From sequence record OR539220.1: 64,000 bases of DNA; one strand, 5' to 3'. The position numbers and the translations under genes were made by a program. The DNA is from Escherichia phage vB-Eco-KMB40. Under the pieces are notes generated by a model that made no database searches, was not told the DNA's origin, and saw nothing but the letters and a program-made list of their open reading frames with translations. How positions within the stretch are numbered: position 1 is the first letter of the stretch; each line of letters begins with the position of its first letter. Positions 1 to 64,000 of this stretch are shown one piece after another.

Positions 1-6
1 TCCTTA

Positions 7-2184
7 TTAGGCCGCAAGGGCCTTCATAGTTTTGGCGATTTGGGAAACTTCATCATCACTTAAAGAGTTGCGATATCCGATGAAGTCGGAAACAATACGG
101 AATTTCTTGGTAAACTCAGCAACCATTTTATCACTGTTTTTTGAAGCATTATTTGATAATACATCAAAAAGATTAGTTACTGTCCAGATGTCATGACCGA
201 TGGTATCTTTTCCACCATTAAAATATACACCACGCAATGAACTAACTATATTAGCGAGTCGTGTATATTCTTCAGAAACTTCATCTGTACTGAAGTACTT
301 CATCATAAAATCTAGTTCAGGATACTTGATAATTTTATCAATATATCGTTGAGCTGAACTTGAATAACCTACGTACTTATCATAATCTACATCATCAAAA
401 GCATCTACATATAAATCACGCAAAGCTTCAAAAATACATTGGCACTGACCGAGTTCTTTTACCTTTTTCTGTAAAAGCGGACGAATAACATAAAATTCAT
501 TAATGCCAATAAGATTAGCCATACGAATCAAAATATTCATAGATGGATGACAGAGAGATGTAGTACCATCCATAGAGAAAATATCAGAACGATGCATATA
601 CGCTACATAACCAGTAATTTCATCTGCTTCTGACGTAAGTGTAAATAGTTCCTCTTTTTCCCAGCGCCCATCTTTAATTTCAAACTTAAATGCTGTAGCA
701 GCTTTAGGACGAGGAGCTTTACTTTTAACTATCTTTGGAATATAGCTTTTAACTAAAGCTTCAATTTCTGACAAATAATGAATGTTAACTTCATCACTTT
801 CAAACATCGCCATAATATCAGGAAGCAAATCAATCTGCGATTCTACTTCTGGATTAATAAACAGAAGACGCTCATTGTGATGAATATTCAAAGTGTTATT
901 AAATTCACTATCATCTAACGCATGTGCTAATCCACGGACAATATTAACACGATTTTTAATATTATCAATAACGATATTAATTTTTGTTGTATTGATACCA
1001 AACAGACGATAACTTGATGCAACGGCTGAAGTTTCATGACTTTGCTTAATGCGTTTCAGTCGAGGGTCAAGATTTACTTCATACACAACTCCTGCATTAC
1101 ATAACTTACTATCAGGTTCAAACATGCTCTGCATCTTTTTATATGACAGATTTTTAGTCGTGAATTTGACTGAATTACTAATCATATAATCTCGAGCAGA
1201 ATACCCCATCTTCATTAATTCGCGATATGTATGACGAGGAGATGTAGATTCTTTAAATCGTTTTACATCTTCATTAAATGCTTTCTCACTGAGTTCTTTA
1301 ACTCGTTCAATGATATTTTTACGAGTGCGATCATCTAGTGAAAGAGCCTCGCGAGATGGAGCAATATCAAGTGAACCCATTGGAAACTTAATGTAATTCA
1401 CTTCATTGCGAATGCTTAGCCAGTTACGGTCTCTAATAACACCATCGATAGGATAAACAATACCGCCATAGATAGCATATAATCCACCACGATCAGGCCA
1501 GTATCTTTCTGGATTTACACCATAATAATCATCAAAATCAGGAAAATAATCAATTTCGCGGTCAAGACCATTAATGATAGCCAAATCTTTGAACGGTCGC
1601 ATAATATAAGAAACTTCATAAGCAAAGTTTCTAAAGTCTTTTTCTTCAACTGGAACTACGATTTCAATACCAGTTTTATCATCTGGACCCATTTCTTTTA
1701 CGAATGTAGGTTTAATTTGTGGACCATCGCCATCCATGTAAGCTACATAACCACGAATTTCACCTTTATGATACGAAGTAATACTAAACGTATCAGTATA
1801 ACTAAACGGAGATTTAGAACCTAAACCAAATCCGCCAATAAAGTCATTAGATTCAGCCTTAGATGAACTGAAGTATGAATTATACAACCCAGGAGAATTA
1901 TCATCACCTTGAATATCAAAATCACTCATACCCGGACCAAAATCTCGACAAACAAATCGTGGGTCTAATCGTCCTGGAACTTGTATGATAAATTTTTCAG
2001 GATTTCCATTGAGAGCATGGGCATCAATCATGTTAGTAATTAATTCACGGACTACTGCGCGAATCTTGTTTGTATACAAATCAGATGACAGAATTTTAAA
2101 TACTTTAGGAGATGCTGTGATGCTAAATGCTTTTGATTTAGAACCATTACCAAGAATTGTTTCTTTTTCAGTGGTGATAATCAT
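7..2184 (-). CDS. rIIA: rIIA protein (725 aa)
   Basis: 725-aa ORF, same length as T4 rIIA, N-terminal ATPase-like region; followed by rIIA.1 and gene 39 as in T4. Confidence 0.9.
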
Positions 2185-2194
2185 AATTTCCTCA

Positions 2195-2398
2195 TTAATT
2201 CATATTACGCTTAATAACTTCAGCAACTTCTAGTAGTTCATCTTTAGTTGCAGTGTCGGATTGAATTTTATCTCTAATATCTTTAAAGCGGTTTTTAAAT
2301 TCTTCGGCTTCTCCCATATCGAAAAAGCGTTGAATGATTCTATATTCTCGATGAACTGCTTTATCAAAAAGTTCTAAATTTACTTTATATGATTTCAT
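2195..2398 (-). CDS. rIIA.1: rIIA.1-like small protein (67 aa)
   Basis: 67-aa ORF directly upstream of rIIA, same position and size as T4 rIIA.1. Confidence 0.7.
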
Positions 2399-2423
2399 TT
2401 CAATATCCTCATTTGCCCAATTA

Positions 2424-2453
2424 ATTATACCACATCCTTGTGGTAAAGTAAAC
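2424..2453 (-). promoter_or_regulatory. early sigma70-type promoter (GTTTAC -35, TATAAT -10)
   Basis: minus strand GTTTAC at 2448-2453 and TATAAT at 2424-2429, 18 nt apart; upstream of rIIA.1/rIIA; 32 nt identical to promoter at 46641. Confidence 0.6.
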
Positions 2454-4270
2454 TACTGACTCATCCATTCTTTACGAAGGTCAGCATTATCTCCCATGAG
2501 CATTTCAAAAAGCTCTTTCCAGTTCTCAGGAAGTTTAACAACATCATATACTGGATTTTGAATCATCTCACGATATTCAGATTTTTCCAAAGAGCCAAGT
2601 CCCTTAATATAACGGATGCTATGTTTAGGTAGAGCATCTTTGGCACTCTCATATTCAGCGACTGTATAAAACCATTCTTGTTTTTTACCGACCTGAGCGA
2701 TGATTACAGGAGTTTTGACAAAACGAATTCGTCCTTGCTCAAACAATTCTGGCCAATTACTAAAAAATCCGAGCAAAGAAGGATAAATGCTTCCTAGACC
2801 ATCATGGTCAGCATCAGTCATAATAGCAATATTATGATAATTCAAGTTTTCAGCTTTTTCACCGAGAACTAATCCAGTGATTGCGCAAATATCAAATAGT
2901 TCTTTGTTTTTAAGCATATCTGCATAAGACATACCCCAACTGTTGAGAACTTTACCGCGCAATGGATAACCACCGTGAAGTTCTTTATCGCGAACATCAA
3001 TAAGATATCCGATAGCAGAATCACCCTCAGTCAAGAAAAGAGTAGTGTCAGCATCTTTACCACAAAGATTCGCTTTGATATGTTTATGAACCTTAGCTTT
3101 AGAAGCCTTTTTAGCTGCTTTAGTTTCTGCTGCTTTTTCTGCTGCCAATTTACGAGCCAAAGCAGCTTCAATAATTGGCATCAAAATTGCTTCATTATTT
3201 AGAATAGCACGTGAAATCTTTTTAGCATCAAGCTGAATATGACTACGGATTTCACCAAATGGAGAAGTCAAACGCTCTTTAGTTTGAGAATCAAATCGCA
3301 TGTTTTTCATATCACGAACAAACATAACGATAGTCAAACATTCTTTGACACGCGCTTTAGTTACATCAATTTTGAACTTACGTTTGATTTGTGGAATAAG
3401 GTCTTCACAAATATCATCCATAACACAGTCAATGTGATGGCCACCATTCTTAGTATGAATGTTATTGACGTATGTTAATTGACGAAATCCATCCGGTGAA
3501 CGACCAACCGCAATAGAACAATTTTCTTGTTCTTGAACAATAGCATGTTCATCATACTGTCGTGCATATTTCTTAAAATTGCCCTGAACCTTTTTACCAT
3601 TAAAGGTAAATTGAATATCAGGATAAACAACAGCAAGTGTCTGGAGACGATCTAATGTAATGTCAAGATAAACCTGAGATAGCTCATTAGTTTCAAATGA
3701 CATAAAATCAGGAATGAAAGTAACGCGAGTTCCTTTCCATTTTCCAGGAATATCTTCCCATGATTTATTTTCCATGCCATTTGAACAACGAACTACAATA
3801 TTATTTTGACCATCACCAGTTTCACCGACAAACATCACAGAAAAAATGTTTGTCAAACTAGAACCAACACCATTCATACCGCCGGTGACGCGTTCTTTAT
3901 CATCACCGAAGTTACCACCTGCTTTTGGAATAGTCCATGCAGCAACAGGACCAGGAATTTCTTCACCGGTAGGTGTTTTAACCATCGCTTGCGGAATACC
4001 ACGACCGTTATCTTCAACTGTTACTTGATTGTTTTTAATAGTAACATTAATTTTATTTGCGAATTTAAACTTAGTACGAATACCTTCATCTACTGAGTTA
4101 TCGATAATTTCATCAATAAGCTTAACAAGACCAGGTACATACTGAACACTTTCCCATTTACCAAACAGAAAGCGCTCATGCATTTCATTAGCAGAAGAGC
4201 CAATGTACATGCCACTACGCTTTTTGATATGTTCAATATCGCTCAGAATTTTAATTTCATTCTTAATCAT
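2453..4270 (-). CDS. 39: DNA topoisomerase II large subunit, unsplit (605 aa)
   Basis: GyrB-like ATPase motifs, N-terminus MIKNEIKILSDIEHIKKRSGMYIGS as T4 gp39; continuous ORF covers the part encoded separately by gene 60 in T4; track start at 4273 is GTG, ATG at 4270. Confidence 0.9.
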   Translation of the reverse strand: MIKNEIKILSDIEHIKKRSGMYIGSSANEMHERFLFGKWESVQYVPGLVKLIDEIIDNSVDEGIRTKFKFANKINVTIKNNQVTVEDNGRGIPQAMVKTPTGEEIPGPVAAWTIPKAGGNFGDDKERVTGGMNGVGSSLTNIFSVMFVGETGDGQNNIVVRCSNGMENKSWEDIPGKWKGTRVTFIPDFMSFETNELSQVYLDITLDRLQTLAVVYPDIQFTFNGKKVQGNFKKYARQYDEHAIVQEQENCSIAVGRSPDGFRQLTYVNNIHTKNGGHHIDCVMDDICEDLIPQIKRKFKIDVTKARVKECLTIVMFVRDMKNMRFDSQTKERLTSPFGEIRSHIQLDAKKISRAILNNEAILMPIIEAALARKLAAEKAAETKAAKKASKAKVHKHIKANLCGKDADTTLFLTEGDSAIGYLIDVRDKELHGGYPLRGKVLNSWGMSYADMLKNKELFDICAITGLVLGEKAENLNYHNIAIMTDADHDGLGSIYPSLLGFFSNWPELFEQGRIRFVKTPVIIAQVGKKQEWFYTVAEYESAKDALPKHSIRYIKGLGSLEKSEYREMIQNPVYDVVKLPENWKELFEMLMGDNADLRKEWMSQ

Positions 4271-4297
4271 CACTTATCCTCGTTTGGTTTCGGGAAT

Positions 4298-4322
4298 ATT
4301 ATACTCCGGTAATCATAAAGCT
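4298..4322 (-). promoter_or_regulatory. candidate middle promoter (MotA-box-like AGCTTTA, 12-nt spacer, TATAAT)
   Basis: minus strand AGCTTTA at 4316-4322, TATAAT at 4298-4303; upstream of gene 39 start. Confidence 0.4.
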
Positions 4323-4340
4323 AAAGGCCCGAAGGCCTTT
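4323..4340 (-). terminator. intrinsic terminator hairpin (UUCG loop)
   Basis: AAAGGCC-cgaa-GGCCTTT perfect 7-bp stem, U-rich flank; right after stop of 4340..4600 ORF. Confidence 0.6.
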
Positions 4341-4600
4341 TATTTAAAACGGATAGTCGAATCCTTAAAGAACAGCCCAGAACATACTGTTCCTTCTACT
4401 TTCTGCCCAGTAGGTCCAATAGCACGAAATCCAGTATGCTGGAAATCATTTTCAGAGCAACCGAACCAATTATATCCAGTGATTTCAATATTAGTAAAAC
4501 CACTTGAAGACAAAACTTTAGTTGCATTATCAGCATCAGTACATCCTACTAAAGACACTACTAATACTAATGCTGCAATAGAACGATTAATATATTTCAT
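4340..4600 (-). CDS. predicted lipoprotein (86 aa)
   Basis: signal peptide with lipobox LVGC; in 39-cef interval. Confidence 0.5.
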   Translation of the reverse strand: MKYINRSIAALVLVVSLVGCTDADNATKVLSSSGFTNIEITGYNWFGCSENDFQHTGFRAIGPTGQKVEGTVCSGLFFKDSTIRFK

Positions 4601-4602
4601 AA

Positions 4603-4779
4603 TTACCCTTTAAGCAAGTCGTAAAATCCGCCATTCACATGCTTAGGAGCGGAAACTAACCGAATAGCAATCCGATGACAATCAGGACATACATCAGTAT
4701 CTCTTTCAGAAATTTTCTTGATTTTTTCGTATTCTTTTGCACAGTCTTTGGATTGACATTTATAATCATAAAGCGGCAT
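4603..4779 (-). CDS. zinc-ribbon protein (58 aa), not in ORF track
   Basis: MPLYDYKCQSKDCAKEYEKIKKISERDTDVCPDCHRIAIRL..., Cys pairs CQSKDC and CPDC; SD AAGGA before ATG at 4779. Confidence 0.5.
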   Translation of the reverse strand: MPLYDYKCQSKDCAKEYEKIKKISERDTDVCPDCHRIAIRLVSAPKHVNGGFYDLLKG

Positions 4780-4781
4780 AA

Positions 4782-5195
4782 TTATTCCTTAAAGTGAGCT
4801 TTCAACATCTGATACAAGGACCATGCCTGTTCATTATTTTCAATAGTAACTTTCATTACAGGGAATTTAGATGGATCAGTTATCGGTGCAGATTCTTCCT
4901 GCTCTTCAGCTGCCTGGTATGGATTTTCAACTTCATTAAAGAACTCAGCTTCGCTCGTTGAAAGCCAAATAAAGTCTTCATCCAAAATATCTTTACCAGA
5001 AGATAGTACTAAATTTCCAGTAGATGTCACAATTTTAGTAGGACGCCCGTAATAGTCAACATCTAAAATTTTAAAAGGTTCCATACCTAAACGGCGCGCA
5101 TAGATTCCGTTATCAGTATGGTCTTTAATAAAATTTTCTTGAGCTTGTTTATTTTTAAATTGATACCATTTATTAACTTCAAATTTAATAGCCAT
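4782..5195 (-). CDS. hypothetical protein (137 aa)
   Basis: ORF in 39-cef interval; no recognised motif. Confidence 0.5.
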
Positions 5196-5410
5196 TAATA
5201 AATTTCCTTCCAGTAAGTTGTGCCATCTTCAGTAATTTCACGAAATACACCATAAATTGGCTGTTTATCGCCGACTTTCTCATACACATAAACCGAAGTC
5301 AAGTGAGTAAACTTGATGGTGTGTTCCTTTTGAACTACTACCAAATCTGGATCAAATAATACATCTTCAAATTCATCATTAGTGCAGTTCTGAACAATTT
5401 TACGTTTCAT
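5195..5410 (-). CDS. hypothetical protein (71 aa), at position and size of T4 cef
   Basis: 71-aa ORF with SD GAGGAAA; assignment by position and length only. Confidence 0.4.
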
Positions 5411-5508
5411 TATAATTTCCTCATTAATTGAACAGTGGAGCGATGCGTTTCAAAAGAGTAGCAGCACCTTTAGCGAATTTTCATTTTATTCTCCAAGTTG
5501 TTTTCTGT

Positions 5509-5551
5509 ATCAGTAGTTGATATTGATATAGTACCATAATCAACTACTGAT
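5509..5551. repeat. 13-bp perfect inverted repeat around a promoter -10-like element
   Basis: ATCAGTAGTTGAT at 5509-5521 and ATCAACTACTGAT at 5539-5551, 17-nt spacer attgatatagtaccata. Confidence 0.7.
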
Positions 5552-5579
5552 GTATATAGTTTTATGAAAAATTTAAACT

Positions 5580-6068
5580 TTATGCATAGAGAGCATTGCT
5601 ATAGTGTTTAATCCAGCTTTCAGGAATGACTTTGTATGTTCCTAAAAATACCACATTGTACAGCTTAACACCATCTTCTACCCATTGATCAGTAATGTAT
5701 GCACACATAGCGCGAGTATAACAAGCCTTTCCATCATCTTTGATAAATTTAAATTCACAAGGAGCAATGAACTTGATAGCCTGACCGAGTTTCCACTTAA
5801 AGTCTACACCTACATGCGAAGTATCAATCGTTTCAATTCCTTTAGCGGGAACAGCTTTCAAAAACGCAGGCTCAAGAAATTTCGCACGAACATAGCCAAA
5901 CTGAGGTTTAGACTTTCCATCCTTAGGAATAATACGCACTTTTACTTCAGAATCTTCATCTTTAACGCCATGTTTAAGCTGAATGCTTACAATTTCAACC
6001 AATTTTCCTGCTGCTTTAGAACGGGATTTATCAGATACACGAGCAATTTCACCAATATTAATAATCAT
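5580..6068 (-). CDS. motB: MotB-like protein (162 aa)
   Basis: 162 aa as T4 MotB; position between cef-like ORF and dexA. Confidence 0.6.
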   Translation of the reverse strand: MIINIGEIARVSDKSRSKAAGKLVEIVSIQLKHGVKDEDSEVKVRIIPKDGKSKPQFGYVRAKFLEPAFLKAVPAKGIETIDTSHVGVDFKWKLGQAIKFIAPCEFKFIKDDGKACYTRAMCAYITDQWVEDGVKLYNVVFLGTYKVIPESWIKHYSNALYA

Positions 6069-6112
6069 AGTTATCTCTCACTTGTTAAAAAGATTTTATA
6101 CTCCACAGGACC

Positions 6113-6142
6113 ATTATACTCTGGTCCCAAGAGTTTGTAAAC
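6113..6142 (-). promoter_or_regulatory. early sigma70-type promoter
   Basis: GTTTAC at 6137-6142, TATAAT at 6113-6118; upstream of motB. Confidence 0.55.
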
Positions 6143-6144
6143 TA

Positions 6145-6687
6145 TTACTTCAAAATAGCTACCACCGCACTACGAGGTACTACACTAAAATCACCTGCAT
6201 GAACAACGTTCAGAAGTTCAACACCATCTTCAATCCACTGGTCTGTTACCCAACCACAGACCGAAATAAATGGAGTCTTGATAGCTACAGCACGAGTTAG
6301 AAGGTCGGTAGGGTCTTGTTCTTCAACTTCTTGGAACAGGATGAACTCATCTTCATAAACCAGGTTTTTCTTTATTTTGTTATTATCTAACCGGCGACCG
6401 TGGATGACGTAAGATTTGTCAAACCACTCACTTTTGGCAAATTCTTCAACAATAAATTCGCCTTCGCCAAAAACATCAGTCAGAGTTTTATGACCGGAAA
6501 TCAAGGCATTAGTTTTAATTTTAGGTTCAACCAGTTTGTAGGTTTTGCCGATTTCAATAGTGGTAGTCATAGTAGGTTCCTTAATTTCCAGTGGTTTAAC
6601 AGGGCATACATAAGTGCTTACAACATCAAAATCAATCAGTTTAGCTACCGGATTCGATATGTATTCAGGATTATAATTAAATTTCAT
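6145..6687 (-). CDS. MotB paralogue (180 aa)
   Basis: C-terminus VTDQWIEDGVELLNVVHAGDFSVVP resembles motB ITDQWVEDGVKLYNVVFLGTYKVIP. Confidence 0.5.
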   Translation of the reverse strand: MKFNYNPEYISNPVAKLIDFDVVSTYVCPVKPLEIKEPTMTTTIEIGKTYKLVEPKIKTNALISGHKTLTDVFGEGEFIVEEFAKSEWFDKSYVIHGRRLDNNKIKKNLVYEDEFILFQEVEEQDPTDLLTRAVAIKTPFISVCGWVTDQWIEDGVELLNVVHAGDFSVVPRSAVVAILK

Positions 6688-6689
6688 AA

Positions 6690-7190
6690 TTATCTCATTT
6701 CAATAAAATCTACAAGTTCAGCATGGGATTTACGGAACATTACCTGGCGTCCGCCAATGATAACTTCATCTTCAGGAACTTCATATACGGCGAGATAAAA
6801 TCCTTTAGAAGATAATTCTTCCCGCTCTTCTCGTGTGAACCATCTCATCATATCATATTCACTAGCGAAAGCAAAATGATAAAGAGCTATAAACCATCCT
6901 GGAATATGATATTCTACTCCAACATAATCTTTCTTGAACTTAGTATTAATTACTATATTAGCGTTTTTAACTAATAGTTTATCTTCGTGTGGTAAAGGAA
7001 TTCTTTTATTATCATCGCTATGATGCATAAAATTAGGTCTGTCATAACCTACGTGTAATAGCCACTCTTCGCTCCATGAATCTATTATACTCCTGTACGG
7101 CGTTATTTGAACACAAAGATTTCGACGTATTGTTATAGCATCTTCATAATCAAGAATACTAAACGATGATTCAACACGATAAATTTTCAT
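6690..7190 (-). CDS. hypothetical protein (166 aa)
   Basis: track ORF 6690..7229 trimmed to ATG at 7190 with SD GAGGA, because promoter -10 lies at 7218-7223. Confidence 0.45.
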   Translation of the reverse strand: MKIYRVESSFSILDYEDAITIRRNLCVQITPYRSIIDSWSEEWLLHVGYDRPNFMHHSDDNKRIPLPHEDKLLVKNANIVINTKFKKDYVGVEYHIPGWFIALYHFAFASEYDMMRWFTREEREELSSKGFYLAVYEVPEDEVIIGGRQVMFRKSHAELVDFIEMR

Positions 7191-7217
7191 TTTATTATCC
7201 TCAGTAGCTATGGTGTT

Positions 7218-7247
7218 ATAGTACCACAACTAACCGAGGAAGTAAAC
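7218..7247 (-). promoter_or_regulatory. early sigma70-type promoter
   Basis: GTTTAC at 7242-7247, TACTAT at 7218-7223. Confidence 0.5.
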
Positions 7248-7254
7248 AATTTTT

Positions 7255-7938
7255 TTATCGTTTTGTTGGAAGAGACAGAGGATCGCATTCTTCCTCTGAT
7301 GGAGCATCTTCAAGACCCATAGCATATCGCAAAGCATACTTCATCATCAAGATGTCTTTCGCACAGTCATGAATAGAATCATGCGCAACGAATCCATCTA
7401 AAGTTCCTTTTGGAAGAGGACACGTGGTCATATCACGAACAAGCAGAAGTGCTTCAATTCTGGTACGAATATCACGCTGATTCCAGAATTTACATGGTTC
7501 TAACTTAAATGTGTCAAGCTCATTCTCAGAAACACCATTAAGACGTTGAATATCACGAATTAGATCGACTAAAATTGGAAAATCAAACGACATTCCACGG
7601 CACCAGCCTTGAGATTTCCAAGGATCGATATTATGCGCATTGATGTAATCATTAAATTTTGCAATACCATCGATGGTGCTTACATCTTCATCTGATGGTG
7701 CAATATTTTTTCTAGCTTCAGGTGATTGATTTTTCCACCATTCAATAGTGCTTTTAGTAAAAAGACGATGTCCTTTTTGGCTTTTTAAATCAAATTTGAT
7801 TTTAATGCCGCGTGAAACTAATTCATCAAATGTTTCAACTACTTCTGGGTTAGGGTCAAAAGCAATTACAGCTAAATCAATAACAGCTGCTTTTTCACCA
7901 CTTCCCATTGTTTCAAAATCTATAATAAAATCAAACAT
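7255..7938 (-). CDS. dexA: exonuclease A, DnaQ-like 3'-5' exonuclease (227 aa)
   Basis: 227 aa as T4 DexA; N-terminal FIIDFETMG exonuclease motif. Confidence 0.85.
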   Translation of the reverse strand: MFDFIIDFETMGSGEKAAVIDLAVIAFDPNPEVVETFDELVSRGIKIKFDLKSQKGHRLFTKSTIEWWKNQSPEARKNIAPSDEDVSTIDGIAKFNDYINAHNIDPWKSQGWCRGMSFDFPILVDLIRDIQRLNGVSENELDTFKLEPCKFWNQRDIRTRIEALLLVRDMTTCPLPKGTLDGFVAHDSIHDCAKDILMMKYALRYAMGLEDAPSEEECDPLSLPTKR

Positions 7939-8180
7939 TAAATTTTCCTTGCTAAATCGCGAATTTGACCTACAGTATAGTCTTGAATATAAACTTTATT
8001 AATAGGTTCATCAATAAATTTTGCCATAGATTCAATATCTTTTTGTATCTCTTCAAGACTGTATACTATCTTTGAAGCTTTTTCGCGAATAGTAATATTT
8101 TCAGGACCCGGATTTTCTTCAATGACAGCTTTAACGTTTGTCATAAGAGATTTAAACTGGTACCAACTCAATTCAATCAT
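7938..8180 (-). CDS. hypothetical small protein (80 aa)
   Basis: track ORF trimmed to ATG at 8180, which overlaps upstream stop. Confidence 0.4.
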   Translation of the reverse strand: MIELSWYQFKSLMTNVKAVIEENPGPENITIREKASKIVYSLEEIQKDIESMAKFIDEPINKVYIQDYTVGQIRDLARKI

Positions 8181-8433
8181 TAATAACCGCCTTATAAAGA
8201 TGGCTAATTTCACCTAAAATGTAATCACTGATTGTAACAGTTTTTACTTCACCACAAAAGAATTCTAACGCAATCAAATCTCGTTCAATTTCTTCCAATT
8301 GAAGCATTAACTTGCCTGATTCAGTTTTCACATTTTTGCGATTTTTGCTATAAGCTATTTCATAAATTTCGCTTACTTTATCTTGAAGAAGATAAAACTG
8401 ATCTTTAGTTATTTCCACGAATAGCTTCCTCAA
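8173..8433 (-). CDS. hypothetical small protein (86 aa)
   Basis: ORF between dexA and dda. Confidence 0.45.
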   Translation of the reverse strand: MRKLFVEITKDQFYLLQDKVSEIYEIAYSKNRKNVKTESGKLMLQLEEIERDLIALEFFCGEVKTVTISDYILGEISHLYKAVIND

Positions 8434-8439
8434 ATTTAA

Positions 8440-9759
8440 TCATACATAAAATACATCATAACGACCACGGGTAACACCAACATAAAGAAGTTGTTGGGCC
8501 AATTCAGCATCTGCATAATGAATACAAGGCGTATAAATGAAAGCACGGTCTACAGACATACCTTGCGCTTTATGGAATGTTGATGCAGGAAGTGCTTTCA
8601 CTTTACTGAACTGTGATTTAGCATCCCAAAAATCACTCCACGGAGCTTTTCCGCCTTTGTTCCAATTTTTATAAGTTTCTGCCGTTTTACCTAAAAATAA
8701 ATTAAACTTATATAGCTCTTCATCAGATGAAATTATTTTAATCTTTTCACGATAATATTCATCATCGCCATAAGTTTCTACTGTTAAATCCCAATGACGA
8801 ATTAAGTATTCTCCAGGAACACCACGAGCTTTAACAAATGTTGATGTATATTCTGCTTCTATAATACGAACTAATTGTCCGTTATTAAAAATAATTTCTG
8901 AAACAGGCTTTCCATCAATTTTATATGTTTTAATTAATGGTTCCTGCATTACAATAATTTCACCGACAATAAAATCTTTATCAGTTTCAAAAATCTTTTT
9001 ACGAATAATGCTATTTAACTTATCAACAGATTTATTCGTAAATGCCATTACGCGGTTTTCAAACAAATCATCTAGAGATTTGACGATTGAAAAATAATTT
9101 ACCATAAAATCGCGTAAAGCGGTATCACCTGTAAATCCACGTACTCCATGCCCGTCAACAATTTTATCATAAATCCACTTACCGTTACGAACGTCAGTAG
9201 CTACATCAATAATAGGAGCATTACTGCGTTTAACTTCAGTGAGTTCGCACTGATAAAAATCTTTATGCGTAAAGAATGGACTGATATAAGCAGTGTTTTC
9301 TCCTGGGTCAACAGGTCTAATTTGCTTATTATCACCTATTCCAATTATAGTACACCACGGCGGGATAGTTGAAAGCAGAATTTTAAATAGCTTTCTATCA
9401 TACATTGACACTTCATCGCAGATTAATACCCTGCATTTAGCTAAATCTGGTACTTCTTTTTGTTCAAAAAGAACATTTTCTTCATATGTTACTGGGTTAA
9501 TTTTAAGAATACTATGAATAGTACTCGCTTCTTTCCCTGATAGTTTTGAAAGAATCTTTTTAGCTGCATGAGTAGGAGCTGCTAAAATAATACCAGTTTC
9601 ACCCGTAGATATTAAAGCTTCAATGATGAACTTGGTAAGAGTAGTCTTACCAGTACCAGCAGGTCCATTAATAGTTACATGATGTTTCTTTTCTTTAATA
9701 GCCTTCATAACAATGTTAAAGGCATTTTTCTGGCCTTCGGTCAAATCATCAAATGTCAT
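8440..9759 (-). CDS. dda: Dda DNA helicase, SF1 (439 aa)
   Basis: Walker A GPAGTGKT, 439 aa as T4 Dda. Confidence 0.9.
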   Translation of the reverse strand: MTFDDLTEGQKNAFNIVMKAIKEKKHHVTINGPAGTGKTTLTKFIIEALISTGETGIILAAPTHAAKKILSKLSGKEASTIHSILKINPVTYEENVLFEQKEVPDLAKCRVLICDEVSMYDRKLFKILLSTIPPWCTIIGIGDNKQIRPVDPGENTAYISPFFTHKDFYQCELTEVKRSNAPIIDVATDVRNGKWIYDKIVDGHGVRGFTGDTALRDFMVNYFSIVKSLDDLFENRVMAFTNKSVDKLNSIIRKKIFETDKDFIVGEIIVMQEPLIKTYKIDGKPVSEIIFNNGQLVRIIEAEYTSTFVKARGVPGEYLIRHWDLTVETYGDDEYYREKIKIISSDEELYKFNLFLGKTAETYKNWNKGGKAPWSDFWDAKSQFSKVKALPASTFHKAQGMSVDRAFIYTPCIHYADAELAQQLLYVGVTRGRYDVFYV

Positions 9760-10067
9760 CGTAAATTCCCTGCAATTGGTATACTAACAATACGCCCAGT
9801 ATCTAAAATTCGCTGATATAATCTTTGTGTGTCTACGTCAGGCTTAACATGTTTAACTTCTATTTTATTAAACCAAAATTTACGTGGAGTCTCAACTAAT
9901 CTTGGAATTCCCTTACCTAAAGCTAGTTGATACTGCTCTTTAAGAGTGGTAAATACTTTATCAGCAATCTTCCATTCAAAAAATACAGCAGGACGATGCT
10001 CATCAAGCGGAACTGGCGCCGTAAATCCGTCTTTGTCTCGGTAAACTATCGCATATACATAAACCAT
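9756..10067 (-). CDS. hypothetical protein (103 aa)
   Basis: ORF overlapping dda start by 4 nt. Confidence 0.5.
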   Translation of the reverse strand: MVYVYAIVYRDKDGFTAPVPLDEHRPAVFFEWKIADKVFTTLKEQYQLALGKGIPRLVETPRKFWFNKIEVKHVKPDVDTQRLYQRILDTGRIVSIPIAGNLR

Positions 10068-10068
10068 A

Positions 10069-10815
10069 TTATCCTCGGATAAGTTTAAAAATTGAACAAT
10101 TTAGCGGATATCCTCTTTTCAGTTTAAGTTTATCAATAAAAGACAAGTTTTGATACCGCTCTACACCTTGAATAATTTTATCACACATATCATATTGCAT
10201 TTCTGCTTCTGACAACTTTTTCACAATTTTCCAATCCGAGCCTTTAAGAAGAACGTTCAATTTAACAACTTCAGCGCCTTCTGCTATGCGAGAACCATCA
10301 ATACGAGCTTTAAGTGCTATAATCCTCAGCTTAATGTCAGAGGTCTGTTTTGATTTAGAAAGCTGAGAAATGTGTTCAATTCGGTTTTCACGTTTTTTCT
10401 GTATAGCTTTAATTTGATTATAAGTCTTTTTGATTTTAGCCCATTTCTTTTCATCTAAATTTAGTTTATGAACTTTTTTCGCAGATGAACGACCAATTCG
10501 CAAAGCAAATAAATCACGCTTTTCAATCAACTCTTCTAAAGTATAATCAGAACGAAATGTATTATACTTTTTCTTTACTGCAATAACATTCCCTTTAATG
10601 TATCCAACGTTATTATCAAAACGTTCTAATGATAATTTCTCTCCTTCAATACGATTATCAAAAGGTTCTCCCGAGTAAGCGCAAACTTTCTGATCTAAAA
10701 TGTTCTTAATGTAATTGAAGTCTAAGTTAAAATCTTTAGAACGTCTTTTTGCAGATGCCTGAGTATGCTCTAGACGACGTTTAATTTTACGAATTTGATT
10801 ATTAGACAGCTTCAT
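10069..10815 (-). CDS. srd: Srd-position protein (248 aa)
   Basis: basic 248-aa ORF between dda.1 and modA; assignment by position and size. Confidence 0.45.
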   Translation of the reverse strand: MKLSNNQIRKIKRRLEHTQASAKRRSKDFNLDFNYIKNILDQKVCAYSGEPFDNRIEGEKLSLERFDNNVGYIKGNVIAVKKKYNTFRSDYTLEELIEKRDLFALRIGRSSAKKVHKLNLDEKKWAKIKKTYNQIKAIQKKRENRIEHISQLSKSKQTSDIKLRIIALKARIDGSRIAEGAEVVKLNVLLKGSDWKIVKKLSEAEMQYDMCDKIIQGVERYQNLSFIDKLKLKRGYPLNCSIFKLIRG

Positions 10816-10851
10816 ATTTTTCTCACATCTTACGGACGGTTAATTACTTAT

Positions 10852-10881
10852 ACTATAACATTTTTACTTTAACTTGTAAAC
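10852..10881 (-). promoter_or_regulatory. early sigma70-type promoter
   Basis: GTTTAC at 10876-10881, TATAGT at 10852-10857; upstream of srd-like ORF. Confidence 0.5.
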
Positions 10882-10894
10882 AACTTTATGTAAA

Positions 10895-10921
10895 AATGCT
10901 TTAAAACTTTCATGGTATAAT
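10895..10921 (+). promoter_or_regulatory. candidate plus-strand middle-type promoter (antisense to modA)
   Basis: plus strand TGCTTTA at 10897-10903, 12-nt spacer, TATAAT at 10916-10921 preceded by TGG. Confidence 0.3.
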
Positions 10922-10938
10922 GAATCTAAGTCCTTCCA

Positions 10939-11541
10939 TTATAGATTAAATCCTTCAAAATCAAGAGTATAGATATTGTATGTTGAACACTTTTTGTACT
11001 CATATCTATCTGCAATTCTAAATACACTTCCAGCTGGTATCATTACTTCTTGTTCATCTGAAACTAATTCCATATTACGATAACGATGACTATCCGGAAA
11101 CTTAAAGTTTGGATTGTATTCTTTACAGCGTAGAGCTTTTATAGCATACTCCTGGAAATTGAATACCATAGGAGCTTTGAATTCAAAAATAACTTGTGTG
11201 TTATACTCTAAACCGGAAGCAAAATGTAGAGCTATATTTTTATCATATGAAGCTGATACTACTTTATCAAATTTAATAATATCAATTCCTTGATTTAATA
11301 CTTGTTTAGTCTCAGCTGGAACACCTCTCCAAAGAGGTTTATCGTTTGGAACCAAACGAGATTTGATTATTTCATTTAACCAAGTATGGTCATCTGGTTT
11401 GTTGGTAATACAATGAATTAAAAGTTCAATTTCAGATAAATTAAACCCTTCAGAAAGTAATTCTTCACGAATAGAAGCACGCACCGATGCATCCATTGAT
11501 TTTATTTTAAAATCTTTTAGTTGCATTACTGAGTATTTCAT
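10939..11541 (-). CDS. modA: ADP-ribosyltransferase ModA (200 aa)
   Basis: 200 aa as T4 ModA; adjacent paralogue; position after srd. Confidence 0.7.
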   Translation of the reverse strand: MKYSVMQLKDFKIKSMDASVRASIREELLSEGFNLSEIELLIHCITNKPDDHTWLNEIIKSRLVPNDKPLWRGVPAETKQVLNQGIDIIKFDKVVSASYDKNIALHFASGLEYNTQVIFEFKAPMVFNFQEYAIKALRCKEYNPNFKFPDSHRYRNMELVSDEQEVMIPAGSVFRIADRYEYKKCSTYNIYTLDFEGFNL

Positions 11542-12161
11542 TCAACTACCTCAATATCATAAACTTTAAATGTTCCAAATGAATCGTGTAATTTTTCTTT
11601 TGAAATAGAAGTTATTCTATACTTTCCAATTGGAATCATCCATTCTTGTTCACGCACAATCATCATTAAGTTATCAGTACGCTCTGAATCTAATCCATCA
11701 GTATCTTCATATGTATACTTAAACTCAGTATTAGGAGAAGAAAGTATAATATCGCTGATATGGTCAGAATAATTAAAAGCTTTATCAGTTTTTAAACGAA
11801 GTATTATTTTAGTAAAATATTCAGCATAAGAAAAAGAACATGCTGTGAGCAAACTAGTAGTAAATGAATCTACTCTGTTCGTTGAAAACACTTCTCCAAC
11901 TTGTAAATCTTTAATAAGTTCTTTTGTCGATTTTGATATACCACGATATAACTGATATGGTGATTTAGTTAAATGCTTTTTAACGATTTTATTCAACTGC
12001 CGATGAAGAGCTTCATTCTTTTTGGCTTCCATACATTGCCAAAGAACAGATTGCTCAAAGTCAGTAAATTTTTCACAGACCTTTTTATACATATCATATT
12101 GAAAATCAACGCTTTCAGCTTTTATAGATAACTGTTCAACATCTGCAAGATTAATAATCAT
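11538..12161 (-). CDS. modB: ADP-ribosyltransferase ModB (207 aa)
   Basis: 207 aa as T4 ModB; SD GGAGG. Confidence 0.7.
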   Translation of the reverse strand: MIINLADVEQLSIKAESVDFQYDMYKKVCEKFTDFEQSVLWQCMEAKKNEALHRQLNKIVKKHLTKSPYQLYRGISKSTKELIKDLQVGEVFSTNRVDSFTTSLLTACSFSYAEYFTKIILRLKTDKAFNYSDHISDIILSSPNTEFKYTYEDTDGLDSERTDNLMMIVREQEWMIPIGKYRITSISKEKLHDSFGTFKVYDIEVVE

Positions 12162-12187
12162 GATAGCCTCCGTATACTTCAGAAGCT

Positions 12188-12217
12188 ATCATATCATCGT
12201 TAGAAAGGAAAGTAAAC
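12188..12217 (-). promoter_or_regulatory. early sigma70-type promoter
   Basis: GTTTAC at 12212-12217, TATGAT at 12188-12193; upstream of modB. Confidence 0.5.
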
Positions 12218-12228
12218 AACTTTTTGAA

Positions 12229-12411
12229 TTATTTTGCCCAGGGAGCCCAGGGCGGAGGGTCAAGATGGTATGAAGCTAGTTCTTCTAGAAGAGCATCTGG
12301 GGCTTCAATTCCATAATTCTGTAATACTATACGGTACTCTTTCTTATAATCACTAGAATCATTCTGGTTATTCGTAGAATGATTATCTTCTAACATCTCA
12401 AATAAATCCAT
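12229..12411 (-). CDS. hypothetical acidic small protein (60 aa)
   Basis: ORF in modB-soc small-gene cluster. Confidence 0.4.
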   Translation of the reverse strand: MDLFEMLEDNHSTNNQNDSSDYKKEYRIVLQNYGIEAPDALLEELASYHLDPPPWAPWAK

Positions 12412-12419
12412 ATTAATTC

Positions 12420-12890
12420 CTAGCGATAAAAACCAAATTGACGATTAGCTTCAGCAATCTTTCTTTCTTCTTCGGACATTCTCCAGCGTAGTCCAACATC
12501 AAAATGAGCCCAGACCATCTTAACAAATGCATTTATATCTTTAATATCTTCAATAATGAATGTTTTACTTTTAAAAGGCTGACTCGCTAATTTAACTTTA
12601 TCATCTTCAAACAGGTCAAAAAGACCATATTCATGAGCTCTTTTATAGCCTTTAATAGTTAAAGCTTCAGAAGAAGAAAACGGTGAATCAGTATTCTGCA
12701 AAATATCTTCAGTATGCTTTATAATTAGAATAACATTTTCTGGATATTTTCTTTCTTTTATATCTTTAATTAAAAAATCCGGATTTTCTGCTAAAGGAAT
12801 AATCAATGAGCAATTTTTATCAAGCGTATTTACTGATTTACCTTCTTTGGACATAAATTCTATTGAATAGTGTTTTGCTACTTCAATCAT
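12420..12890 (-). CDS. hypothetical protein (156 aa)
   Basis: ORF in modB-soc cluster. Confidence 0.5.
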
Positions 12891-13047
12891 GTGATTTCCT
12901 TTTGCCTACTAATGGACCGTCGGGAATTTTGTTTTCCTGGATATACTTCTCATTTTCTTCCATCATTTTACTACCAATTTTAAGAAGCAAATCCATTGCT
13001 TCATTTGCTTTAGCTTTAGCCTCTTCTAACGTCATATCTTTGTTCAT
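12883..13047 (-). CDS. hypothetical small protein (54 aa), not in ORF track
   Basis: [21 protein letters not shown]...; start and stop overlap both neighbours. Confidence 0.4.
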
Positions 13048-13247
13048 GATTTATCACCATAGATGTCTCTCATCAATTTAAGCGCTGAGCGTTCTAATTT
13101 CTTTTCTTTCTCAGCACTAATCATTGATTTCATCCATTCTTCCGATTCATTCTGCATTTCTTTATTTGCTTGTTCAACCCAACCATCATCAATATACATT
13201 GAGTTTGGTCTACTGAACCATTCAAGCATCTTCTTCAGAACTTTCAT
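13044..13247 (-). CDS. hypothetical small protein (67 aa)
   Basis: ORF in modB-soc cluster. Confidence 0.4.
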
Positions 13248-13719
13248 TTGTTTTACCTAAAACAATAGTAGGAGCATCGTCAAATTCATGAATTTTGAGT
13301 AAATTTGGATTTAAATTATTCCATACATAATAAATAAAGTATGATAAAGCATCTTCACTCGCAATTATAAATTTATTTCCTTTATCTATTTTCCAGTCAT
13401 ATACTGAATCGTACGAATAAAAAGATAAAGGGTTATCATTATATTGTTCTGCGCTAACATTAATGTATTCGGATTTAGTAAATGCTTCAATTGCTCTAAA
13501 CGGACTATTTGACACAGTTTCAATAATTCCGATCTTTTTAAGTTTTATTTCAGCATCTTCTGGAACTGGCATTGAAACGAAATTTTCTACGAGATACATA
13601 GGGTTACGATAACCCTTATCAATCATTACGGCTACAGTAATTGGAACATCTTTAGCAAACGACATACTATTGCTGCTAATATACATTTCAAACAAAATCG
13701 CTTCCATAATTTTCCTCAA
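13222..13719 (-). CDS. hypothetical protein (165 aa)
   Basis: ORF in modB-soc cluster. Confidence 0.5.
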
Positions 13720-14057
13720 TCACAAGATGTAGATGAACAACTAGAATCACAAGAACTTCCACATGAATCGCCCGTCCATACATGAACAGGAACATTAGTA
13801 TCATATGAATCAGAACTAGACTGTGTATTCTGTGTATTAGATGATGTAGTAGGTGTTGACCAGCGCCAAGGATTTTTATAATATTCTTGGGCTTCTTCAT
13901 AAGTCATAGTAACTGCTTCTACTGTTCCATCTTCCATATAAACATACTCAACTACAGTTAAAGGAAGGTAGTCATTTGAAATAGGAACTACACCTTCCCC
14001 AGGAGTCGTAGAGAAAAAATCCGTAAAGAAACTTTTAAACCAATTAAAGATAAACAT
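13716..14057 (-). CDS. hypothetical protein with Cys-rich C-terminus (113 aa)
   Basis: C-terminus [18 protein letters not shown]. Confidence 0.5.
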
Positions 14058-14263
14058 TACAAAAAGCCTCTTTTGAATTCAACTTGCTTCTCACCATAAT
14101 CATATCGAATCTCTGCATTAAATTCGACAGAGCCATCTGCGTACATCATAAATGAATGCACAACAACTTCTGTAGACCATGGTTGTAGTTCATATTTCTT
14201 CATTACATGTCGTGAAATGATAATATCTAAATCTTCATTTGGTTTAATCCAACGATTTAACAT
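14057..14263 (-). CDS. hypothetical small protein (68 aa)
   Basis: ORF immediately upstream of soc. Confidence 0.45.
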   Translation of the reverse strand: MLNRWIKPNEDLDIIISRHVMKKYELQPWSTEVVVHSFMMYADGSVEFNAEIRYDYGEKQVEFKRGFL

Positions 14264-14289
14264 AGTGCTCTCCTCTATAAGATAATTCT

Positions 14290-14319
14290 ATTATACCATA
14301 CTCATTTTGGAAAGTAAAC
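14290..14319 (-). promoter_or_regulatory. early sigma70-type promoter
   Basis: GTTTAC at 14314-14319, TATAAT at 14290-14295. Confidence 0.55.
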
Positions 14320-14334
14320 CATTTAAATGAAAAA

Positions 14335-14354
14335 AGGACTCCCGAAGGAGTCCT
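14335..14354 (-). terminator. intrinsic terminator hairpin (UUCG loop) after soc
   Basis: AGGACTCC-cgaa-GGAGTCCT, 8-bp stem, followed by U5 on transcript. Confidence 0.65.
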
Positions 14355-14361
14355 TGAATTA

Positions 14362-14598
14362 TTAACCACCTATTTCTGTGGGCGTAAACATTGCAGCATT
14401 CTTAGTTTTCCAGTCAGCTGCATCAGAAACTACAGTAGAATATGCCGCCTTTTCAGAAGGAAAGGTCTGATAATGAGAATCTGCAATACGATGCTCGTTA
14501 GAATAGATTTCAAATGGAACAGAAACTTCCATACCTTTAACTTCTTTGCCTTCACCTGCTGGATGAGTAAAGGTCTTGATGTTAACGAAACCACCCAT
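14362..14598 (-). CDS. soc: small outer capsid protein Soc (78 aa)
   Basis: size and sequence consistent with T4 Soc; late promoter and SD AAGGAG upstream. Confidence 0.8.
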   Translation of the reverse strand: MGGFVNIKTFTHPAGEGKEVKGMEVSVPFEIYSNEHRIADSHYQTFPSEKAAYSTVVSDAADWKTKNAAMFTPTEIGG

Positions 14599-14629
14599 AA
14601 TAAACTCCTTTATTGTTTAATTACAGGTG

Positions 14630-14637
14630 TATTTATA
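14630..14637 (-). promoter_or_regulatory. late promoter TATAAATA for soc
   Basis: exact TATAAATA on minus strand about 32 nt upstream of soc ATG. Confidence 0.65.
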
Positions 14638-14639
14638 AC

Positions 14640-14780
14640 TTACAATTTAGCGGCTTTCCAGAGTTGTTCAATAATCTCTTGGTCTATTTCTTTAGTTATT
14701 TCATTACGTAATAAAGCAGTAAGGGCTTTCGCCCTTTTCTTATTCAACTTTTTGAGTTGACGTTTATTTAAACGAGACAT
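14640..14780 (-). CDS. hypothetical basic small protein (46 aa), not in ORF track
   Basis: MSRLNKRQLKKLNKKRAKALTALLRNEI...; ATG overlaps gene 56 stop; occupies soc-56 interval where T4 has segF. Confidence 0.4.
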   Translation of the reverse strand: MSRLNKRQLKKLNKKRAKALTALLRNEITKEIDQEIIEQLWKAAKL

Positions 14781-15298
14781 TAATAACCTCGGTCCTGACG
14801 AGCAAAGTTCTCGGCATTTTTCAGGTAATACAGTTTAAAGATTTCTTCTGCTGTAAGACCAAGACCTTGGAACATGTTCAGAACGAAATGGAGAATATCA
14901 ATCATTTCAAATTTAATTTCCAATTGGTCTTGTGGAGACAAATCAGTAATCAGAGTTTCACGGCGTTCACCATGCTGCGACTTCCAAGGTTTCCATACAG
15001 CAGATGCATCTTTTTCGCCGTTGCTCATACCACCAAGAGAAGTCAAAAGTTCGCGGAATTCATCATCAATATAATCTTTCTGATTGCGCAGCCAATCAAC
15101 AACTTCACCTGCAGTAGCCAAATCATCAGGATGACGGTTATATTCAGGTTTATCTTTAGCTAAACGAACCTGCAAAGATTTCTGCATATCAAGCATAACT
15201 TGCAGCGGGTCTTTTTCATCACCGAGAATATCCCAGTATTCATTTTGAGCTTTATCAGCGCCTTCGATCAGTTGTGAACATTCATTAAAGTATGCCAT
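14780..15298 (-). CDS. 56: dCTP pyrophosphatase (172 aa)
   Basis: N-terminus MAYFNECSQLIEG and length as T4 gp56; track ORF extends further upstream in frame. Confidence 0.8.
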   Translation of the reverse strand: MAYFNECSQLIEGADKAQNEYWDILGDEKDPLQVMLDMQKSLQVRLAKDKPEYNRHPDDLATAGEVVDWLRNQKDYIDDEFRELLTSLGGMSNGEKDASAVWKPWKSQHGERRETLITDLSPQDQLEIKFEMIDILHFVLNMFQGLGLTAEEIFKLYYLKNAENFARQDRGY

Positions 15299-15332
15299 TA
15301 TTTTTCCTTTCAATTCATGGATTAGTAGATTA

Positions 15333-15356
15333 ATTATACAATAAATATATAAAGCA
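15333..15356 (-). promoter_or_regulatory. candidate middle promoter (MotA box TGCTTTA, 11-nt spacer, TATAAT)
   Basis: minus strand TGCTTTA at 15350-15356, TATAAT at 15333-15338; upstream of gene 56. Confidence 0.45.
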
Positions 15357-15369
15357 ATAAGGAGGACAT

Positions 15370-15570
15370 ATGGTACAAAAATTAATGGCACTTATTAATG
15401 CCATAAAAGGTAATAAAAAGCGTATAGCTTTTACTATTTCTGCTATGGTAGGAATTTTACTCTGGAACTTTATTTTATCACCTGTTGCAATTGCGCATGG
15501 TATTAATATTCCAGTAGTTACTCTTGATACATTCGTAGATTTAGCATTTGCTTTAGTTGGGTTAATTTAA
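15370..15570 (+). CDS. small hydrophobic protein (66 aa), only convincing plus-strand gene here
   Basis: strong SD AAGGAGG 4 nt before ATG; two hydrophobic segments; fills the 56-61 intergenic gap; stop overlaps primase stop. Confidence 0.5.
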   Translation: MVQKLMALINAIKGNKKRIAFTISAMVGILLWNFILSPVAIAHGINIPVVTLDTFVDLAFALVGLI

Positions 15571-16595
15571 ATCTTAGCATATTTAGATAACCGCATTTTA
15601 GCCATCAACCCCTGGGCAATATTATTTTTCATATATTCCATAATTTGTTCAGGGGTTGCACCTTCCTTTCTAATCATATCATTAACATCTTTTGATTTCC
15701 AGGGAGATTTATCCCAAAACATAACCCTTTCTCCTGCATCAACTAATTTAGTCATTCGCTTAATAGTGTCAGGATGACGAGGTTCATTATCTAAAACCCA
15801 CACACGTCTATCTTTAAATGGAACAACTTCTAGGTCTAATTGACCACCCGTAATAGCTATACCATTTTCAATAAAAAGTGAATCTATAGGTCCTTCTAGA
15901 ACATATACATCGCCATCTTTAACTCGTTCGACTCCATATATTTTTGTTGCCTCAGGATAAGCCTTAATGGTGATATATTTTTGAGGAGCATCTTTCTTTA
16001 ATGCACGTCCTTGAAAAGACTCAGCTTTTCCATTAGCATTATAAATTGGAATAACAAGACGAGGCTCAGAAATTTCCTTTTTGTATGTTCCCGGTGCTAT
16101 GCTATTAACTAATTTAGGCCATTCGGTTGTAAACCAAAGATATTTCCATTTATCCTTTGGAATACAACGAGCTTTTACATATTTTATAATTGGATGGTCT
16201 TCCGCCAGTTTATCTAATCTAACGCATGACGGAAGAGATTTAATTATTTTCTTCTCAGGTTGTTTAGGAAGTTCTTTAGGTTTTTCTACTGGACGACTTT
16301 TACCTTTTTCTTTTCTTATTTCAAAGATATACTCACGATATAAATCAGGTTCAAACTCCTTTAAATATATTCCGATTGGCGCATGATAGTTACAGTTATA
16401 ACAATGAATATTTCCTTCATTATTATCACCATAATACCATCCACGAGCTTTATTCTGGTCGGTTTTTGAATCTCCACAAACAGGACATCTAAACCGCAAT
16501 TTAAAAGTTGAACTATTATTTACTTGTGTGAATTTAGGTAAATGAGCTAATGCACGGTATGCAAACTCATTATCAATCCAAGGTATTGATGACAT
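15567..16595 (-). CDS. 61: DNA primase (342 aa)
   Basis: zinc ribbon CPVCGDS...CYNC, 342 aa as T4 gp61. Confidence 0.9.
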   Translation of the reverse strand: MSSIPWIDNEFAYRALAHLPKFTQVNNSSTFKLRFRCPVCGDSKTDQNKARGWYYGDNNEGNIHCYNCNYHAPIGIYLKEFEPDLYREYIFEIRKEKGKSRPVEKPKELPKQPEKKIIKSLPSCVRLDKLAEDHPIIKYVKARCIPKDKWKYLWFTTEWPKLVNSIAPGTYKKEISEPRLVIPIYNANGKAESFQGRALKKDAPQKYITIKAYPEATKIYGVERVKDGDVYVLEGPIDSLFIENGIAITGGQLDLEVVPFKDRRVWVLDNEPRHPDTIKRMTKLVDAGERVMFWDKSPWKSKDVNDMIRKEGATPEQIMEYMKNNIAQGLMAKMRLSKYAKI

Positions 16596-16761
16596 TTTTA
16601 CTCTTCTTTTTCTTTAGATTCCTCTTTTTCTTTTTAGGAATCTGTTCAGGGCCTTTATTTACTACAGCGCCTGACGTTGTTCCAGTAGAGATATTTTCAG
16701 GATTACCACCTGAATCTCCAGCGACCATATCTTCTTTGATAAATTCTTTATATGTTTTCAT
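16573..16761 (-). CDS. 61.1-position protein with capsid-targeting-like N-terminus (62 aa)
   Basis: N-terminus MKTYKEFIKE resembles internal-protein targeting sequence MKTYQEFIAE; SD GAGG. Confidence 0.5.
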   Translation of the reverse strand: MKTYKEFIKEDMVAGDSGGNPENISTGTTSGAVVNKGPEQIPKKKKRNLKKKKSKNVINTLD

Positions 16762-16762
16762 A

Positions 16763-17389
16763 TTAACCTCTATTCATAAAAGCATTAAAAATTTGGTCAT
16801 CAATAGAAACATTTACGTTAGACTGTTTTTCAGATGGCAATTCATATCCACATATTACAATTTTATGATCAATATCAAAATACACAGAAGCAATATGATT
16901 AATGATATTTTCAGTGAAGTCTAAATCGACATCAATATCTTTTTGACCACAGCCCAAAGGATAAATAATGCGAGTAATTCGATTATCTTTAACAAATATT
17001 CCACCGACATACTCTGTACTGCGTTTAAAGTCTACACGCCGACGAAATGAAAAATATTCAGGCTCTTTATGAGCTCGGCTCATAGGACACAACGAATAAC
17101 TAGAATAAGAGATGTCAAATCCTACGCCTTCGATATGAGCCAAAGTGTCATGATTAAACCAATTATAATCGTACGCCAAATCCATTAGATTATAATATGT
17201 AAAAGGCACCGGATTAACATCATTAGTCACAAGCATGTAATTAGCAACTGCTATAATTTCATTGTTTTTAACGAATACAAACCGTGATTGATGCGAATGA
17301 CCTGGACCCGCGTTTTCACGATTAATGATATAACACTGGGCACCTTTATATTTGTATGTATCTTTGCACTTGTGCATTTGATAGAGCAT
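16763..17389 (-). CDS. 61.2-position protein (208 aa); possible AdfA homologue
   Basis: 208-aa ORF downstream of primase; name by position and recollection only. Confidence 0.35.
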   Translation of the reverse strand: MLYQMHKCKDTYKYKGAQCYIINRENAGPGHSHQSRFVFVKNNEIIAVANYMLVTNDVNPVPFTYYNLMDLAYDYNWFNHDTLAHIEGVGFDISYSSYSLCPMSRAHKEPEYFSFRRRVDFKRSTEYVGGIFVKDNRITRIIYPLGCGQKDIDVDLDFTENIINHIASVYFDIDHKIVICGYELPSEKQSNVNVSIDDQIFNAFMNRG

Positions 17390-17682
17390 TATTCACCTAC
17401 CACTTCAGCGATGATATTTTTGTTATTAAAGTTTTTATCGCAATACAGAACATAATTATACTGCATTACACCACCAGACTTAAGCTGTTTTTGCACTTCA
17501 GCTTTCATTTCAGGACGATCGCGCTCAACAATATTCATAATATCCGCTTCAATTTGAGTTTCAACCTCAGTCTGATCAGCAGTCATAGACCATTCGCACA
17601 AATCTTTATCATAACCTGCCATAGCAGGCTGAGCAGCACAAGAAGCTAAAGCAAAAATTGTAGCAAAGATAAATTTTTTCAT
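17389..17682 (-). CDS. predicted lipoprotein (97 aa)
   Basis: signal peptide with lipobox LASC. Confidence 0.5.
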   Translation of the reverse strand: MKKFIFATIFALASCAAQPAMAGYDKDLCEWSMTADQTEVETQIEADIMNIVERDRPEMKAEVQKQLKSGGVMQYNYVLYCDKNFNNKNIIAEVVGE

Positions 17683-17710
17683 GATAATCTCCTCAGTAGT
17701 TTATGTTTAT

Positions 17711-17740
17711 ATAGTATCTCAATTTCCAACAAAAGTAAAC
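17711..17740 (-). promoter_or_regulatory. early sigma70-type promoter
   Basis: GTTTAC at 17735-17740, TACTAT at 17711-17716. Confidence 0.5.
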
Positions 17741-17742
17741 AG

Positions 17743-18000
17743 TTATTTTAAAACTTCTGTGTAATCACATGTTACAAACTGTTTCTCTAGCTTGACGATT
17801 TTACGAAAGTATCTTTTACATTGACGAATCTGTCGCTTAGTAGGGCGCACAGCAAACTTAATAAATTCCACTCGACCAAATGGAGGGCTTTCTTCTGATG
17901 GAATATCTAACACCAATTCCCACGTATCCGCAATAAGTGCTTTGAATTGAGTATTTTTCCTGACGTTATACGGAGTAGGTTTAAATAAAACAATATGCAT
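17743..18000 (-). CDS. tifA: 61.4-position basic protein (85 aa); possible TifA
   Basis: ATG at 18000 with SD GAGGA overlapping dmd stop gives 85 aa; immediately downstream of dmd; name from recollection. Confidence 0.4.
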   Translation of the reverse strand: MHIVLFKPTPYNVRKNTQFKALIADTWELVLDIPSEESPPFGRVEFIKFAVRPTKRQIRQCKRYFRKIVKLEKQFVTCDYTEVLK

Positions 18001-18001
18001 A

Positions 18002-18184
18002 TTATCCTCGGCAATCCACTTCGCACACTTTCTTGTCATCAATGAAAGCTTTAACTAATGCTTTATTAACTTCAGCATATTGAGTAGTAGCCCATTGAAC
18101 GTCATCTTTCATCATTGTGATTTCTTTAGTAAACATGCTTTCATTCTTAAACCACCCCATAAAAACTACCTTTACCAATTCCAT
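18002..18184 (-). CDS. dmd: Dmd, anti-RnlA/LsoA antitoxin mimic (60 aa)
   Basis: 60-aa ORF between 61.4 and 41, size and position of T4 dmd. Confidence 0.7.
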   Translation of the reverse strand: MELVKVVFMGWFKNESMFTKEITMMKDDVQWATTQYAEVNKALVKAFIDDKKVCEVDCRG

Positions 18185-18213
18185 AACAATCTCCTCATTT
18201 AACCAACAAGACT

Positions 18214-18243
18214 ACTATACCATAGTCTTGTCAGTTTGTAAAC
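18214..18243 (-). promoter_or_regulatory. early sigma70-type promoter for dmd
   Basis: GTTTAC at 18238-18243, TATAGT at 18214-18219, SD AGGAG downstream. Confidence 0.55.
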
Positions 18244-19670
18244 TAAAATTTTAATTCATTTGCCAAAGCATCTAACTGAGCTCGAGTGGATTCATTTCTT
18301 TGATAGCGATTCTGTTCAGCCTGAATCTGTTGTGAACCTGCTACTTCACTCACTTCGGTTGGAGTAGAATCTTGTTCAATTTCTACCCATTTTTGATTTC
18401 CTTTTTGAACACCCATCAAAAACTTATTCCACTTATTCTTATCACCATATCGTGATTTGATTTGCTTAATAAGTTGTTGTTCAGCAGCTGCCAACTCCTC
18501 GGTTTCAATGACCGCAAGCATAAAATCGGCTGTCGCTGGAAGACCAGCAGATTCTGCGATATCACTCATGTTAACATCAGAAGAATCCCAAGCTTGTTTA
18601 CCAACCTGTGCTGCAGTCCAAAGAACAGTTTCGGTTTCAACAGCCAGAGCACGCAATTCCTCTGCGATAGCTTTAACAGTTGTGTAACTATTTTCTGAAT
18701 AAACTCTAATGCGGCAAGATTTACAAATACCTAGATAGTCGACAATAATGATTGTTGGAACAAAATTCTTCTTGAGCTTTAATTCATTTAAAAGTGATCG
18801 AAATGTATTAGCGTCTGCTCCACCAGTAGGATATTGTTTAACGATTAAACGACCGAGAGTAGATTTCTCACGCCATTTTTCCATTTTTCCTTTATACTCA
18901 GCGTAAGAAATATGCCCATCATCAATGTCATCAAGAGAAACATCGAGCATATTAGCGTCAATACGTTTAGCACAGACTTCTTCTGCCATTTCCATGGAGA
19001 TATAAAGAACGTTATGACCAAGCTGCAAATAATCTGCTGCTAATGAACAAAGTCCTAATGATTTACCAACGTTAACGCCAGCCATTAAAACGTTCAGTGT
19101 TCCTGTTTCAGCTCCGCCTTTAGTAATTTTATTCAAAATACGAAGTTTAAATGGAACTTTACGAGCTTTATTCATATAAGATAGCCAACGTGCTTCGTAG
19201 TCATCCATCCAATCATGACCAACGTAGCTATCAAATGAAATTGATAATGCTTGGCGCATGATGTCAGGAATAGCACCAACATCCGGCATTTTCTTATTTC
19301 GTTTTTCCGGAGGAAGTTCAGCATTAGTTTGAATTTCGATTATTTTAGACGTAGCATTAAACATCGCCCTTTGCTGAACATATTTTTCTGTTTCTTTTAC
19401 TAACCAGCTGTGGTCTTCTGGAGAATCGGCTAGTTTTGAAATAAGTGTTTTTACACCAGAATATTCCGTTTCAGTAAATGAACTATTTTCTAATGCAACA
19501 TTTAACGCATTAATAGATGGAACGCTATGATACTCATTAACATGAGATTTAATTAATTTGAACGTATTTTTAGCTGGACCACTTTCAAAATATTCTGAAT
19601 CCATATATGGCCAAACTTTTGAAAAATAAGCTTGATCAAATATGAGATGAGAAAGAATAATTTCTACCAC
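18243..19670 (-). CDS. 41: replicative DNA helicase, DnaB-like (475 aa)
   Basis: 475 aa as T4 gp41; Walker A GVNVGKS. Confidence 0.9.
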   Translation of the reverse strand: MVEIILSHLIFDQAYFSKVWPYMDSEYFESGPAKNTFKLIKSHVNEYHSVPSINALNVALENSSFTETEYSGVKTLISKLADSPEDHSWLVKETEKYVQQRAMFNATSKIIEIQTNAELPPEKRNKKMPDVGAIPDIMRQALSISFDSYVGHDWMDDYEARWLSYMNKARKVPFKLRILNKITKGGAETGTLNVLMAGVNVGKSLGLCSLAADYLQLGHNVLYISMEMAEEVCAKRIDANMLDVSLDDIDDGHISYAEYKGKMEKWREKSTLGRLIVKQYPTGGADANTFRSLLNELKLKKNFVPTIIIVDYLGICKSCRIRVYSENSYTTVKAIAEELRALAVETETVLWTAAQVGKQAWDSSDVNMSDIAESAGLPATADFMLAVIETEELAAAEQQLIKQIKSRYGDKNKWNKFLMGVQKGNQKWVEIEQDSTPTEVSEVAGSQQIQAEQNRYQRNESTRAQLDALANELKF

Positions 19671-19679
19671 ACTTACTCC

Positions 19680-20024
19680 TTAAAAGAATTTAAACTTTTT
19701 CTTTGACCTTTTATTAAATGCATCTTGTAGTTGCATTGTAATACATTTTTCTACATGAGGAGCTAACTCAGCTTTTCTTTCTTGGTCAAGAACAGCAAAG
19801 TCCATTACAACCTTTCCATTAACCCAATCTAATTTTGTCACATACACAATGTGTGTAGAACCATCTTCTAGTTTAATGACAATCTCCTGGATAACATTTT
19901 CCATGGCAGATTTAATTATCTTAAGAGATTCATTAAAAAGACGTTCTTTTCTTTCTTCTTCCCCCTCCGAAGAGGGGGATTCATCGATAATTTCTAGATC
20001 TAAATCTAAATCATCTTTATTCAT
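19680..20024 (-). CDS. 40: gene 40-position protein (114 aa)
   Basis: position between 41 and uvsX; ATG at 20024, track start is GTG. Confidence 0.5.
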   Translation of the reverse strand: MNKDDLDLDLEIIDESPSSEGEEERKERLFNESLKIIKSAMENVIQEIVIKLEDGSTHIVYVTKLDWVNGKVVMDFAVLDQERKAELAPHVEKCITMQLQDAFNKRSKKKFKFF

Positions 20025-21198
20025 TAAATTCTTCCATATCACTTAACTGCTCGAGGTCAGTTTCTAAATCAGCAGCTGATTTACTTTTACTTTCTGGAGA
20101 TTTAAATTTTTCAACCTTTGAGTTAATCAATTCATCAACTTCAGCTTCAACAATTTCATTACTATCAATAGCACCTAACTGATAAGCACGCTTAATAGCA
20201 TCACGGAATGGTTGATGCTTAAATAAAGGACCCCAGAATGTAGTGCAGTTGGTATCTTTTGCACGCCAAGATTTTTCTTCGCGAATCATCTCGCCGGTTT
20301 CTTCATCAAGAAATTCACGAGCATACCAACCATTTTTAGGTTTTACCACGAATCCTAATTCTAGAGCCATATCTAACAATCCAGAATAAGGATCGATACC
20401 GCCGTCAAATTTAACATCAATAAAGAATTTACTTTTTTCTTTAACGGTACGAGATTTTTCTACATTTAGAACAAATTGATACCCTTGAAGATCAGAACCA
20501 TCTTTAATCTGACGTTTACCGATAATGAATACGGTATCAGCCGAATACATTACGCCTGTACCACCTGTCATCACGGTTTTACTAAACATTTCAATTGTTT
20601 CAATTGTATGGTTAACCGCAACACATGGAATATTTTTAATGCTAAAGTAAGGAGTAACAATACGGAATAATGACTTCAGTGATTTAGCACGAGTCATATC
20701 TGCCACAGATTTTTCATTCAAGGCATCTTCCGTTTCTTTCTTAGAAGCCATATTACCGATTGAGTCGATGAATACAATAACTTTTTCACCACGCTCAATA
20801 GCTTCAAGCTGATTCACCATATCAATTTTCAGCTGTTCAACTGACTGAATCGGCGTATGAATTACTCGTTCCGGGTCAACTCCCATGGATCGCAAATAAG
20901 CTGGAGTAATACCAAATTCACTATCATAGAATAGACAAACCGCGTCAGGATATTTGTTCAAATATGCCGCAACCATAGTCAAAGACATATTTGATTTAAA
21001 GTGTTTAGAAGGCCCTGCGAAAATAGTTAAACCAGACTGCATGCCGCCATCAATCGCACCAGAAATAGCAATATTAAGCATTGGGATTTTTGTACGGATT
21101 ACATCCTTTTCATTAAAGAATTTAGATGTAGTCAGTTCAGCAGTCATTTTAGAAGTGGAAGCTTTAATCAAACGGGATTTTAAATCTGCAATAGACAT
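20017..21198 (-). CDS. uvsX: UvsX recombinase, RecA-like (393 aa)
   Basis: N-terminus and Walker A GPSKHFKS match T4 UvsX. Confidence 0.9.
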   Translation of the reverse strand: MSIADLKSRLIKASTSKMTAELTTSKFFNEKDVIRTKIPMLNIAISGAIDGGMQSGLTIFAGPSKHFKSNMSLTMVAAYLNKYPDAVCLFYDSEFGITPAYLRSMGVDPERVIHTPIQSVEQLKIDMVNQLEAIERGEKVIVFIDSIGNMASKKETEDALNEKSVADMTRAKSLKSLFRIVTPYFSIKNIPCVAVNHTIETIEMFSKTVMTGGTGVMYSADTVFIIGKRQIKDGSDLQGYQFVLNVEKSRTVKEKSKFFIDVKFDGGIDPYSGLLDMALELGFVVKPKNGWYAREFLDEETGEMIREEKSWRAKDTNCTTFWGPLFKHQPFRDAIKRAYQLGAIDSNEIVEAEVDELINSKVEKFKSPESKSKSAADLETDLEQLSDMEEFNE

Positions 21199-21252
21199 TC
21201 ATTTTTTCCATAGGCATCATTATATTTTCCTCACTGGTTAAAGATAGAGTAA

Positions 21253-22119
21253 TTATAACACAATAAATTTAGGCATAACTGCTATCGGATGAATAGCATT
21301 AAACTTATGAAATGCTTCTGATTTTTCTTTGCGCGAAACACACATGCGAAGAACCTTTAATGGCTCGTCTTCTTCACCCAACGATTTTCGTTTTTCGATA
21401 TTAGAAGTTTTCCAACGAGCTTGCTCTGGAAACTCTCTATTGATTTGCTCAAGCGCTCTATTATGTTTAGAATTACTACGAATTGAACTGCACCCGCCAG
21501 GAGCTTGTGCTTTTCCAGATACAACCAGATATTTGAACAAGGCCAAATGCGGATAACCTTGATTAATTAAATTGAGAAATGCATACATATCTTCGCATAA
21601 ATCAATTTTTCCATACCCAATTTGTTCTGTCGTAAGTTTTCCGAGGTCATACCATGTATTCGTGAATCCATATGAATTTTCACGATAATTACCCCAAGAT
21701 GAAGTAATTTTAAAAATAGGTAGACGAGCATGGCCATGATAATACCCGCAATCCATGGCATCTTCGACGTATTGAATCAATTCATAGAACTGTTCACGGG
21801 TTAATTGATTGACTTTATCTACACAACGACGGTCATCTCTTTTTCGCATTGAACTCATACGAATAGTAGTATCATCGTCAATCATCCAGATTCGTTGACC
21901 TGCATACATATCAGTAATTGCTTTACGAGTACCGGCAATTCCGTTTACATCATCAGGAATAGTTATAATTTTAGCTCTAGACCCATAGGCATCATAATAA
22001 GCTTTTTCTTCATGTTCACGCACTACAATATGGGGTTCATAATCAGTCGGAAACATATCAAGGGCAGAAACTGCCCCGACACGCTGATAACTTGGAATTA
22101 CGAATTGAATCATTTCCAC
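21253..22119 (-). CDS. GT-A-type glycosyltransferase at beta-gt locus (288 aa); possibly beta-alpha-glucosyltransferase
   Basis: between uvsX and 42 where T4 has beta-gt, but sequence unlike T4 beta-gt as recalled; DxD-like IDDDTT motif. Confidence 0.5.
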   Translation of the reverse strand: MEMIQFVIPSYQRVGAVSALDMFPTDYEPHIVVREHEEKAYYDAYGSRAKIITIPDDVNGIAGTRKAITDMYAGQRIWMIDDDTTIRMSSMRKRDDRRCVDKVNQLTREQFYELIQYVEDAMDCGYYHGHARLPIFKITSSWGNYRENSYGFTNTWYDLGKLTTEQIGYGKIDLCEDMYAFLNLINQGYPHLALFKYLVVSGKAQAPGGCSSIRSNSKHNRALEQINREFPEQARWKTSNIEKRKSLGEEDEPLKVLRMCVSRKEKSEAFHKFNAIHPIAVMPKFIVL

Positions 22120-22850
22120 TCACCTTTATAGTCTTTTTTCACAATATGAGTTTCGCCAGTATTCCACCAATGATCAACCAAGTAAAAATGACGAGAATAT
22201 ACATGAAGACTTCCAACATTCCATATAATAGAACCTGCTTTATACTGACGAGTTGAATCGCCTGCATTCAAATCAGATACTAATTTATCTAATACGTATT
22301 TTTGCCATGCATAATCATTACGGAATCCGAAGACCACGTCATTTGAGCGCATGCTTACTACTGCATTGACTTTCTTATCACGAATCAGGTACTGTACTGT
22401 ATTAGTACACATGAAATCTGACATACCATCTTTATTGTAGTCAAATTGCATGGATGGACGAGTATAAATCATGATACCACGTCGAGAATCAGGATTTTGA
22501 CCAAGTTCAGCTAAACACATATCATACTGGGCATAGTTATCTTCTGACCAGATAGCCCAGCCATAATTCGAGTTAATTTCACCTTTAGAAGATGCTACTT
22601 GTTGCCAAATCTTCGGTGTTTCACCCGGAATATCTTTAACGAACAAGCTCTTAGATTTATACCATTCAAGTTCACGCTGAATGTATTCATCATTAAGAGC
22701 GCCAAAAATAAACGGTTCATCTGCTATAAATGATGCGCCAATAATTTCAATAGTTTTAACGCCAGTTTTATCAACTACGAAATCTTTTTCTTTTAATGCA
22801 AGCCCCAAATGAAGACGGATTTCTTCAACTGTCATAGAGTCACTAATCAT
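22110..22850 (-). CDS. 42: dCMP hydroxymethylase (246 aa)
   Basis: 246 aa, thymidylate-synthase-like; matches T4 gp42. Confidence 0.9.
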   Translation of the reverse strand: MISDSMTVEEIRLHLGLALKEKDFVVDKTGVKTIEIIGASFIADEPFIFGALNDEYIQRELEWYKSKSLFVKDIPGETPKIWQQVASSKGEINSNYGWAIWSEDNYAQYDMCLAELGQNPDSRRGIMIYTRPSMQFDYNKDGMSDFMCTNTVQYLIRDKKVNAVVSMRSNDVVFGFRNDYAWQKYVLDKLVSDLNAGDSTRQYKAGSIIWNVGSLHVYSRHFYLVDHWWNTGETHIVKKDYKGEWK

Positions 22851-22857
22851 TTAAACC

Positions 22858-23007
22858 TCAATTGATACATTCATATTTAACTTGTAACAGTAATAAACCC
22901 CAGCCTAAAATAATAGTTGGAATCATAAGAGGAACCGTTACACTATAGTATATACTTATTATAATCATCAAGATTAAAAGCAACACTGCTATAATTTTGC
23001 TTTTCAT
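22858..23007 (-). CDS. small membrane peptide (49 aa), not in ORF track
   Basis: MKSKIIAVLLLILMIIISIYYSVTVPLMIPTIILGWGLLLLQVKYECIN; ATG overlaps imm stop. Confidence 0.4.
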   Translation of the reverse strand: MKSKIIAVLLLILMIIISIYYSVTVPLMIPTIILGWGLLLLQVKYECIN

Positions 23008-23255
23008 TCCTTCTCTCTGATGATAATTACCTGATTTGGTTGTGCAGACTTTTTAGTTTCACCCGCAATTGACCAAATAAATGTAATAAACCAACCAATA
23101 ATTGACCAGTTAAACAGTAAAGATGTGAAAAAGATTCCTACTGTCGATTTTGACCCACGCATCAAGGCGATAAACCATGGAAGCATGTATATAATAATAG
23201 CCAACACACCTGAAACTAAAACCATAAAAATTGAACCTGCTACTAAAGTTTCCAT
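23004..23255 (-). CDS. imm: Imm superinfection immunity membrane protein (83 aa)
   Basis: 83 aa, two TM segments, position after gene 42. Confidence 0.8.
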   Translation of the reverse strand: METLVAGSIFMVLVSGVLAIIIYMLPWFIALMRGSKSTVGIFFTSLLFNWSIIGWFITFIWSIAGETKKSAQPNQVIIIREKE

Positions 23256-23262
23256 GTTTTCC

Positions 23263-23643
23263 TCACTTAGTCAAATTTTTTACACATGAATTATAAGAAT
23301 TCACTACATACTCCATCGGAGCATTTTTACCGGTACGCCATTGGTAATTATTAGCCCAATTAGCCCAAATTTCGGCGCAGTAGTTTTCAATTTTTTCTTC
23401 GCGTGTAATTACATCAGAATTACGATATGCTTGAGCAGATTCATCTGGACGAATAGCTTCGTCAAAATTCGCCTGCATTTGTTCTACTGTCTGTTTTGGA
23501 GCTTCTTTATAACACTTGACATTAGGATTATAAAATTTGCTTGAACAATTTACAATTTTTCCTACATCAGACTGATTTACTACCGGTCCTTGAGCTACAC
23601 AACCAGTAAGACCTAATGCAATAACCAAAATAGCGATTTTCAT
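23263..23643 (-). CDS. predicted lipoprotein (126 aa)
   Basis: signal peptide with lipobox LTGC. Confidence 0.5.
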   Translation of the reverse strand: MKIAILVIALGLTGCVAQGPVVNQSDVGKIVNCSSKFYNPNVKCYKEAPKQTVEQMQANFDEAIRPDESAQAYRNSDVITREEKIENYCAEIWANWANNYQWRTGKNAPMEYVVNSYNSCVKNLTK

Positions 23644-23653
23644 AATAATTTCC

Positions 23654-23902
23654 TCAAATGCAAGTAGTAATTACTCCAGTAGTGCTTATGCAGGTATTAC
23701 CCATTTGCACACCTAAAGATCCATTTGTATTCACATGAAGATTATCATCAATTTTAACTGATATTTTACCATTAGTGTGAATAACGGTGCTAGATTCAAT
23801 CACAGGTTGAGTATCATTTTCAACACTAACAAATGGAACTGCTGCTAATGCAACTAAACAAACTGCTAAGCATCCCATAATAATTTTCATTTTATTCTCC
23901 AA
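23654..23902 (-). CDS. secreted/membrane small protein (82 aa)
   Basis: N-terminal hydrophobic signal; SD GGAG. Confidence 0.5.
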   Translation of the reverse strand: MENKMKIIMGCLAVCLVALAAVPFVSVENDTQPVIESSTVIHTNGKISVKIDDNLHVNTNGSLGVQMGNTCISTTGVITTCI

Positions 23903-23924
23903 ATCCGTATTAGTTGATAGTTGT

Positions 23925-23954
23925 ATAGTACCATGGAAGAACAGTCTTGTAAAC
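23925..23954 (-). promoter_or_regulatory. early sigma70-type promoter
   Basis: GTTTAC at 23949-23954, TACTAT at 23925-23930; conserved TGGTACTATACAACTATCAAC block shared with promoters at 49613 and 51052. Confidence 0.55.
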
Positions 23955-24040
23955 AGTTTTGTGAAAATTTTTTAGGGAATTCTAAAGGTCCAGAATCATC
24001 TGTTTTTCATAAGTATAGATTTATATTACTTGTATGAAAA

Positions 24041-24058
24041 AGGGACCCGGAGGTCCCT
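24041..24058 (-). terminator. intrinsic terminator hairpin after gene 43
   Basis: AGGGACC-cgga-GGTCCCT, followed by U5 on transcript. Confidence 0.6.
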
Positions 24059-24070
24059 AGATTTATTCTA

Positions 24071-26767
24071 TCAGCCAAACAGGAAGTCTAACGAAGCTTT
24101 TTCTTCATAGTCCATGCCAGCCGATTCACACATACCCGCAAGCGGTTTAACAAACGATTTTTGGAACAAAGTTGAGTAGTCAATCCAAGACAGTACGTCA
24201 GAACGAATTTCTTTTGGAAGTTCTGTACCCGACGGCCAAGCAATGCATTTGTCACCAAATGGATTTCCTTCACGCAATGGAAGAACCATTACTTTATTTC
24301 CATCCAAAATTGGAGCTACACCTAAACCGCTAACAGCTCGACGATAAGTTAGCACACCACGAATATGGAACGGACATTTAAATCCTGGCCAACCTTTATC
24401 ATCATATTTCGCTATATCGTTCGCAGTTTTTACTTCAGCAATAACTTTATAGTCAAGTTGACGATATTCTTTCTCGAAGTTCTTGTAATATTCTTGGACA
24501 GACTCTTCACCTTCCTGAAGAATACGACGAATACTTTCTTCGAGAGCTTCTTGGACCGCTTTAGGCGTTGAACTCTGCTGAGTTTCCATACCCATGATTT
24601 TTAGATGTGGTTCAGCAAAACGCTTATCTTCCATATCATAAACGTTCAGAGCATAACGCTTTTTCGCTTTCCAAAATCCACCAACGCCCTTTGAACCAAG
24701 TGGAGGGCAAGAAATAGCTTCACGGTCCATATGCATCAGATGCTCGCGGTTATTCATATAATCACATAACTCACGATATGCAACATCAATCATAGGTTCC
24801 ATCTTTTTCTTACCGAACTGATTCATGAATTCAACTAAATCGTTCTGCTCTTTGAATCGGTCAAGACCAACTTTTTCAATAACTTTATCTACACAAACAT
24901 ATACCGAATCAGTATCACCTGCTGCAATGAAATCTTCGCCATTAGTTCCGCATACTTTATTCAGATATTCATTAATTTTACGAGCAATCCACTGAATACC
25001 AACTTGGCCGAAAATTGTGATAGCAGTAGCATTTCGCAAATCATAGTAACGGAAATGAATATTACCAAGAGCACCATAAAGACTGTTAATAAGAATTTTA
25101 CGGTTCAGCTGATTTGTGTTAGCAAGTGTAGCTGCTTTTTCACATTCTTCGATCAGACTATTAAGAACAGATTCAGTGTAATTCGATAATTCATTTAAGA
25201 AATCATCACTGAACTTAACATATCGTTCAACTTCAGGTTTAGTTGAACAAGACCCTGCGCCTTTCATAATAATCTTTTTAATAGCTTCGGCATTCATTTC
25301 TTCAGCGAACATTTTCTTTTTCCAATCTTTACGCTGGAAAAATACTTTAGCGATTTCCTTTGGAATGATACCTTCTTGATGCTTATCATACATCCATCCA
25401 TTCGGAGAACAAGAATATTCATCACTTGGTTTAGGAGCTGTTCCTGCGATATATTCATGAATTGGATGAACTTTAAACTGACCACGAATAGTTTCAGGAC
25501 TAATGTTAACCTGACGAATAATGCTCGGATACAGAGACGTCAAGTCAAAACTCATAATGTATCGACGAGCAATTGGTTTAGGTTCAAACACAAATGCACC
25601 CGGAAAACTTTGTTTAACATGCGAACCTTGTTGAGGAATAACCTTATGTTCACCTTTCAATGAGTTAAAAATAATGGCATCCCAGGTTTTAATAGGACTC
25701 ATTACACCGGAAAAAGGCATTTTAGCATAATAAGACATACTTAAAACTAGATCGATAAACCCGCGAATTTTATCAATTGCTTGAACTGATTCTACGTCAA
25801 TGATGTTATAACTAATGTATCGTTGATGATTAGTCTCACGAAGTTTATTAATAGGACCATCATACGGTAATTTACCTTTTTTGGTTTCATGTTGAGCAAC
25901 TGATTCCAAAGAGAATGACGGCAAATTAGTAAAAGCGAATTTCTTGTACAAATCTAAATAATCAAGAATAGATACGCCATCAATAGAATAAATTTCTTTG
26001 CTACCGTACATATTTTGAATTAGTTTAGATTTTACTCGACCGATTGGAGAGAAGCGTTTCATACTACGTTCACCGAGAACCATTTTAACACGATTCATGA
26101 TATACGGAACGTCAAATCCCTCAATATTCCAACCGGTAAAAATAGCAGGTCGTTTCTGTTCCCAGAGATTAATATATTCCATGAGCATATCACGCTCATT
26201 ATCAAATGGCATATAAATTACTCGGTCAAGAATTTCTTGAGGAACTTCATCACCACCTTCACAGTCAAGCTTAGCAGCTAACTTTGCATCCCATTTTGAT
26301 ACTGAACCGTACATTGAATTCAAAAGGTCGAAAACATAAAAACGATCATCAATTGAATCGTAATGAGTGATAGCATCAATTTCATATTCAGCTTTCATTG
26401 GGTCAGGAAATTTATCACCAGTAACCTCAATGTCACAGTTAGCTACACGAACAAATTTTCGGTCATAAACAATTTCTGAACCATACGTATCACTGATATA
26501 AGCGAGTTTAAAATCGTTCATACCGAGAGCTTCGAGACCGATGTCTTCCATTCGCTTCATCCAATCTCGAGCATCTTTCATTGATGGAAATTTTTGAGGA
26601 GCGCAATTTTTACCATAGATGTCTTTGTACTTTGACTCTTCCTTACAATGTCTAAACATAGTTGGAAGATATTCTACTTCGCGAGTACGTTCCTTTCCAT
26701 TTTCATCAATATAACGTTCAACAATGTTATTTCCGACTGTTTCGATAGAGATATAAAATTCTTTCAT
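24071..26767 (-). CDS. 43: DNA polymerase, family B (898 aa)
   Basis: 898 aa, exonuclease and polymerase motifs, matches T4 gp43. Confidence 0.95.
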   Translation of the reverse strand: MKEFYISIETVGNNIVERYIDENGKERTREVEYLPTMFRHCKEESKYKDIYGKNCAPQKFPSMKDARDWMKRMEDIGLEALGMNDFKLAYISDTYGSEIVYDRKFVRVANCDIEVTGDKFPDPMKAEYEIDAITHYDSIDDRFYVFDLLNSMYGSVSKWDAKLAAKLDCEGGDEVPQEILDRVIYMPFDNERDMLMEYINLWEQKRPAIFTGWNIEGFDVPYIMNRVKMVLGERSMKRFSPIGRVKSKLIQNMYGSKEIYSIDGVSILDYLDLYKKFAFTNLPSFSLESVAQHETKKGKLPYDGPINKLRETNHQRYISYNIIDVESVQAIDKIRGFIDLVLSMSYYAKMPFSGVMSPIKTWDAIIFNSLKGEHKVIPQQGSHVKQSFPGAFVFEPKPIARRYIMSFDLTSLYPSIIRQVNISPETIRGQFKVHPIHEYIAGTAPKPSDEYSCSPNGWMYDKHQEGIIPKEIAKVFFQRKDWKKKMFAEEMNAEAIKKIIMKGAGSCSTKPEVERYVKFSDDFLNELSNYTESVLNSLIEECEKAATLANTNQLNRKILINSLYGALGNIHFRYYDLRNATAITIFGQVGIQWIARKINEYLNKVCGTNGEDFIAAGDTDSVYVCVDKVIEKVGLDRFKEQNDLVEFMNQFGKKKMEPMIDVAYRELCDYMNNREHLMHMDREAISCPPLGSKGVGGFWKAKKRYALNVYDMEDKRFAEPHLKIMGMETQQSSTPKAVQEALEESIRRILQEGEESVQEYYKNFEKEYRQLDYKVIAEVKTANDIAKYDDKGWPGFKCPFHIRGVLTYRRAVSGLGVAPILDGNKVMVLPLREGNPFGDKCIAWPSGTELPKEIRSDVLSWIDYSTLFQKSFVKPLAGMCESAGMDYEEKASLDFLFG

Positions 26768-26825
26768 AGATATTCCTTAGTTTATAGCCCGAGTTATTAG
26801 GCTCTTGATATATTATACTCCAAAT

Positions 26826-26843
26826 AAGGGGCCGAAGCCCCTT
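26826..26843 (-). terminator. intrinsic terminator hairpin after regA
   Basis: AAGGGGC-cgaa-GCCCCTT perfect 7-bp stem. Confidence 0.55.
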
Positions 26844-26845
26844 GC

Positions 26846-27214
26846 TTAATTACCAATCGTATATTTAGGAACGAGTTTCCATTCATGTTTTTGTTTAAAA
26901 GAAATAACTCGGAAGTTATTAGTTAAATCTTTCATAAAAGTTCTTTGTCCAGGAACGATTTCAATCAGTCCCCAATCTTCTAACAGCCATGCAATCGAAT
27001 CACGACGAACTTCATCTTCTTCTGTCATTTCAACTTGACGGCCATCCATACGAAGCATTTCTTTAAAATGAACGATATAGTATAGTCCTTTTTTCTGAAG
27101 AATATGACAGGACTGATACAGAACTTTATCTTTATTATTAGCAATTCCCATACGAGTCAAAGTTTCTTTTACTTTCAGAAAATCTTCAGGTTTTTTAAGA
27201 GTAATTTCAATCAT
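26846..27214 (-). CDS. regA: RegA translational repressor (122 aa)
   Basis: 122 aa, position between 62 and 43. Confidence 0.85.
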   Translation of the reverse strand: MIEITLKKPEDFLKVKETLTRMGIANNKDKVLYQSCHILQKKGLYYIVHFKEMLRMDGRQVEMTEEDEVRRDSIAWLLEDWGLIEIVPGQRTFMKDLTNNFRVISFKQKHEWKLVPKYTIGN

Positions 27215-27215
27215 T

Positions 27216-27779
27216 TTACCATTCCAATGCTAGTTTTTTGAGTTGTTTCTGTTCTTTTACGTTCTTAGTCACTTCTTTCAAAAAATCATCCGTGACTAAT
27301 CCTTTAAGTTCTTTTAATACTAAAGGTAGTTTTCCATTTTTAGTAAGAATTGATTTATAGTTAATTGCATCATTTGTATTAACTTGATACTGTTTAGCAA
27401 GTAACTTAATAATCAATACTTCGGTAGAATCTTCAACCAGTTTTGCCCATTTACCATATCTTTTACCACGAGGAACTGCAGCCATTAGATAATTAAAATG
27501 GGCTTCATCACTTAAGCCTGATCCAATTAAATTCATAGCATATACAGCTGGCATGCACTCTGGAAATTGTGATAATGCATTTTCAACCATGAATTTTGAA
27601 TAATCTTTTTGAGCAATAGAGCATTTAGTTTTATTATTAATAGCTCCAATTATTTCAAAAAACTCATTTTCAGCTTTTTCTTTAAAAGAATCAGCAGCGG
27701 ATTGGACAGCTGTCCAATCTTTTGAATACCAAGCAACTTGATGCTCGTTTAATTGAATATCATCTTCAAATAAGCTCAT
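27216..27779 (-). CDS. 62: clamp loader small subunit (187 aa)
   Basis: [22 protein letters not shown] as T4 gp62; ATG at 27779 overlaps gene 44 stop. Confidence 0.85.
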
Positions 27780-27780
27780 A

Positions 27781-28740
27781 TCACTTCCACTGCATTTCAC
27801 ATGCTAATTGAATGAAAAGATAAGCTAAATGCAATTCAGTATTAGCTGCAATACCATGATACTGATTATTTTCGCCGACAATTTCGTACATACGAATAAT
27901 ACTTTGCGGAGTTACGCGTGTATAGATTTCTTCGGCAAGTTTACCTACGAACCACGAATAATCAGCTGCATATTTTGGTGCTAAAGCTCTGAGCTGTTTA
28001 ACATCTTTATTTTTGAGAGACTCAAGAACATCATCAATAGCACCACGATCGTTAGTAACCAGTGATAAAATACCAGCATCCAAAACACCTTTAGATGAAT
28101 AACTATCGAGCTCGCCAATAGTTTTACGAAAATCAGGAAAATTCTTTTTAACCAAAGCTGCTACAACTTTCATATCAGCTATAGCAATTCCTTCACGCTT
28201 GCAGATTTCAGTCAATCGACGAATCATCTGCTTCATCATTTCAATTTTATCTTCATCGGTCGGTTGACCGAACGTAATAACTCGGCAGCGTGACTGAAGT
28301 GGTTTAATAATACCATCAATATTATTAGCAGTAATAATAATACTACAGTTTGAACTATAAGCTTCCATAAAGGAACGAAGATGTCGCTGAGACTCTGCTA
28401 ATCCTGAGCGGTCAAATTCATCAATAACGATTACTTTTTGACGACCATCAAATGAAGCGGCGCTGGCAAAATTAGTCAAAGGACCGCGAACGAAATCAAT
28501 TTTACAATCTGATCCATTCACAAACATCATATCAGCATTTACATCATGACACAATGCTTTTGCTACAGTTGTTTTACCTGTTCCTGGAGAAGGAGAATGA
28601 AGAATAATATGTGGAATCTTACCTTTACTTGTAATAGATTTAAAGGTTTCTTTATCAAAGGCGGGAAGAATACATTCATCGATAGTAGATGGACGATATT
28701 TCTGTTCAAGAATGTGTTCTTTTTCATTTACGGTAATCAT
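27781..28740 (-). CDS. 44: clamp loader large subunit, AAA+ (319 aa)
   Basis: [17 protein letters not shown], Walker A GTGKTT; ATG at 28740 with SD GAGGAAA. Confidence 0.9.
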
Positions 28741-28774
28741 AATTTCCTCATTCAAGTTTTAGTGTAAATTATAA

Positions 28775-28788
28775 AGGGCCGAAGCCCT
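28775..28788 (-). terminator. short terminator-like hairpin after gene 45
   Basis: AGGGC-cgaa-GCCCT 5-bp stem. Confidence 0.4.
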
Positions 28789-28791
28789 CTA

Positions 28792-29478
28792 TTAAAAATC
28801 GTGGGTAGAATCAGCTTCAAGAGCTACTACATAATTCGCATGTTCACCTTCAAATTTAGCAGCACCTTGTTTACCTTTTGCCCAGAGCAGAAGTTTATAA
28901 TTTCCTGGTTGCATTTTCATATTTGCCATATTGATAATGAAATTAAATGTATTTTCACCATCATAATCACCAAGAGTCAAAGAATATTTAACACGGGTCA
29001 GAGCAGAATCTTCTACTTTATTAAAACCGTTAATTACGATTTTACCTTCTTTTACCGTGATAGCAATTGTATCAATTTGCAGACCACGAGATACACGCAA
29101 CAGTTGTTGAAGGTCTTCAGCTTTAATTTCAGTAACAACAGATGCTACCGGGAATGGAATTGGTTTATTAGGAGCAACTACTGTACTCGGATCGGCTGCT
29201 GGCCAAAAAATTGTTGAGCGGGCATCAGCAATTTTAATATTTCCATCTTCTGACTGGGAAATTTCTGCATCATCATTAACTAGAGACAGAATACCGAGAA
29301 AACCGTTCAAATCGTAAATTGCTACATCAAAATCAATAACGTCAGAAATATTTGCTTCCGCATAAGTTGTACCATTAACTGCGCGAGTCATAATAAATTG
29401 ACCGGATTTAAGCATAATACCAGAGTTAATAGTAGCGAAATTTTTAAGCAGAGCAGTAGTATCTTTAGACAGTTTCAT
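28792..29478 (-). CDS. 45: sliding clamp (228 aa)
   Basis: 228 aa, matches T4 gp45. Confidence 0.9.
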   Translation of the reverse strand: MKLSKDTTALLKNFATINSGIMLKSGQFIMTRAVNGTTYAEANISDVIDFDVAIYDLNGFLGILSLVNDDAEISQSEDGNIKIADARSTIFWPAADPSTVVAPNKPIPFPVASVVTEIKAEDLQQLLRVSRGLQIDTIAITVKEGKIVINGFNKVEDSALTRVKYSLTLGDYDGENTFNFIINMANMKMQPGNYKLLLWAKGKQGAAKFEGEHANYVVALEADSTHDF

Positions 29479-29507
29479 GTAATTTCCTTCAATTCAAATG
29501 AGATTTA

Positions 29508-29532
29508 ATTTTATAACTAATTTAATAAAGCA
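29508..29532 (-). promoter_or_regulatory. candidate middle promoter (MotA box TGCTTTA, 12-nt spacer, TAAAAT)
   Basis: minus strand TGCTTTA at 29526-29532, TAAAAT at 29508-29513; upstream of gene 45. Confidence 0.4.
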
Positions 29533-29533
29533 A

Positions 29534-29923
29534 TTAACGATTAAAATCAGCTGCGATTGTTTCGGCAACAATTTGAGCGGCAACAATCAGACGTTCATCT
29601 GCATTGCCACAATATTCATCTTCAAGGCGTTCACCACATGAAGTCATAATAAATTTAGCACCAGCGTTTAGGGATTCTGTAGTATGTTTGCGCATTAGTT
29701 CAATCCATTTATTACTTACTTCACGATCGATAGCTTCATAATACGCATGACGAGCAGGTGCAGATTTAATTTTGTTCTGAATAACTTCCATTGCGTTATC
29801 AGAAAGAGACAAAACCCATGCTCGACGAATTTTATTTTGGTTTTGTGGATTTGATTCAGAACGCACGTGTTTTGGCTGAATATCTTTTACATCAACAGTA
29901 TAATTCACAGTAATTTTAGTCAT
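29534..29923 (-). CDS. rpbA: RNA polymerase binding protein RpbA (129 aa)
   Basis: 129 aa, position between 45 and 46. Confidence 0.75.
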
Positions 29924-29932
29924 AATACACCT

Positions 29933-30121
29933 TTAGTCATAATAATCAGTAACAGTCCAAGCTTCATTTCTATTGGACATTATTTTTGTATATTCTGCTT
30001 TAAATGCATTCCTAAGCATAGATTCAGTAACTATATGCTCTTCATTAGAAAAATTATTTCTCAGAATATATCGTTTTATTTCAGGAAAAGTTAATAAATG
30101 CTGTCCAGTTGAATATTCCAT
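29933..30121 (-). CDS. hypothetical small protein (62 aa)
   Basis: ORF between rpbA and 46. Confidence 0.4.
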   Translation of the reverse strand: MEYSTGQHLLTFPEIKRYILRNNFSNEEHIVTESMLRNAFKAEYTKIMSNRNEAWTVTDYYD

Positions 30122-30176
30122 GTTTTTCCTCCATAGAGATTATACTCTAATAAATTAAAGCATAATCTCTTATAAA

Positions 30177-31859
30177 TTAAACCATTACAGTAAATCGACC
30201 AACTTTCTTCATTTGAAGATGCTGACCATATTCTTGCGGGTCATGGTCTTTATGCGAAATTATAAAAACATTAGTGTTTTTCATTGAATTTATAATATTA
30301 GCTACACCTTTAATACCTTCGGCGTCAAATGACCCATCAAACACTTCATCGAGTATTAATGTACTAATACTAACACCAGATACAATAGAAGCAATATCAC
30401 GCCAAGTAAATAAAAGAGCAATATCAATTCTTGCCTTTTCACCTTCACTAAATGAAGCATAACTAAAATCTTCACGACCACGGGATTTAATTGTCTCATT
30501 AAATTCTTCATCTAATGTAAACACATAATCCGCTTCCATTATTTTAAGATAATGGTTAATCTGCTTATTAAATAATGGAATGTACTTTTTAATAATAGCA
30601 CCTTTAATACCAGAATCTTTGAGCATATCAGTCAAAATTCCTCGGTGATATTTTTCCATTACTAAATTAGTTTTTGTCTTAACAATTTTATCAAGTTCTT
30701 CTTGAAGCAGTGCTATTTCATCAGCATGGTCAATAAACTCAGAAGATGCTTTTTCTATAGCTGCTTTAACTTTTTTAGCTTTATCTACCGTCGTGATTAG
30801 AGATTGCTTTTTATTGCGAATATCATTTGCCAACGACTGCTGGGTTTTAATATTATCTCGGTATTCATCAACAAGAACTTTTAAATTATCACGATGTGTT
30901 GAAAGCTGTTCAAACGAATGCGTACATTCAGAAACTTTATCTTTAATTTTAGAAACAACTTTATCACCGGAACTTAATTGTGACAAACAGGTTGGACATA
31001 ATCCACCTTCGTGATACATATTAATGACTTTATTATACGAGTCAATTTTTGATTTAATTAAAACTGCTTCTTGACCGATTTTATTAAATGCATCAGTCGG
31101 GTCTTCGTCTAAAACAATATTAACTAATCTTTCATTAGCTTCTTCTATTTCTGATTTTAGCGTTCTAGCTTCTTTTGCCAAATCATCATACATATTTTGA
31201 AGACGAGTAAGGTTGTCACCAGTTAATTTTTTCTGGCGTTCAACGTTATCATTATATATTTTAATTTGTTGGATAATACTATCTTTTTTGACATCAAGCA
31301 CTTGGTTCTGCGAATTTAATTCACGTATTAGTGCTTTATTAAGCTTATCCATTTCAGCTAATGTTCCTACCTCAAGCAAGTCTTCCACAAGCTTTCTTCG
31401 CGCAGGGGTCGACAAACCCATGAAAGGGGTATACCCTGCTGTACCAAGGACAACAATCTGCTTGAAACTGGCATATGACATTCCGATAAGCTGTTCAAAT
31501 TCTGCTTGGAAATCTTTACTGCTGGCAGATTCATTAAGACGTGTACCGTTAACGGTGATTTCGAAAACGTTTGGTTTTTGTCCTCTTTTGATATAGTACT
31601 TTTTCTCATCATATTCCATCCACAGTTCAACTAAAAGTTCTTTCTTATTTGTGCTGTTTATTAATTGGCCTTTCTTTACATCGCGAAATGGCTTGCCAAA
31701 AAGCCCAAATGTGATGGCTTCTAGCATAGTAGACTTACCACCGCCATTTCGTCCAGTAATAAGAGTTTTTTGAACCTTATCTAATTGAATGTCAACTCCA
31801 TTTTGACCAACTGACATTATATTTTTATATTTTACTCTATTAAGTTTAAATGATTTCAT
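30177..31859 (-). CDS. 46: recombination nuclease subunit, Rad50/SbcC-like (560 aa)
   Basis: 560 aa, Walker A GRNGGGKST, coiled coil with CPTC hook; matches T4 gp46. Confidence 0.9.
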   Translation of the reverse strand: MKSFKLNRVKYKNIMSVGQNGVDIQLDKVQKTLITGRNGGGKSTMLEAITFGLFGKPFRDVKKGQLINSTNKKELLVELWMEYDEKKYYIKRGQKPNVFEITVNGTRLNESASSKDFQAEFEQLIGMSYASFKQIVVLGTAGYTPFMGLSTPARRKLVEDLLEVGTLAEMDKLNKALIRELNSQNQVLDVKKDSIIQQIKIYNDNVERQKKLTGDNLTRLQNMYDDLAKEARTLKSEIEEANERLVNIVLDEDPTDAFNKIGQEAVLIKSKIDSYNKVINMYHEGGLCPTCLSQLSSGDKVVSKIKDKVSECTHSFEQLSTHRDNLKVLVDEYRDNIKTQQSLANDIRNKKQSLITTVDKAKKVKAAIEKASSEFIDHADEIALLQEELDKIVKTKTNLVMEKYHRGILTDMLKDSGIKGAIIKKYIPLFNKQINHYLKIMEADYVFTLDEEFNETIKSRGREDFSYASFSEGEKARIDIALLFTWRDIASIVSGVSISTLILDEVFDGSFDAEGIKGVANIINSMKNTNVFIISHKDHDPQEYGQHLQMKKVGRFTVMV

Positions 31860-31874
31860 TTTGTATCCAATTGT

Positions 31875-32729
31875 TCACAATGAAGAAAATTCTTTAACTA
31901 AAGCCTGTAATGAAGCCTCTATTGGATATCCATTCTTAACTAACATTTTCCTAAACATCACATGTTTAGGACGATTATATGATATCCACAATTCATACAA
32001 TTTATCTTTATTATCCCAATGATAGCCTTTTCGTCGAGATGCTATATGAGCTTTTCTAATCTCCGGATTTTTCCAACTAGCAGCTACTGAATTTGATATA
32101 GCTATTTTATATTCAGGTTTTGATAAAGCAGCACGAACAGCCTTTTGGTGTTTAATTTTATTTTCTTCGTTATTAAACCATTCCCTTGAAGCCATTGAAA
32201 TTTTTTGTTTTGTTTTAAAATTATTTAATCTTTCTTTGTTATCTTTCCTATTTTTTGCTACTGAAAAATATTTTAATGCCCTTTCTCTAGCAGCATTTCT
32301 ATTTTGCGGATTTGAATAATACTGTTGAAGTCTTTTTGATATTGTGTCACTTACATCTTGTTTTATAAAACTATACTCAGCAGCTATTAAATCAACTTCG
32401 GCTAAAGATAAATTTTTATATGTTTTTCCTGACATCATTCTATTTAAAGCATTTAGCATTTTTCCATTTTTACCTTTTGCTAATAAGAAATGTGCTTTAA
32501 AATGATTAAAATGACTTAAATTAACTAAATTCCATGTAGATTTTAAATATTCAGGAAATATTGATTTAGGAAGCACGTGGTGTGCTTCCGTTTTACCTGG
32601 AGTTTTAACAGTTGAATTCATAGAAATAAAATTAATGTAAGACTTGGCGTCTTCTTCACTCAACGCTAATTTTTCAACTAATTCCTTTATTAAAAATTCA
32701 TCATTAATGTCAAGTTTAAAATTCTTCAC
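31875..32729 (-). CDS. free-standing HNH homing endonuclease (284 aa)
   Basis: HNH motif EAHHVLP...NLVNLSHFNHFKAH; lies between 46 and 46.1; starts with GTG overlapping 46.1 stop (GTGA). Confidence 0.7.
   Translation of the reverse strand: MKNFKLDINDEFLIKELVEKLALSEEDAKSYINFISMNSTVKTPGKTEAHHVLPKSIFPEYLKSTWNLVNLSHFNHFKAHFLLAKGKNGKMLNALNRMMSGKTYKNLSLAEVDLIAAEYSFIKQDVSDTISKRLQQYYSNPQNRNAARERALKYFSVAKNRKDNKERLNNFKTKQKISMASREWFNNEENKIKHQKAVRAALSKPEYKIAISNSVAASWKNPEIRKAHIASRRKGYHWDNKDKLYELWISYNRPKHVMFRKMLVKNGYPIEASLQALVKEFSSL
32695..32713. repeat. 19-bp direct repeat copy A (aattcatcattaatgtcaa) at 5' end of HNH gene
   Basis: identical to 32898-32916; both encode FDINDEF-type N-terminal codons. 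Confidence 0.8.
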
Positions 32730-32941
32730 AAAAGATTCCTTTTAATGTATCTTTTAGACCATTCTATCATATCATCATAATCTAAAAAGTATTCATCAAA
32801 TTCAGCCATGCAAACAACACCTTGTGCTGCTTTTGATGTGATATAAATTATTCCAACATATCTAGAATCTTCTTCGGTATAATCAATATTTGCTATGAAT
32901 TCATCATTAATGTCAAATGTCGAAAACTTCACAGTATGCAT
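32726..32941 (-). CDS. 46.1-position small protein (71 aa)
   Basis: ATG at 32941; N-terminus MHTVKFSTFDINDEF shares DINDEF with HNH ORF start. Confidence 0.45.
   Translation of the reverse strand: MHTVKFSTFDINDEFIANIDYTEEDSRYVGIIYITSKAAQGVVCMAEFDEYFLDYDDMIEWSKRYIKRNLL
32898..32916. repeat. 19-bp direct repeat copy B at 5' end of 46.1
   Basis: identical to 32695-32713. Confidence 0.8.
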
Positions 32942-33176
32942 CCTTAATACAAGATACAGCCATATCTCGTAATGATTTAGGTGTGTCATTATCTAAAATG
33001 TTGAAGTTAAAAGATACAGCCCAGTCAGTGCAGACTGTAACCTTTTTAATACAATTATCTTCAACCTCTAACGGTTCAAACCAATATTCAATAATTTCTT
33101 TATGCCCAATATCATCTTTTACTTCACATTCAAAATGCTGACTCATCATAACATTTTTAAATTCATCAAAAGTCAT
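32913..33176 (-). CDS. 46.2-position small protein (87 aa)
   Basis: ORF between 47 and 46.1. Confidence 0.45.
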   Translation of the reverse strand: MTFDEFKNVMMSQHFECEVKDDIGHKEIIEYWFEPLEVEDNCIKKVTVCTDWAVSFNFNILDNDTPKSLRDMAVSCIKDAYCEVFDI

Positions 33177-34192
33177 TGTGTTGCCTCTACATATAGCTGA
33201 TTTGCATATTGAATAAGTGCTTCGCGATCAGAATCAGTGATGTCTGGAATTGCATTAATGTATTCTTCCATCAACGTCTGAAGAGATTGAACTTCAACTT
33301 CTTCACTGTCATCTGACTCGACAGAGTTATCAATCTTTGACACAACTCGTAATGAATGCACAACTTTCTCTAGTTCAGATTCGAACTTCGTCAGATTTTT
33401 GTCTACTTCAGTTACTATAACACGTACTGATAGATTTGTAAAATCTTTATAGTCAATTTTTCCTTTAAATGGATAATGAATTCTACGATGCCAGGTAGTG
33501 TTGTTTGGAATAAATTCCATTCGTTCTGTTTCTGTATCAAACATCCAGAACCCACGAGGGTCATTCTCGTCACCGGCAGTTAGTGTCCATGGTGTCCCAA
33601 TATATCTGACGTTAGCAGCCTCAGAGATAGTATGGAAGTGACCAGACCACACCTCTTTATAAGTCTTAAGGAAATCAGGTTCAAGACCGTGAGATTTCAT
33701 TCCTTTATAAAAATAAAATCCATTCAGTTCCCAGTGACCAACACAAAAAGAAGCAGATGAAGTTTTGATGTGCTCAAGAATTTCACCAGTATTTTCTTCA
33801 CACATCCAAGGAATTAAATCAATTAAACATCCGTCAAAATCTACTGTAGTAGGCTTATCATATACTTTAACATTAGGATATTTAGCCAAAAGCTCAGTAG
33901 AGGCATTTGGAGTTAAAGTATTTTTAAAGTGCATATCATGGTTTCCTACAACAGTATGTAGGGTAATACCAGCATCATCAAGCATTTGAACTATTTCACG
34001 AGCGAACTCCATAGTTTTATGCGTGATTGCTTTTCGCACATCAAAAATATCGCCGTATTGAATCCATGTAGTAATTCCATTTTTCTTAGAATATTCTATT
34101 GCTTGTTTAATTCCATCCAACTGAATGGATTGAACCCACTCATCATCGGCTTTAACGCCTAAATGCCAATCACCTAAATTTAAAATTTTCAT
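33173..34192 (-). CDS. 47: recombination nuclease subunit, Mre11/SbcD-like (339 aa)
   Basis: phosphoesterase motifs DWHLG, GNHD; 339 aa as T4 gp47. Confidence 0.9.
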   Translation of the reverse strand: MKILNLGDWHLGVKADDEWVQSIQLDGIKQAIEYSKKNGITTWIQYGDIFDVRKAITHKTMEFAREIVQMLDDAGITLHTVVGNHDMHFKNTLTPNASTELLAKYPNVKVYDKPTTVDFDGCLIDLIPWMCEENTGEILEHIKTSSASFCVGHWELNGFYFYKGMKSHGLEPDFLKTYKEVWSGHFHTISEAANVRYIGTPWTLTAGDENDPRGFWMFDTETERMEFIPNNTTWHRRIHYPFKGKIDYKDFTNLSVRVIVTEVDKNLTKFESELEKVVHSLRVVSKIDNSVESDDSEEVEVQSLQTLMEEYINAIPDITDSDREALIQYANQLYVEATQ

Positions 34193-34329
34193 ATATCAAG
34201 AACCGTCATTGAAATGCAAAATAAAATTATTGAAATAAATCCATCTGGAGTGCTAAAGAACCCAATCCAACATGCTCTAGTGAATAGATAAAATGCGAGA
34301 AAAAGTATCACATATCCAAGAAATATCAT
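34189..34329 (-). CDS. small membrane peptide (46 aa), not in ORF track
   Basis: MIFLGYVILFLAFYLFTRACWIGFFSTPDGFISIILFCISMTVLDI; stop overlaps gene 47 ATG; SD GGAG. Confidence 0.4.
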   Translation of the reverse strand: MIFLGYVILFLAFYLFTRACWIGFFSTPDGFISIILFCISMTVLDI

Positions 34330-34352
34330 TATATCAAACTCCGTATAAAGCT

Positions 34353-34370
34353 AAAGGGCCGAAGCCCTTT
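34353..34370 (-). terminator. intrinsic terminator hairpin after a-gt, possibly bidirectional
   Basis: AAAGGGC-cgaa-GCCCTTT perfect 7-bp stem with U-rich flanks on both strands. Confidence 0.6.
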
Positions 34371-35571
34371 ATTTTGTAATAATGTCAAACTGTTCTTTAA
34401 AGCAGAAGCTTGAATCTTGATGCTGATACAAAAATTCATAAGCTTTTTCGCGTTCGCGGTCATAAAGAGTTCGGTCAGATGACAGTTCTTTAATACGTTC
34501 AAATGTTGATTCCATGTCATTTTCATCAAACCAAATGATACCGCTATCATGCGAGGTCAAAGGAGTATTATCAACACGGAATTTTAAATTTTCGCCAGTA
34601 GATTTCCAAAATACCGGAATTGTTCCACATGCACCAAGCTCGAGATGAGTATATTCTAAAGAACGTTGTAGATATTTTTTATCCAACTTACTCAACTGAT
34701 AACCAAAACCGGATTTACTCATACGTTCAAGCATTTCGCTATTTACATAACGGTCAAGAATTTGCGTTGGCAAATTAGGAGCAATTTTAATTTGGTCTAC
34801 TTGATGAAGACGATAATACTCGTATGGAATTCCTTTTTCTTTAATAGGAATGAACGCTGGAGAACGTTCCAGACCTTCCATAATAGTACTTAGTCCTGCA
34901 GGTTTAAGATGTTTTTCATGAAAATCAAACATCTGATAAAAACCTTTCCATGTGGTCGTACGACCAATCCAACGGTTGATATTCATGTTAATTTCAGAAA
35001 CATCTTTCCAGTAGGTTGACCGAACCTTCGCAATATCCATAGGAGGCTGAAAGTTATATACTGTCGGTGCTTCTTCAATATCATCAAACAGAGAAACTGT
35101 TTCAGGATACCATTCTTTCATCAGAACTTTATTAAAATCACCATTATCAGAATGGCTAAAAATAACATCAGCTCGACGAACAGTTTCTTCTAATCCCAAA
35201 TTTCGACGCAAAGAAAGAGAAGAATGGTCATGTTGATAAACTACAACACGAACAGAAGGTTTAATGTTATCAATAATTTTTTTATAGTTATTAATAGTGT
35301 CTTCTTCAACCGAAGTAGCAGGAACTGAATTGATAATTAGAATATCACAATCATTTACCAGCTTAAGTGTTTTATCATATTCTTTTGCCAATAAAACCGG
35401 AATTGAAAATGATTTATAATCATGCGCGCAATTACGAGTAAATGATTTATCTTTAGCATAAACCAAAGTTACTTCATGACCATTCTTAATAAACCAATCA
35501 CGTTGCTCAAGAGAAAATTTAGTTACACCACAACCTTCAAGACCTCGAGCCATAAAAATACATACTTTCAT
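34369..35571 (-). CDS. a-gt: alpha-glucosyltransferase (400 aa)
   Basis: N-terminus ICIFMARGLEGCGVTKFSLEQRDWFIKNGHEV and 400 aa as T4 alpha-gt. Confidence 0.9.
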   Translation of the reverse strand: MKVCIFMARGLEGCGVTKFSLEQRDWFIKNGHEVTLVYAKDKSFTRNCAHDYKSFSIPVLLAKEYDKTLKLVNDCDILIINSVPATSVEEDTINNYKKIIDNIKPSVRVVVYQHDHSSLSLRRNLGLEETVRRADVIFSHSDNGDFNKVLMKEWYPETVSLFDDIEEAPTVYNFQPPMDIAKVRSTYWKDVSEINMNINRWIGRTTTWKGFYQMFDFHEKHLKPAGLSTIMEGLERSPAFIPIKEKGIPYEYYRLHQVDQIKIAPNLPTQILDRYVNSEMLERMSKSGFGYQLSKLDKKYLQRSLEYTHLELGACGTIPVFWKSTGENLKFRVDNTPLTSHDSGIIWFDENDMESTFERIKELSSDRTLYDREREKAYEFLYQHQDSSFCFKEQFDIITK

Positions 35572-35595
35572 TTAATATCCTCTTTGTTTTGGTTT

Positions 35596-35619
35596 ATTTT
35601 ACCAAAAATTTATAAAGCA
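35596..35619 (-). promoter_or_regulatory. candidate middle promoter (MotA box TGCTTTA, 11-nt spacer, TAAAAT)
   Basis: minus strand TGCTTTA at 35613-35619, TAAAAT at 35596-35601; upstream of a-gt. Confidence 0.35.
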
Positions 35620-35622
35620 ATA

Positions 35623-35640
35623 TAGGAGCCGAAGCTCCTA
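35623..35640 (-). terminator. intrinsic terminator hairpin
   Basis: TAGGAGC-cgaa-GCTCCTA perfect 7-bp stem. Confidence 0.5.
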
Positions 35641-35829
35641 TCCACATAATACGCCATACAGAGGCTCGTTAGAACTTTTAAATTTTATGCGCTTATATTT
35701 TATAGTTCCTTCTGCTTTAGCTTTATCATGAGACTCTTTAAAGCGTCTCATCATTTCCTCTTGAGAGGAACGAATTTTATTATAATCTATTTCAGAAGTC
35801 TGGTGTTCATCTTTCATAACTGCCACCAT
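35638..35829 (-). CDS. hypothetical small protein (63 aa)
   Basis: ORF in a-gt to 55 cluster. Confidence 0.4.
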   Translation of the reverse strand: MVAVMKDEHQTSEIDYNKIRSSQEEMMRRFKESHDKAKAEGTIKYKRIKFKSSNEPLYGVLCG

Positions 35830-36020
35830 TTTTTGACTTGATAAGAATCAACCCACACTTTCATATTGGGGTCTGCTCTTACAATAGGAGGATTAACTTC
35901 TTTAATTGAACTATCATGGTATTCTTTTTCAGAAATTTTCACACAAAGATGACCATTCAAAGATTCAGTAAATCCTGCATTAATTTTAAGACGCTTGAAT
36001 TTTACGTGTGTAAGCATCAA
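35814..36020 (-). CDS. hypothetical small protein (68 aa)
   Basis: ORF in a-gt to 55 cluster. Confidence 0.4.
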   Translation of the reverse strand: MMLTHVKFKRLKINAGFTESLNGHLCVKISEKEYHDSSIKEVNPPIVRADPNMKVWVDSYQVKKWWQL

Positions 36021-36303
36021 TCATATCCTCAATCTGCGATCTAGTAGTCTTCCAAAGAATACTGATGAGTTCATCGTTATATGGCTGTTTCAGAATATCC
36101 CGACTTTTCTTGATAGCATATTCGTATTGAGCAAAATTATTATTTTCAGCTGCAATCTGAGCGTGCTTATAAAGACGATTCAGTTCGCGTTTGTTTTTAG
36201 ACAATAACTTATTTGCTTTTCTTTCTGCTTCAAGACGGTTCTTTTCTTCAATAGAAGAAATAAGCTTTTCCACTTCATCATTAATTTCGGGTTTATCAGT
36301 CAT
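35986..36303 (-). CDS. hypothetical protein (105 aa)
   Basis: ORF in a-gt to 55 cluster. Confidence 0.45.
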   Translation of the reverse strand: MTDKPEINDEVEKLISSIEEKNRLEAERKANKLLSKNKRELNRLYKHAQIAAENNNFAQYEYAIKKSRDILKQPYNDELISILWKTTRSQIEDMIDAYTRKIQAS

Positions 36304-36304
36304 A

Positions 36305-36523
36305 TTATTTCTCTAATATAAAATAAAAATCATCATCTGTTAAATGATACCGATAGTTTAATTCTACACCATTAGATTTAAAAGCGGTATCATACGGATT
36401 TTCTGGATCAATATCAATGTCAAGAGCTAAAACTTCCCTGAGATACATTTTAAGTAAATAGGGAATAGCTTCAACTTCAGGTATTTCTTCCAAGAATCCG
36501 GAGAGGTTAATCGTTAGCCTCAT
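36305..36523 (-). CDS. hypothetical small protein (72 aa)
   Basis: ORF directly downstream of gene 55. Confidence 0.45.
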
Positions 36524-37064
36524 ATAAAAAATCCAAACTAGGAGAATCGTCTACAACACTTTTCTTTTCAGCCCCCGGTGTTCTATAGGTTGATTCTTCG
36601 TAATGCGTCATTTTATCGTAGATGTCTTGAATAAAAGTTTCATCTACTAACGCAACCATATCGTCGTCACGACTGTCATAGACATTGTGAACGAAGTAAC
36701 TATATTTCTTTGCAACTTCCTTACGTTCTTTTTTAATACGTTGGACGAATGCATTAAAACAAGCTTGAGTTATATACGCATGTGGGTTTTTATATTTCGT
36801 TTCATCAAAATTATGAAGCCCCTTAATAGAAGCTTCTATACCATCTGCAATCATTTCTTGTTTCCAAGACTGGGTGTATCCTGAAAAGTTGAAACGTTTA
36901 GATAAGCCTTCTGCAATAAGCATAATGGCTAATCCGATAGTATCATTCTGACGAACTACTTTATTTGGGTCTTTATTATTTGCTAATTCTGTTTTCCAAT
37001 CAATAATAGCCTGTAAAAGCTCTTTATTGTTTACGTAATTATATTTAGGCTTAGTTTCTGACAT
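36507..37064 (-). CDS. 55: late-transcription sigma factor gp55 (185 aa)
   Basis: [23 protein letters not shown] as T4 gp55; ATG at 37064 with SD AGAGGTG, track start is GTG. Confidence 0.85.
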
Positions 37065-37144
37065 TTTCACCTCTTAGCTCAATTCATAGATCTATTATAT
37101 CATAATATTTGAAGATCTATCTTAAAGCATAGAGGATGAATCAG

Positions 37145-37414
37145 TTATCTAAGTAAACAGTATGCTTGGAACACTTTCTCCATCATCTTTTTAAATTCAT
37201 GAATATCTATATAATGACTAGTTAAATCAGCATGATATAAAAAGTCTAAAAACTTTTCATGTGTGCTAACATATTCACTTTCATTTAATTCAGAAACATG
37301 ACTTTCCCAATATCCAACACCAGTCTTATTTGGGAAAAATGAAATTTTCATATATTGGTCAACATAGAAAATGCCATAATTTTCAATAGTAATAGAAATA
37401 TTAATAAATTTCAT
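37145..37414 (-). CDS. hypothetical protein (89 aa)
   Basis: ORF in 55-nrdH cluster. Confidence 0.4.
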   Translation of the reverse strand: MKFINISITIENYGIFYVDQYMKISFFPNKTGVGYWESHVSELNESEYVSTHEKFLDFLYHADLTSHYIDIHEFKKMMEKVFQAYCLLR

Positions 37415-37632
37415 ACATTCATCAACTTAGCCGCTTCGAGAGCTGCATCTATTGAATCAAATTGGTCAACATATTCAATCAATTCGCCGTAATTAGCATA
37501 TAACCACCATTGGCTAAATTCATACTCAAGGATGAATCCGTTTCCTTCAATTTGAGTTAAACCAATGCCATTTGTATTTACTTCATACCCAGCAAGACGC
37601 AAATCGTTAATAAGAGCTTCGTTCATATTCAT
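37411..37632 (-). CDS. hypothetical protein (73 aa)
   Basis: ORF in 55-nrdH cluster. Confidence 0.4.
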   Translation of the reverse strand: MNMNEALINDLRLAGYEVNTNGIGLTQIEGNGFILEYEFSQWWLYANYGELIEYVDQFDSIDAALEAAKLMNV

Positions 37633-37955
37633 ACCTTAGTAATTTTCAGGTCTGCAAATTTTTTCTTGCGTTGATTTTTCATGCGACGAATAGTCTTATC
37701 GGAAATTTCACGCTTTTGATAAGCTTTAGATTCTACACCGAAAGCTTTAACATCAAATTCTGACAAGATATATTGAACCAACAATTCACGGACAGTATTG
37801 CGTCCAATCTTCTGATCATTCTGTTTCATCGTCTGATGAAGCTCTTTTTCCCATTTATCCAAAATTTGAGGAGTTACAATATCGCCTTTTTCTAACAAAG
37901 AAACTACTTTATCATATGCGTAAGAATTGATGGCGTTTTTAATTTGAATAGTCAT
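37629..37955 (-). CDS. hypothetical protein (108 aa)
   Basis: ORF in 55-nrdH cluster. Confidence 0.45.
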   Translation of the reverse strand: MTIQIKNAINSYAYDKVVSLLEKGDIVTPQILDKWEKELHQTMKQNDQKIGRNTVRELLVQYILSEFDVKAFGVESKAYQKREISDKTIRRMKNQRKKKFADLKITKV

Positions 37956-37993
37956 ACATTATCCTCAATTACGTTAAAATTTTATTATCCAAA

Positions 37994-38009
37994 AAGGGCC
38001 GAAGCCCTT
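37994..38009 (-). terminator. intrinsic terminator hairpin
   Basis: AAGGGC-cgaa-GCCCTT followed by U5 on transcript. Confidence 0.6.
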
Positions 38010-38208
38010 AGCTAAACTTTTTGGCACCCTTCCAGCCTTCGTACATCATTGCGACTGACAATGACAAAGCTCCTTCACATGCTGCATACTTATTATTCCA
38101 GAACCAATTTAGAAAAACTTCATCCTCAATACCATTGTGTTTCATGTTCTGGAAAAATTTGGCGCGTTCTTCAGCAATTCGCTGTGATAATTTAGATTCA
38201 GGATTCAT
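38008..38208 (-). CDS. hypothetical protein (66 aa)
   Basis: ORF in 55-nrdH cluster. Confidence 0.4.
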   Translation of the reverse strand: MNPESKLSQRIAEERAKFFQNMKHNGIEDEVFLNWFWNNKYAACEGALSLSVAMMYEGWKGAKKFS

Positions 38209-38341
38209 TTAAATTTTTCCAGTTACCGTTTTCATCAATAAATTTAATCCAGTCATTTACTGACCACTTGGTCGTATCGCCTTTTGGAGTAACATTTAAA
38301 GTGTATAACCCTTGTTTAAAAAGCATTCGTTTGATATTCAT
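38198..38341 (-). CDS. hypothetical small protein (47 aa)
   Basis: track ORF 38198..38425 trimmed to ATG at 38341 with SD GAGGAAA. Confidence 0.35.
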   Translation of the reverse strand: MNIKRMLFKQGLYTLNVTPKGDTTKWSVNDWIKFIDENGNWKNLNES

Positions 38342-38348
38342 ATTTTCC

Positions 38349-38642
38349 TCAGCTGTAACGATAACACTCGTTTGATTTACGTTTAGCAACTCGTTGAGAA
38401 ATATTATAATCAAAATCATCATCAATGTAAACAGATTTTTTCAACTTTCTTACTTCGCCGCGTAATTGACGATTTAACTCATCTTTAACTTCTGAATCAA
38501 TACCTTTCATTCTACGCCATTTATCTGAGCGAAAAATGTTTTCAACCATATCTTTATGACTTACACCATCAGGAGCTTTACGCTTTCCGAAATAGTCATA
38601 ATCACGCACTTTTAAGTCTTTACGACGATACGTTTTACCCAT
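38349..38642 (-). CDS. hypothetical basic protein (97 aa)
   Basis: track ORF starts with GTG at 38687; first ATG at 38642 overlaps upstream stop. Confidence 0.4.
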   Translation of the reverse strand: MGKTYRRKDLKVRDYDYFGKRKAPDGVSHKDMVENIFRSDKWRRMKGIDSEVKDELNRQLRGEVRKLKKSVYIDDDFDYNISQRVAKRKSNECYRYS

Positions 38643-38817
38643 GGAGTTTAATTTCCTTAGCAACTGAACTAAATACAGCACGATCACAAATCATACGTTT
38701 ATGTAATTTGATTATAAGATAGTAAACATCAAAACCATTTACATAAGTAACACGAACAACATTACCATTAATAAGATAATACTGTCCCTTTTTAATTTCT
38801 TTATCAACCACAACCAT
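38635..38817 (-). CDS. hypothetical small protein (60 aa)
   Basis: first ORF downstream of promoter at 38848. Confidence 0.4.
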   Translation of the reverse strand: MVVVDKEIKKGQYYLINGNVVRVTYVNGFDVYYLIIKLHKRMICDRAVFSSVAKEIKLHG

Positions 38818-38847
38818 ATCAATTCCTCAAAGGTAATTCATATGTTA

Positions 38848-38877
38848 ATAATACCATGGTTTGAACTTGTTGTAAAC
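38848..38877 (-). promoter_or_regulatory. early sigma70-type promoter
   Basis: GTTTAC at 38872-38877, TATTAT at 38848-38853. Confidence 0.5.
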
Positions 38878-38958
38878 AACTTTGTGAAAAATATTTTAGG
38901 GAATGATAAGAAAGGAACGATAGCTTAGAATGGTAATATACAGAATGTGAGAAAGAAA

Positions 38959-38971
38959 GGCCCAGAGGGCC
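38959..38971 (-). terminator. terminator-like hairpin after nrdH
   Basis: GGCCC-aga-GGGCC with U-rich downstream on transcript. Confidence 0.4.
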
Positions 38972-38975
38972 CGTC

Positions 38976-39284
38976 TTAATCTTCTATGATATCTCTATCA
39001 TATCCAAGTGAAATGAGAGTTTCTTTGAAGTGTTTAATGTTCTTTTGTCTAGAATCATTAATGAAAATGACCGGATAACGAATGTTAAGAGATGTGAATC
39101 CAGCGCGTTTAGCAAGAGATACAATCAGCGGACGATCATACTCAATCTTACCATTATTTGTAAGAACTTTATAGAAAGTAAAAGGAGCATTGAGCTCCTT
39201 TAGAAGTTTTGTAACTGATTGACATCCAGGACAACGACCTACTTCATCTGGAATTCCATAGACTTCAATCTTATTTTGTTTCAC
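38976..39284 (-). CDS. nrdH: glutaredoxin-like NrdH (102 aa)
   Basis: CPGC redox motif, size, position next to nrdG/nrdD. Confidence 0.8.
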   Translation of the reverse strand: MKQNKIEVYGIPDEVGRCPGCQSVTKLLKELNAPFTFYKVLTNNGKIEYDRPLIVSLAKRAGFTSLNIRYPVIFINDSRQKNIKHFKETLISLGYDRDIIED

Positions 39285-39286
39285 AA

Positions 39287-39499
39287 CTATTCCTTACTAA
39301 GAGCAGCATTCAGCTTGTTAGTAATTTTATCCAGACGCTCATTAAACTCACTAGAAGATAAGCCCTTTTCTGGAGAAATTAAACTAATCACGAAAAATAT
39401 AGCAATAAAAGGAATAAGGAAAATAGCTCCAACTGCCATAAACAGAAAGAACGTTACAGTTGTAAGAAAATCAGCTAAACCTTTACGAAATTTATACAT
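39287..39499 (-). CDS. small membrane protein (70 aa)
   Basis: hydrophobic core; ORF between nrdG and nrdH. Confidence 0.45.
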   Translation of the reverse strand: MYKFRKGLADFLTTVTFFLFMAVGAIFLIPFIAIFFVISLISPEKGLSSSEFNERLDKITNKLNAALSKE

Positions 39500-39614
39500 A
39501 TTTTACCCTTAATTGATTAACCAAGCATTGATAAGCACTAAACTATATTGCGAATAAAATTCTGGACCAAAATGAAAAATCATATCATTTATAGTATCCA
39601 TAATGTAATTCAAT

Positions 39615-40085
39615 TTAATCATGTGTCCACACCCCATCGGTATTTGACCAAAGTCGCTGATTATCTGATCCTCGCCACAGCTTTTTAGTCGGAAGATTTT
39701 TCTCATACTTCCCATCAATAATAACATCAACATATTTAAGCATTTCTAGTTGTTTAATATCTTCAAACTTATATCCTGTCCACAACCAAATGCTTTTATT
39801 GGGATAAAGATTTTTAATAGTTTGAACCACAGAGTGAATCACGTCTCTGTTATCAGGATAAAGAGGGTCACCTCCGGTTATAGTCAATCCTTCTATATAA
39901 TCATTATTCAAACATTCAATTAATTGTTCTAGTGTTTCACCAGTGAATGGAACACCATTTCTAGCATTCCATGTTGATTTATTATAACACCCTTCACATT
40001 TATGCAAACACCCCGTAACGAAAAGAACGACCCTGCAACCAGGGCCATTCACAAAATCGCAAGGATAAAATCTATCATAATTCAT
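39615..40085 (-). CDS. nrdG: anaerobic RNR activase, radical SAM (156 aa)
   Basis: CxxxCxxC-type cluster CLHKCEGC; 156 aa as T4 NrdG. Confidence 0.85.
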   Translation of the reverse strand: MNYDRFYPCDFVNGPGCRVVLFVTGCLHKCEGCYNKSTWNARNGVPFTGETLEQLIECLNNDYIEGLTITGGDPLYPDNRDVIHSVVQTIKNLYPNKSIWLWTGYKFEDIKQLEMLKYVDVIIDGKYEKNLPTKKLWRGSDNQRLWSNTDGVWTHD

Positions 40086-41899
40086 TGGTGTTTAACCCTA
40101 TGCATGATTTCTTTATTTTTACCGAGATTAAATCCACGTTCGTTCGGATTTCCCAAATAACCACATGTTCTTCTTATTGTGTTCATCTTTTTAGGGTCAG
40201 TTTCTCCACAAATAGAACAAACAAATCCGTTTTCAGTAGGAGTCATTTCATGGGTACTTCCGCATGTAAAACATTTATCTACCGGCATATTAACACCAAA
40301 ATAATCTAAATGTTGTGCAGCATAATCCCAGACAGCCTCAAGACCCTTTAAATTGTTTTTCATATCTGGAAGTTCAACATAAGAAATGTGACCGCCTGTC
40401 GCAATGAAATGATAAGGCGCTTCACGAGAAATCTTTTCAAACGGAGTAATATTTTCTTCTACTGAAACGTGGAAACTGTTAGTGTACCAGCCTTTATCGG
40501 TAACATCTTTTACACTTCCATATTTTTCTGTATCAAGTTTACAGAAGCGATAACAAAGGTTTTCAGCAGGAGTCGAATATAAACTAAAAGCAAATCCGGT
40601 TCTTTCAGTCCACTGCTTAAGACGAGCATTCATTTTAGTTAAAATTTCTTGTCCAATATCACGACCGACAAGAATATTCAATTCATGAATACCAATGTAT
40701 CCTAAAGACACTGAACTTCTACCGCTTTTAAATAACTCAATTATATCATCATCAGGTTTAAGACGAACCCCGAATGCACCTTCTTGGTAAAGAATAGGAG
40801 CAACAGTCGCTTTAACTCCTTTTAAAGAACTAATTCTACACATCAAAGCTTCAAAACATAAATCCATTCGCTCATTGAACAATTCGATAAATTTCTGTTC
40901 ATTGAACTGTGTTCCAATATAAGAATCTAATGCGATACGAGGAAGATTCAGTGTTACAACACCGAGATTATTACGTCCATCAAGAATTTCATTACCAGTC
41001 GAATCTTTCCATACACCCAAGAAACTACGGCAACCCATTGGAGAAACAGGAATAGATGAACCTGTGATAGCTTTATTGTTCTTAGCCGAAATGATGTCAG
41101 GATACATTCTTTTGCTTGCACACTCTAGAGCAAGCTGCTTAATATCATAGTTCGGGTCGTCTTTATAAAGATTAACACCTTCTTCAACGAACATAACAAG
41201 CTTAGGGAAAATAGGAGTTATCCCATCACGACCAAGACCTTTAATACGATTTTTCAGAATTGCTTTCTGAATCATTCGTTCAGTCCAGTCAGTTCCCGTA
41301 CCAAATGTAATTGTTACAAAAGGAGTCTGTCCGTTTGAACTAAAGAGAGTATTTACTTCATATTCATAAGCTTGGAATGCATCGTATACATCTTTTTCTG
41401 TTTTAGATTGAGCATAATTCAACGCGTCAGTGATTTGCCATTTTTCTGCGTCCTCAATATGTTTTGCATAGGTGCGTTTAACATAAGGAGAAAGTACTTT
41501 ATCTACATTTGCAAAAGTCGTTCCGCCATATTGATGGGAAGCAACCTGTGCAGTAATTTGTGCCATAATTGCAGTAGCAACACCGATTGATTTAGGAGTT
41601 TCAATCTGTGCATTACCGAGCTTAAATCCGTTTTCAAGCATTCCTTTTAAATCTACTAAACAACAATTAGTAAATGGAAGAGCAGGGGAATAATCAATAT
41701 CGTGGAAATGGATAATTCCGCTTTCATGCGCTTTCATAATAAAAGACGGGACCATATTTTTGGCAATGTGTTTAGACACAATACCAGCCATAAGGTCCCG
41801 TTGAGTTGGAAAAACACGAGAATCTTTATTAGCATTCTCGTTTAAAAGGTCTTTATTAGTTTTATGAATCAATCCTTCAATTTCTTTTTCAATTGTCAT
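40082..41899 (-). CDS. nrdD: anaerobic ribonucleoside-triphosphate reductase, uninterrupted (605 aa)
   Basis: 605-aa continuous ORF, C-terminal Cys cluster; no intron interruption. Confidence 0.9.
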   Translation of the reverse strand: MTIEKEIEGLIHKTNKDLLNENANKDSRVFPTQRDLMAGIVSKHIAKNMVPSFIMKAHESGIIHFHDIDYSPALPFTNCCLVDLKGMLENGFKLGNAQIETPKSIGVATAIMAQITAQVASHQYGGTTFANVDKVLSPYVKRTYAKHIEDAEKWQITDALNYAQSKTEKDVYDAFQAYEYEVNTLFSSNGQTPFVTITFGTGTDWTERMIQKAILKNRIKGLGRDGITPIFPKLVMFVEEGVNLYKDDPNYDIKQLALECASKRMYPDIISAKNNKAITGSSIPVSPMGCRSFLGVWKDSTGNEILDGRNNLGVVTLNLPRIALDSYIGTQFNEQKFIELFNERMDLCFEALMCRISSLKGVKATVAPILYQEGAFGVRLKPDDDIIELFKSGRSSVSLGYIGIHELNILVGRDIGQEILTKMNARLKQWTERTGFAFSLYSTPAENLCYRFCKLDTEKYGSVKDVTDKGWYTNSFHVSVEENITPFEKISREAPYHFIATGGHISYVELPDMKNNLKGLEAVWDYAAQHLDYFGVNMPVDKCFTCGSTHEMTPTENGFVCSICGETDPKKMNTIRRTCGYLGNPNERGFNLGKNKEIMHRVKHQ

Positions 41900-42369
41900 T
41901 TTAAACTCTTTCTAAGCTGCTTCTTGAATGAAGCTATTAATTGTGTTTTGGTGTCAGATTCATTATATTCAAATCCTCTTTGAAGCATCTCAGCCATCAT
42001 TTCCTCTTTTCCTAAACGAGAAAATTCCTTTGATTTATCTCCAACGAAGTTAGGGTGAATATTATTTTGGGTGTAATCGGATTTTAAATAAGTAAGTAAA
42101 TTTTCTAACCATTCAAGATAATCAACCCCTTGTCCCTTTAAGCCAGAACGATTAAATTTATGCTTCATTTGACCTTCTGCGGCATTGCAGAGATTACAAA
42201 GCAATCCACGTACCTTTCCTGCTTTTGGTCCATTTAATTCATGGTCATGGTCGAGGTGATTAGCTTGAACATCAGGATTTAGTTCTCGTTGGCAAATTAA
42301 GCATTTACCGTTTTGTGCATCATAAAATTTCTGTTTTTCTTCTTTATATAATTTGCCAGTCAATAACAT
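41896..42369 (-). CDS. 49: endonuclease VII, Holliday junction resolvase (157 aa)
   Basis: matches T4 gp49 as recalled; 157 aa. Confidence 0.9.
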   Translation of the reverse strand: MLLTGKLYKEEKQKFYDAQNGKCLICQRELNPDVQANHLDHDHELNGPKAGKVRGLLCNLCNAAEGQMKHKFNRSGLKGQGVDYLEWLENLLTYLKSDYTQNNIHPNFVGDKSKEFSRLGKEEMMAEMLQRGFEYNESDTKTQLIASFKKQLRKSLK

Positions 42370-42411
42370 AATAAAACCCTTACCTTAAATAGATAAGGGT
42401 ATTTATTATTT

Positions 42412-42897
42412 TCAAGTATTGTAAAACATTTGATTCAATCGCTTATATTGCCGAATCTTTTGGTCAGAAAAAGAAATTTGGGTTTCAAGCCATTCAATAT
42501 ATTCTGCCGCAGCTTGCATCAAATTTCCTTCATAGCCATCGTTATTTTCTTGTGCAGCTAATTTAGCTAATGCGTATGAAATACGTTCACCTTGAAAATC
42601 AGCTTTAGGCTTCTGAACAACTTGATTAGTTCGCTCTACAACTTCTTCAATTTCGCCATTTTCAACGGATTCAGTATTCCATAAGCACCAATACGTAATT
42701 GGCTTATCATAGATATTAATAATCTTTCCGTCGGAAAGTTCAATTTCAATAATTCCAGTATCAGGCTCTATATCATCTTCACATTCTTTTGCAAGTTCAC
42801 GAACTTTAAAGACAGCACCTGCGCTAAGTTCCGGCCAGTAATTACACAGCCCTGTATCAGCACGATTAATTCTAAACCACTTATCTACTGTAATCAT
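42412..42897 (-). CDS. pin: PinA, Lon protease inhibitor (161 aa)
   Basis: 161 aa from ATG at 42897 with SD GGAG; position after gene 49; track start is TTG. Confidence 0.6.
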   Translation of the reverse strand: MITVDKWFRINRADTGLCNYWPELSAGAVFKVRELAKECEDDIEPDTGIIEIELSDGKIINIYDKPITYWCLWNTESVENGEIEEVVERTNQVVQKPKADFQGERISYALAKLAAQENNDGYEGNLMQAAAEYIEWLETQISFSDQKIRQYKRLNQMFYNT

Positions 42898-42937
42898 GTC
42901 CCATCTCCATATCAATTAAGTCATTTATCGTTGGTTC

Positions 42938-42967
42938 ATTATATACTGTTTCTTCATCAGTGTAAAC
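42938..42967 (-). promoter_or_regulatory. early sigma70-type promoter
   Basis: GTTTAC at 42962-42967, TATAAT at 42938-42943; upstream of pin. Confidence 0.5.
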
Positions 42968-43020
42968 CGGTTCTTCCGGCTCTGGCTCTACAGTTTCCCA
43001 TCTAGCCGCCCACCAAGGTT

Positions 43021-43341
43021 TTATAGCGTAATCCATTCTCGTACTGTCTGAGTTACTACACGTTCATGGGGCTCTACTAGTTCAACAGTCGGAACTGCAT
43101 AATACCAGTCAGAATGATAAGAACCTGACCGAGATTCATTTACAGCCACATGTACATTATGTTTTGGACTAAAGTAAACACACTGACGATATTGACATTT
43201 ACCATCTTGCACCCAGTCTTCTATTTCGACAGGTTTAAGATAATCGGAAAAATCGAAATCATAGTTTTCCGAAAATGCATCATGGTCTTCAATGATTTCG
43301 CTCAGAACTGCATCAACATCTAATTTATTTTCAATAGTCAT
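43021..43341 (-). CDS. hypothetical acidic protein (106 aa)
   Basis: ORF between nrdC and pin. Confidence 0.45.
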   Translation of the reverse strand: MTIENKLDVDAVLSEIIEDHDAFSENYDFDFSDYLKPVEIEDWVQDGKCQYRQCVYFSPKHNVHVAVNESRSGSYHSDWYYAVPTVELVEPHERVVTQTVREWITL

Positions 43342-43351
43342 TTTTCACCAA

Positions 43352-43561
43352 TTAATTTCGCAATTTATTAAGTTCTTCATCATCAATCCAGGATTCTAGT
43401 CCTGATGGCAGGTCACATTCAATTTCCCAAAGAAGTTCTTCAATTTTCTGAAGACGATCTAGTTCTTCAGCAGGAATAGTAACCATCGACGGAGCTCTTG
43501 CTACATTAATATCGTAAATCATATTTACCCCAGTTTGACCATACAATCGCCGTATTTCCAC
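43352..43561 (-). CDS. hypothetical small protein (69 aa)
   Basis: ORF between nrdC and pin. Confidence 0.4.
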   Translation of the reverse strand: MEIRRLYGQTGVNMIYDINVARAPSMVTIPAEELDRLQKIEELLWEIECDLPSGLESWIDDEELNKLRN

Positions 43562-43740
43562 TTAGAAATAGACTTTTCACCGTTAGAATAATAAACTTCA
43601 AGTTTAGCACGATTATTTTTAATTTGAATAACCTTTGCCGTCATCAAAGTTCCATACCCATAATAAACTGCAACTTCATCACCTACATATACCGCGCTTC
43701 CGCGGTAATCATGGATATAATCAGTTCCTTCGAGCATCAT
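43525..43740 (-). CDS. hypothetical small protein (71 aa)
   Basis: ORF directly downstream of nrdC. Confidence 0.4.
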   Translation of the reverse strand: MMLEGTDYIHDYRGSAVYVGDEVAVYYGYGTLMTAKVIQIKNNRAKLEVYYSNGEKSISKWKYGDCMVKLG

Positions 43741-44000
43741 TTAAAATATTCTCGCAGTTGGTCAAATCCACCAATATGACTTCCATCAGGAGCAAATACC
43801 TGAGGCATTGTCAAGCCGATTTGAGTATCACGACCTAGTTTAGTCAGAAGCTCAGCGATTTTCTCATCATCAAAAACACCTTTTTCCGGCATAATGTTGA
43901 TAAATTCAAACGGCTGTTTCTTCACGGTCAAAAGACGTTTTGCATTATCGCAATACACACATTTATGAATGTTGCTATCATAACCATATACTTTAAACAT
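43737..44000 (-). CDS. nrdC: thioredoxin/glutaredoxin NrdC (87 aa)
   Basis: CVYC active site, 87 aa as T4 thioredoxin. Confidence 0.85.
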   Translation of the reverse strand: MFKVYGYDSNIHKCVYCDNAKRLLTVKKQPFEFINIMPEKGVFDDEKIAELLTKLGRDTQIGLTMPQVFAPDGSHIGGFDQLREYFK

Positions 44001-44001
44001 A

Positions 44002-44244
44002 TTATTCCTTAATTCCTAGTACTTGTTTAAAAGTCTCGTCGTAATCAAGACTTTGACCCGTTTGTTCTTTATGTTTGTATATAATATCACTTACTTCTGA
44101 TAGCATATTTTTATATGAACGAGTTAAAGCAGATTTAAGCACGCTGTATCTATAAGGAAATTTACCATGTTCATTATAATAAGCTATTGCTAATTCACGG
44201 ACTGCCTTTTCAGCAGCCTCCATATATTCTTTACGCTTGGTCAT
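44002..44244 (-). CDS. hypothetical protein (80 aa)
   Basis: ORF in nrdC-rI cluster. Confidence 0.45.
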
Positions 44245-44246
44245 TT

Positions 44247-44636
44247 TTAATCCAAAATATTATTAGGCATTGGTTGAACACTCACAAGTTCTTTAAAGAA
44301 CTCAGTAGAGTCAGGCAATTTAACCATTTCCGGAGCATGCTTACTGAATTTATGTTTACATTGACGGCATTTATATTCAAGCTCTGGTTTACGCCAGTTA
44401 ATCAATTGAACTTGTTCAGTACCGCATTCAGGGCAATTAGGAACGTTTTTAGAAGCTCTTTCACGTCGTTCAACCATAGCCATAATAGCATCCCATGCTG
44501 GAGGTTTAAAATCTAAATCGTCGCAGCCGTGAATCTTTCCACGCATTTCCATATCATCTTCCTCACCAGCCATAATAATTTTAATTAGACTAGAATTACT
44601 TGAAGCTGCAATGTCTTCTAATAAACGCTTTTTCAT
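44247..44636 (-). CDS. zinc-ribbon protein (129 aa)
   Basis: CPEC...CRQC Cys pairs. Confidence 0.45.
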
Positions 44637-45562
44637 TTCAATACCTCAATAGCATTACGTAAACCATTTGCTTTGGCGGTTAAAGCCTTAAGAACTTTAG
44701 TATGCTCTTCAATTTGTTTTTCAACTTCAGCCAAACGGGCATTGAGATATTCACGTTCTTCACTCAGATTATCAACCTTTTCTACTTTAGGCTCTTTTAC
44801 AACTGTCTTATATGTATTAGGGTTCTTCAGTTTAATTAGAATGCGTGAACTGTATAACATTGAACCATTATCTTCGGTTTCGTCATACATTTCCACTACG
44901 TCCATAATTTTTAACATCATGCGGAGTTTATAAGACAACGAACGAATAGTTTTGTTGTGCTTATTAATTTCTTTAGCTGTCATGGCGCCAAGATTACGTG
45001 AGTAATAATAAGGAACCTGGATATTAATTAATACTGATGAACCACCTGGCTTGTGTGTTACTTCATCAGCAATAACCCAGTCCTTAACATGAACTGTATT
45101 TGTACGGTCATCGCCTGCAGTAAACAGCTTGCGAGCATGCTTAAAAAGCATATTCACTTGGTCATTGAATTGACAAGCAAATTTATCAGCAAATTTAGTT
45201 TCAGGAATGGTAGATAACCAATCAGCCAAATGGGTCTTTTTAACATCGTTAACAATAGTAAATTCAACCAAATCAGTTATAGATGTCGCAGATTTAATGA
45301 AGCTCGGCTTCATAAAGTTTTTAATGTTATCACGAGCTACAGTAGAAGATAACATACGAGAACGTTTAAACCATTCAAGCAAATTGCCTAACGAATGAGA
45401 ATAAGCGTTTTGAGTATCTTTACAGATATGATTTTCCTGACCAACATATTGAAGGAAATCACGAAGAATATTATTGATTACTGCTCTGTGCCCGATCTGA
45501 TAATTACGGTGTTTAGTAATAAGACTGTCAAAATAATCAATATAATGTTTACGAGTTTTCAT
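44633..45562 (-). CDS. hypothetical protein with C-terminal coiled coil (309 aa)
   Basis: heptad-like C-terminus ...EEREYLNARLAEVEKQIEEHTKVLKAL. Confidence 0.5.
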   Translation of the reverse strand: MKTRKHYIDYFDSLITKHRNYQIGHRAVINNILRDFLQYVGQENHICKDTQNAYSHSLGNLLEWFKRSRMLSSTVARDNIKNFMKPSFIKSATSITDLVEFTIVNDVKKTHLADWLSTIPETKFADKFACQFNDQVNMLFKHARKLFTAGDDRTNTVHVKDWVIADEVTHKPGGSSVLINIQVPYYYSRNLGAMTAKEINKHNKTIRSLSYKLRMMLKIMDVVEMYDETEDNGSMLYSSRILIKLKNPNTYKTVVKEPKVEKVDNLSEEREYLNARLAEVEKQIEEHTKVLKALTAKANGLRNAIEVLK

Positions 45563-45614
45563 GTTCTTCTCACTTGGTTAATGATTTATACTCCGAGCCA
45601 TCCTTGGCTTTAAA

Positions 45615-46613
45615 TTACTTAATTAACTGTAAAGCTTGTTCCAGACGATCCAAGCGATTGACAGATTCTTCCCAAATCTTTTTAGCCTGCTCATATTCTT
45701 TCTGCGCTTTATTAGAAATTTCTAGAACTTCTTTATAAGCTTTTTCTAGTGCAATAACTTCTGGACGAATTTCTACCGGTTCAGGTGAATCATCAAGATT
45801 ATCCATTAGTTCCTCAAGGGTAGTTTCTTCTTTAGGAGTATTCACAATTTCATCACATTTTTGTTGATAAATTTCTTTATCAGTAGGTGAGTACGCGCAC
45901 TTTACTTCACGAAGACTAATTACAATTTTATATCCTTCCCATCCGCATATATTCTTAAAAGGATATGTATGAATATTTTCTACTGTTTCCATACAAAGTA
46001 ATGCAGTCTCTAACTGACGAGTTATAGTGCTAGCAATTGAGAAAAATTTATTAATATTCTTTTGGTTAGCGTTTGGTGTAAAAAATCCATAATTCACAAA
46101 AATAGCTACTTTATTTTCATCAAGCTCATATTCTTTTACGATAATCATATCAGAAGCCAAAGGATGAATTTGACGATAATCGCCATAACATAATTTAGAA
46201 GCTGATTTTAGAATTTGTCCTTTGAAAAGTCTGAAATTACTAATCCAACGACGAGTAAAAATATTCTCAGGGTCTTCTTTATTAAGATGATAAGAATTAA
46301 CATCACCAAACCAATTATATCCTACTACATCTTTAGTTCGTTTAATTTCTTTCCCAAATTTACTAAGAATATCTCTGTTGACTAAGTATGAAAGAAGACG
46401 AGACCCTTTAAAGGTTTTCTTAATGTCATCTTTATCTGTACGACTAGAAATTTCACGAACTTCATGAATAAATTTACTGGAAGAAACAATACTTGCATCA
46501 ATACTGCTGAGCCATTGATTGATAATAGAAAGAACAGCGTTCTGACTAGACATGGGTTTAACTTTATCATCAATAACGCTATTGAATGATTTGATATATT
46601 CGTTACGAGTCAT
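45615..46613 (-). CDS. hypothetical protein with C-terminal coiled coil (332 aa)
   Basis: track ORF trimmed to ATG at 46613, because promoter -10 lies at 46641-46646. Confidence 0.5.
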   Translation of the reverse strand: MTRNEYIKSFNSVIDDKVKPMSSQNAVLSIINQWLSSIDASIVSSSKFIHEVREISSRTDKDDIKKTFKGSRLLSYLVNRDILSKFGKEIKRTKDVVGYNWFGDVNSYHLNKEDPENIFTRRWISNFRLFKGQILKSASKLCYGDYRQIHPLASDMIIVKEYELDENKVAIFVNYGFFTPNANQKNINKFFSIASTITRQLETALLCMETVENIHTYPFKNICGWEGYKIVISLREVKCAYSPTDKEIYQQKCDEIVNTPKEETTLEELMDNLDDSPEPVEIRPEVIALEKAYKEVLEISNKAQKEYEQAKKIWEESVNRLDRLEQALQLIK

Positions 46614-46640
46614 ATTAATCTCCTCAGTAGAAAGTAAGAA

Positions 46641-46670
46641 CATTATACCACATCCTTGTGGTAAAGTAAA
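46641..46670 (-). promoter_or_regulatory. early sigma70-type promoter; 32-nt exact copy of promoter at 2424
   Basis: GTTTAC at 46665-46670, TATAAT at 46641-46646; attataccacatccttgtggtaaagtaaacta identical to 2424-2455. Confidence 0.6.
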
Positions 46671-47690
46671 CTAGTTTAGTGCGTTTAGTGCGTTGTTCAG
46701 TTTAGAACGTTGCTTCGTGAGATTTTTGACTTTTTCTTGTGCTTTTTCTAGCATCTTTTCAGCTTCTAACACTTCATTGGTCGCTTTAACGAGTTCATCA
46801 TCTACTGCCTTAAGGGACTTCTCAATCGCATCCGCGTGCCATTTTTCAACAGGTTTAAGACTCGGATTTTCAGTAGGAAGAAAATTCACTTTATTAAATT
46901 TCCATGCATCTTTATTACCTGAGCTATACATCCAAAATTTAGGATCGTTTGATGAGCAATTAGATAAATTTAAGTTATCTTGCACTTCCTGCTTTTTCTC
47001 TTGTATAACTTCGTCCTTTCTCAAAAAATCGTATTTAAATGAAACGATCATATCAAGTTCATACGTTGTTGTGTCTAATTTAAATCGTTCAAAACGAGGT
47101 AAAATCTTAGATTGAACAGCGGCAACAACATCCATATACTTAAATGCTTCTGTCAACTGTGATTTAAGGCATTCACAAATTGAAAGAGAATTTTTTGTAT
47201 TAGGTTTAAAGCTAATTCGTGCAGTTCTATTATTTTCTTTTAATGGTCTTACTTCCATCTGAAGAGTATAACCATCAAATTTCAGGTTCTTTAAGTTAAT
47301 GTCAGAACCTTTTAATCGACTAGCTGTCGACAAAATTTGCTTTAATTGTTTACGGAATAGAGCAATAAATCTCCATTCAAGACGGTAATGATTTGGATTA
47401 AAAAATCCTGTTGATAAATCAACCTTACTCTGACCAACGCCTTGAACAAATAGAGGATTTTTATAATCAATAGTTTTACAGAAATCGGTGAGCTGTTCAC
47501 GAGCAGTCATTTGCGTAATATATCCAGCTTTATCAAAATGTCGCAACCATTCACTGCTATTCATATACTTAAAGTGAATGGAACTATTAACTCTATCAGG
47601 GTCTAAATTATTTTGGCACAAAAATGTCATAACATTACGGGTATAGCTGGCATTACGAACCATATCTTCAATTTGAGAACGAGTTTTCAT
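46671..47690 (-). CDS. hypothetical protein with C-terminal coiled coil (339 aa)
   Basis: C-terminus ...EVLEAEKMLEKAQEKVKNLTKQRSKLNNALNALN. Confidence 0.5.
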   Translation of the reverse strand: MKTRSQIEDMVRNASYTRNVMTFLCQNNLDPDRVNSSIHFKYMNSSEWLRHFDKAGYITQMTAREQLTDFCKTIDYKNPLFVQGVGQSKVDLSTGFFNPNHYRLEWRFIALFRKQLKQILSTASRLKGSDINLKNLKFDGYTLQMEVRPLKENNRTARISFKPNTKNSLSICECLKSQLTEAFKYMDVVAAVQSKILPRFERFKLDTTTYELDMIVSFKYDFLRKDEVIQEKKQEVQDNLNLSNCSSNDPKFWMYSSGNKDAWKFNKVNFLPTENPSLKPVEKWHADAIEKSLKAVDDELVKATNEVLEAEKMLEKAQEKVKNLTKQRSKLNNALNALN

Positions 47691-47698
47691 GGTATTCC

Positions 47699-48622
47699 TT
47701 AAGATTTAAGTAAATCAACAATTTTAATTAACTTTTCACGCTCAGATTTAGCTTTACTACTCAATCCAGATAGTCTAAAGATTTCATCGTCATATTGTTG
47801 AATAGAAATATTCAGCTCTTCAATTTGCTTATTAAAATAATCAATTTGCTCAGAATGTTTTTCGTTACTACGAACTGGTACAGGTTTTGTAGGCAATTTA
47901 GTTGAACTGGATTCATCCGGGCGATAAATTAAAATACAACTTGAACCAATTGGACATTTTGCACCAGATGAATATTCTAATGTTCCAGATTCTTTTAAAA
48001 CTTCAAAAGCTAAACAGAGATGATGACCCATATTGACATAATCAGTAGAGCGAGCTCTGATGTAATAATCATCTCCACGAGTACTAAATTTAAAGCATTT
48101 AAGGTCTTCTGTATTATTGGTCTTAAAAATCATTTGTTTATCTAGACCTTTAGCTAATCGAGCGCCTAATGCTAATAATCGTCGTTGATTTTCCCACAAA
48201 TATGCAATCATTTGGTCAAATGATAATTTTGGCATTAGTCGACCATAAAGGTCATATCCTTTATTATAATTACGAAGAATTTCACTCGCATTAATACGAG
48301 ACAATGCTCCAATTTTATTAAGGGCTTTCATGATGCGATTAGATAAACTCATTCCAGATCCGTTTGTTCGCTGTAAATGTTTTTCTAATCCAAATCCAAT
48401 ATCAACTTTAAATTTATCTAAAATTTCAGCATGAACATCTCTGTCAATAACATTCAAATCCAAAGTTGGGTTAAATCTATGAAAAAATTTATCTGGCTCT
48501 CCACGACGAAGTACAGTCCATTCATTCAATTTTTTATTAACTAAAGATTTAATTACTGTATTGACATTATTAATTACTACTGACATATTTTCCTCACTCA
48601 ATTTCAATTTTACTAAATACAC
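47699..48622 (-). CDS. hypothetical protein with C-terminal coiled coil (307 aa)
   Basis: C-terminus ...IEELNISIQQYDDEIFRLSGL. Confidence 0.5.
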   Translation of the reverse strand: MYLVKLKLSEENMSVVINNVNTVIKSLVNKKLNEWTVLRRGEPDKFFHRFNPTLDLNVIDRDVHAEILDKFKVDIGFGLEKHLQRTNGSGMSLSNRIMKALNKIGALSRINASEILRNYNKGYDLYGRLMPKLSFDQMIAYLWENQRRLLALGARLAKGLDKQMIFKTNNTEDLKCFKFSTRGDDYYIRARSTDYVNMGHHLCLAFEVLKESGTLEYSSGAKCPIGSSCILIYRPDESSSTKLPTKPVPVRSNEKHSEQIDYFNKQIEELNISIQQYDDEIFRLSGLSSKAKSEREKLIKIVDLLKS

Positions 48623-49001
48623 AGAATATGATGGAAAAGACTATATAAGCACCGCATACAGATTGAACTAATACCATTCCAAAGAACCAAACGATATTAT
48701 CAAACAATGTCTGTTTTACGTCGAAAGGACGTAAACTTACAGTAATATTATCACCTTTTTCTATTGAAGAATACATCTCTGGGGAAATATATTCACTAAA
48801 TCTATAACCGTCTTTGAGTTCATATACGGCAATAAACGATAAACTAGACCCCTTTCCTTGAGTTCCTGTAAGGGTATTAACTACAGTAACATCATAATCT
48901 TTATAATGCATATAATCATTAATAGCATAATAACCATATGCAACTACTATACATAAACAACATATCAATAAATTCAATCTTTTAATTATCAACTGTTTCA
49001 T
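48594..49001 (-). CDS. membrane protein (135 aa)
   Basis: two hydrophobic segments. Confidence 0.45.
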   Translation of the reverse strand: MKQLIIKRLNLLICCLCIVVAYGYYAINDYMHYKDYDVTVVNTLTGTQGKGSSLSFIAVYELKDGYRFSEYISPEMYSSIEKGDNITVSLRPFDVKQTLFDNIVWFFGMVLVQSVCGAYIVFSIIFCVFSKIEIE

Positions 49002-49030
49002 AATAATCTCAATTAAAAGGGCTTAGAACC

Positions 49031-49055
49031 ATTATACCATCCTTGGTATAAAGCG
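49031..49055 (-). promoter_or_regulatory. candidate middle promoter (MotA-box-like CGCTTTA, 12-nt spacer, TGGTATAAT)
   Basis: minus strand GCTTTA at 49049-49054, TATAAT at 49031-49036 preceded by TGG. Confidence 0.4.
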
Positions 49056-49056
49056 G

Positions 49057-49584
49057 TTATGCGAGTACCGTCTTTAACCGTTCTTCAAACTTCCGAAGAG
49101 TATTTTGGCGTTCAGCTCTTTGCTTTTTGTAAGTTTCAATACGCTCTGAAATGAGAGTGTATCGTTCATTTACTGATTCTTTCATAAAATCAGGAATTTC
49201 ACGAGAAGCTTTAATCTCATCAAATTTATCAATAACAGCTTGCTCTTCAGCAATTAAGTTATCATACATTAAAATATCTTTCTTGATGAACTCAATATCT
49301 TCTTGAGTTACACGAGATAATTTAGATGCTTTATCCTTTTTGTACTGTTCGTTAGTATCACGAGACCAGTGTAATGTACGATTTTTATTCGTATTTTTGT
49401 AAATTTCTACAATACCAATTTCATCAATAATAACGATCCAATTCCAACGGGATTTGTAAATTTGTCCTCCATCAACAGTGATTTCACCTCCGATTGAGAT
49501 GTCATTAAAGAACTTGCTTTGTGCTTCAGATTTAAATTTACCATCGTTGTAATTTACCAGGTTGAAAATATCTTTAGCATTCAT
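49057..49584 (-). CDS. hypothetical protein with C-terminal coiled coil (175 aa)
   Basis: track ORF trimmed to ATG at 49584 with SD GGAGG, because promoter -10 lies at 49613. Confidence 0.45.
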   Translation of the reverse strand: MNAKDIFNLVNYNDGKFKSEAQSKFFNDISIGGEITVDGGQIYKSRWNWIVIIDEIGIVEIYKNTNKNRTLHWSRDTNEQYKKDKASKLSRVTQEDIEFIKKDILMYDNLIAEEQAVIDKFDEIKASREIPDFMKESVNERYTLISERIETYKKQRAERQNTLRKFEERLKTVLA

Positions 49585-49612
49585 TTTGTGTTCCTCCGTA
49601 GTTGATAGTTGT

Positions 49613-49642
49613 ATAGTACCACAGAGGAACAGTCTTGTAAAC
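49613..49642 (-). promoter_or_regulatory. early sigma70-type promoter
   Basis: GTTTAC at 49637-49642, TACTAT at 49613-49618. Confidence 0.55.
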
Positions 49643-49644
49643 AA

Positions 49645-49959
49645 CTAAAAGAAACTTCTTTCACAATTTTTTCCACTAAACCATGCGCTGACCGCTTTCT
49701 TAGTCTCAGGAGCAGTGTTATCCATAAACCATTCAAAGGCAGCCTTTTTATGATTCTGGAGGGCTTCTCGGGCTTTAATCTGCTCACGGTCTATTAACAC
49801 TAACATATGAGCCTTTCTTGTCACCAAGGGCTTCTTATGATTTTTTGAATACTCCCAATCATTTGTCCATCGCATCGTTGTTGCGAACTGAAATACTGCT
49901 TCTTTAATTTTAGTTTCGTAAATTTCACGAGCCTTTGAGTATAACATCATTACCTCCAT
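49645..49959 (-). CDS. hypothetical protein (104 aa; start may be ATG at 49947)
   Basis: SD GGAGG best placed for ATG at 49947. Confidence 0.45.
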   Translation of the reverse strand: MEVMMLYSKAREIYETKIKEAVFQFATTMRWTNDWEYSKNHKKPLVTRKAHMLVLIDREQIKAREALQNHKKAAFEWFMDNTAPETKKAVSAWFSGKNCERSFF

Positions 49960-50048
49960 TTACCAGTTTAATTCTAGTCATCTTTTTAATGGCAGTCCAT
50001 ATAATCTATTTCTGAACTGCCTTTTTGTCATAGAAGGCCTCTTATGAA

Positions 50049-51017
50049 TTATTTCAGAAGAGTAACCTCAGCAATTTCTTCCCAACCGTTTTTGTCGGTC
50101 ATAATAAAGTCAGCAAGATAAAGTGCAGTACGCAGTGAAACATTGCGTAAACGATTAACATTGACTTTCATCCATGATAATGCTTTATAAGTTTCTTCAT
50201 CAGAAAGACCGCGTTTTTGCATCATGTCAGTTGAAAGAATAACATCTTCAACCCTGACCATAATTTCTTCATTAGTGTGAACACCCAAATCCAAATAAAC
50301 TGAGCGGGAAACTAATGCTTGTAAATGTGGAGCAAGTTTAGTACCACGGTCTAATTCGCGGTCAATGTCAACGTTTGTGATAAAAACAATCGTTCCTTTA
50401 AATTCAAACTCACGCTCAATGCCTTTTTCTTCTAAGTAAGAAGATGCGGTGCTCCAGCAGACTTTACGGGTCTCTCCGGTGTCCAGAGCAGCTTTCAGAA
50501 GATTAAGAATGTCCATATCAGAGAAAACATCCACATCATCAATCAAAAGGACAGAATTCTCTTCACGATTATTCCAAAGCTGTTCATAAAGACCGATACC
50601 AGAGATTTTACCATTAATGCTTTTATATTCGATGTATCCAATATCATTTGCTTTATTTAAAGCTTTATCTAAAGAATACGTTTTACCAATACCTGCTGCT
50701 CCAGAGATAATTAATGAACGAATGTTTCCGTTAATAATACCATTCGTCATCATTCCCATAACATTAAATCTTTTATTAATGCGGGTTTTCATATCTTCAT
50801 ACGATTCTTTAACTTCTTCAACTTTTACACCATCATATGAAATGTCTGATTTGTAAACCCAAACACCGCGACGCTTACCGTCAATTTCAACAAAAACTTT
50901 ACCATCTCCTTGTGCATCTACCGGAGCATTATCTGGGAACCATTCACCTAAGAGCTCAAAAGTTCCAGAGATTTCTTTACCGAAGTAGATACCCTTATTG
51001 ATAGTTACAGTTTTCAT
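50049..51017 (-). CDS. P-loop ATPase, AAA-like (322 aa)
   Basis: Walker A GAAGIGKT, Walker B-like VLLIDDVD; ATG at 51017 with SD GGAGAA; track ORF extends through the promoter. Confidence 0.55.
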   Translation of the reverse strand: MKTVTINKGIYFGKEISGTFELLGEWFPDNAPVDAQGDGKVFVEIDGKRRGVWVYKSDISYDGVKVEEVKESYEDMKTRINKRFNVMGMMTNGIINGNIRSLIISGAAGIGKTYSLDKALNKANDIGYIEYKSINGKISGIGLYEQLWNNREENSVLLIDDVDVFSDMDILNLLKAALDTGETRKVCWSTASSYLEEKGIEREFEFKGTIVFITNVDIDRELDRGTKLAPHLQALVSRSVYLDLGVHTNEEIMVRVEDVILSTDMMQKRGLSDEETYKALSWMKVNVNRLRNVSLRTALYLADFIMTDKNGWEEIAEVTLLK

Positions 51018-51051
51018 TTTATTCTCCAAATCCGTATCAGTTGATAGTTGT

Positions 51052-51081
51052 ATAGTACCATAAAGCTTTATGCTTGTAAAC
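51052..51081 (-). promoter_or_regulatory. early sigma70-type promoter
   Basis: GTTTAC at 51076-51081, TACTAT at 51052-51057. Confidence 0.55.
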
Positions 51082-51110
51082 CGTTTTGTGAAAAATTTTT
51101 GAAATAAAAA

Positions 51111-51128
51111 GGGAGCCCGAAGGCTCCC
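51111..51128 (-). terminator. intrinsic terminator hairpin
   Basis: GGGAGCC-cgaa-GGCTCCC followed by U-rich tract on transcript. Confidence 0.6.
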
Positions 51129-51130
51129 TA

Positions 51131-52144
51131 TCATTTATAATAACTTCGGTGGTTTTCAAGATAGACCTTCTCAAGGAAGTCATCCCAGAAACTCATGTCT
51201 ACTTTTTGCTGCATACCGTTCTTAGAAGCTTCAGTAGATGCTGCTTCTACTTGATCGACCACATCTTCCAAAAACTCTTGAACTGTTTTAAATGGATGTT
51301 TACCCAACTTCACGTCGAGAATAAATGGAGCATCTTGGAGTGGATAAACCAAGTCACCAGTTTTGTAAATTTCCAATAGTTGGAGTCCACCACGACAAGC
51401 ATGACTCAGAGCTTTCCAGTCAATGCCTTCATTAGCTTCGGCTTTACGAGCACGTTCACCATATTCAGCATCTAATTTATTCAGTGACTGCTTAAGCTCA
51501 ATAAGAGAAAGTGTTGTCTGATATTTACGACCCAACACAGTGTAGAACGTTTGCGGGCCTGTTTTCTCGTGATTATGGAACACCCATTCACAGAATTCGT
51601 TTTCTGGAAGACGATGCTTAATATCTTCAACTTTAGTGCGACGCTGCTTAATAGAACCATCTTCTTGGTAATCAACCCATTGCTCGGGGATTTGATTAAC
51701 TACTTTCAATACATCACGTAATGCAGCCAAACGAGAACCCTTGACACCGTATTTAGAAGCTTGCTTGCGAACATATCCTAAATAGGATTTCATGTTAGTT
51801 GTATAAAAACGAGAACGGTTGTCTTGAATAAACTTCCACACATCAGGCAAATCAGATTTAACCACTAGTTCAGGTGGAGTGTGAAGCATATCCAATGCTA
51901 CAGTTTCACCATCTGCTGCTAATTTAAAGAAATATTTAAGACTGTATAGTTCATGGTCAATATCATCTTTAGTGTTTTTAGATGATGTGTTGTTAGTGTT
52001 TTTACTCATGTGCTCTTTGACATTTCCGATAAGAATATCACGAGCAGGAGGAACAAAAATTTCTTTAAAATCTACATCAGATTCTGGGGTAGAAGTTCCA
52101 TAAAGATGACTACCAAAATAGCTTTTCATTACTGTTTTCATCAT
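51131..52144 (-). CDS. Pol-beta-superfamily nucleotidyltransferase-like protein (337 aa)
   Basis: GS-x10-DVD signature in FGSHLYGTSTPESDVDF. Confidence 0.45.
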   Translation of the reverse strand: MMKTVMKSYFGSHLYGTSTPESDVDFKEIFVPPARDILIGNVKEHMSKNTNNTSSKNTKDDIDHELYSLKYFFKLAADGETVALDMLHTPPELVVKSDLPDVWKFIQDNRSRFYTTNMKSYLGYVRKQASKYGVKGSRLAALRDVLKVVNQIPEQWVDYQEDGSIKQRRTKVEDIKHRLPENEFCEWVFHNHEKTGPQTFYTVLGRKYQTTLSLIELKQSLNKLDAEYGERARKAEANEGIDWKALSHACRGGLQLLEIYKTGDLVYPLQDAPFILDVKLGKHPFKTVQEFLEDVVDQVEAASTEASKNGMQQKVDMSFWDDFLEKVYLENHRSYYK

Positions 52145-52614
52145 TCAGCCTTATATTCAATAACAGGACATACTTTAGCTTTACGAGCTTTTAAAAATTC
52201 AACGATAATCGATTTCTTGGGTTGAATAGGAGGTAAACCTTTATACGCCCTATCAATATTTTCTATGTGTAAAGCATAATCCTTTTTCCATTTATAATCT
52301 TTATATTTTTCATGCAAATGCGCAGGAATAACAAATGAACCGATAATAAGTAAAACAACCAAAAGCGCAAGTATAAATGCTGATGGAAGAAGAGTCCATA
52401 AACTACCGAAAATAAGCCAACGTTGTAGGCTTTCTGCACAAATAATTGTTAGACCTGCGAGTATAGTACATCCGAAAAAAGAAACGAAAAATGTAGGGAT
52501 AACAATAGACCAAAAGTATGCACACAGTGTCTTAGGTCGTTTCCATTCGTCGTTAAACAGTTTGAATAATTTATAGTGCCAAGAGTTTTCATTAATAATC
52601 ATAATTATAATCAT
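52141..52614 (-). CDS. membrane protein (157 aa)
   Basis: three hydrophobic segments. Confidence 0.5.
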   Translation of the reverse strand: MIIIMIINENSWHYKLFKLFNDEWKRPKTLCAYFWSIVIPTFFVSFFGCTILAGLTIICAESLQRWLIFGSLWTLLPSAFILALLVVLLIIGSFVIPAHLHEKYKDYKWKKDYALHIENIDRAYKGLPPIQPKKSIIVEFLKARKAKVCPVIEYKAE

Positions 52615-53132
52615 CCTTTCATTGAAGGTGTAACAGTTGTTAAATACTTAATCATAGCCTCAGCTTCTGATTTTGATAATGAAATTTCTCCATTGTTTTG
52701 ACGAATAGAAATAAAATCCGGATGACGGTCACCACCAGCTTTTAAAACACACATATAAGTATCAGTTTCATCTTCAATATTTGAAATGATTGAAGCAGTT
52801 CCACATGAATGCGGTTTTTGATAAATCAATACAGCTTTTCTTCCGCCATTTGACTGTTCATAAACTTTTAATACATCAAACAAATCACTTCTTTTATCAA
52901 TAGCTAAAATGTTATTTTCATCTTCAACGTTAAATCCTTCGGATACTTCATAAAGTGTTACCCATAAATCGCCAATATCAATAACAGCGTTCACTTTTCC
53001 ATGACTTTCAAGAGCATGACAAATTTTCTTGATTTCGTCATAACTCATTTTAATAATATCATCTCCTTGAATAAGAAAGATGTCATTTTTAAATTCAACA
53101 CGAATTAAACCACTTCCACTTGAAATAAACAT
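52611..53132 (-). CDS. hypothetical protein (173 aa), paralogue of the disrupted gene downstream
   Basis: C-terminus EAEAMIKYLTTVTPSMKG resembles EAIALKNYLDSVIPTMISK of 53139..53540. Confidence 0.5.
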   Translation of the reverse strand: MFISSGSGLIRVEFKNDIFLIQGDDIIKMSYDEIKKICHALESHGKVNAVIDIGDLWVTLYEVSEGFNVEDENNILAIDKRSDLFDVLKVYEQSNGGRKAVLIYQKPHSCGTASIISNIEDETDTYMCVLKAGGDRHPDFISIRQNNGEISLSKSEAEAMIKYLTTVTPSMKG

Positions 53133-53138
53133 ATTTCC

Positions 53139-53748
53139 TCACTTTGAAATCATAGTTGGAATGACAGAATCAAGATAATTCTTTAGCGCAATAGCTTCGT
53201 CTTTGGTAAATGTGACAATATGTGCTCGAGAATCATCATTTTGGCGAACAAGTACGACATCGCCATCTTCATAAGAAGTCTTGACATCCAAAGTCGTAGT
53301 ATAGTTTGCAGCTACTGGATTAATAATGCTAGCACCGCGATCTTTAGCCCATTGAAGTTTAACCTTTTCGGGTGTTTCGACTGTTTCAGATTCCAAGAAT
53401 TCTTTCACCTTGGCAACGAATGTTGCCCAATTGTTGATAGAAAGACACATAAATTCAGTTTCAATAGGCAACGAATGTTGCCCAATTGTTGATAGAAAGA
53501 CACATAAATTCAGTTTCAATATTACCGCCGTAAAGGCCACGATAAAAACGAACTTGGAGGTCGCCTGTAATATTAGTTACACCGGTAACTCCTGAGGGAG
53601 CATAAGATAAAATCGCAGCCAGTTCCATAGGAAGAATAGTAATACTATCGTCTTCCTGCGTCAGAACGTATACATTATCACGTTTTTCGATAACCAGGTC
53701 ACCGAACAAATCAGTTGTTTCAATTACAGCTTTCATATTATTTACCAA
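53139..53748 (-). pseudogene. gene split by 55-bp tandem duplication frameshift (tracks 53461..53748 and 53139..53540)
   Basis: both ORFs encode IETEFMCLSINNWATFVA from the two repeat copies; removing one copy gives a single ORF of about 185 aa. Confidence 0.7.
53412..53521. repeat. perfect 55-bp tandem direct duplication (53412-53466 and 53467-53521)
   Basis: ggcaacgaatgttgcccaattgttgatagaaagacacataaattcagtttcaata present twice head to tail with no mismatch. Confidence 0.9.
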
Positions 53749-53923
53749 TTAAAGTTTCAATATAAGAATCAAGATTTACTTTAGCTTCTTCCATAAGAAT
53801 TTTGTATTTAATCTTGTTAGCATGTCCGGAGAAAGCTGATTCATCAATAATTGTTGATGTATGAACAGCTCTACTATACGTCTCAATTAATTCTCTTAAT
53901 TTAAAAGCCTGCTCACTTGTCAT
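53738..53923 (-). CDS. hypothetical small protein (61 aa)
   Basis: ORF overlapping start of disrupted gene. Confidence 0.4.
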   Translation of the reverse strand: MTSEQAFKLRELIETYSRAVHTSTIIDESAFSGHANKIKYKILMEEAKVNLDSYIETLIGK

Positions 53924-54027
53924 TACATACTCCTTTGAACCATATCAATAATGTTATTCACCAGATTATAAGTAAACATTGGGTAATTATATTGAATCAT
54001 CACATACACAACAAACAAAACTTTCAT
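53923..54027 (-). CDS. possible hydrophobic leader peptide (34 aa), not in ORF track
   Basis: MKVLFVVYVMIQYNYPMFTYNLVNNIIDMVQRSM; SD AAGGAG; first ORF after promoter at 54056. Confidence 0.3.
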   Translation of the reverse strand: MKVLFVVYVMIQYNYPMFTYNLVNNIIDMVQRSM

Positions 54028-54055
54028 TCTCTTCTCCTTGGCAGTTGACAAGATT

Positions 54056-54085
54056 ACTATACCATAACCTTGCCAACTTGTAAAC
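54056..54085 (-). promoter_or_regulatory. early sigma70-type promoter
   Basis: GTTTAC at 54080-54085, TATAGT at 54056-54061. Confidence 0.5.
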
Positions 54086-54087
54086 CA

Positions 54088-54261
54088 TTAAATGGCGTTT
54101 TCAATAAAATTCTGAAGCTTTGTGTGAGCATCAACCATGATTTTCATTTCTTCTTTGGCGAAAGCTGTACCTCTTTCCCGAGAAGAACATTCATAGTCAG
54201 AAACTGCATTAGCATATTCTTCAATTAGTTTCATTAAAAACATCTGCTTTTCAGTTTTCAT
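54088..54261 (-). CDS. hypothetical small protein (57 aa), not in ORF track
   Basis: MKTEKQMFLMKLIEEYANAVSDYECSS...; SD AGGTGG. Confidence 0.4.
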   Translation of the reverse strand: MKTEKQMFLMKLIEEYANAVSDYECSSRERGTAFAKEEMKIMVDAHTKLQNFIENAI

Positions 54262-54445
54262 TATTCCACCTAATCATTTCAAGATATTGAACTAACTTAG
54301 CTTTAGATTTATCCAAATCCTTTTTAGCTGTTTCTATACCGTCGTATGAATATCCTTCACAATGCTCAACTGCTAATTGATATGAATCTATTTCAATATC
54401 ACGTGCTAATTTAATGATTTTTTCAAACTGTTCATGTGTTAGCAT
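54251..54445 (-). CDS. hypothetical small protein (64 aa)
   Basis: ORF in pre-rI cluster. Confidence 0.4.
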   Translation of the reverse strand: MLTHEQFEKIIKLARDIEIDSYQLAVEHCEGYSYDGIETAKKDLDKSKAKLVQYLEMIRWNNEN

Positions 54446-54447
54446 AC

Positions 54448-54687
54448 TTAAACTCTCGTATTATGATCGATAATTTCATCAAGAAACATATCTAACGCTT
54501 CTAAAGCATTATCAACTTTAGTTTCAAAGTCTTTAATGCCTTTATTCGAAATACCCGATGAATACCAAGCAAAGTCAATCAGCTCTTCATCTGCTTTACG
54601 AATTGAAGCCACTAATTCCTTGATTTTATCTGCTTGCTCTATACTAATCATTATTCCACCACATATGACAGAGAGAATATTGCACAC
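54448..54687 (-). CDS. hypothetical small protein (79 aa)
   Basis: ORF in pre-rI cluster. Confidence 0.4.
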
Positions 54688-54839
54688 GCCATGTGAGTTG
54701 CAACTTCATCACACATATTATAACGTTTCTTAAGAAGTTCTACAAGTTCTTCACTAGTAACTTCATCCATGTCGACGAAAAAATCACCATTAATGATGAC
54801 GTAGATATTTCCTTCTTGATTAAGTGCTTCAATTTTCAT
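54651..54839 (-). CDS. hypothetical small protein (62 aa)
   Basis: track ORF trimmed to ATG at 54839 with SD GAGGAG, below promoter at 54868. Confidence 0.4.
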
Positions 54840-54867
54840 GATGTTCTCCTCTTTATCCGATAGTTGT

Positions 54868-54897
54868 ATAGTATCACAGCTCAAACGGAAAGTAAAC
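54868..54897 (-). promoter_or_regulatory. early sigma70-type promoter
   Basis: GTTTAC at 54892-54897, TACTAT at 54868-54873. Confidence 0.5.
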
Positions 54898-54912
54898 CGG
54901 TAAAATGAAAAA

Positions 54913-54930
54913 AGTCTCCCGAAGGAGACT
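54913..54930 (-). terminator. intrinsic terminator hairpin
   Basis: AGTCTCC-cgaa-GGAGACT followed by U5 on transcript. Confidence 0.6.
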
Positions 54931-54934
54931 AATG

Positions 54935-55321
54935 TTATTCGAGGGAAAGAAGATACTTACTCTGGTAAAACATTCCAGTAATATCATCTATCGTGCTTTG
55001 AATGGCTGGAGGCATTTCTTTATAAATGCTGTTAGATTGGTCTAGTATGCGATCAATCATTTTAATTGTGTCGGTAGGAAGTTTACTGGCATCTGGAATT
55101 GAAGGCGTGTATTTTCTACCAGAATACCCCAAATATTGCTCACCAAATTTATCAATCAAATCTGGCAATTCGGAGAAAATAAAATCGTATGCTTTGTGTC
55201 TAGCATAACTTTTAGTTTCAAAATGCGCAGAATGAAAATAAGCTTGTGCAGCCATTAATAAACCTAAGTATTCATCTGCCTTTGAAGGTTTTCCACTTTG
55301 TGAAAAGTCGCTGAATTTCAT
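54935..55321 (-). CDS. rI.-1-position protein (128 aa)
   Basis: ORF immediately downstream of rI. Confidence 0.5.
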
Positions 55322-55611
55322 TCAGTCTCCAATTTAATGTTCATAATTCTAGCGTATGATTGTGCCATCTCCGCGCCTCGTTCTATACATTCAAAATCAG
55401 AAGAGCACGGGTCATTTTTATAGGTCGTTCTCATAAAACTATAGAACTGTTCAGATGATTCTACGCTTTTATTTTCAAAAAGCATATAAACATGTCTAAT
55501 ACCAGATTCCATAAATTTATCAAAATGAGGATCGACATTCGCTTCAATTGGTGGAGATAAAGCAAATGACAATCCTAGCATGGCAAATAGTGCCGTTGCT
55601 TTTAAGGCCAT
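55318..55611 (-). CDS. rI: lysis inhibition regulator RI (97 aa)
   Basis: signal-anchor MALKATALFAMLGLSFALSP; 97 aa as T4 RI. Confidence 0.85.
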   Translation of the reverse strand: MALKATALFAMLGLSFALSPPIEANVDPHFDKFMESGIRHVYMLFENKSVESSEQFYSFMRTTYKNDPCSSDFECIERGAEMAQSYARIMNIKLETE

Positions 55612-55623
55612 AAAGGCCTCCTA

Positions 55624-55836
55624 TCATTTTTGTCCTGTATTTACTTTATGCCGATGCACGGCCTTAACTTTATCAAGGTATTTTTCAAAATTTCGCAATC
55701 TAGTATAGTCTGCCGGAGATTGGTTGAGTGATACTTCTCGACGCAAAGCTGAAATAACATTTCCAACTTCCCTACGAATTTCATCTAATTGAAGAACAGT
55801 AAGATTGCGAAGTTGCTTTTCAGTTAATTGTAGCAT
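55624..55836 (-). CDS. rI.1-position small protein (70 aa)
   Basis: ORF between tk and rI. Confidence 0.45.
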
Positions 55837-55861
55837 ATATACCCCTTTAGTTAGATAAACC

Positions 55862-55869
55862 TATTTATA
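55862..55869 (-). promoter_or_regulatory. late promoter TATAAATA upstream of rI.1/rI
   Basis: exact TATAAATA on minus strand between tk stop and rI.1 start. Confidence 0.55.
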
Positions 55870-55878
55870 ACTTTTGCA

Positions 55879-56460
55879 CTAACCGAGCTTTTTAGTTAAT
55901 TCATTCCAGTGTTTTCTACACAAAGAAACATAAATTTCATCACCAATACAGATTTGATTACCTTCTTTAACTGGTGTTCCATCTTCCATTAATCGAGCTG
56001 TCATAATCGCTTTTTTACCACAATGACAAACTGCCTTTAGTTCAATAAGTTTATCTGCAATCGCCAAAAGTTCTTTAGAACCTTCAAACAATTTTCCAGC
56101 GAAATCAGTCCTTAATCCATAAGCCATAACAGGAACATTATATGTATCAACAATTCGACTTAATTGATGCACCTGTTCAGTTTTTAAAAACTGAGCTTCA
56201 TCTACAAATACGCAATGAATATCTTTTTGTGCTTCAGCCCATTTATAGAACTCGAAAATATCCATATCATCTGTAATAATATTCGCTTCCTGTTTAATTC
56301 CAATGCGAGAAACAACTTCACAGACAGAATCGCGAGTATCAATAGCAGGCTTAAGAACTAATACACTCATTCCACGTTCTTTATAATTATGTGCAGCAGT
56401 CAAAAGAGAAGCAGATTTTCCAGCATTCATTGCTGCATAAGTAAAAATTAAACTCGCCAT
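55879..56460 (-). CDS. tk: thymidine kinase (193 aa)
   Basis: P-loop AAMNAGKS, zinc-binding Cys pairs; 193 aa as T4 Tk. Confidence 0.9.
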   Translation of the reverse strand: MASLIFTYAAMNAGKSASLLTAAHNYKERGMSVLVLKPAIDTRDSVCEVVSRIGIKQEANIITDDMDIFEFYKWAEAQKDIHCVFVDEAQFLKTEQVHQLSRIVDTYNVPVMAYGLRTDFAGKLFEGSKELLAIADKLIELKAVCHCGKKAIMTARLMEDGTPVKEGNQICIGDEIYVSLCRKHWNELTKKLG

Positions 56461-56469
56461 ATCACCTTC

Positions 56470-56655
56470 TTAAAGCGTATTCACATAAGCTATTAATTCA
56501 TTTTCTTTCTTATCAAACCGATCAGCAAATTCTTCCTGCTGTTCGGGAGATAGCGGGCCGTATTCATCATAAAAGGTGTTTGCTTCTGTATGCTCATCTA
56601 GAAGTTCATGGATAAGCCCAAACAATTTATCTTTTTGTTCTTTACTCAGACTCAT
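56470..56655 (-). CDS. hypothetical acidic small protein (61 aa)
   Basis: ORF upstream of tk. Confidence 0.4.
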   Translation of the reverse strand: MSLSKEQKDKLFGLIHELLDEHTEANTFYDEYGPLSPEQQEEFADRFDKKENELIAYVNTL

Positions 56656-56825
56656 ATATTAATTTCCAGGAGTTTTAAAATAATTCGCTTTTGCTTAAAT
56701 ATTTCCATAGTTAAATGACCAGTATCTTTTTGACCGATTCCAATGGCAAAACCTTTATTAACAGCGAGTTCAATTAAATTATCAAGCTCACGTAACACTT
56801 CGTATTGTAACTCAAAACTATTCAT
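56652..56825 (-). CDS. hypothetical small protein (57 aa), not in ORF track
   Basis: MNSFELQYEVLRELDNLIELAVNKGFAIGIGQKD...; ATGA overlaps at both ends. Confidence 0.4.
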   Translation of the reverse strand: MNSFELQYEVLRELDNLIELAVNKGFAIGIGQKDTGHLTMEIFKQKRIILKLLEINI

Positions 56826-57034
56826 TTTGGTTTACCTTCTTTAACGAAATCTGGATAAGGATAAAATCCCGAATAAAATCCTTCACCTTTATGATTGATG
56901 CATCCTTTATTAGAACAATAGCACCAATAATCAAAATCACAAGCCATTTCATCGTTGCATAAAGCAAAAACAACCGGCCATTTACACTTTTCACAATGAG
57001 CATTTTTAAGAATACTAGTTTGGCTCATAACCAT
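56822..57034 (-). CDS. Cys-rich small protein (70 aa)
   Basis: multiple Cys/His (CEKCKW...CYCSNKGCINHKGEGF). Confidence 0.4.
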   Translation of the reverse strand: MVMSQTSILKNAHCEKCKWPVVFALCNDEMACDFDYWCYCSNKGCINHKGEGFYSGFYPYPDFVKEGKPK

Positions 57035-57237
57035 GTAACCTTTAAGCAGTATTCTTCTACATGTTGTTTACGACCTTTCTTATCAATAAAGGTATATTCA
57101 ACGAATGTTCCAATGTAGTCTTTATCTACATCATGTGGACTATTAATTGGACATTTAGTACGGCAAATGCGTTCCCATTGACGAATAATTTCCACTTTGT
57201 TTTTAGGATCAAACGGATGTGGGTAATGTACTTTCAT
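57025..57237 (-). CDS. hypothetical small protein (70 aa)
   Basis: ORF in tk-regB cluster. Confidence 0.4.
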   Translation of the reverse strand: MKVHYPHPFDPKNKVEIIRQWERICRTKCPINSPHDVDKDYIGTFVEYTFIDKKGRKQHVEEYCLKVTWL

Positions 57238-57688
57238 AATCCACCACTATTAAATCAATATCAGGAGTAAACATGTCGATTAATTTAGAAACCTTATCCC
57301 AATCGCCGCCAGCAATACCACAACCTATGCGTGGAATGTAAATTACTGGTTTAAACAAAAGGGTTTCTGCCTGTAGATTTAATTCTATCATGCAGTTTAC
57401 TAAAGCACCATAATCAAGATTAGGACCTGGTTCGTATTGCGTATACAGGTTATAGCATACACCAAAACCATTAGGTTTATGTTTAAAAACAATAGACATA
57501 TCGCCTAATTTATCACGAGAACCGTACTCAGTAGTGGTTTTATCTATTTCTAAAATTTTGGGATAGGCTCTTGCTAATTGACCAGCTACACCTGAACCCA
57601 TAGTATGAAAACAATTGCACCCGTGCGCAATAATATTACCTTGAAGAAATAGGGCGACAATATCGCCCTTGATATATTTTACAATCAT
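57209..57688 (-). CDS. possible macro-domain (ADP-ribose binding/hydrolase) protein (159 aa)
   Basis: motif HGCNCFHTMGSGVAGQLARAYP; assignment tentative. Confidence 0.35.
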   Translation of the reverse strand: MIVKYIKGDIVALFLQGNIIAHGCNCFHTMGSGVAGQLARAYPKILEIDKTTTEYGSRDKLGDMSIVFKHKPNGFGVCYNLYTQYEPGPNLDYGALVNCMIELNLQAETLLFKPVIYIPRIGCGIAGGDWDKVSKLIDMFTPDIDLIVVDYESTLPTSV

Positions 57689-58026
57689 CTAGTACTCAAT
57701 CCTCGATTATAAGAATCTACCAAACGGTCAACCATTGAATGACAAGCGGCTTTATCTTTCTCCTCCGCAACTGAACATTCTAAGGTATTCCACTTTTTAG
57801 CATATCGTTTTAACAATGTATCATTTTTGTATCTGCTTGATTTATCTCTTTCTCCGTCTTTATATGCATATATTAATTTCTGTGCAAATTCAGCTTGGCA
57901 TGCTTTATTTTTCCCGCAATAATCCGCTGCAGTACGGTTTACATACTCTCTAATTTCAGTATATGATGTATCTGCTAACGCAGAAAATGAAATTAATCCT
58001 ATACATAAAACCAAAATTTTAGTCAT
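57685..58026 (-). CDS. secreted protein (113 aa), at position of vs
   Basis: signal peptide MTKILVLCIGLISFSALA. Confidence 0.4.
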   Translation of the reverse strand: MTKILVLCIGLISFSALADTSYTEIREYVNRTAADYCGKNKACQAEFAQKLIYAYKDGERDKSSRYKNDTLLKRYAKKWNTLECSVAEEKDKAACHSMVDRLVDSYNRGLSTR

Positions 58027-58564
58027 TTACTATTTCCAAAAGTTTATTATTTTTAAGGTAATTAGCCTTTTCTAGGACTTCAGAAGCATATTTAGAACCT
58101 GCTTTAACATTCCATCCCGAATTATAAGAGGATATTGCTTTTCTTATATCGCCCTTATGTATATTTAACCAATAAGAAAGTTCAATGTACGCCCAGGAAG
58201 CTGAATTGGACCGTTTATTCAACATTCTTTTTATTTCAGCATCGGTCATATTATAACCAAGTTCCTTAACTCTCGCTCGCATAGTAGGCAAATAATTTTG
58301 GAACATTCCATAAGCGTGATGCTTTGGTTTAGATTTTAAATTAACTCCGCCAGAGCTTTCTTGCCATAAAATGGCTGCCATTATATGACCTAATCCGCTC
58401 TTGTGGATATTTTTATGTGTTTTATATTTTCCATCCTTAGAAAATTGTTCCCCGAATTGATACGCGTAACGCATGTTATCGAGTTGGACATTACTGAAAG
58501 TATGCTCGGAGCTATGTGCCATCATTGAAATGGCCAATAGACCAGCGAGTAGTGCTTTTCTCAT
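58019..58564 (-). CDS. secreted lytic-transglycosylase-like protein (181 aa)
   Basis: signal peptide; SLT-like motif AAILWQESSGG. Confidence 0.5.
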   Translation of the reverse strand: MRKALLAGLLAISMMAHSSEHTFSNVQLDNMRYAYQFGEQFSKDGKYKTHKNIHKSGLGHIMAAILWQESSGGVNLKSKPKHHAYGMFQNYLPTMRARVKELGYNMTDAEIKRMLNKRSNSASWAYIELSYWLNIHKGDIRKAISSYNSGWNVKAGSKYASEVLEKANYLKNNKLLEIVND

Positions 58565-58571
58565 GCTTACC

Positions 58572-59033
58572 TCATTGAGTTTTAATTACTGCTTTAGAAG
58601 CCTTTCCTGGTAAACGACGACTGTTGATAATTGCCATCCTACATTGAAGTGACGGGTCTTTGAACTTCTCATTAGGTTTACAAACTGTAAATCCAAGCCA
58701 AAGATTTCCATCTGTAATTTCTAAACGTCCAGGACGATATTCAACTCCATCAATAAAATCCTCATCAATGTCAGGACGCGGAGGCATACTCAGGAATTCA
58801 TTAACTTCTAAAACATGGTCTTTTATTTTATGGAATAATTCAAAAACATATGTCTCATCAATCTCCCGTTGAATTGCACGATCAAGAAGATGTTGAGAAT
58901 ATTTTAGATGAAACGATGAGACCCCTGCTGCTTTTGATGCCTCACGAATCTCATTGTTAATTTGACGAAACTCCGACTCAAAGTGACGACGAAGCTTATT
59001 TCGACGGATAAAAACTTCTGTATTGATAGTCAT
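58572..59033 (-). CDS. regB: RegB endoribonuclease (153 aa)
   Basis: 153 aa as T4 RegB; promoter and SD upstream. Confidence 0.8.
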   Translation of the reverse strand: MTINTEVFIRRNKLRRHFESEFRQINNEIREASKAAGVSSFHLKYSQHLLDRAIQREIDETYVFELFHKIKDHVLEVNEFLSMPPRPDIDEDFIDGVEYRPGRLEITDGNLWLGFTVCKPNEKFKDPSLQCRMAIINSRRLPGKASKAVIKTQ

Positions 59034-59059
59034 GTTATTCTCCTCTTAACTGATAGAAA

Positions 59060-59089
59060 AATTATACCACAGTCAAGAGGAAAAGTAAA
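59060..59089 (-). promoter_or_regulatory. early sigma70-type promoter for regB
   Basis: GTTTAC at 59084-59089, TATAAT at 59060-59065. Confidence 0.55.
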
Positions 59090-59092
59090 CAG

Positions 59093-59371
59093 TTATTCTT
59101 TAAATCTAATCAATTTATTCATAGACTTTGAAACTTCTGCACGAACCTCATGTAAGTTTTTAAGCTGTTCAAGACGCTGCGTATAGTAAGCAATTTCATC
59201 TTCTTCGAGACAGTCCTGTGAATCTTCTTTAAGATAACGTGCATAGTCCTGGAAAGCTTTACGGACTACTTCCTGGAAGTCATCAAGACTTTGAATTTTC
59301 TTAGGAGCGACAGATACACGACGAGGTGCAGTATAATACTCATAACCAAACCCTGCGCTTAATTGAGCCAT
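59093..59371 (-). CDS. vs.3-position protein (92 aa)
   Basis: ATG at 59371 overlaps upstream stop (TAATG); track ORF starts further upstream. Confidence 0.4.
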
Positions 59372-59637
59372 TAGTATTTTTCCTCTGGTTGGAACACTGC
59401 GCGACAAGCCCACATACTGGCTTCTTTGAGTTTCGTTTTAGCAATAGTTAACTGATCGAGGCTTTCGGCGTAATTCTTCGCGAGTTCATCATCTTCACAG
59501 CTATCAAATGCTTCCCAAAATTCATCGTATAAAGCATCAAAGATAAGTCCTAAACGAACTTCAGCGTCTTTAATAGCATTTACTTTACCGATTTTTTCGT
59601 CGGTATGTGGCTTATAACCTTTAATATCTTCAATCAT
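59371..59637 (-). CDS. acb2: vs.4-position protein, possible Acb2 cyclic-oligonucleotide sponge (88 aa)
   Basis: ATG at 59637 with SD GAGGAAG; second ORF upstream of regB; identification from recollection of T4 Vs.4. Confidence 0.4.
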
Positions 59638-59851
59638 ATTTGACTTCCTCACCAGTACATAAATCGTATTCAACTAAACGAATAGGTTCATGAATGCCAT
59701 ATCCCTGAACAGAAATTTCTGTAGTAGGATAAATTCCATTAATATCACCCATGTTCCATGCTTCGTTAAATTGCTGTTCGCCTGAATTACTAAACCATTC
59801 GGCGAAAGCATTTAGCACATCTTCAGAACCTTCAATAATTATCTTTGCCAT
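59630..59851 (-). CDS. hypothetical small protein (73 aa)
   Basis: ORF in vs cluster. Confidence 0.4.
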   Translation of the reverse strand: MAKIIIEGSEDVLNAFAEWFSNSGEQQFNEAWNMGDINGIYPTTEISVQGYGIHEPIRLVEYDLCTGEEVKYD

Positions 59852-60213
59852 TACAAACTCTCGGTAAAGGTACGAGCGATAACGTCGCGCTGCTGTTCCG
59901 GAGTCAGAGAGTTAAAGCGAACTGCATAACCGGATACACGGATGGTCAGCTGCGGATATTTTTCCGGATGCTTAACTGCATCTTCCAGAGTTTCACGACG
60001 CAGAACGTTAACGTTCAGGTGTTGACCACCTTCAATTTTAACTGTAGGTTGTGGCTCAATTTCAATTTCACGGGCATGCAAACCATAGAAAATTTCTGGG
60101 TCTACAAAAGAGTCCTCTTTAAAGGTTTTAGAGACAATAATTCGTGCTTGAATACCATCTTCAAAATAAATAGTACCTTTATGTGTGCCTTCAAGAATTT
60201 GATATGCTTTCAT
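59851..60213 (-). CDS. autonomous glycyl-radical cofactor, GrcA/YfiD-like (120 aa)
   Basis: glycyl radical signature RVSGYAVRF and GQHLNVNVL...[15 protein letters not shown]. Confidence 0.7.
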
Positions 60214-60220
60214 ATAAACC

Positions 60221-60547
60221 TCAATTAGAAAATAAATTTATCCAAGATTGTTCTTTAATTAAAAATGGCTCAGAATCATATGCCATTAAACTTTGGGTGA
60301 TTAGTCCTTTAAAAGGTCCATCAATAAATTCCATGGTAAAATATGGAATTTTATTCATTAACTGTGCGTTAGGAGCAGTGCACAAAACTCTGCATCCTTT
60401 GAATACGCCTTTTTGTAATTTGTATTGCTTGGGATAAAATTCGCTTAAAATGTTGTTATTTGCCAAAATTTCAAAATGATTTACCAATTTATTTTTAATA
60501 GTTTTTGGCGAAAAATAGAGATATTCGAAAAGCTGTGTGTCTGTCAT
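60221..60547 (-). CDS. hypothetical protein (108 aa)
   Basis: track ORF trimmed to ATG at 60547 (TAATG overlap with upstream stop). Confidence 0.4.
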
Positions 60548-61137
60548 TATTGCATTCCGATTACGAAAAACTGTGGACGAGTAATACCACCAATGCAACA
60601 TTTACTATTACAGCAGTAGTGTACAGTGTCAATATGGACGCTATAAATCTTATCCATATCAGGAGATTTGACAGGCTCATCAATTATATACAAAATTCGC
60701 GAAAGCGATAAACCTCTGAACTTGCTTCCTTTATTACCAATAAAACTGCGTACAGAATCAGTAAATAAACGAAAACGTATATCATCATTAGAATAACGCG
60801 AAAATTCCTTTTTAATGTTATTTGCAGAAATTTTAGCGTAAGCTGAAGTATTAGAAAGAACAATAACTGTTCCGCCATCATACAGCCAATTAGCAGCAAA
60901 GTTAGTCACAGCAATTGATTTACCGGATTGACGTCCACCATCTATACGAAGTGTGCAGTACTGTTTGAGCACATCTTCCATTGGTGGAAGATAATCATTC
61001 TTACAAAGTTCTTCTACTCTAGCATCAGAATGGTGTGTAAAAGCATTCATCAGGGATAGATAAGGTCCGGTTAAAAATGTTCTCATGTTATTTCTCTTAA
61101 GGTTTTTGGGCCATTCCGTGGCGCATGAATTGTCCAT
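60547..61137 (-). CDS. P-loop protein (196 aa; alternative ATG at 61086)
   Basis: Walker A-like DGGRQSGKS. Confidence 0.4.
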   Translation of the reverse strand: MDNSCATEWPKNLKRNNMRTFLTGPYLSLMNAFTHHSDARVEELCKNDYLPPMEDVLKQYCTLRIDGGRQSGKSIAVTNFAANWLYDGGTVIVLSNTSAYAKISANNIKKEFSRYSNDDIRFRLFTDSVRSFIGNKGSKFRGLSLSRILYIIDEPVKSPDMDKIYSVHIDTVHYCCNSKCCIGGITRPQFFVIGMQ

Positions 61138-61230
61138 TTCTGTATTTACCCATTACCGCACTCAGGCTCGACCTTATTACAGGTTGGCGGGAATCCCTCA
61201 TAGAATCATGAGGTCCAGGCTGTTCCCATA

Positions 61231-61704
61231 TTATTTGAACGATTTAACGTACTGAATAGAACCTTTACTATTTACAAAGGCAATTTTACCATTTTTATTA
61301 TACATGGTAGCAGTACGTTGATAACCATAAGTTTGTTTACCAGATTGATAACCAACTAATGCGAAATTATCTTCGCCCATTTTATTCTGTTTAGCGCGAA
61401 TGCGTTCATGACCATGTGCCATAAGAACCTTAGCATCACCGGTTGCAATGGATCGACGAGTTTTTTCATCTTCAACTGTATTAACAAAGTCGTCAAATGA
61501 ATCAAATTTAGCATGTGATTTATTATACAGTTTTCCATCTACTGCATAATTATATCCCTGTACATCCATCTCAACTTCTGTACCATCATCCAATACAGCA
61601 GTGATTTTTTGACCTTTTTTAAATTTCAAAAGATCAGTAAAAGATTCAGCAATAATTTGAGAATTAATAGCTGCTTCAGTGATAAATTCTTGATATGTTT
61701 TCAT
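61231..61704 (-). CDS. internal-protein-like protein with capsid targeting sequence (157 aa)
   Basis: N-terminus MKTYQEFITEA matches T4 IP targeting sequence MKTYQEFIAEA; adjacent to denV. Confidence 0.6.
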   Translation of the reverse strand: MKTYQEFITEAAINSQIIAESFTDLLKFKKGQKITAVLDDGTEVEMDVQGYNYAVDGKLYNKSHAKFDSFDDFVNTVEDEKTRRSIATGDAKVLMAHGHERIRAKQNKMGEDNFALVGYQSGKQTYGYQRTATMYNKNGKIAFVNSKGSIQYVKSFK

Positions 61705-61713
61705 ATGTTTCCT

Positions 61714-62130
61714 TTAAATGTAAATATTTTTACCGTAATACTTATACCAATGTGGTTTCATTAAAATTTTTTCATCAAGTCGTTGTTGACTCAATTTAAT
61801 AGCTGATTTGCATGGATTATAATCATTTTTCCATTCTACTGGAATATCGCTGATGTCAGGAACTTCAGTATCTTTTATACTGAACCCTCGTTTTAAGCAT
61901 TCCGTTATAATGTCTAATTGACGCTTTCGCAAAAATTCTAACTTATCGTAAAAGAACGTAACATGACCAGAACCTAAAATAAACTCGGAAGATATTTTAA
62001 AATCTTTAACGCGCTTACCGTTTGCCACATGCTTACGAACTATACCAAAAACACGTGGCAATTCACGATATTCTGCAATTAAATGCTGATCAGTAAGTTC
62101 AGATACTAAAGTCAAATTAATACGAGTCAT
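61714..62130 (-). CDS. denV: endonuclease V, pyrimidine-dimer DNA glycosylase (138 aa)
   Basis: [12 protein letters not shown]...[10 protein letters not shown]...WYKYYGK; 138 aa as T4 DenV, visibly diverged. Confidence 0.85.
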
Positions 62131-62155
62131 TTTATCCCTCCAAGTAACTGTGAAT

Positions 62156-62185
62156 ATACTATCACAATTCTAGGAGAAAGTAAAC
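62156..62185 (-). promoter_or_regulatory. early sigma70-type promoter for denV
   Basis: GTTTAC at 62180-62185, TAGTAT at 62156-62161, SD GGAGGG. Confidence 0.5.
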
Positions 62186-62189
62186 AACT

Positions 62190-62720
<531 letters not shown>

Positions 62721-63176
62721 TTAAAAGAGGCTGTTCATTATTCGGTAAAGTGAAGGACCCATCACATATTGCCACTGAGTACGAGGAATAAGAGCAAAAG
62801 CATCCATCTCTGGAATCATAACGCCATCTTTATTTTCAAAATAAGACTCGCAATGGCAATTTCTGAACATCTCATGCTCTACTGGAATCGTATAATAAAA
62901 TAACTGTAAGTCTTTATTACTAGAATATTTAAATACACCTAGGTCTTCTAGAAGGTCTGGATTATAATTGCTAAAACCAGTCTCTTCTAAACATTCTCTT
63001 CGTGCTGCATCTAATGCGCTTAAATCGAAATTTTCTACACGGCCCTTTGGAATATCCCAGCGATGTGCCATCATTCCAGGCTTACGAGAACCAGTAACCC
63101 GACCCATAAATAAATCTTTATCTTCTGTCATAAAGATAATACCAGCTGATAGTGTTTTCATTTTAATTTCCTGCAT
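62721..63176 (-). CDS. nudE: Nudix hydrolase (151 aa)
   Basis: Nudix box GRVENFDLSALDAARRECLEETG; position next to e. Confidence 0.8.
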   Translation of the reverse strand: MQEIKMKTLSAGIIFMTEDKDLFMGRVTGSRKPGMMAHRWDIPKGRVENFDLSALDAARRECLEETGFSNYNPDLLEDLGVFKYSSNKDLQLFYYTIPVEHEMFRNCHCESYFENKDGVMIPEMDAFALIPRTQWQYVMGPSLYRIMNSLF

Positions 63177-63646
63177 TCAGTGATAAAGTTATTTAAATTT
63201 TGAGTATATTTCTTTTCATCAAAAATCTTTTGCTGTCTGCGTAAACGCCATGGCATTTCAATGAACACGCACCATATTCCTGATAATATTGCTGCTGTCA
63301 AAATATTAACAATCATAATTAAAAGAATCCAATCTCCTGTTCTGCCTATTGGACTTTCACCAAAGAAGCAAAATACAAATGATGACACAGGAAGACTAAT
63401 GATATACCACAGAATCATAATCTTATTTGTAAACCAATCAGCGTTCGTTAGCTTAGCGCGACCATTATGAATACACACAAATTTATCATCTGTTATAATA
63501 GATGGCTTAGCTGCTTGATATCCCATTCTAAACTCCCTAATCAACAAATTTTTCATATCTTCGGAACAACCATTCCAGTCAACTCTATTAACTGAAATGC
63601 CATCATCCCCATCATCTAAATCATACCAGCGAGTTTTTAAAATCAT
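63158..63646 (-). CDS. membrane protein (162 aa)
   Basis: several hydrophobic segments. Confidence 0.45.
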   Translation of the reverse strand: MILKTRWYDLDDGDDGISVNRVDWNGCSEDMKNLLIREFRMGYQAAKPSIITDDKFVCIHNGRAKLTNADWFTNKIMILWYIISLPVSSFVFCFFGESPIGRTGDWILLIMIVNILTAAILSGIWCVFIEMPWRLRRQQKIFDEKKYTQNLNNFITECRKLK

Positions 63647-63942
63647 TTAATTTTCCTGCAATCACTCACAAACTCTTCCATTGATTCTTTTTCAATATAA
63701 GACATGTAGTTGTTATATTCCTTTAATTGTATTTTGTAATCCTTTTTTCTTTGCCAATTTATTTTAAAATTATCATAATGAAAATATAACATGGTACCAA
63801 AGAATGAAAATAATGAAATAATTTTAGTATAGTGAAGTTCACTCCAAACTTCTATTATATTTACTGTGCCGTCAATGTTTAAAATAATACAGTCAATTAA
63901 CAATCCAAAAAGACTACCCGCAAGAGCTGCAGCCAACGCCAC
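63643..63942 (-). CDS. membrane protein (99 aa)
   Basis: hydrophobic N-terminal half. Confidence 0.45.
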   Translation of the reverse strand: MALAAALAGSLFGLLIDCIILNIDGTVNIIEVWSELHYTKIISLFSFFGTMLYFHYDNFKINWQRKKDYKIQLKEYNNYMSYIEKESMEEFVSDCRKIK

Positions 63943-64000
63943 AGCAAAAATTAAAAATGACTCAGGAAGAGAATATTTGACTTTATTTAGTTTTGGCTTT

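Follow-up and report, generated by a model that had tools for sequence, protein, structure and literature searches.

The genes nrdC.3, nrdC.4, nrdC.5 and nrdC.6 of Escherichia phage vB-Eco-KMB40 (OR539220.1; the window analysed is the whole stretch of 64,000 nt), a phage of the genus Tequatrovirus (T4-like), are paralogues, diverged copies of one ancestral gene, and share an arrangement of a globular head followed by a coiled-coil or helical tail. On balance we think it probable that they form part of a T-even anti-defence island in which nrdC.3–nrdC.6 were duplicated in tandem, combine fast-diverging heads with conserved tails and act as early, dispensable inhibitors. The present analysis establishes the ORFs and their tails, the paralogy of nrdC.3–nrdC.6, their synteny and varying copy number, the early promoters, and the asymmetry in conservation between head and tail.

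A preliminary description of the window had proposed an array of five consecutive proteins ending in coiled coils, placed in the variable nrdC–rI region. The region was correctly named and all five ORFs are present on the minus strand where they had been placed, corresponding to nrdC.3, nrdC.4, nrdC.5, nrdC.6 and nrdC.8 of T4. The word 'consecutive' suits nrdC.3–nrdC.6, which adjoin one another, but the fourth and fifth ORFs are separated by the membrane-protein gene nrdC.7. For nrdC.6 the ATG at 48586, which is preceded by the ribosome binding site GAGTGAGGAAAAT, agrees with the T4 annotation and gives a product of 295 aa, is a more likely start than the GTG at 48622. The genes are as follows.

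44633..45562, minus strand: nrdC.3-type gene (309 aa; member A; phrog_1435)
45615..46613, minus strand: nrdC.4 gene (332 aa; member B; RBS GAGGAG)
46671..47690, minus strand: nrdC.5 gene (339 aa; member C; Pfam PF23882 (DUF7235), E=1e-120)
47699..48586, minus strand: nrdC.6 gene (295 aa; member D; homologues with Pfam PF26899 (Phage_T4_Y05B))
48594..49001, minus strand: nrdC.7 (135 aa; predicted membrane protein; phrog_2547; without coiled coil; outside the family)
49057..49584, minus strand: nrdC.8 gene (175 aa; labelled E; phrog_2274)

The nrdC.4 and nrdC.5 products are 91.9% and (over the full length) 92.6% identical to those of T4, and the nrdC.3 allele found here shares 62% identity with T4 nrdC.3 and 76–77% with the Mosigvirus copies. 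nrdC.8, which has a small N-terminal domain followed by a helical tail of ~75 residues, is 99.4% identical (174/175 residues) to bas37_0203, which occupies the equal position in its array. As had been remarked, two of the proteins begin with MKTR (MKTRKHY in nrdC.3 and MKTRSQI in nrdC.5); the N-terminus of nrdC.4, MTRNEY, falls within the homologous region. The proteins fall clearly into PHROGs 1435, 2351 and 2257 and, for nrdC.6, into Pfam PF26899, all of them unannotated families, and PF26897 is probably nrdC.3/nrdC.4.

The heptad-rich, charged character claimed for the C-termini was borne out for all five ORFs by heptad score and composition, and by helices in the AF2 models of nrdC.5 and nrdC.6. 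Coiled coils were assessed with a crude a/d-periodicity score over the last 45 residues, using a cut-off of 0.6. The window has 69 ORFs on the minus strand that encode 100 aa or more; seven of them scored at least 0.6, and five of these seven are nrdC.3–nrdC.6 and nrdC.8 (0.65–0.85 on this crude score). Taken as a test for canonical coiled coils (a/d periodicity over at least 28 residues of a predicted continuous helix), these scores and the AF2 helices of nrdC.5 and nrdC.6 give a positive result. The five lie within a run of six ORFs (hypergeometric p ~1e-5 for any given run, or ~7e-4 allowing for ~64 possible runs). K, E, R, D, Q and N together make up 48–54% of the last 50 residues vs 37–47% of the whole proteins. 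The tails of the four paralogues are placed as follows.

44633..44797, minus strand: nrdC.3 coiled-coil tail (residues ~256–309; heptad score 0.78)
45615..45788, minus strand: nrdC.4 coiled-coil tail (terminates in ...NRLDRLEQALQLIK)
46671..46853, minus strand: nrdC.5 C-terminal helix (residues 280–338; from KPVEKWHADAIEKS to ...QRSKLNNALNALN; pLDDT of this block in the AF2 model 67–86)
47699..47863, minus strand: nrdC.6 C-terminal helical tail (residues 242–294; kink at RLSGLSS)

In the AF2 model of nrdC.6 the C-terminal helices span 242–271 and 277–294, and because of the kink at RLSGLSS this tail may form a hairpin of helices and not a single long coil. A terminal motif, (Q/E)R.KL..A(L/I)..L(K/N), is found in nrdC.3–nrdC.6, in the bridging family H described below and in the Moonvirus protein G1, and in a looser form in the Acinetobacter family F; the C-terminus of nrdC.8, which ends ERLKTVLA, is without it.

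The preliminary description had also regarded the five as one diversified paralogue family. Profile matches uphold this for nrdC.3, nrdC.4, nrdC.5 and nrdC.6 but not for nrdC.8. nrdC.3 and nrdC.4 both fall into phrog_1435 and match each other directly (BLASTP E=2e-6 over 226 residues; HHalign 97.8%, E=1e-12), and nrdC.4 and nrdC.5 are collinear over ~240 columns (HHalign 85%, E=6e-6). The direct comparison of nrdC.5 with nrdC.6 was not significant (HHalign 5–11%). These two are linked through family H, single-copy proteins found at the same locus in other T4-like phages, which matches nrdC.6 at 99.1% (E=5e-19), nrdC.5 at 98.3% (E=2e-14) and nrdC.4 at 71.6%. With the tails cut off, H still matches nrdC.6 (97.1%), nrdC.5 (92.1%) and nrdC.4 (76.6%), and the heads alone give 98.1% for nrdC.3–nrdC.4 and 55% for nrdC.4–nrdC.5, vs no more than 0.5% (E at least 0.13) for reversed or shuffled controls. 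nrdC.3 is joined to the superfamily solely via nrdC.4; compared directly with H and nrdC.5 it gives weak matches (2–30%). Thus for each of nrdC.3–nrdC.6 there is collinear profile–profile similarity in the head that is not due to the coiled coil alone, and a multi-family alignment contains common motifs over the whole length. A HMMER search of 1.84 billion representatives with the nrdC.6 profile gave only 15 matches, which include P0192, P0193, P0196 and P0198 of the bridging family (E=1e-9 to 2e-4). We conclude that PF26897, PF23882, PF26899 and the single-copy Straboviridae relatives, which databases list as separate families of unknown function, are one superfamily. In comparisons of the nrdC.8 family with nrdC.3–nrdC.6 and with families F, G and H every HHalign value was 5% or less, and no similarity of heads was seen; paralogy of nrdC.8 is therefore not shown, and the 'array of five' holds at least two gene families.

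The AF2 models of nrdC.5 (mean pLDDT 58, low confidence) and nrdC.6 (pLDDT 78) present their secondary-structure elements in the same order, namely a helical N-domain, long helix, hairpin, helix, hairpin, linker and long helix. Because the pLDDT of nrdC.5 is low, the argument for a shared fold is based on this order and on the sequence profiles and not on superposition. Foldseek with the nrdC.6 model retrieved Acinetobacter phage array proteins, e.g. Acj61 p121, and no nrdC.3, nrdC.4 or nrdC.5 entry.

The position of the superfamily is constant: nrdC.9–nrdC.11 lie upstream of it and nrdC.2, nrdC.1 and nrdC downstream. One copy with a coiled-coil tail precedes nrdC in Moonvirus, in phages of Klebsiella, Serratia and Acinetobacter and in metagenomic contigs; Mosigvirus, Dhakavirus and Gaprivervirus have two to three, and Tequatrovirus has four. 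The cluster is variable and at times deleted. nrdC.3 exists as two allele types, ~60% identical, inside one genus, nrdC.4 is split in L005, nrdC.6 is frameshifted in the T4 RefSeq sequence and P0056 is a deletion fusion (nrdC.5::nrdC.3). The split nrdC.4, the deep nrdC.3 alleles and the deletion fusion are signs of rapid turnover. Across genera the tail is better conserved than the globular head in all five families. The two nrdC.3 allele types are 77–81% identical in the tail vs 58–59% in the head, nrdC.4 compared with Dhakavirus gives 56–61% vs 43–45%, and for nrdC.6 across genera the values are 55–73% vs 27–42%, the tail being the best-conserved part of this protein.

One early promoter and one early-promoter-like site were recognized.

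46642..46670, minus strand: T4-type early promoter in the gap between nrdC.5 and nrdC.4 (GTTTACT, 17 nt, TG-TATAAT)
49613..49641, minus strand: early-promoter-like site upstream of nrdC.8 (GTTTACA, 17 nt, TG-TACTAT)

An upstream ATG at 46643 is unlikely to be the start of nrdC.4 because it sits within the −10 element of the former promoter. The 32-bp stretch that holds this promoter (46642–46673) is repeated exactly at 2424–2455, and a near-identical copy of the promoter and leader of nrdC.8 is found at 51052–51080, upstream of nrdC.10. In the part of the HIDEN-SEQ supplement available to us (bioRxiv 10.1101/2025.11.20.689424), all genes of the array are non-essential for T4 and Bas37 on K-12. 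The array therefore displays the anti-defence hallmarks of early promoters, variability among close relatives and dispensability, the last of these as given in that part of the literature.

The supposition that the function of the array is unknown stands for nrdC.3, nrdC.4 and nrdC.6, which have no known target, but not for nrdC.5 or the orthologue of nrdC.8, whose anti-defence activity, exerted by the gene when expressed alone, is taken from the literature. T4 nrdC.5 counteracts Dsr1, a SIR2 defence protein of E. coli ECOR17, and allows Dsr1 cells to be infected again (Srikant et al., 2022, eLife, PMC9391042). This activity belongs to the T4 protein, and the window ORF 46671–47690 (PF23882) is linked to it as its orthologue by sequence. 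Paralogy with nrdC.3, nrdC.4 and nrdC.6 is not described in that paper, and in the literature searched we found no published mechanism for the inhibition of Dsr1 by NrdC.5. Bas37_0203 inhibits Druantia type III, and the preprint gives it no known domains and no mechanism (bioRxiv 10.1101/2025.11.20.689424); unlike nrdC.3–nrdC.6, with which no homology was detected here, its counterpart in the window (49057–49584) stands apart from the superfamily. In the same early, dispensable and variable stretch from gene 49 to rI lie NrdC.1 (44002–44244), which inhibits Septu, and Gp49.2 (~42881–43036), which inhibits OLD. Like the array inhibitors these are single small proteins that each neutralize one defence system, but they are unrelated to the array in sequence and size, lack a coiled-coil tail and lie outside its coordinates. 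DSAD1 is a phage protein that blocks DSR2 through binding to its sensor region. It offers a possible functional analogy for NrdC.5, being small and acting by direct binding to a NADase defence protein of the SIR2 type; DSR1 and DSR2 are different proteins, and the comparison is no more than an analogy.

The array might be a chance neighbourhood in a phage genome rich in AT, made up of five small proteins that are unrelated and whose helical tails are convergent or compositional. Direct pairwise BLASTP does link only nrdC.3 and nrdC.4, Pfam and PHROGs split the proteins into four or five families, and direct HHalign was not significant for nrdC.5–nrdC.6 or for nrdC.8 against all others. We nevertheless regard this as very improbable, since the bridging family joins nrdC.4, nrdC.5 and nrdC.6 at 72–99%, also without tails and against shuffled controls at 0.5% or less; with the full-length motifs and the synteny with single-copy relatives elsewhere, this refutes the case for nrdC.3–nrdC.6 and leaves it for nrdC.8 alone. 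Coiled coils are often found in phage structural and assembly proteins, and scaffold-like or fibre-like roles would fit the weak, sub-threshold Pfam and PHROG matches of the tails to scaffolding and prefoldin models and the weak similarity to tail completion and tail terminator proteins that Foldseek gave with the nrdC.5 model, itself of low confidence. Such roles are scarcely credible for genes that have early and not late promoters, are all non-essential according to the available part of the supplement, lie in a variable and sometimes deleted cluster and include two (the nrdC.5 and nrdC.8 orthologues) with demonstrated anti-defence activity.

It is unlikely, though to be taken seriously, that nrdC.3–nrdC.6 are true paralogues of which nrdC.3, nrdC.4 and nrdC.6 are not defence inhibitors, having other early roles (host takeover, regulation) or being partly redundant or decaying copies, with anti-Dsr1 activity as one specialization. 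The available text and supplement of the HIDEN-SEQ preprint report neither significant depletion nor an anti-defence phenotype for these three, and the copies are often damaged. Set against this, every family is kept across genera with strongly conserved tails, an indication of purifying selection, the neighbourhood is rich in proven anti-defence genes, and fast-diverging heads together with two deep nrdC.3 allele types are a pattern typical of arms-race genes. The tails may also have a purpose other than self-association, either docking all paralogues on one common host or phage partner or allowing paralogues to co-assemble, so that interchangeable heads would share a platform. The same terminal motif in four paralogues and in relatives from Acinetobacter, Klebsiella and Citrobacter phages fits this, as do the invariant surface-type residues of the nrdC.6 tail (DDEIFRLSGL), which go beyond the plain needs of a coiled coil. 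We judge it rather improbable, as no partner is known, tail-only HHalign comparisons (nrdC.3–nrdC.4, nrdC.3–nrdC.6 and nrdC.4–nrdC.6) were not significant and in any one phage the tails of the paralogues differ greatly except for the last ~12 residues; these differences are better fitted by orthogonal homo-oligomers than by a shared partner.

In the explanation that we favour, that of an anti-defence island, tandem duplication would have produced nrdC.3, nrdC.4, nrdC.5 and nrdC.6 from an ancestral gene that more distant T4-like phages still appear to carry as a single copy at this locus, immediately before nrdC. Each product would consist of a fast-diverging helical and alpha/beta head of ~220–275 residues, a disordered linker and the C-terminal coiled-coil or helical tail with the shared motif, and nrdC.8, which is smaller and stands apart, has an analogous helical tail. 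Transcription would be early, driven by the T4-type early promoters, and on laboratory hosts the genes are dispensable. Each head may bind and neutralize one particular host defence protein, the SIR2 NADase Dsr1 being the presumed target of nrdC.5 and Druantia III that of nrdC.8, and the conserved tail may oligomerize the inhibitor, which would then bind oligomeric defence complexes in a multivalent manner and with high avidity. It counts against this proposal that Dsr1 and Druantia III share nothing obvious that would suggest a common mode of inhibition. nrdC.3, nrdC.4 and nrdC.6 would then be inhibitors with targets yet to be found and, as nrdC.5 and nrdC.8 of the same cluster are published inhibitors of bacterial immune systems, all three make good candidates for further inhibitors of this kind.

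The window comes from a T4-like phage and belongs to Tequatrovirus. The 4952-bp region has matches in 743 phage records, the best being 97.6% identical and T4 92.4%, and it is the T4 features nrdC.3-nrdC.8 that underlie the match. ORFs were named by transfer of the T4 annotation and by protein identity, and the array genes all lie on the minus strand. The five ORFs that the preliminary description called consecutive are all present at the locus, but a sixth gene, nrdC.7, which it had overlooked, is interposed.

Genes of the array, with amino acid identity to the T4 proteins
44633-45562, minus strand: nrdC.3, 309 aa, 62% identical to T4 (the other allele type)
45615-46613, minus strand: nrdC.4, 332 aa, 92% identical to T4
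46671-47690, minus strand: nrdC.5, 339 aa, 92.6% identical to T4
47699-48586, minus strand: nrdC.6, 295 aa from an ATG with a ribosome-binding site, 97% identical to T4 over the shared part
48594-49001, minus strand: nrdC.7, a 135-aa predicted membrane protein between nrdC.6 and nrdC.8
49057-49584, minus strand: nrdC.8, 175 aa, 98.9% identical to T4

In Tequatrovirus nrdC.7 lies inside the array, whereas its Mosigvirus homologue (38% identical) adjoins nrdC (10251-10664 and 9295-9708 in the compared loci L008 and L009 respectively), so that nrdC.7 moves independently of the paralogues. In the T4 reference sequence (NC_000866.4, locus L025, 3434-4261, equivalent to 47699-48586 of the window) a frameshift in nrdC.6 has cut off the conserved helical tail, which can still be read in another frame, and the annotated protein is 275 aa long and ends in an unrelated C-terminus. 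As the T4 annotation behind the HIDEN-SEQ supplement (bioRxiv 10.1101/2025.11.20.689424) gives nrdC.6 a length of 891 nt, the frameshift in RefSeq probably reflects an error in sequencing or a lesion specific to that strain.

The heptad-rich, charged C-termini described for the five ORFs were borne out. Periodicity at the a and d heptad positions was scored on the last 45 residues of each minus-strand ORF of at least 100 aa (n = 69), and only seven of the 69 scored 0.6 (the threshold) or more, five of the seven being nrdC.3, nrdC.4, nrdC.5, nrdC.6 and nrdC.8. These five fall within six consecutive ORFs (p ~1e-5 for a fixed run, ~7e-4 after correction for position). Charged and polar residues make up 48-54% of the tails as against 37-47% of the whole proteins, and AlphaFold2 gives nrdC.5 a terminal helix of 59 residues and nrdC.6 a kinked helical tail of 53 residues. 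The MKTR starts were also confirmed. The tail is better conserved than the N-terminal globular head in each of the five families: identities across genera are 55-73% (tail) and 27-42% (head) for nrdC.6, 56-61% and 43-45% for nrdC.4, 31-41% and 21-26% for nrdC.5 and 76% and 61-64% for nrdC.8, and between the allele types of nrdC.3 they are 77-81% and 58-59%. Pfam matches of the tails (prefoldin, scaffold, CENP-F and others), all far under the curated cut-offs, were dismissed as coiled-coil composition.

Direct pairwise BLASTP among the five proteins gave a single match, between nrdC.3 and nrdC.4 (E=2e-6 over 226 head residues), which have phrog_1435 in common and are paired by HHalign at 97.8% probability. 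In a first pass with shallow alignments from eight loci, HHalign linked both of these weakly to nrdC.5 and found nothing for nrdC.6 or nrdC.8. Close-relative loci from viral contigs added no diversity because all were Tequatrovirus copies at ~90% identity, and word-indexed homologue searches with nrdC.5 and nrdC.6 returned Tevenvirinae proteins only. With enriched alignments HHalign paired nrdC.4 with nrdC.5 (85%, E=6e-6, 241 collinear columns) and matched nrdC.8 to no other member. Direct HHalign of nrdC.5 against nrdC.6 reached only 5-11%, with convincing shared motifs in the aligned segments, and addition of AF2-derived secondary structure did not recover the link.

The nrdC.6 profile, run with HMMER over 1.84 billion representative proteins, gave 15 matches in total, and four of these (P0192, P0193, P0196 and P0198; E=1e-9 to 2e-4) are divergent full-length proteins, present as single copies in other T4-like phages, that form a bridging family (H). 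In HHalign H matched nrdC.6 at 99.1% (E=5e-19), nrdC.5 at 98.3% (E=1.6e-14) and nrdC.4 at 71.6% (E=3.5e-5, 240 collinear columns), as well as the single-copy proteins of a Klebsiella phage (95.6%, E=1.3e-8) and a Citrobacter phage (86.2%, E=4.9e-6). Heads without tails were still matched (nrdC.6 97.1%, nrdC.5 92.1%, nrdC.4 76.6%), and tails alone gave 97.4% for both nrdC.5 and nrdC.6; with H reversed or column-shuffled as controls the probability was at most 0.5% and E at least 0.13. In the joint alignment the proteins have in common an N-terminal motif, M(K)TR..Y, helices of the forms [FL].[KR]...[LIF][ST]...A...L..[FY] and L..AL....[DE], a helix with the end A(R/S)(R/K)L..G(D), and a tail end, (Q/E)R.KL..A(L/I)..L(K/N). 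From these sequence comparisons we conclude that nrdC.3, nrdC.4, nrdC.5 and nrdC.6 form one superfamily and that nrdC.8 is not demonstrably related to it, so the proposed paralogue family of five is reduced to four by the HHalign matches, the H bridge and its controls. Databases split the superfamily among Pfam PF26897, PF23882 and PF26899 and separate PHROGs. It is restricted to T4-like phages, nrdC.5 having 78 matches, all Tevenvirinae-type, beside the 15 of the nrdC.6 profile.

The H genes occur on metagenomic T4-like contigs at exactly the locus of the array, flanked on one side by homologues of nrdC.11 (RlaP) and nrdC.9 (DUF7203) and on the other by nrdC, pin and endonuclease VII genes. 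Counts of ~300-370-aa coiled-coil-tailed genes of the nrdC.3-nrdC.6 or H type upstream of nrdC (nrdC.8 excluded) gave one copy (324-371 aa) in Moonvirus, a Klebsiella phage, Serratia phage Muldoon and Acinetobacter phages, two adjacent copies in Acinetobacter phage Acj61, two or three in Mosigvirus, three in Dhakavirus and Gaprivervirus and four in Tequatrovirus. Copy number thus ranges from one to four among the phage groups, and the array has arisen by tandem expansion in particular lineages. At the position held by nrdC.8 in T-even phages, directly upstream of the single-copy family member, four loci (L013 5312-6100, L014 4353-5141, L026 5145-5924 and L027 4301-5071) encode a conserved ~256-262-aa protein without a coiled coil.

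Tequatrovirus has two deep allele types of nrdC.3, ~60% identical (window versus L002/L003, L008/L009 and T4). The window type is nearer to the copies in Mosigvirus (76-77%) than to the T4 copy, and exchange of the gene between genera is suggested by this. In L005, a Tequatrovirus contig from IMG/VR, two overlapping ORFs (9971-10552 and 10527-11003) stand in place of an intact nrdC.4, a case of frameshift or pseudogene. The homologous protein P0056 (299 aa) joins nrdC.5 residues ~146-272 in frame to nrdC.3 from residue ~137 to the end (window positions of about 46870-47255 and 44633-45154), the two parts meeting at a VN motif that both genes possess; the deletion behind this fusion takes out the nrdC.5 tail, the whole of nrdC.4 and the nrdC.3 N-terminus.

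Between nrdC.5 and nrdC.4 the minus strand has a perfect T4 early promoter, GTTTACTTTACCACAAGGATGTGGTATAAT. This promoter is carried by a 32-bp exact repeat (46642-46673 and 2424-2455, minus strand; the second copy is in an intergenic gap), which is the reason for the 'second place' matched by megablast in almost every phage record. Near-identical cassettes of early promoter plus leader, GTTTACAAG...TGGTACTATACAACTATCAAC, stand upstream of nrdC.8 (49613-49641) and nrdC.10 (51052-51080), also on the minus strand, and nrdC.4 and nrdC.8 both have GGAG in their ribosome-binding sites. The array genes are early genes, and the repeated promoter-leader cassettes could provide the sites at which recombination gives rise to deletions and amplifications in the region. 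A short way upstream of the array lie nrdC.10 and nrdC.11 (50049-51134 and 51131-52144), conserved in distant T4-like phages; nrdC.10 is a P-loop AAA/STAND-like ATPase with weak Pfam matches and nrdC.11 an RlaP-type nucleotidyltransferase of an 'RNA repair pathway' family (E=2e-11). At the junction of these two genes (51110-51129) a T-run follows a strong G+C-rich hairpin of 8 bp, six of which are G-C, an arrangement that resembles a minus-strand intrinsic terminator.

The description of the array as being of unknown function still fits nrdC.3, nrdC.4 and nrdC.6 but is outdated for the other two. A T4 deletion mutant loses infection of cells carrying dsr1, which encodes a SIR2-domain defence protein of ECOR17, and is rescued by expression of nrdC.5 (Srikant et al., PMC9391042). 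The Druantia III inhibitor Bas37_0203, named by its locus tag only in the HIDEN-SEQ preprint (bioRxiv 10.1101/2025.11.20.689424), was located in the Bas37 genome (MZ501089) and is a 175-aa nrdC.8 orthologue, 99.4% identical to the window copy. Just downstream of the array are nrdC.1, a Septu inhibitor (same preprint), and gp49.2, an OLD inhibitor (2026 paper, PMC13096335), and the region is therefore an anti-defence island. According to the preprint's supplement, nrdC.3-nrdC.8 and their Bas37 orthologues are non-essential on E. coli K-12. Literature searches for a function of nrdC.3, nrdC.4 or nrdC.6, and for the mechanism by which NrdC.5 inhibits Dsr1, turned up nothing but genome announcements.

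For the nrdC.6 AlphaFold2 model (pLDDT 78, pTM 0.66) Foldseek gave no significant match in the PDB; the top match had E=0.048 and a probability of 0.23, and most of the matches were de novo designs. PDB sequence searches with nrdC.5, nrdC.8 and the nrdC.6 profile gave nothing below E=0.03, and PADLOC detected no resemblance to defence proteins beyond sub-threshold matches to BrxC and BrxF, which are coiled-coil noise. Against BFVD the nrdC.5 and nrdC.6 models matched uncharacterised array-position proteins of other Straboviridae, with no cross-match between the two families. The nrdC.6 model matched Acj61 p121 (304 aa), unambiguously an array gene; its reading as the AAA protein nrdC.10 was rejected, Acj61 nrdC.10 being 335 aa. 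A second match, to a 335-aa protein of Acinetobacter phage fHyAci03, has the length of nrdC.10 and could be either that or an array gene.

We propose that each array protein would act as a stoichiometric inhibitor whose fast-evolving head recognizes one host defence protein and whose conserved tail would oligomerize it, so that it could bind oligomeric defence enzymes multivalently. The head/tail asymmetry, the duplication-driven expansion and the deep allele types are what one would expect if a specificity module engaged in an arms race were mounted on a scaffold that stays constant. Alternatively, the tails may have a common docking partner, and the paralogues without an assigned target may have roles outside defence. 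A further alternative, a structural-protein decoy, comes from the low-confidence nrdC.5 model, which had many weak BFVD matches to tail completion and tail terminator proteins (E ~0.01, target TM 0.3-0.45); these may be noise, given the poor quality of the model, or may hint at an alpha/beta core resembling a virion protein.

Extending the inhibitor reading, we put forward, as a speculation that we consider unlikely, that the nrdC.3-nrdC.6 superfamily may be a modular Straboviridae inhibitor platform, in which the tail with its invariant terminal motif would be a common oligomerization or docking module, the fast-evolving head would be repeatedly duplicated, exchanged between genera and re-targeted to different host immune proteins, and copy number (one to four) would follow the range of defences that the hosts possess. 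In a sharper version, for which the weak nrdC.5 matches are the one line of evidence, the alpha/beta core of the head would mimic a phage structural protein and act as a decoy for sensors of virion parts.

T-even phages are the main counter-defence model, and most of their variable early genes are without an assigned function. The genes described here were already known from T4, phage anti-defence islands are an established kind of region, and the finding is not a new kind of system. What is new is the unification of nrdC.3-nrdC.6 and their single-copy relatives in one superfamily with a conserved tail, which merges three separate Pfam/PHROG families, and the equation of Bas37_0203 with nrdC.8, which ties the 175-residue Bas37 Druantia III inhibitor to a T4 gene. 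The value of this lies in annotation and in the planning of experiments, the variable head and conserved tail being a testable structural hypothesis. As four genes belong to one expanding family and nrdC.5 is a proven Dsr1 antagonist, nrdC.3, nrdC.4 and nrdC.6, here newly nominated, and their Straboviridae relatives are specific candidates for new inhibitors of host defence.

Follow-up and report, generated by a model that had tools for sequence, protein, structure and literature searches.

Two copies of a 32 bp T4-type early promoter cassette are present in Escherichia phage vB-Eco-KMB40, and they are most probably identical through past copying and subsequent selection, rather than constituting a working source of genome rearrangement. 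According to this explanation, both would be minus-strand instances of a single early promoter cassette read by the host sigma-70 polymerase. Copy 1, which follows directly on gene 39, would initiate early transcription of rIIA.1 and rIIA, and copy 2, following directly on nrdC.5, would initiate transcription of nrdC.4. The copies would derive one from the other, or jointly from a shared cassette, through an event that can be provisionally dated to the ancestor of Tequatrovirus; since then, selection acting on the strength of the promoter and on the hairpin within the cassette would have kept both near-invariant.

The window analysed here, a stretch of 64,000 nucleotides, covers the initial 64 kb of the genome of a Tequatrovirus (T4-like) phage, starts at rIIA and is colinear with phage AR1. 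The exact 32-mer, ATTATACCACATCCTTGTGGTAAAGTAAACTA on the plus strand, occurs twice within it, and no further match with three or fewer mismatches could be found on either strand of the whole window; in a shuffle control, a match was obtained in 0 of 100 shuffles. The first-pass annotation had reported this 32 bp identity correctly, although its second interval (46641-46672) was one base too low and should read 46642-46673. The identity extends over exactly 32 bp, as both outer bases differ between the copies, and the flanks are unrelated. This pair represents the longest exact dispersed repeat of the window, the sole longer exact repeat being a 55 bp tandem (53412/53467). An assembly artefact was rejected as the source of the repeat, as both copies recur with their distinct flanks in dozens of independent genomes. 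The features of the two loci are listed in the table.

Table. Coordinates of the two promoter cassettes, their component parts and the adjoining genes within the window.
Feature	Position	Strand	Basis	Remarks
Copy 1 of cassette	2424..2455	-	exact match, scan	rIIA.1 promoter (rIIA by read-through)
Copy 1 -35, GTTTAC	2448..2453	-		G is the last base of the gene 39 TAG (2453-2455)
Copy 1 spacer hairpin, TACCACA-AGGA-TGTGGTA	2428..2445	-	fold
Copy 1 -10, TATAAT	2424..2429	-	start inferred from spacing	preceded by TGn; predicted start ~2417
Copy 2 of cassette	46642..46673	-	exact match, scan, annotation	nrdC.4 promoter; orthologue of T4 'early promoter 50.0'
Copy 2 -35, GTTTAC	46666..46671	-		G is the last base of the nrdC.5 TAG (46671-46673)
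Copy 2 spacer hairpin	46646..46663	-	fold; scan
Copy 2 -10, TATAAT	46642..46647	-	start inferred	predicted start ~46635
rIIA	7-2184	-		after rIIA.1
rIIA.1	2195..2398	-	ORF list; T4 and AR1 annotation	67 aa; first gene downstream of copy 1
Gene 39	2453..4273	-		DNA topoisomerase II large subunit, ~605 aa, unsplit; stop inside copy 1
nrdC.4	45615..46613	-		332 aa from ATG 46613, preceded by GAGGAG; downstream of copy 2
nrdC.5	46671..47690	-	ORF	339 aa; stop inside copy 2
Degenerate cassette relative upstream of nrdC.3	45584..45609	-		AGCCA-AGGA-TGGCT hairpin, then GAGTATAAAT; poor -35

Read on the minus strand, the 32-mer is TAGTTTACTTTACCACAAGGATGTGGTATAAT, with the layout TAG TTTAC TTTACCACAAGGATGTGG TATAAT. 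The parts of the cassette are, in order, the TAG with which the upstream gene ends, the GTTTAC -35 element, an 18 bp spacer containing the hairpin and a TATAAT -10 element with a TGn extension. Both copies conform to the T4 early promoter consensus GTTTAC-N14-gtggTAtaaT, consisting of GTTTAC, 14 nt, GTGG and TATAAT; this consensus is quoted from the ASO78A record, in which the copy 2 site is itself annotated as a T4-type early promoter. In a promoter scan both scored 10/12, with TG before the -10. The T4 record U76612.1 has the nrdC.4 site annotated as 'early promoter 50.0', including -10 and -35 signals. Upstream of both rIIA.1 and nrdC.4, the minus-strand leader from the predicted start to the ribosome-binding site (GAGGA/GAGGAG) and ATG is 19-22 nt, and the genes adjoining both copies are all on this strand. 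Hence the consensus, the spacing of ribosome-binding site and ATG and the T4 annotation bear out the early promoter identity originally assigned to both copies, and from consensus, position and the annotation of T4 we infer that both would be active as promoters in this phage. A small ORF within the hairpin (AAGGATG…) was considered and rejected, the spacing between its Shine-Dalgarno sequence and ATG being zero.

An A-rich UP element (approximately -40 to -60) is absent at both copies, where the upstream 20-40 bp are coding sequence: the 3' end of gene 39 (…GAATGGATGAGTCAG) at copy 1 and that of nrdC.5 (…AACGCACTAAACGCACTAAAC) at copy 2. Neither is rich in A-tracts, unlike the upstream regions of other promoters in the window. 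UP elements are a frequent, rather than obligatory, feature of T4 early promoters, which have been described as unusually constrained 'uber' promoters with a consensus extending beyond the -35 and -10 (PMC2988021). The early promoters (Pe) of T4 at rIIA.1 and nrdC.4 occupy the same loci, on the same strand, with the same elements (GTTTAC, N14, gtgg and TATAAT). In T4 the rIIA.1 copy adjoins gene 60, whereas here it adjoins an unsplit gene 39; this gene is a single ORF, the phage being without the gene 60 split, 50-nt translational bypass and mobA insertion of T4.

The element is of an already known kind, at already annotated promoter sites, and has the architecture of the PeSLs (promoter-early stem-loops), repeated cassettes of T4-like phages that run from the stop codon of an upstream gene through an early promoter and a stem-loop to the Shine-Dalgarno sequence and start codon of the downstream gene (Arbiol et al. 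2010, PMC2839356; Comeau et al. 2014, PMC4122927). A stem-loop between the -35 and -10 characterises one of the commonest PeSL subclasses (PMC2839356). PeSLs are located in plastic regions, and their promoter consensus in PST and T4 is TTTACW-N17-TAYWAT (PMC2839356, PMC4122927); analogues in T-even phages have been described at the internal-protein loci (Repoila et al. 1994, as cited in the PeSL papers). Both copies possess all of these components, with the stem-loop between -35 and -10, and match this promoter consensus, and like PeSLs they are repeated in the genome and adjoin variable, non-essential genes. The plasticity near the cassette is exemplified by the loss of nrdC.4 from EC121, and by the lack of both nrdC.4 and nrdC.5 in RB69 and in the lineage of IMG/VR contig 2974739009. 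The cassette differs from typical PeSLs in its stem, which is short and of mixed AT/GC composition rather than polyG/polyC, and in that the characteristic AT-rich upstream region is missing at both copies.

The genes around copy 2 have features of their own. The four consecutive genes from nrdC.3 to nrdC.6 (44633-48622), each of ~300-340 aa, are mislabelled 'thioredoxin' in database records. Of these, the T4 version of nrdC.5 reportedly works against the Dsr1 sirtuin defence (PMC9391042). A distant paralogous relationship links nrdC.3 to nrdC.4, with 24% identity over 226 aa (E 2e-6). The site upstream of nrdC.3 carries TATAAAT after its hairpin, resembling the T4 late-promoter core TATAAATA, and the class of promoter at nrdC.3 may have switched after the tandem duplication that gave rise to nrdC.3 and nrdC.4.

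Short BLAST queries against the phage collection served to study the distribution of the cassette. Exact matches to the 32-mer were obtained at 535 places in 482 phage records, 53 of which have both copies exact. In T4, as in AR1, the rIIA.1 promoter is identical over 32 bp, while the T4 nrdC.4 promoter matches at 31/32 positions. The two copies agree at every base in vB-Eco-KMB40 and in 52 database records, but T4 has TTTGCC at nrdC.4. This one-base variant (the G allele) is found in 308 records including T4, at one place in each, and there is also a third allele, TTCGCC; the allelic variation is confined to the outer edge of the spacer hairpin's stem. Over the 1.4 kb around the promoter, identity is merely 90-95% in most records. 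Judged from these comparisons, the promoter pair is genus-wide, old and better conserved than its surroundings. Scans of IMG/VR with the nrdC.4 leader and the nrdC.4 protein returned just 4-5 loci, all of them from Tequatrovirus and too few for population analysis.

Such identity between dispersed copies might alternatively be maintained by ongoing gene conversion, as a form of concerted evolution, instead of ancient copying and purifying selection. In favour of this hypothesis, copies are identical within genomes while their stems differ between lineages, with ACCACA/TGTGGT found twice in Tequatrovirus and AACCA/TGGTT twice in the lineage of contig 2974739009; furthermore, the allele identical to rIIA.1 is present at nrdC.4 on several flanking haplotypes (the window, AR1, MLP2 and ESh25). 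However, in 308 of 308 records the G allele occupies a single site, always nrdC.4 and never rIIA.1; most genomes thus keep their copies one base apart, and there is no sign of conversion toward G at rIIA.1. In the Jiaodavirus genome, too, A and G variants coexist among the copies. Nor can a single-base polymorphism separate conversion from recurrent mutation or from allelic recombination, the last of which is rampant around the nrdC.4 promoter, as indicated by the mosaic pattern of identity. No mosaic breakpoint specific to the promoter was evident when identity was examined in 100-nt bins across nine genomes, being patchy throughout. Ongoing conversion is therefore a possible but unsupported process, the G allele being at both loci in no genome, and as the explanation of the repeat it seems rather improbable.

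The repeat had originally been noted for its potential to generate deletions or duplications of the intervening 44 kb through homologous recombination, a role that now appears very unlikely. In mechanistic terms recombination over 32 bp is possible in T4: the copies are exact direct repeats, only small patches of homology (<50 bp) are said to be needed (PMC2839356), pairs of PeSLs situated close together do recombine (PMC2839356), and microhomologies of 6-10 bp suffice for rearrangement (PMC9391042). Because such short matches already suffice, as a substrate the 32-mer does not stand out; nor is the pair uniquely recombinogenic, given the presence in the window of a near-exact repeat of greater length (51 nt at 98%, 23884 vs 51011). 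Chimeric 152-nt queries, one representing the deletion joint and one the duplication joint, matched no record at >=80% query coverage among ~500 Tequatrovirus genomes. The 44.2 kb interval, which is colinear with AR1, includes dda, 56, 61, 41, uvsX, 42, 43, 62, 44, 45, 46, 47 and 55, and its deletion would be lethal because essential replication, recombination and late-transcription genes lie inside it. Its duplication would not be packageable, because the resulting unit of ~212 kb exceeds the 172-kb headful, of which 3.3 kb is redundancy (PMC9391042). The mini-circle or modular shuffling envisaged for neighbouring PeSLs would thus be unproductive between copies 44 kb apart across essential genes. 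Hence the claim of rearrangement is unsupported, and the pair would not be a working source of it because the products would be lethal or unpackageable.

Rearrangements that can be identified nearby use other sequences. Escherichia phage EC121 has a natural deletion of nrdC.4 (MF001359.1 48583-48869, compared with 45490-46647 in the window), in which the nrdC.4 promoter, leader and ATG are fused to the body of nrdC.3 via an 8-bp microhomology, ACTCGTAA, common to the 5' ends of the two genes; the same shortened match is observed in phiC600P9. This loss fits the deletions and tandem amplifications by microhomology described in T4, in which short direct repeats recombine (Srikant et al. 2022, PMC9391042, with the studies it cites). 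Those events involve 6-10 bp and 0.7-6 kb of non-essential DNA, are bounded by the headful, and in no case use the 32-mer pair. The other example is the perfect 55-bp tandem duplication at 53412-53521 (2 x 55, which is not a multiple of 3). Through it, a gene on the minus strand is split into ORFs 53139..53540 and 53461..53748, and the removal of one copy in silico gives a single ORF of ~184 aa (MKAVIETTDLFG…). Either the duplication is recent and shifts the reading frame, or it is a mistake in the assembly.

The spacer of the cassette is predicted to fold as UACCACA-AGGA-UGUGGUA, with a 7-bp stem and a 4-nt loop (-8.2 kcal/mol, z ~ -2.1); the z-score is modest, equally good folds arising in 4-8 of 200 shuffles. 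At the polymorphic position pairing is kept, A-U being replaced by G-U. The AGGA loop is also found on other stems: CTTCCA/TGGAGG in Gaprivervirus, CATCCA/TGGATG in Dhakavirus, CAACCA/TGGTTG in the IMG/VR lineage of contig 2974739009 and AGCCA/TGGCT at the site upstream of nrdC.3 in the window. Across related promoters 85.7% of cells in the stem are paired, compared with 29-45% after sliding of the 3' partners, and both sides have changed in 4/7 pairs, these values coming from a covariation alignment of just 5 distinct rows, hand-anchored on the loop. The offset of the hairpin from the -35 differs by 4 bp between genera.

These observations bear on the proposal that the spacer palindrome, CCACA-AGGA-TGTGG, is a double-stranded operator for a dimeric regulator of host or phage origin. 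Its perfect dyad symmetry between the -35 and -10, a common position for repressor binding, would suit such a function, as would the invariance of the core across hundreds of genomes and its reuse at several promoters in two genera. However, the arms vary in compensating pairs across genera, such that only the loop, (C)AAGGA, is fixed; the polymorphism is one that A-U or G-U pairing survives; and the hairpin shifts relative to the -35 between genera. Compensating changes in the stem around a fixed loop therefore favour a folded strand over an operator recognised by a base-specific protein, for which there is little likelihood. To our knowledge, no regulator has this palindrome as its site.

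A permissive terminator scan of the hairpin accepted the nrdC.4 copy, which has a T-rich tail, and rejected the rIIA.1 copy. Neither conforms to an intrinsic (Rho-independent) terminator, as there are only 3 G-C pairs and the tail is UAUAAU…. Terminator activity consequently looks doubtful from the sequence, and the hairpin may act in attenuation, or in stabilising the 3' end of read-through RNA. Further hairpins occur in the window. Two early-promoter-like sites, 18214-18255 and 54056-54097 (minus), have very stable hairpins whose 14-bp stems surround the -10 hexamer (-17.3 and -16.5 kcal/mol, z ~ -5 to -6), and are identical to one another at 26/32 positions. A GC-rich family, (A)GGGCC-GAAG-GCCC(TT), is located at gene ends (4322-4343, 26825-26846, 28772-28793, 34352-34373 and 37992-38013), these presumably being intrinsic terminators or RNA-stabilising stem-loops.

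The probability of two promoters being alike by chance was calculated using a position-weight model built on 17 early-promoter-like sites of the same geometry from the window. Identity at 32/32 positions is expected at ~4e-10 per pair, or ~6e-8 over all 136 pairs, and the spacer alone gives 4e-8. The spacer positions of the other early promoters are nearly free, with a per-position match probability of 0.27-0.47, and those of the other strong promoters are quite different from that of the 32-mer; the next-most-alike pairs among the 17 sites agree at 28/32 and 26/32 positions. Because the consensus alone would give 32/32 at only ~6e-8, it is insufficient to account for the repeat, and the two copies share descent. 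Independent convergence on one optimum, which the unusual constraint on T4 early promoters (PMC2988021) might seem to favour, can accordingly be dismissed with near certainty in view of this freedom of the spacer and the diversity of those elsewhere in the window.

The similarity of the cassette to other promoters in the window is of a different nature. A 21-bp core had been thought common to three further promoters, but the match is not contiguous, the longest sub-match elsewhere being 11 bp, at 59061. Sites 14290, 59061 and 62265 match the 32-mer at 23-24/32 scattered positions, and sites 18214 and 54056 at 21-22/32. The positions in common fall in the -35 block and in that of the -10/extended -10. 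Early promoter cassettes of a second family were also observed to be repeated, at 23884-23973, 49572-49661 and 51011-51100 (and additionally at 5514-5576 and 38834-38896), in which the repeated unit takes in the leader, ribosome-binding site and first codons. Two of its members agree at 50/51 positions (23884-23934 vs 51011-51061), so that this repeat surpasses the 32-mer in length once a single mismatch is tolerated. The spacer of this second family resembles a Jiaodavirus spacer at 24-25/30 positions.

Relatives of the 32 bp cassette were identified in other lineages. A Jiaodavirus contig (of the Klebsiella phage KPV15 type) contains GTTTACTTT(A/G)CCACAAGGATGTGGTACTAT three times at unrelated genes: behind gene 43, near cef and before the homologue of the small ORF at 5213-5410 in the window. 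The orthologous site behind gene 43 in the window has a different type of promoter. Over 26 bp the cores of Tequatrovirus and Jiaodavirus do not differ, although the phages diverge at genus level, which is poorly explained by simple vertical descent, so that either horizontal transfer or unusually strong constraint is needed. The lineage of contig 2974739009 has two identical copies with a stem of their own, behind dexA and before the homologue of nrdC.3, and these share 11 more bases of leader.

The direction of copying can be tentatively reconstructed from outgroups. The hairpin promoter is absent before rIIA.1 in RB69 and WG01, the two examined: in RB69 the interval from gene 39 to rIIA.1 contains additional ORFs, while in WG01 there are additional ORFs as well as a different promoter at this position. 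Orthologues of nrdC.4, by contrast, carry the hairpin promoter. The rIIA.1 copy is thus most likely to be the derived one, the nrdC.4-type promoter having been copied to the junction of gene 39 and rIIA.1, as far as the few outgroup genomes allow this to be judged. Using the same two phages as a test for concerted evolution was uninformative, as RB69 is without nrdC.4 and nrdC.5, and WG01 has the different promoter.

It is conceivable, although the balance of probability lies against it, that promoters with the AGGA-loop hairpin form a distinct early promoter sub-family that has been repeatedly copied or homogenised across Tevenvirinae lineages and in which the hairpin has a conserved job. This suggestion stems from the sets of copies in Tequatrovirus (2), Jiaodavirus (3) and the lineage of contig 2974739009 (2), each set being identical within its genome save for the A/G position of Jiaodavirus. 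Were it true, the hairpin with its invariant CAAGGA loop might serve, for example, in attenuation, in 3'-end protection of read-through RNA or in the binding of a factor, and the cassette would be a mobile promoter module, not a passive repeat.

For genome stability the repeat has little consequence: it is a conserved, annotated promoter at two loci, and the rearrangements predicted from it are unseen and would be inviable. Its value is more modest, as a clean example of the reuse of a cassette combining promoter and hairpin in T4-like phages. That the same core is found at unrelated genes in different genera, with its hairpin kept by compensation, supports the published idea of regulatory cassettes as units from which early-gene regions are assembled, and the cassette provides a defined element with which the function of in-promoter stem-loops may be probed.

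Follow-up and report, generated by a model that had tools for sequence, protein, structure and literature searches.

The perfect 55-bp tandem duplication that splits a minus-strand gene in the genome record of Escherichia phage vB-Eco-KMB40 (OR539220.1; 166,966 bp) very probably does not exist in the phage itself and represents an untrimmed SPAdes end overlap that was moved inside the sequence by rotation. The repeat can be accounted for without invoking a real mutation or ribosome hopping. Unless another record is named, positions refer to the window, by which we mean the whole stretch of 64,000 nucleotides that was analysed. The window is part of the genome of a T4-like phage (Tequatrovirus), with rIIA as the opening point, and its start lies within 6 bases of position 1 in other T4-like records opened at rIIA.

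The repeated unit, GGCAACGAATGTTGCCCAATTGTTGATAGAAAGACACATAAATTCAGTTTCAATA, is 55 nt long, occupies 53412-53466 and is followed directly by an exact second copy at 53467-53521. The original prediction had described a perfect duplication at these positions, and both TRF (period 55, 2.0 copies, 100% matches) and exact comparison bear this out. The periodic run comprises exactly 110 bp and extends by 0 bp on either side; this check of the periodicity in both directions thus gives 0 bp of microhomology at the repeat end points. The unit begins with GGCAACGAATG and finishes with TTCAATA, and the letters at the junction between the copies are ...TTCAATA/GGCAACG..., within the junction stretch CAGTTTCAATAGGCAACGAATG. 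The first copy, to which, like the second, no strand is assigned, is interpreted as the start of the original SPAdes contig, its first 55 bases (the last 55 on the other strand), and the second follows the join 53466/53467. This repeat is the sole TRF match across the 64-kb window and also the sole perfect tandem duplication there with a period of 15-400 bp. An exact repeat of 55 bp cannot have arisen by chance. A perfect hairpin with a 6-bp stem, GGCAACgaatGTTGCC (GGCAAC-gaat-GTTGCC), is located exactly at the start of the unit, at 53412-53427 and again at 53467-53482. The probability of finding a hairpin at the unit edge by chance is about 0.008 (approximately 0.8% of window positions); we treat its position as a post-hoc coincidence with no known link to a contig break point.

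The extra copy adds 55 nt, a length that is not divisible by 3; it thus shifts the reading frame, and the gene is annotated as two fragments. The minus-strand open reading frame that ends at 53461 reads ...GGNIETEFMCLSINNWATFVAY up to its stop codon; translated through the first copy that it meets, it gives ...IETEFMCLSINNWATFVA, then Y and the stop at 53461, and the other frame gives the same peptide. The second minus-strand frame, 53139..53540, reads ...LPIETEFMCLSINNWATFVAKVKEF... and carries on to 53139. The translations therefore agree with the earlier claim of a frameshift into two frames that share the repeat peptide. In the deposited record the artefactual 5′ fragment (53461..53736, minus strand) comprises 91 amino acids from its ATG, ends in ...ATFVAY before the stop and is WPJ71543.1, while the artefactual 3′ fragment (53139..53450, minus strand) comprises 103 amino acids from an internal ATG, MCLSINNWATFVAKVKEF..., and is WPJ71542.1; the mechanical open reading frame of the latter reaches up to a GTG at 53540. 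An exact-sequence look-up returned these two accessions as the exact 91-residue and 103-residue fragments. Deletion of one copy yields a single open reading frame, as had been proposed, with a length of 180 amino acids from the ATG or 184 codons from an upstream TTG in place of the proposed length of about 185 amino acids. The true gene thus restored (53139..53736, minus strand; 543 bp with one copy removed) encodes a protein that is 100% identical to URY13247.1 of Shigella phage ESh25 and WAK44261.1 of Escherichia virus CAM-21. It belongs to the y05I-like family, for which both Pfam domains have to exceed their gathering scores: PF24449 (T4_y05I_N) scores 110.2 bits against a cut-off of 24.9 and PF24448 (T4_y05I_C) scores 64 bits against a cut-off of 27. 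The restored protein also matches phrog_1502 (E = 1.8e-66), and its gene corresponds to T4 mobD.1.

The affected gene is situated between nrdC.11, which encodes an RlaP-type nucleotidyltransferase, and rI, in the slot that is labelled mobD.1 in T4 according to a note in the CAM-21 record. The nrdC.11-rI region is variable, and T4 has different genes there. The adjacent gene at 52611..53132 (minus strand) encodes a full-length paralogue of 173 amino acids, which also contains PF24449 and PF24448 and is untouched by the repeat. The original prediction had restricted the resemblance between the two proteins to the C-terminus; the paralogy holds, and it extends over the whole length (28% identity, E = 4e-8). 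An intact gene of 177 amino acids occupies the mobD.1 position in KMB39 (OR539219, 1808-2341) and KMB42 (OR539221, 3992-4525), where it is a divergent allele with approximately 48% amino-acid identity. The last 25 or so residues (KDEAIALK.YLDSVIPTMISK) are near-identical between this allele and the window gene, which suggests, as judged from the sequences, a possible recombination boundary within the gene. Two observations on the annotation of the neighbourhood were made in passing. The window contains a run of small minus-strand open reading frames of 57-79 amino acids at 53738-54884; one of 61 amino acids matches DUF7438 (PF24219), for which its counterparts in related loci have precomputed matches, and the RefSeq name of this protein, 'helicase loader', apparently comes from phrog_4859 and seems doubtful for a protein of 61 amino acids. 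In RASTtk-based records the genes from nrdC.8 to nrdC.11 (51131-52144 and the upstream nrdC.x genes of the window, and other loci, including those of KMB39 and KMB42) are named 'thioredoxin', a label that covers a 337-residue protein with an RlaP nucleotidyltransferase domain (PF10127) and that probably spread from the gene name nrdC.

Relatives of KMB40 carry the unit once. ESh25 and CAM-21 show 100% identity with positions 53000-53900 of the window, and the corresponding span measures 846 bp in both, compared with 901 bp in KMB40. A 176-bp stretch around the repeat is matched by 225 records, among which the best 30 listed all span 121 bp rather than 176; a single copy is reported for more than 220 T4-like records, including the two that are locally identical, with the spans viewed for the best 30 of the 225. 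The unit likewise occurs once in all six public contigs that encode an identical neighbouring protein, and the 180-residue gene is called intact in four of them. Among 50,697 phage records none matches a 48-mer with the junction at its centre, nor does IMG/VR contain a 36-mer that crosses the junction. The comparison with T4-like homologues that had been put forward as a check thus returned one copy in the relatives examined and none with two.

If the repeat came from the assembly pipeline, further genomes released in the same study would be expected to show it too. Five siblings of KMB40 (KMB47, KMB41, KMB35, KMB36 and KMB14) were scanned in full for perfect tandem duplications whose period lies between 15 and 400 bp; the T4-like KMB22, 23, 26, 39 and 42 as well as KMB25, 37, 38, 43 and 46 lay outside this full scan. 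One perfect 55-bp tandem duplication each was found in the Vectrevirus KMB47 (OR424385, 41879-41988), the Murrayvirus KMB41 (OR539216, 21484-21594) and the two Kagunavirus genomes KMB35 (OR525704, 41411-41520) and KMB36 (OR525703, 41155-41265), and none in the Vectrevirus KMB14 (OR424384), the latter being a point that we count against an artefact. With KMB40 included, a single perfect 55-bp repeat is present in five of six genomes from four unrelated genera and one laboratory pipeline. The units in KMB47, KMB41, KMB35 and KMB36 are unrelated in sequence to one another and to the KMB40 unit, the sites are unrelated as well, and in each of these four genomes annotated coding sequences are split or truncated by the repeat. 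No 55-bp tandem repeat was found in 11 control loci, all of them short (nine from other sources together with the KMB39 and KMB42 stretches). KMB36 also has, at 39976-40012 of OR525703, approximately 2.3 perfect tandem copies of a 16-bp unit, which are unrelated to the 55-bp artefact.

Relatives were checked at three of the repeat sites, those of KMB40, KMB47 and KMB35. At the KMB47 site they span 446 bp against 501 bp and at the KMB35 site 396 bp against 451 bp, which corresponds to a single copy in both cases, and an unbroken match at these two sites is found only in the KMB records themselves. The KMB47 comparison was made by a search of the collection, as the tail-fibre genes of KMB14 and KMB47 diverge after approximately 290 nt. 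The repeat of KMB47 interrupts a gene that is named tail spike in relatives, and removal of one copy gives an open frame of 577 codons; in KMB35 the same operation turns a frame of 63 codons into one of 104. As deposited, the tail-spike annotation of KMB47 (OR424385, 41776-43543) consists of a 57-residue stub at 41776-41949 and a distant fragment at 42854-43543; in LL11, a relative of KMB47, an intact 'tail spike protein' is annotated at that site.

The published description of the genomes is consistent with an origin of the repeat in assembly. KMB40, listed as OR539220 in Table 1 of that study, was assembled with SPAdes 3.10.1 and then subjected to 'genome zeroing' on a reference phage, and the methods do not mention the trimming of overlaps at contig ends (PMC11162368). 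Overlaps of this class have been documented: the SPAdes contig of the T4-like phage 132 had 55-bp overlapping ends that needed trimming (PMC8483715), and guidelines for finishing phage genomes describe k-mer end overlaps of 55, 77 or 127 bp on circular contigs (PMC5923482). These share with the KMB40 repeat its perfection, a length equal to k, the use of SPAdes, a permuted phage genome and a position that is independent of genes; they differ in that they sat at contig ends and were trimmed, whereas the KMB40 overlap is internal and mimics a gene-splitting tandem duplication. In the sequence of events that we propose, the circularly permuted T4-like genome would form a cycle in the SPAdes de Bruijn graph, which would be printed as a linear contig with identical first and last k bases, the final k being 55 here, a standard value. 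This contig would then have been re-opened at rIIA, the start of the T4 reference, by cutting and re-joining without trimming of the overlap, and the old contig ends would thereby have become an internal 55-bp tandem of the form ...U/U..., with the join 53466/53467 inside the mobD.1-like gene.

We infer two parts of this account, namely the lack of trimming and the use of 55 as the final k despite 2x300 reads. The automatic k series of SPAdes on 2x300-bp reads normally ends at 127, not 55. For the final k to be 55, the values of k must have been listed by hand, the reads must have been short after trimming, or SPAdes must have run in a non-default mode (single-cell or metagenome); PMC11162368 does not specify which. 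The recurrence of a 55-bp repeat in four of the five siblings indicates empirically that 55 is the length which this pipeline produced, and the zero microhomology together with the arbitrary site fits an arbitrary contig break. Five marks by which such an artefact is recognized were found: two perfect and adjacent copies, a length equal to an assembler k, SPAdes followed by re-opening, recurrence in siblings and absence from independent sequences of this locus.

It is very improbable, by comparison, that the repeat is a recent real duplication in the KMB40 stock which arose when replication slipped or switched templates, the hairpin being a conceivable trigger, and inactivated a dispensable mobD.1-like gene. 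The gene sits in the variable nrdC.11-rI region, and a full-length paralogue adjoins it, so that its loss might be tolerable; the unit starts exactly at the hairpin, and the mobD.1-like gene on a contig of ERR14047520 has a frameshifted N-terminus. Short tandem-duplication mutations that shift the frame are known from classic T4 rII genetics and typically arise between short direct repeats. The KMB40 repeat resembles the rII duplications in being short, in tandem and frame-shifting within a non-essential gene, and is unlike them in having 0 bp of microhomology; nor would duplications of the rII type have any reason to measure 55 bp in five unrelated genomes of one laboratory. The direct repeat at the end points by which slipped-strand events are recognized is thus absent, and slippage was rejected as the mechanism, the quasi-similar TTTCA motifs being out of register. 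The hairpin was likewise rejected as a trigger, as the sibling repeats of equal length need none. Further evidence against a real duplication is its length of exactly 55, a standard SPAdes k, the perfect repeats of equal length in four of five siblings from three other genera, and the position of the KMB47 repeat in a tail-spike gene that a plaque-forming phage should need. The repeat is also private to the KMB40 record, although ESh25 and CAM-21 are otherwise locally identical to it. T4-like phages package by headful, and we discarded as implausible a genuine short direct repeat at the genome termini, since it would have to measure an identical 55 bp across four genera, including a T4-like phage. 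Concerning the ERR14047520 contig (Logan, 2452-2994), the frame disruption lies near the N-terminus of the mobD.1-like gene, of which 144 amino acids are called, and could be a real variant or a metagenome assembly error. Where the original prediction had offered a recent duplication mutation or an assembly artefact, the artefact is thus supported by SPAdes assembly with rotation, by four of five siblings and by the single-copy relatives, and the mutation is not.

A 55-nt ribosome hop between the copies, comparable to that of T4 gene 60, by which the full-length protein would still be made, had been called formally possible; we consider it extremely improbable. Every codon of the first copy recurs 55 nt downstream, so that GCC/GCC would serve as matched take-off and landing codons, a UGA stop stands one codon past the last shared codon GCC, and that GCC is also where a small hairpin (GGCAAC-AUUC-GUUGCC) ends. 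However, matched codons, a nearby UGA and the hairpin are all automatic products of duplicating this stretch, and no homologue examined has the extra 55 nt, so that conservation of the gap is lacking. The T4 gene 60 bypass is alike in its gap of approximately 50 nt (50 nt, coding gap), matched edge codons, a nearby stop and its occurrence in a T4-type phage. The gene 60 gap, in contrast, is conserved, involves no duplication and needs a nascent-peptide signal as well as a stop that adjoins the take-off codon. In KMB40 the stop is separated from the take-off codon (GCC, UAU, then UGA), and no obvious basic motif of the KYK/RR type was found by eye in the upstream peptide ...RFYRGLYGGNIETEFMCLSINNWATFVA. 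A gene-60-like mRNA structure was rejected: the mRNA across the repeat folds only modestly more stably than shuffled sequences (z = -2.4) and shows only the small hairpin that is already present in the single-copy gene. The repeat, moreover, is already explained as an assembler artefact. For a hop to yield some full-length mobD.1-like protein, the KMB40 repeat would have to be physically real and its match in length to the 55-bp sibling repeats coincidental, a combination to which we give almost no credence. Were it true, a bypass element akin to that of gene 60 would have only just arisen at this locus.

With the repeat attributed to the untrimmed overlap, the finding has no biological importance and its practical value lies in data quality. 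OR539220 and at least four siblings (OR424385, OR539216, OR525704 and OR525703) each carry 55 spurious bases that break genes, which makes five GenBank records to correct. Fragment proteins such as WPJ71542.1, WPJ71543.1 and the KMB47 tail spike enter the databases, where users may take them for recoding sites, pseudogenes or the outcome of recent mutation. The overlap error has a cheap and general warning sign, namely a perfect tandem repeat, 55, 77 or 127 bp in length, within a phage genome that has been rotated. As for the phage itself, its mobD.1/y05I-family gene is almost certainly an ordinary, intact gene of 180 amino acids.

Follow-up and report, generated by a model that had tools for sequence, protein, structure and literature searches.

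The tk.4 (adfM) allele of Escherichia phage vB-Eco-KMB40 encodes a macrodomain protein with a predicted Gln-type active site and forms a hypervariable cassette

The open reading frame (ORF) at positions 57209–57688, on the minus strand of Escherichia phage vB-Eco-KMB40, is an allele of tk.4 (adfM) of phage T4 and encodes a single-domain macrodomain protein of 159 aa. The window, that is, the whole stretch of 64,000 nucleotides analyzed here, represents a Tequatrovirus (T4-like) genome. The preferred reading, with a probability of roughly 0.7, is that this protein hydrolyses the thymidine-ADP-ribose installed by DarT2 on phage single-stranded DNA, using a Gln-dependent macrodomain mechanism. 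The gene is already known. What is added here is the putative Gln-type site, the separation from the lineage of phage PhiKZ, and the hypervariable cassette. T4 depends on this macrodomain gene as a counter-defence to DarTG2, and its presence in the phage is useful for host-range prediction on DarTG2-bearing strains.

The gene order on the minus strand, in the direction of transcription, is regB, vs.1 (with an SLT domain), vs, tk.4, a gene for a DUF7202 protein, a gene for a 70-aa phage zinc-binding protein, two small ORFs, and tk. Pfam identifies regB (REGB_T4, 8e-69) and tk (TK, 6e-61). The protein identities to T4 (NC_000866) are 100% for regB, 100% for vs.1, 97% for vs, 92.9% for tk.3, and 99.5% for tk, and the order of these five flanking genes is that of T4. 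Because the flanks match T4 in both identity and order, the ORF is placed in the T4 tk.4 slot between vs and tk.3. Its product is aligned with T4 Tk.4 (NP_049723), a single macrodomain of similar length from the same slot, over 155 aa at 57% identity without gaps (E 9e-70). Based on the slot and the full-length homology, the ORF is an allele of T4 tk.4. The initial annotation had located it in the tk-regB interval, and the Pfam matches and the T4 synteny agree with this. The ORF at 57025–57237 (70 aa, DUF7202) was considered as an extra gene missing from T4, but BLASTP identifies it as tk.3, at 92.9% identity.

The gene starts with ATG, and this codon overlaps the vs stop codon in the sequence ATGA (57685–57688, minus strand). 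The same ATGA arrangement is seen between vs and tk.4 in T4. Read from the sequence, the overlap probably reflects translational coupling of the two genes. At the other end, the KMB40 allele has a 4-residue C-terminal extension in comparison with T4 Tk.4, and according to the ORF coordinates it overlaps the start of tk.3 by 29 nt (57209–57237, minus strand). The C-terminal 8 residues are not conserved and are modelled with low confidence (mean pLDDT of the final block, 64). Only one opposite-strand ORF of at least 60 aa overlaps tk.4; it is located at 57061–57270 (69 aa), spans the tk.3/tk.4 junction, and reaches just the 3' end of tk.4. At 57651–57669 (minus strand), within codons 7–13 of tk.4, the GC-rich sequence AGGGCGATATTGTCGCCCT makes up a perfect 8-bp hairpin, and a T-rich stretch comes after it. 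It was detected as a terminator-like match in the scan, yet it is intragenic, and the T4 sequence is identical. A scan of 55800–60500 for sigma-70-like promoters found 16 sites, against 18.5 ± 4.4 in shuffled sequence. Since the sites in this interval are not in excess of those in shuffled sequence, no promoter was assigned.

The protein is a macrodomain, based on the sequence profile, the predicted fold, and the synteny together. Pfam Macro (PF01661) matches it with 33.1 bits (E 5.9e-8; gathering cutoff, 22 bits) over profile positions 2–117 of 118. All significant phmmer matches among the PDB sequences are macrodomains: BT1257 (1.5e-10), yeast Poa1p (1.5e-9), SCO6735 (8e-8), DarG of Mtb (2.5e-5), and TARG1/OARD1 (9e-3). 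The AlphaFold2 model, calculated from an alignment of 64 homologues without the T4 row, has a mean pLDDT of 93.7 and a pTM of 0.88, and is predicted to adopt the three-layer alpha/beta/alpha macro fold. The structure prediction proposed in the initial annotation as a check thus returned a macro-like fold. In both structure and sequence its closest neighbours are ALC1/TARG1-like (Poa1p-like) macrodomains, not members of the MacroD, PARG, or viral X-domain classes, and the protein is assigned to the ALC1/TARG1-like class on account of the Pfam, phmmer, and AlphaFold2 results. Macro domains are found in 41% of myoviruses according to Iyer et al. (PMC9503650).

Two Gly-rich motifs define a macrodomain, a GxG loop after the second conserved strand and a Gly-rich phosphate loop (PMC9503650). 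Both are present here, as G31-S32-G33 and as PRIGCGIAGG from P119 to G128, and they are invariant or near-invariant in 65 homologues. The GxG motif lies in the substrate-binding loop HGCNCFHTMGSGVAGQLARAYP, which occupies residues 22–43 (57560–57625, minus strand) and is followed by helix 1. It is this loop that had been noticed for its resemblance to the Gly-rich loop of macrodomains, and the resemblance is real, given the PF01661 score above the cutoff, the phmmer matches, and the GxG. The family alignments show H22, G23, N25, C26, and G33 as the invariant residues of this loop. Across the 65 homologues these five are invariant together with G8, A35, D49, N80, Y82, Q84, P119, G122, G124, and W130, and I121, A126, G127, and G128 are near-invariant. 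The second Gly-rich loop, PRIGCGIAGG (57305–57334, minus strand), is the phosphate-binding loop; the initial annotation did not mention it.

Columns of the active site were compared with MAFFT among the Tk.4 alleles, SCO6735, BT1257, ALC1, DarG, and PhiKZ gp104, with sequences taken from PDB alignments and the PhiKZ paper. Q84, in the motif NLYTQ at residues 80–84 (57437–57451, minus strand), falls at the catalytic Lys column. This column contains K80 of DarG (in FPTK), Gln85 of SCO6735, and Gln in BT1257 and ALC1. DarG K80 has been equated with K84 of TARG1 (PMC9411070). H22 and N25 are aligned with H24 and N27 of SCO6735, and N25 also with the asparagine of DarG and PhiKZ. The phosphate loop PRIGCGIAGG is aligned with PRIGCGLAGG of SCO6735 and BT1257. 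Judged from this alignment, Tk.4 is best described as a Gln-type, ALC1-like macrodomain with a loop of DarG length. The active site of the T4-type AdfM is SCO6735-like, not of the Lys type seen in the DarG antitoxin; the remaining value of the observation is modest.

None of the family-invariant residues, H22, N25, and Q84 among them, differs between the KMB40 and T4 alleles, but 43% of all residues do, chiefly past residue 47. The phosphate loop is RIGCGIAGG in the KMB40 allele, which is the family consensus, and RIGAGIGKG in T4 Tk.4.

T4 lacking adfA and adfN, the latter being gene 30.3, is still resistant to DarTG2, and a further factor was predicted; the DarTG2 plaque assays of that study were done with sub-MIC chloramphenicol (PMC11825919). 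In the HIDEN-SEQ preprint, tk.4 is the single significant hit losing reads specifically on the DarTG2 host, and a clean tk.4 knockout sensitised T4 to DarTG2, upon which the gene was named adfM (10.1101/2025.11.20.689424). The requirement for tk.4 on a DarTG2 host is documented for the T4 allele only, and enzymatic removal of ADP-ribose from DNA "seems likely" to the authors, who inferred it and did not assay it (10.1101/2025.11.20.689424). Among the searchable literature, this preprint is the only source linking tk.4, a macrodomain, and DarT, and no biochemical assay of any T4-type Tk.4 was found there. The macrodomain identity, fold, class, and active-site composition of the KMB40 protein, and its orthology to T4 Tk.4, come from the present analysis. 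For this 57%-identical allele we infer the hydrolase activity, the substrate, and a T4-like behaviour. The initial annotation considered an ADP-ribose hydrolase plausible with reference to both DarT and ModA/ModB. The genetics of the T4 orthologue, which counters DarT2, supports the first connection (10.1101/2025.11.20.689424); the second, through arginine, finds no support.

A sequence of events can be proposed as follows. The host DarT2 of DarTG2 would ADP-ribosylate thymidines in phage single-stranded DNA and block replication. Tk.4 would bind the ADP-ribose between its Gly-rich loops (residues 22–35 and 119–128) and hydrolyse the thymidine-ADP-ribose bond, by which the DNA would be restored. 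The catalysis is probably of the SCO6735 type, in which Q84 would position the substrate and a water network in place of the Lys of DarG and TARG1. The missing DarG/TARG1 Lys, and an identity of only 57% to the tested T4 allele, speak against the catalytic reading.

SCO6735 of Streptomyces coelicolor (PDB 5E3B) and BT1257 of Bacteroides (2AFC/2FG1) are about 29% identical to the KMB40 allele. Their subclass has Gln at the catalytic Lys position of DarG and TARG1, in common with Q84 of Tk.4. SCO6735 removes thymidine-linked ADP-ribose from DNA, but not guanosine-linked ADP-ribose; Q85A and Q85E abolish the activity, a water-mediated mechanism was proposed, and the mutants analyzed include H24Y and N27S (PMC9411070). 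The subclass is defined by a "mobile loop" that exceeds those of DarG and TARG1 by about five residues (PMC9411070). Both Tk.4 alleles have a gap of 5–6 residues there and correspond to DarG in length. K34 and K89 of SCO6735 are replaced by S32 and G88 in the KMB40 allele. Because the longer "mobile loop" is missing, Tk.4 is not filed under the SCO6735/BT1257 subclass despite the similar active site, and, as this loop and counterparts of K34 and K89 are lacking, the mechanism of SCO6735 may apply only in part. TARG1/OARD1 of human is more distant, with weak sequence similarity (E 9e-3). It uses a Lys84/Asp125 dyad; the corresponding positions of Tk.4 are occupied by Q84 and by a CGIAG loop residue, and no Asp is present.

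The inactive Q85A mutant of SCO6735 still inhibits DarT efficiently in vitro, through interaction (PMC9411070). Because of this direct inhibition of DarT by SCO6735, protection by Tk.4 need not be purely catalytic. Protection could even be mainly non-catalytic, with Tk.4 binding and inhibiting DarT2 or masking the ADP-ribosylated sites, and the missing canonical Lys would fit this as well. However, the ADP-ribose-contacting motifs and the Gln are invariant in the 65 homologues, as expected under selection for catalysis, and no counterpart of the DarT-binding C-terminal domain of DarG is present in Tk.4. Mainly non-catalytic protection is therefore considered improbable.

Database labels point to another activity. 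The T4 RefSeq annotation of tk.4 is "phosphatase; contains A1pp phosphatase motif", PHROG 335 (1.9e-71) is labelled "phosphatase", and other phage records use "Poa1p-like family protein" or "Phage protein with Macro domain". The labels "phosphatase" and "Poa1p-like" stand for and originate from an activity on small soluble metabolites, that is, an ADP-ribose-1''-phosphate phosphatase or an O-acetyl-ADP-ribose deacetylase. The substrate of yeast Poa1p is indeed a small-molecule phosphate ester, but the strong Poa1p match of Tk.4 is confined to residues 3–79, and the sole orthologue phenotype on record is sensitivity to DarTG2. T4 tRNA repair by PNK and Rnl1 is not known to leave a 2'-phosphate junction, so no source of Appr-1''-p is evident. 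Small metabolites are thus a very improbable main substrate, the least probable of the alternatives considered.

Instead of DarT2 products, Tk.4 might reverse or tune other ADP-ribosylation: the arginine modification by Alt, ModA, and ModB, the modification of Glu/Asp in proteins, or uracil-ADP-ribose that other host defence transferases place on RNA. As the initial annotation stated, the phage encodes both ModA (10942–11541, minus strand, 98.5% identity to T4) and ModB (11541–12161, minus strand, 96% identity to T4) in the window. SCO6735 and TARG1 also cleave ADP-ribose from Glu/Asp of proteins and from U of RNA (PMC9411070; PMC13036486). The activities reported for the class are on Glu/Asp-protein, T-DNA, and U-RNA ADP-ribose, and the same papers do not report arginine-linked cleavage; reversal of ModA/ModB modification is for this reason without support. 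In the HIDEN-SEQ screen, the loss of tk.4 reads was specific to the DarTG2 host (10.1101/2025.11.20.689424), and CmdTAC, which ADP-ribosylates mRNA, strongly defends against T4 despite tk.4 (PMC11618068). The CmdTAC paper contains no link to a phage macrodomain; the word appears there only in reference titles on coronavirus (PMC11618068). A main role in these other modifications is doubtful, with little weight given to it, although they could be secondary activities beside the hydrolysis of thymidine-ADP-ribose.

Membership in the DarG family was considered and rejected. The NCBIfam and PADLOC models for DarG match weakly and only with the N-terminal part, and the catalytic Lys is missing. NF048014 (DarG) gives 27.8 bits (cutoff, 250 bits) at positions 2–142 of 338, and the DarG models are matched over the first 142–145 of their 329–338 positions, the KMB40 protein being 159 aa. 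A DarT-binding domain makes up the C-terminal part of DarG (Mtb 5M3I, T. aquaticus 5M31/5M3E) and is absent from Tk.4. DarG adjoins darT, whereas tk.4 of KMB40 is found between vs and tk.3.

PhiKZ gp104, also named AdfM, was shown biochemically to remove ADP-ribose made by DarT2, and its conserved Asn matters for activity, with an N23A construct given in the Methods (PMC13309987). DarG (K80 in T. aquaticus) and PhiKZ gp104 have the Lys of FPTK, in contrast to the Gln of NLYTQ in the KMB40 Tk.4. The match to Mtb DarG is E 9e-25 for PhiKZ gp104 and E 2.5e-5 for the KMB40 Tk.4. Based on the FPTK Lys and the strong DarG match of PhiKZ gp104, the name AdfM covers two phage proteins of different lineages. 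By their sequences, PhiKZ gp104 is DarG-type and T4 Tk.4 represents a Gln-type lineage, and both counter the same toxin.

By tblastn, relatives are found in 2,767 of 50,697 phage records. In 318 records the identity to the KMB40 allele is at least 90%, and the T4 allele class is near 57%. Nucleotide identity to T4 is 93–100% across vs and down to 57659, decreases to 73–87% in the next 120 nt, and is 37–77% in the remaining part of tk.4, to about 57222. It is back to 93–100% in tk.3. The flanks compared with the cassette were 57024–57191 and 57689–58100. Since the identity changes sharply at the gene edges, tk.4 (57222–57658) is considered as a sharply bounded hypervariable cassette. Such a pattern suggests allele exchange or diversifying selection. 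The variation, far above that of the neighbours, invites tests of allele-specific specificity.

It can be speculated, although this is unlikely, that an arms race against DarT2 toxins of various kinds, or against other nucleic-acid ADP-ribosyltransferases, lies behind the hypervariability of tk.4. Each allele class would then counter its own toxin variants or its own substrates, namely dT-ADPr DNA, U-ADPr RNA, or protein Glu-ADPr, and the Gln mechanism would be independent of DarG. If so, an origin of this mechanism apart from DarG would mean that a housekeeping-type hydrolase was recruited, not that an antitoxin was stolen. A bacterial homologue, from Pelagimonas phthalicica (positions 4001–4459 of locus L004) and 40% identical, is a stand-alone macrodomain gene. 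No DarT-like gene adjoins it, and the adjoining genes are unrelated (peptidase M23, Trp halogenase). The stand-alone gene, a single case, fits recruitment of an orphan hydrolase and not capture of an antitoxin.

Two other differences from T4 are seen in this region. The interval between tk and tk.3 (56470–57034, minus strand) is unlike that of T4 and contains three ORFs in place of tk.1 and tk.2: one of 61 aa with 54% identity to T4 Tk.2, one of 57 aa with no match within the T4 tk region, and one of 70 aa with Pfam Phage_zn_bind (PF23895, 2.6e-29). The vs gene (57685–58026, minus strand) encodes 113 aa, against 115 aa in T4, and the nucleotide alignment has gaps near its 5' end. In HIDEN-SEQ, vs is the T4 gene depleted most in minimal medium (10.1101/2025.11.20.689424).

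Follow-up and report, generated by a model that had tools for sequence, protein, structure and literature searches.

The T4 protein Vs.4 is described in the literature as Acb2 (PMC10097602, PMC10449767, PMC10312549, PMC12657218), as an earlier note on the DNA studied here had stated. T4 Vs.4 binds 3',3'-cGAMP with a Kd of ~30 nM and forms a hexamer that carries three cGAMP molecules; a vs.4 knockout of T4 showed a sensitivity to CBASS that was increased ~50-fold (PMC10097602). In this protein Y8 and F82 pi-stack on cGAMP, hydrogen bonds and salt bridges are contributed by Y8, H11, K23 and R79, and S74 adds to the ligand contacts. T12 serves as a helix cap, and the hexamer interface is formed by L29, A66, A73 and A77 together with F33 (PMC10097602). 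Mutations of Vs.4 residues abolished or weakened cGAMP binding, CapV inhibition or oligomerisation, and function was lost upon mutation of Y8, F82, L29, A66, A73, A77, T12 and S74 (PMC10097602). The ligands of T4 Acb2 include 2',3'-cGAMP as well as 3',3'-cUU, 3',3'-cUA, 3',3'-cUG and 3',3'-cAA, and do not include cA3 or cAAG, which the variant D61R still failed to bind (PMC10312549). T4 Acb2 also binds 2',3'-c-di-AMP with a Kd of ~62 nM and triggers Panoptes (OptSE), a system in which the sequestration of decoy dinucleotides leads to the release of a toxic membrane effector. The variants F82C and Y8A lose this triggering (PMC12657218).

Three other described proteins are relevant for comparison. 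Acb2 of Pseudomonas phage PaMx33 (PDB entries 8H2J, 8H2X and 8IXZ) binds cA3 and cAAG in a second pocket, to which R67, T74 and a kink of the helix at E64 belong (PMC10312549); this pocket sets it apart from the protein described below. Tad1 (Thoeris anti-defence 1) shares the helical-hairpin domain PF24729 and likewise sequesters an immune signal without cleaving it; it binds gcADPR in addition to cyclic di- and trinucleotides (PMC10680739). Acb1, the product of T4 gene 57B, targets CBASS second messengers as well, and T4 possesses both Acb1 and Acb2 (PMC10312549). Acb1, unlike Vs.4, acts enzymatically and degrades cyclic nucleotides; in sequence and fold the two proteins are unrelated.

The DNA analysed here, called the window, is a stretch of 64,000 nucleotides from Escherichia phage vB-Eco-KMB40 (OR539220.1). 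It belongs to a Tequatrovirus, and the nearest phage is Escherichia phage VEc74. On one strand of the window the genes tk.4 (macro domain), vs, vs.1 (SLT domain), regB, vs.3, vs.4, vs.5, vs.6, vs.7, a vs.8-like gene and denV follow each other, in agreement with the order and strand seen in T4. The product of vs.6 is a GrcA-like glycyl-radical cofactor according to a match to Pfam Gly_radical. A comparison of the window ORFs and their Pfam matches with the T4 annotation revealed that the order regB, vs.3, vs.4, vs.5 and vs.6 (GrcA) on one strand is the order found in T4. Thus, the synteny with T4 is kept and the gene is located at the vs.4 position, where the earlier note had placed it. Counted upstream from regB, which was identified by its match to Pfam REGB_T4 (Table 1), vs.4 comes second.

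Table 1. Location of vs.4 and of adjacent features in the window, with the evidence for each
Feature	Coordinates	Strand	Product length	Position or role	Evidence
vs.4/acb2 CDS	59371..59637	(-)	88 aa + TAA stop		ORF and translation, 7UQ2, PF24729, PHROG 717, Foldseek
Ribosome-binding region of vs.4	59638..59650	(-)		within the 3' end of vs.5	direct sequence reading
vs.5	59630..59851	(-)	73 aa	upstream neighbour	ORF list, junctions, end-to-end PHROG 1986 match
vs.3	59093..59371	(-)	92 aa	downstream neighbour	PHROG 2037, E=1.3e-40; T4 layout alike
regB endoribonuclease	58572..59033	(-)		synteny anchor	Pfam REGB_T4, E=8.1e-69

The coding sequence of vs.4 was read from the minus strand. Its ATG occupies positions 59637-59635 and its TAA stop codon positions 59373-59371, and the protein starts with MIEDIKGY and ends with FQPEEKY. 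The 88-aa ORF is present in the sequence exactly as first reported. The GAGG core of the Shine-Dalgarno sequence is found at 59650-59647 and is separated from the ATG by a spacer of 9 nt (upstream sequence GGTGAGGAAGTCAAATATG). A DNA alignment showed that this ribosome-binding region is the same in T4 and VEc74. With such a core and spacer the site is a fair one; the earlier description of it as a strong Shine-Dalgarno sequence was slightly generous. A longer frame of 100 aa, which begins with TTG at 59673, appeared in the ORF list. It was dropped and ATG 59637 was preferred, since the T4 annotation, the crystallised protein and all aligned homologues begin with MIEDIKGY and since the GAGG serves ATG 59637. 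The other frames and the opposite strand of 59371-59637 contained only ORFs of 30-41 aa, none of which was supported. The sequence GGAG was absent within ~40 nt of the vs.4 start. Consequently, nothing points to a cleavage by RegB at the ribosome-binding site of vs.4.

Both ends of vs.4 overlap with a neighbouring gene. The ATG lies inside the final codons of vs.5, whose TGA stop codon (59632-59630) is located 8 nt inside vs.4, and the sequence of this 8-nt overlap is ATGATTGA. The stop codon of vs.4 and the ATG of vs.3 (59371) have one base in common and form the TAATG junction that had been noticed before. The genes from vs.8 down to vs.3 form a dense, co-directional series upstream of regB. 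From vs.6 to vs.3 they abut or overlap, with junctions of -1, -8 and -1 nt, which is consistent with translational coupling within one polycistronic unit.

The only promoter-like site with a TG extension lies downstream of vs.4, at 59089-59061 on the minus strand, where 59 nt separate vs.3 from regB. This site, TTTACT-17-TATAAT, is no more than a consensus match. It directly precedes the Shine-Dalgarno sequence of regB (AGGAG) and by its position would serve regB. A generic scan of the region for sigma-70 promoters yielded 13 sites compared to 14.6 sites expected in shuffled sequence, i.e., no excess. Strict regular expressions for MotA-box middle promoters, T4 early promoters (GTTTAC...TATAAT) and late promoters (TATAAATA) gave no match on the minus strand of 59600-62400, and a consensus scan for terminator-like sites detected none on the minus strand between 62300 and 58500. 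The timing of vs.4 expression we infer from the gene order.

The gene upstream of vs.4 differs from its T4 counterpart. T4 vs.5 is truncated by a deletion of 1 nt and ends 36 nt before vs.4, whereas vs.5 of the window is intact and reaches 8 nt into vs.4. The intact form of 73 aa is also present in VEc74, and in RB33 and ZN18 a CDS of 222 nt likewise shares 8 nt with vs.4. The T4 reference (NC_000866; vs.5 at 4338-4558 of the T4 locus used for the comparison) lacks one C at nucleotide 50 of vs.5, where the window reads TTCGCCGAA and T4 reads TTCG-CGAG. Therefore, the annotated 58-aa Vs.5 of T4 represents a frameshifted form. The long form of Vs.5 is fitted by PHROG 1986 over its entire length.

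Further differences from T4 were observed near denV. A gene of 157 aa with a DUF7412 domain (61231-61704, minus strand; Pfam E=5.7e-96) separates denV from the vs.8-like gene (60547-61137). No such gene occupies that site in the T4 reference, which contains only vs.8 with 219 aa there, while the layout of VEc74 is the one seen in the window. The lysozyme gene e (62190-62684) comes directly after denV (61714-62130), and this phage lacks the internal-protein genes ipII and ipIII, which T4 carries between denV and e. The window ends shortly past e, and going by the T4 gene order the T4 Acb1 locus presumably lies beyond its right end.

The 759-bp stretch from vs.5 to vs.3 exhibited a nucleotide identity of 99.1% to VEc74 and of at least 95% to 344 phage records. 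The Vs.4 proteins of the window and of VEc74 are identical. Altogether, an identical Vs.4 protein was found in 59 phage records and a homologue in 1242, and nearly all database records name the product of vs.4 'hypothetical protein'. One of the records with a Vs.4 protein that is 100% identical to that of the window is PV654520.1 (142 kb), which is entitled 'Pseudomonas phage vB_PSGBLB0006' and gives P. aeruginosa as the host. This host label is unexpected for a Tequatrovirus-type gene, and the record could be mislabelled or could stem from a mixed sample.

The family of the protein was determined by sequence searches. Using phmmer against all PDB chains, the best match was 7UQ2_A, designated 'Vs.4', with E=4.4e-53 and 83 identities among 88 residues (94.3%) over residues 1-88. 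The title of this entry is "Vs.4 from T4 phage in complex with cGAMP". The next matches belonged to PaMx33 Acb2 (8IXZ/8H2J, 'p26') with E~0.09, and here Y8 and K23 were aligned to Y11 and K26. Pfam family PF24729 (Acb2/Tad1 hairpin) was matched over profile positions 1-58 of 58 with 71 bits, the gathering cut-off being 27 (E=9.4e-20). A match to PHROG 717 was obtained with E=5.6e-32; this PHROG was used by Jenson et al. to gather 198 Vs.4 homologues (PMC10097602). The NCBIfam scan of the Vs.4 protein matched no model. The similarity to T4 Vs.4 and the Acb2 family, for which the gene had been put forward as a candidate, is borne out by these results. They support the assignment of the window gene as the Tequatrovirus orthologue of T4 vs.4, alias Acb2. 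The similarity to T4 Vs.4, the mostly synonymous divergence described below and the homologues in other phage records confirm that vs.4 is a genuine gene and not a chance ORF.

The window protein and T4 Vs.4/Acb2 (NP_049728; 7UQ2) have the length of 88 aa in common, and the start context of the gene, the TAATG junction with vs.3 and the slot between vs.5 and vs.3 are shared as well. They differ by five substitutions, four of which are located around the hairpin turn. PaMx33 Acb2 is likewise a two-helix hairpin (TM ~0.71) of the PF24729 family; besides the tyrosine and the lysine mentioned above, an arginine equivalent to R79 is kept. However, its identity is only ~24%, and it carries an alanine where the window protein has F82. 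The pair of Arg at R67 and Thr at T74 that marks the PaMx33/JBD67-type trinucleotide pocket was not found in the window protein, which like T4 Acb2 has D61 and T68 at the equivalent positions. No structure of Tad1 was among the significant sequence or fold matches in the PDB. Judged by its matches, the window protein is an Acb2 and not a Tad1.

In order to compare the two Vs.4 proteins at the level of single residues, the coding sequences of the window and T4 were aligned. They differ at 20 of 267 nt, resulting in 12 synonymous and 5 non-synonymous codon differences. By this count vs.4 is under purifying selection. The substitutions relative to T4 are E13D, L44F, N46S, C50D and F52L. The residues in contact with cGAMP (Y8, H11, K23, S74, R79 and F82) and those of the hexamer interface (L29, F33, A66, A73 and A77) are all as in T4, and the same holds for T12 at the helix cap and for L60, D61 and T68. 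Going by the alignment, every residue of T4 Vs.4 that was tested functionally is kept in the window protein. The substitutions L44F, N46S, C50D and F52L cluster around the hairpin turn at the end opposite from the dinucleotide pocket. By C50D a cysteine is lost and a negative charge is gained at the hairpin tip; D50 also occurs in RB33. At position 13 the aspartate of the window protein is the residue of the family majority in the alignment of 12 homologues, and E13 of T4 is the exception. The substitutions are unlikely to alter the function.

The structure of the Vs.4 monomer was predicted with AF2 from the single sequence. This model had a mean pLDDT of 87.2 and showed two helices, at 11-45 and 50-81, which a turn at 46-49 joins into a hairpin. 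Vs.4 is an acidic 10-kDa protein, and in this model it exhibits the antiparallel helical-hairpin protomer of about 90 aa. A Foldseek search of the PDB yielded the chains of 7UQ2 as the best matches (E~1e-9, TM 0.73-0.74), followed by PaMx33 Acb2 (8H2X/8H2J). The confidence was lower at the ends of the chain: residues 1-6, the ligand-contacting N terminus, had a pLDDT below 50 and residues 81-88 averaged 68. As the model is monomeric and its termini are of low pLDDT, the geometry of the pocket rests wholly on the homology to 7UQ2.

By analogy to T4, we are highly confident that vs.4 encodes a functional hexameric Acb2 sponge which blocks CBASS. Six Vs.4 hairpins would interlock to form a hexamer with three pockets, each of them located at a dimer interface and made up by the N and C termini of two chains. 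One cyclic dinucleotide, which may be 3',3'-cGAMP, another CBASS dinucleotide or 2',3'-c-di-AMP, would fit into each pocket. There, base stacking would fall to Y8 and F82, and contacts with the sugar-phosphate ring to H11, K23, S74 and R79. In this way Vs.4 would sequester the messenger of the host CD-NTase without degrading it, so that CBASS effectors such as CapV would need a higher signal threshold. With the effector left unsignalled, the phage could complete its cycle. From the properties of the T4 protein we infer that the window protein forms a hexamer, binds cGAMP in the nanomolar range and inhibits CBASS. It probably shares with T4 Acb2 the inability to bind cA3, as D61 and T68 are unchanged. 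It should trigger the decoy-nucleotide guards of the Panoptes (OptSE) type.

The variation within the family was followed in an alignment of 12 homologues from seven genera, namely the six Straboviridae genera Tequatrovirus, Mosigvirus, Dhakavirus, Jiaodavirus, Slopekvirus and Tegunavirus, and Phapecoctavirus. Temperate phage HK639 and PaMx33 Acb2 are counted among the 12. Residues K6, G7, Y8, N20, K23, M75, R79 and P84 were invariant in all 12 homologues. Residues 1-36 and 62-88 were nearly invariant, whereas residues 37-61 were variable and contained indels. A similar picture emerged from the codons that differ from T4: codons 44-52 contained 4 non-synonymous and 2 synonymous differences, compared to 1 and 10, respectively, in the rest of vs.4. 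This contrast between the tip and the rest of the gene was drawn post hoc from one sequence pair and is suggestive. The hairpin tip (37-61) could be subject to relaxed constraint or to diversifying selection. A proposal to which we attach a small probability is that diversifying selection is exerted by an undescribed host factor, for instance a guard or a protease, which recognises the surface of the Acb2 hexamer directly. Such a factor would differ from Panoptes, which senses the depletion of nucleotides. Alternatively, the tip may simply be unconstrained.

The clustering of four of the five substitutions within nine codons, together with the ratio of non-synonymous to synonymous differences given above, might also be taken as a sign that the Acb2 fold is retained and that its ligand range has shifted, through the changes at 44-52 or through E13D beside H11 and T12. 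The protein might then have gained the binding of cyclic trinucleotides or of 3'cADPR (Thoeris), or might have lost affinity to 2',3'-c-di-AMP and thereby escape Panoptes. The ligand range does differ among Acb2 homologues: cA3 is a ligand of the PaMx33 and JBD67 proteins but not of the T4 protein (PMC10312549), and some Acb2 clades take 3'cADPR in place of cGAMP (PMC12393519). However, the substitutions surround the predicted turn 46-49 and are distant from both known pockets; the one for dinucleotides is formed by residues 8-23 and 74-82 (PMC10097602) and lies at the other end of the hairpin. Moreover, the trinucleotide-pocket positions D61 and T68 are as in T4, and the T4 protein failed to gain cA3 binding even with D61R (PMC10312549). 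The Thoeris-binding Acb2_43 depends on additional beta strands at its termini (PMC12393519) that the window protein lacks, and with D13 the window protein follows the family majority while T4 is the outlier. A shifted ligand range is regarded as very unlikely.

That vs.4 chiefly does something other than sequestering nucleotides, or is unexpressed, and that its similarity to Acb2 is inconsequential would agree with the label 'hypothetical protein' in nearly all records and with the lack of an NCBIfam model, but is hardly credible in view of the intact frame with its Shine-Dalgarno sequence and coupling overlaps on both sides, the mostly synonymous divergence, the ligand-contact residues that are invariant across genera, and the changed outcomes of CBASS and Panoptes upon loss of vs.4 in T4 (PMC10097602, PMC12657218).

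A cyclic-dinucleotide sponge of the T4 type thus remains the preferred assignment for vs.4. The finding correctly recognises, in a phage closely related to T4, an anti-defence gene that had been characterised before. The structure, biochemistry and genetics of T4 Vs.4/Acb2 have been known since 2023 and the exact protein is already present in dozens of Tequatrovirus genomes, so that little is added in this respect. The value lies in the annotation, i.e., in the name acb2 in place of 'hypothetical protein'. This name predicts that the phage would resist CBASS systems that use cGAMP or other cyclic dinucleotides and that it would be vulnerable to guards of the Panoptes type. These predictions bear on the choice of phages for therapy and on the prediction of host range.
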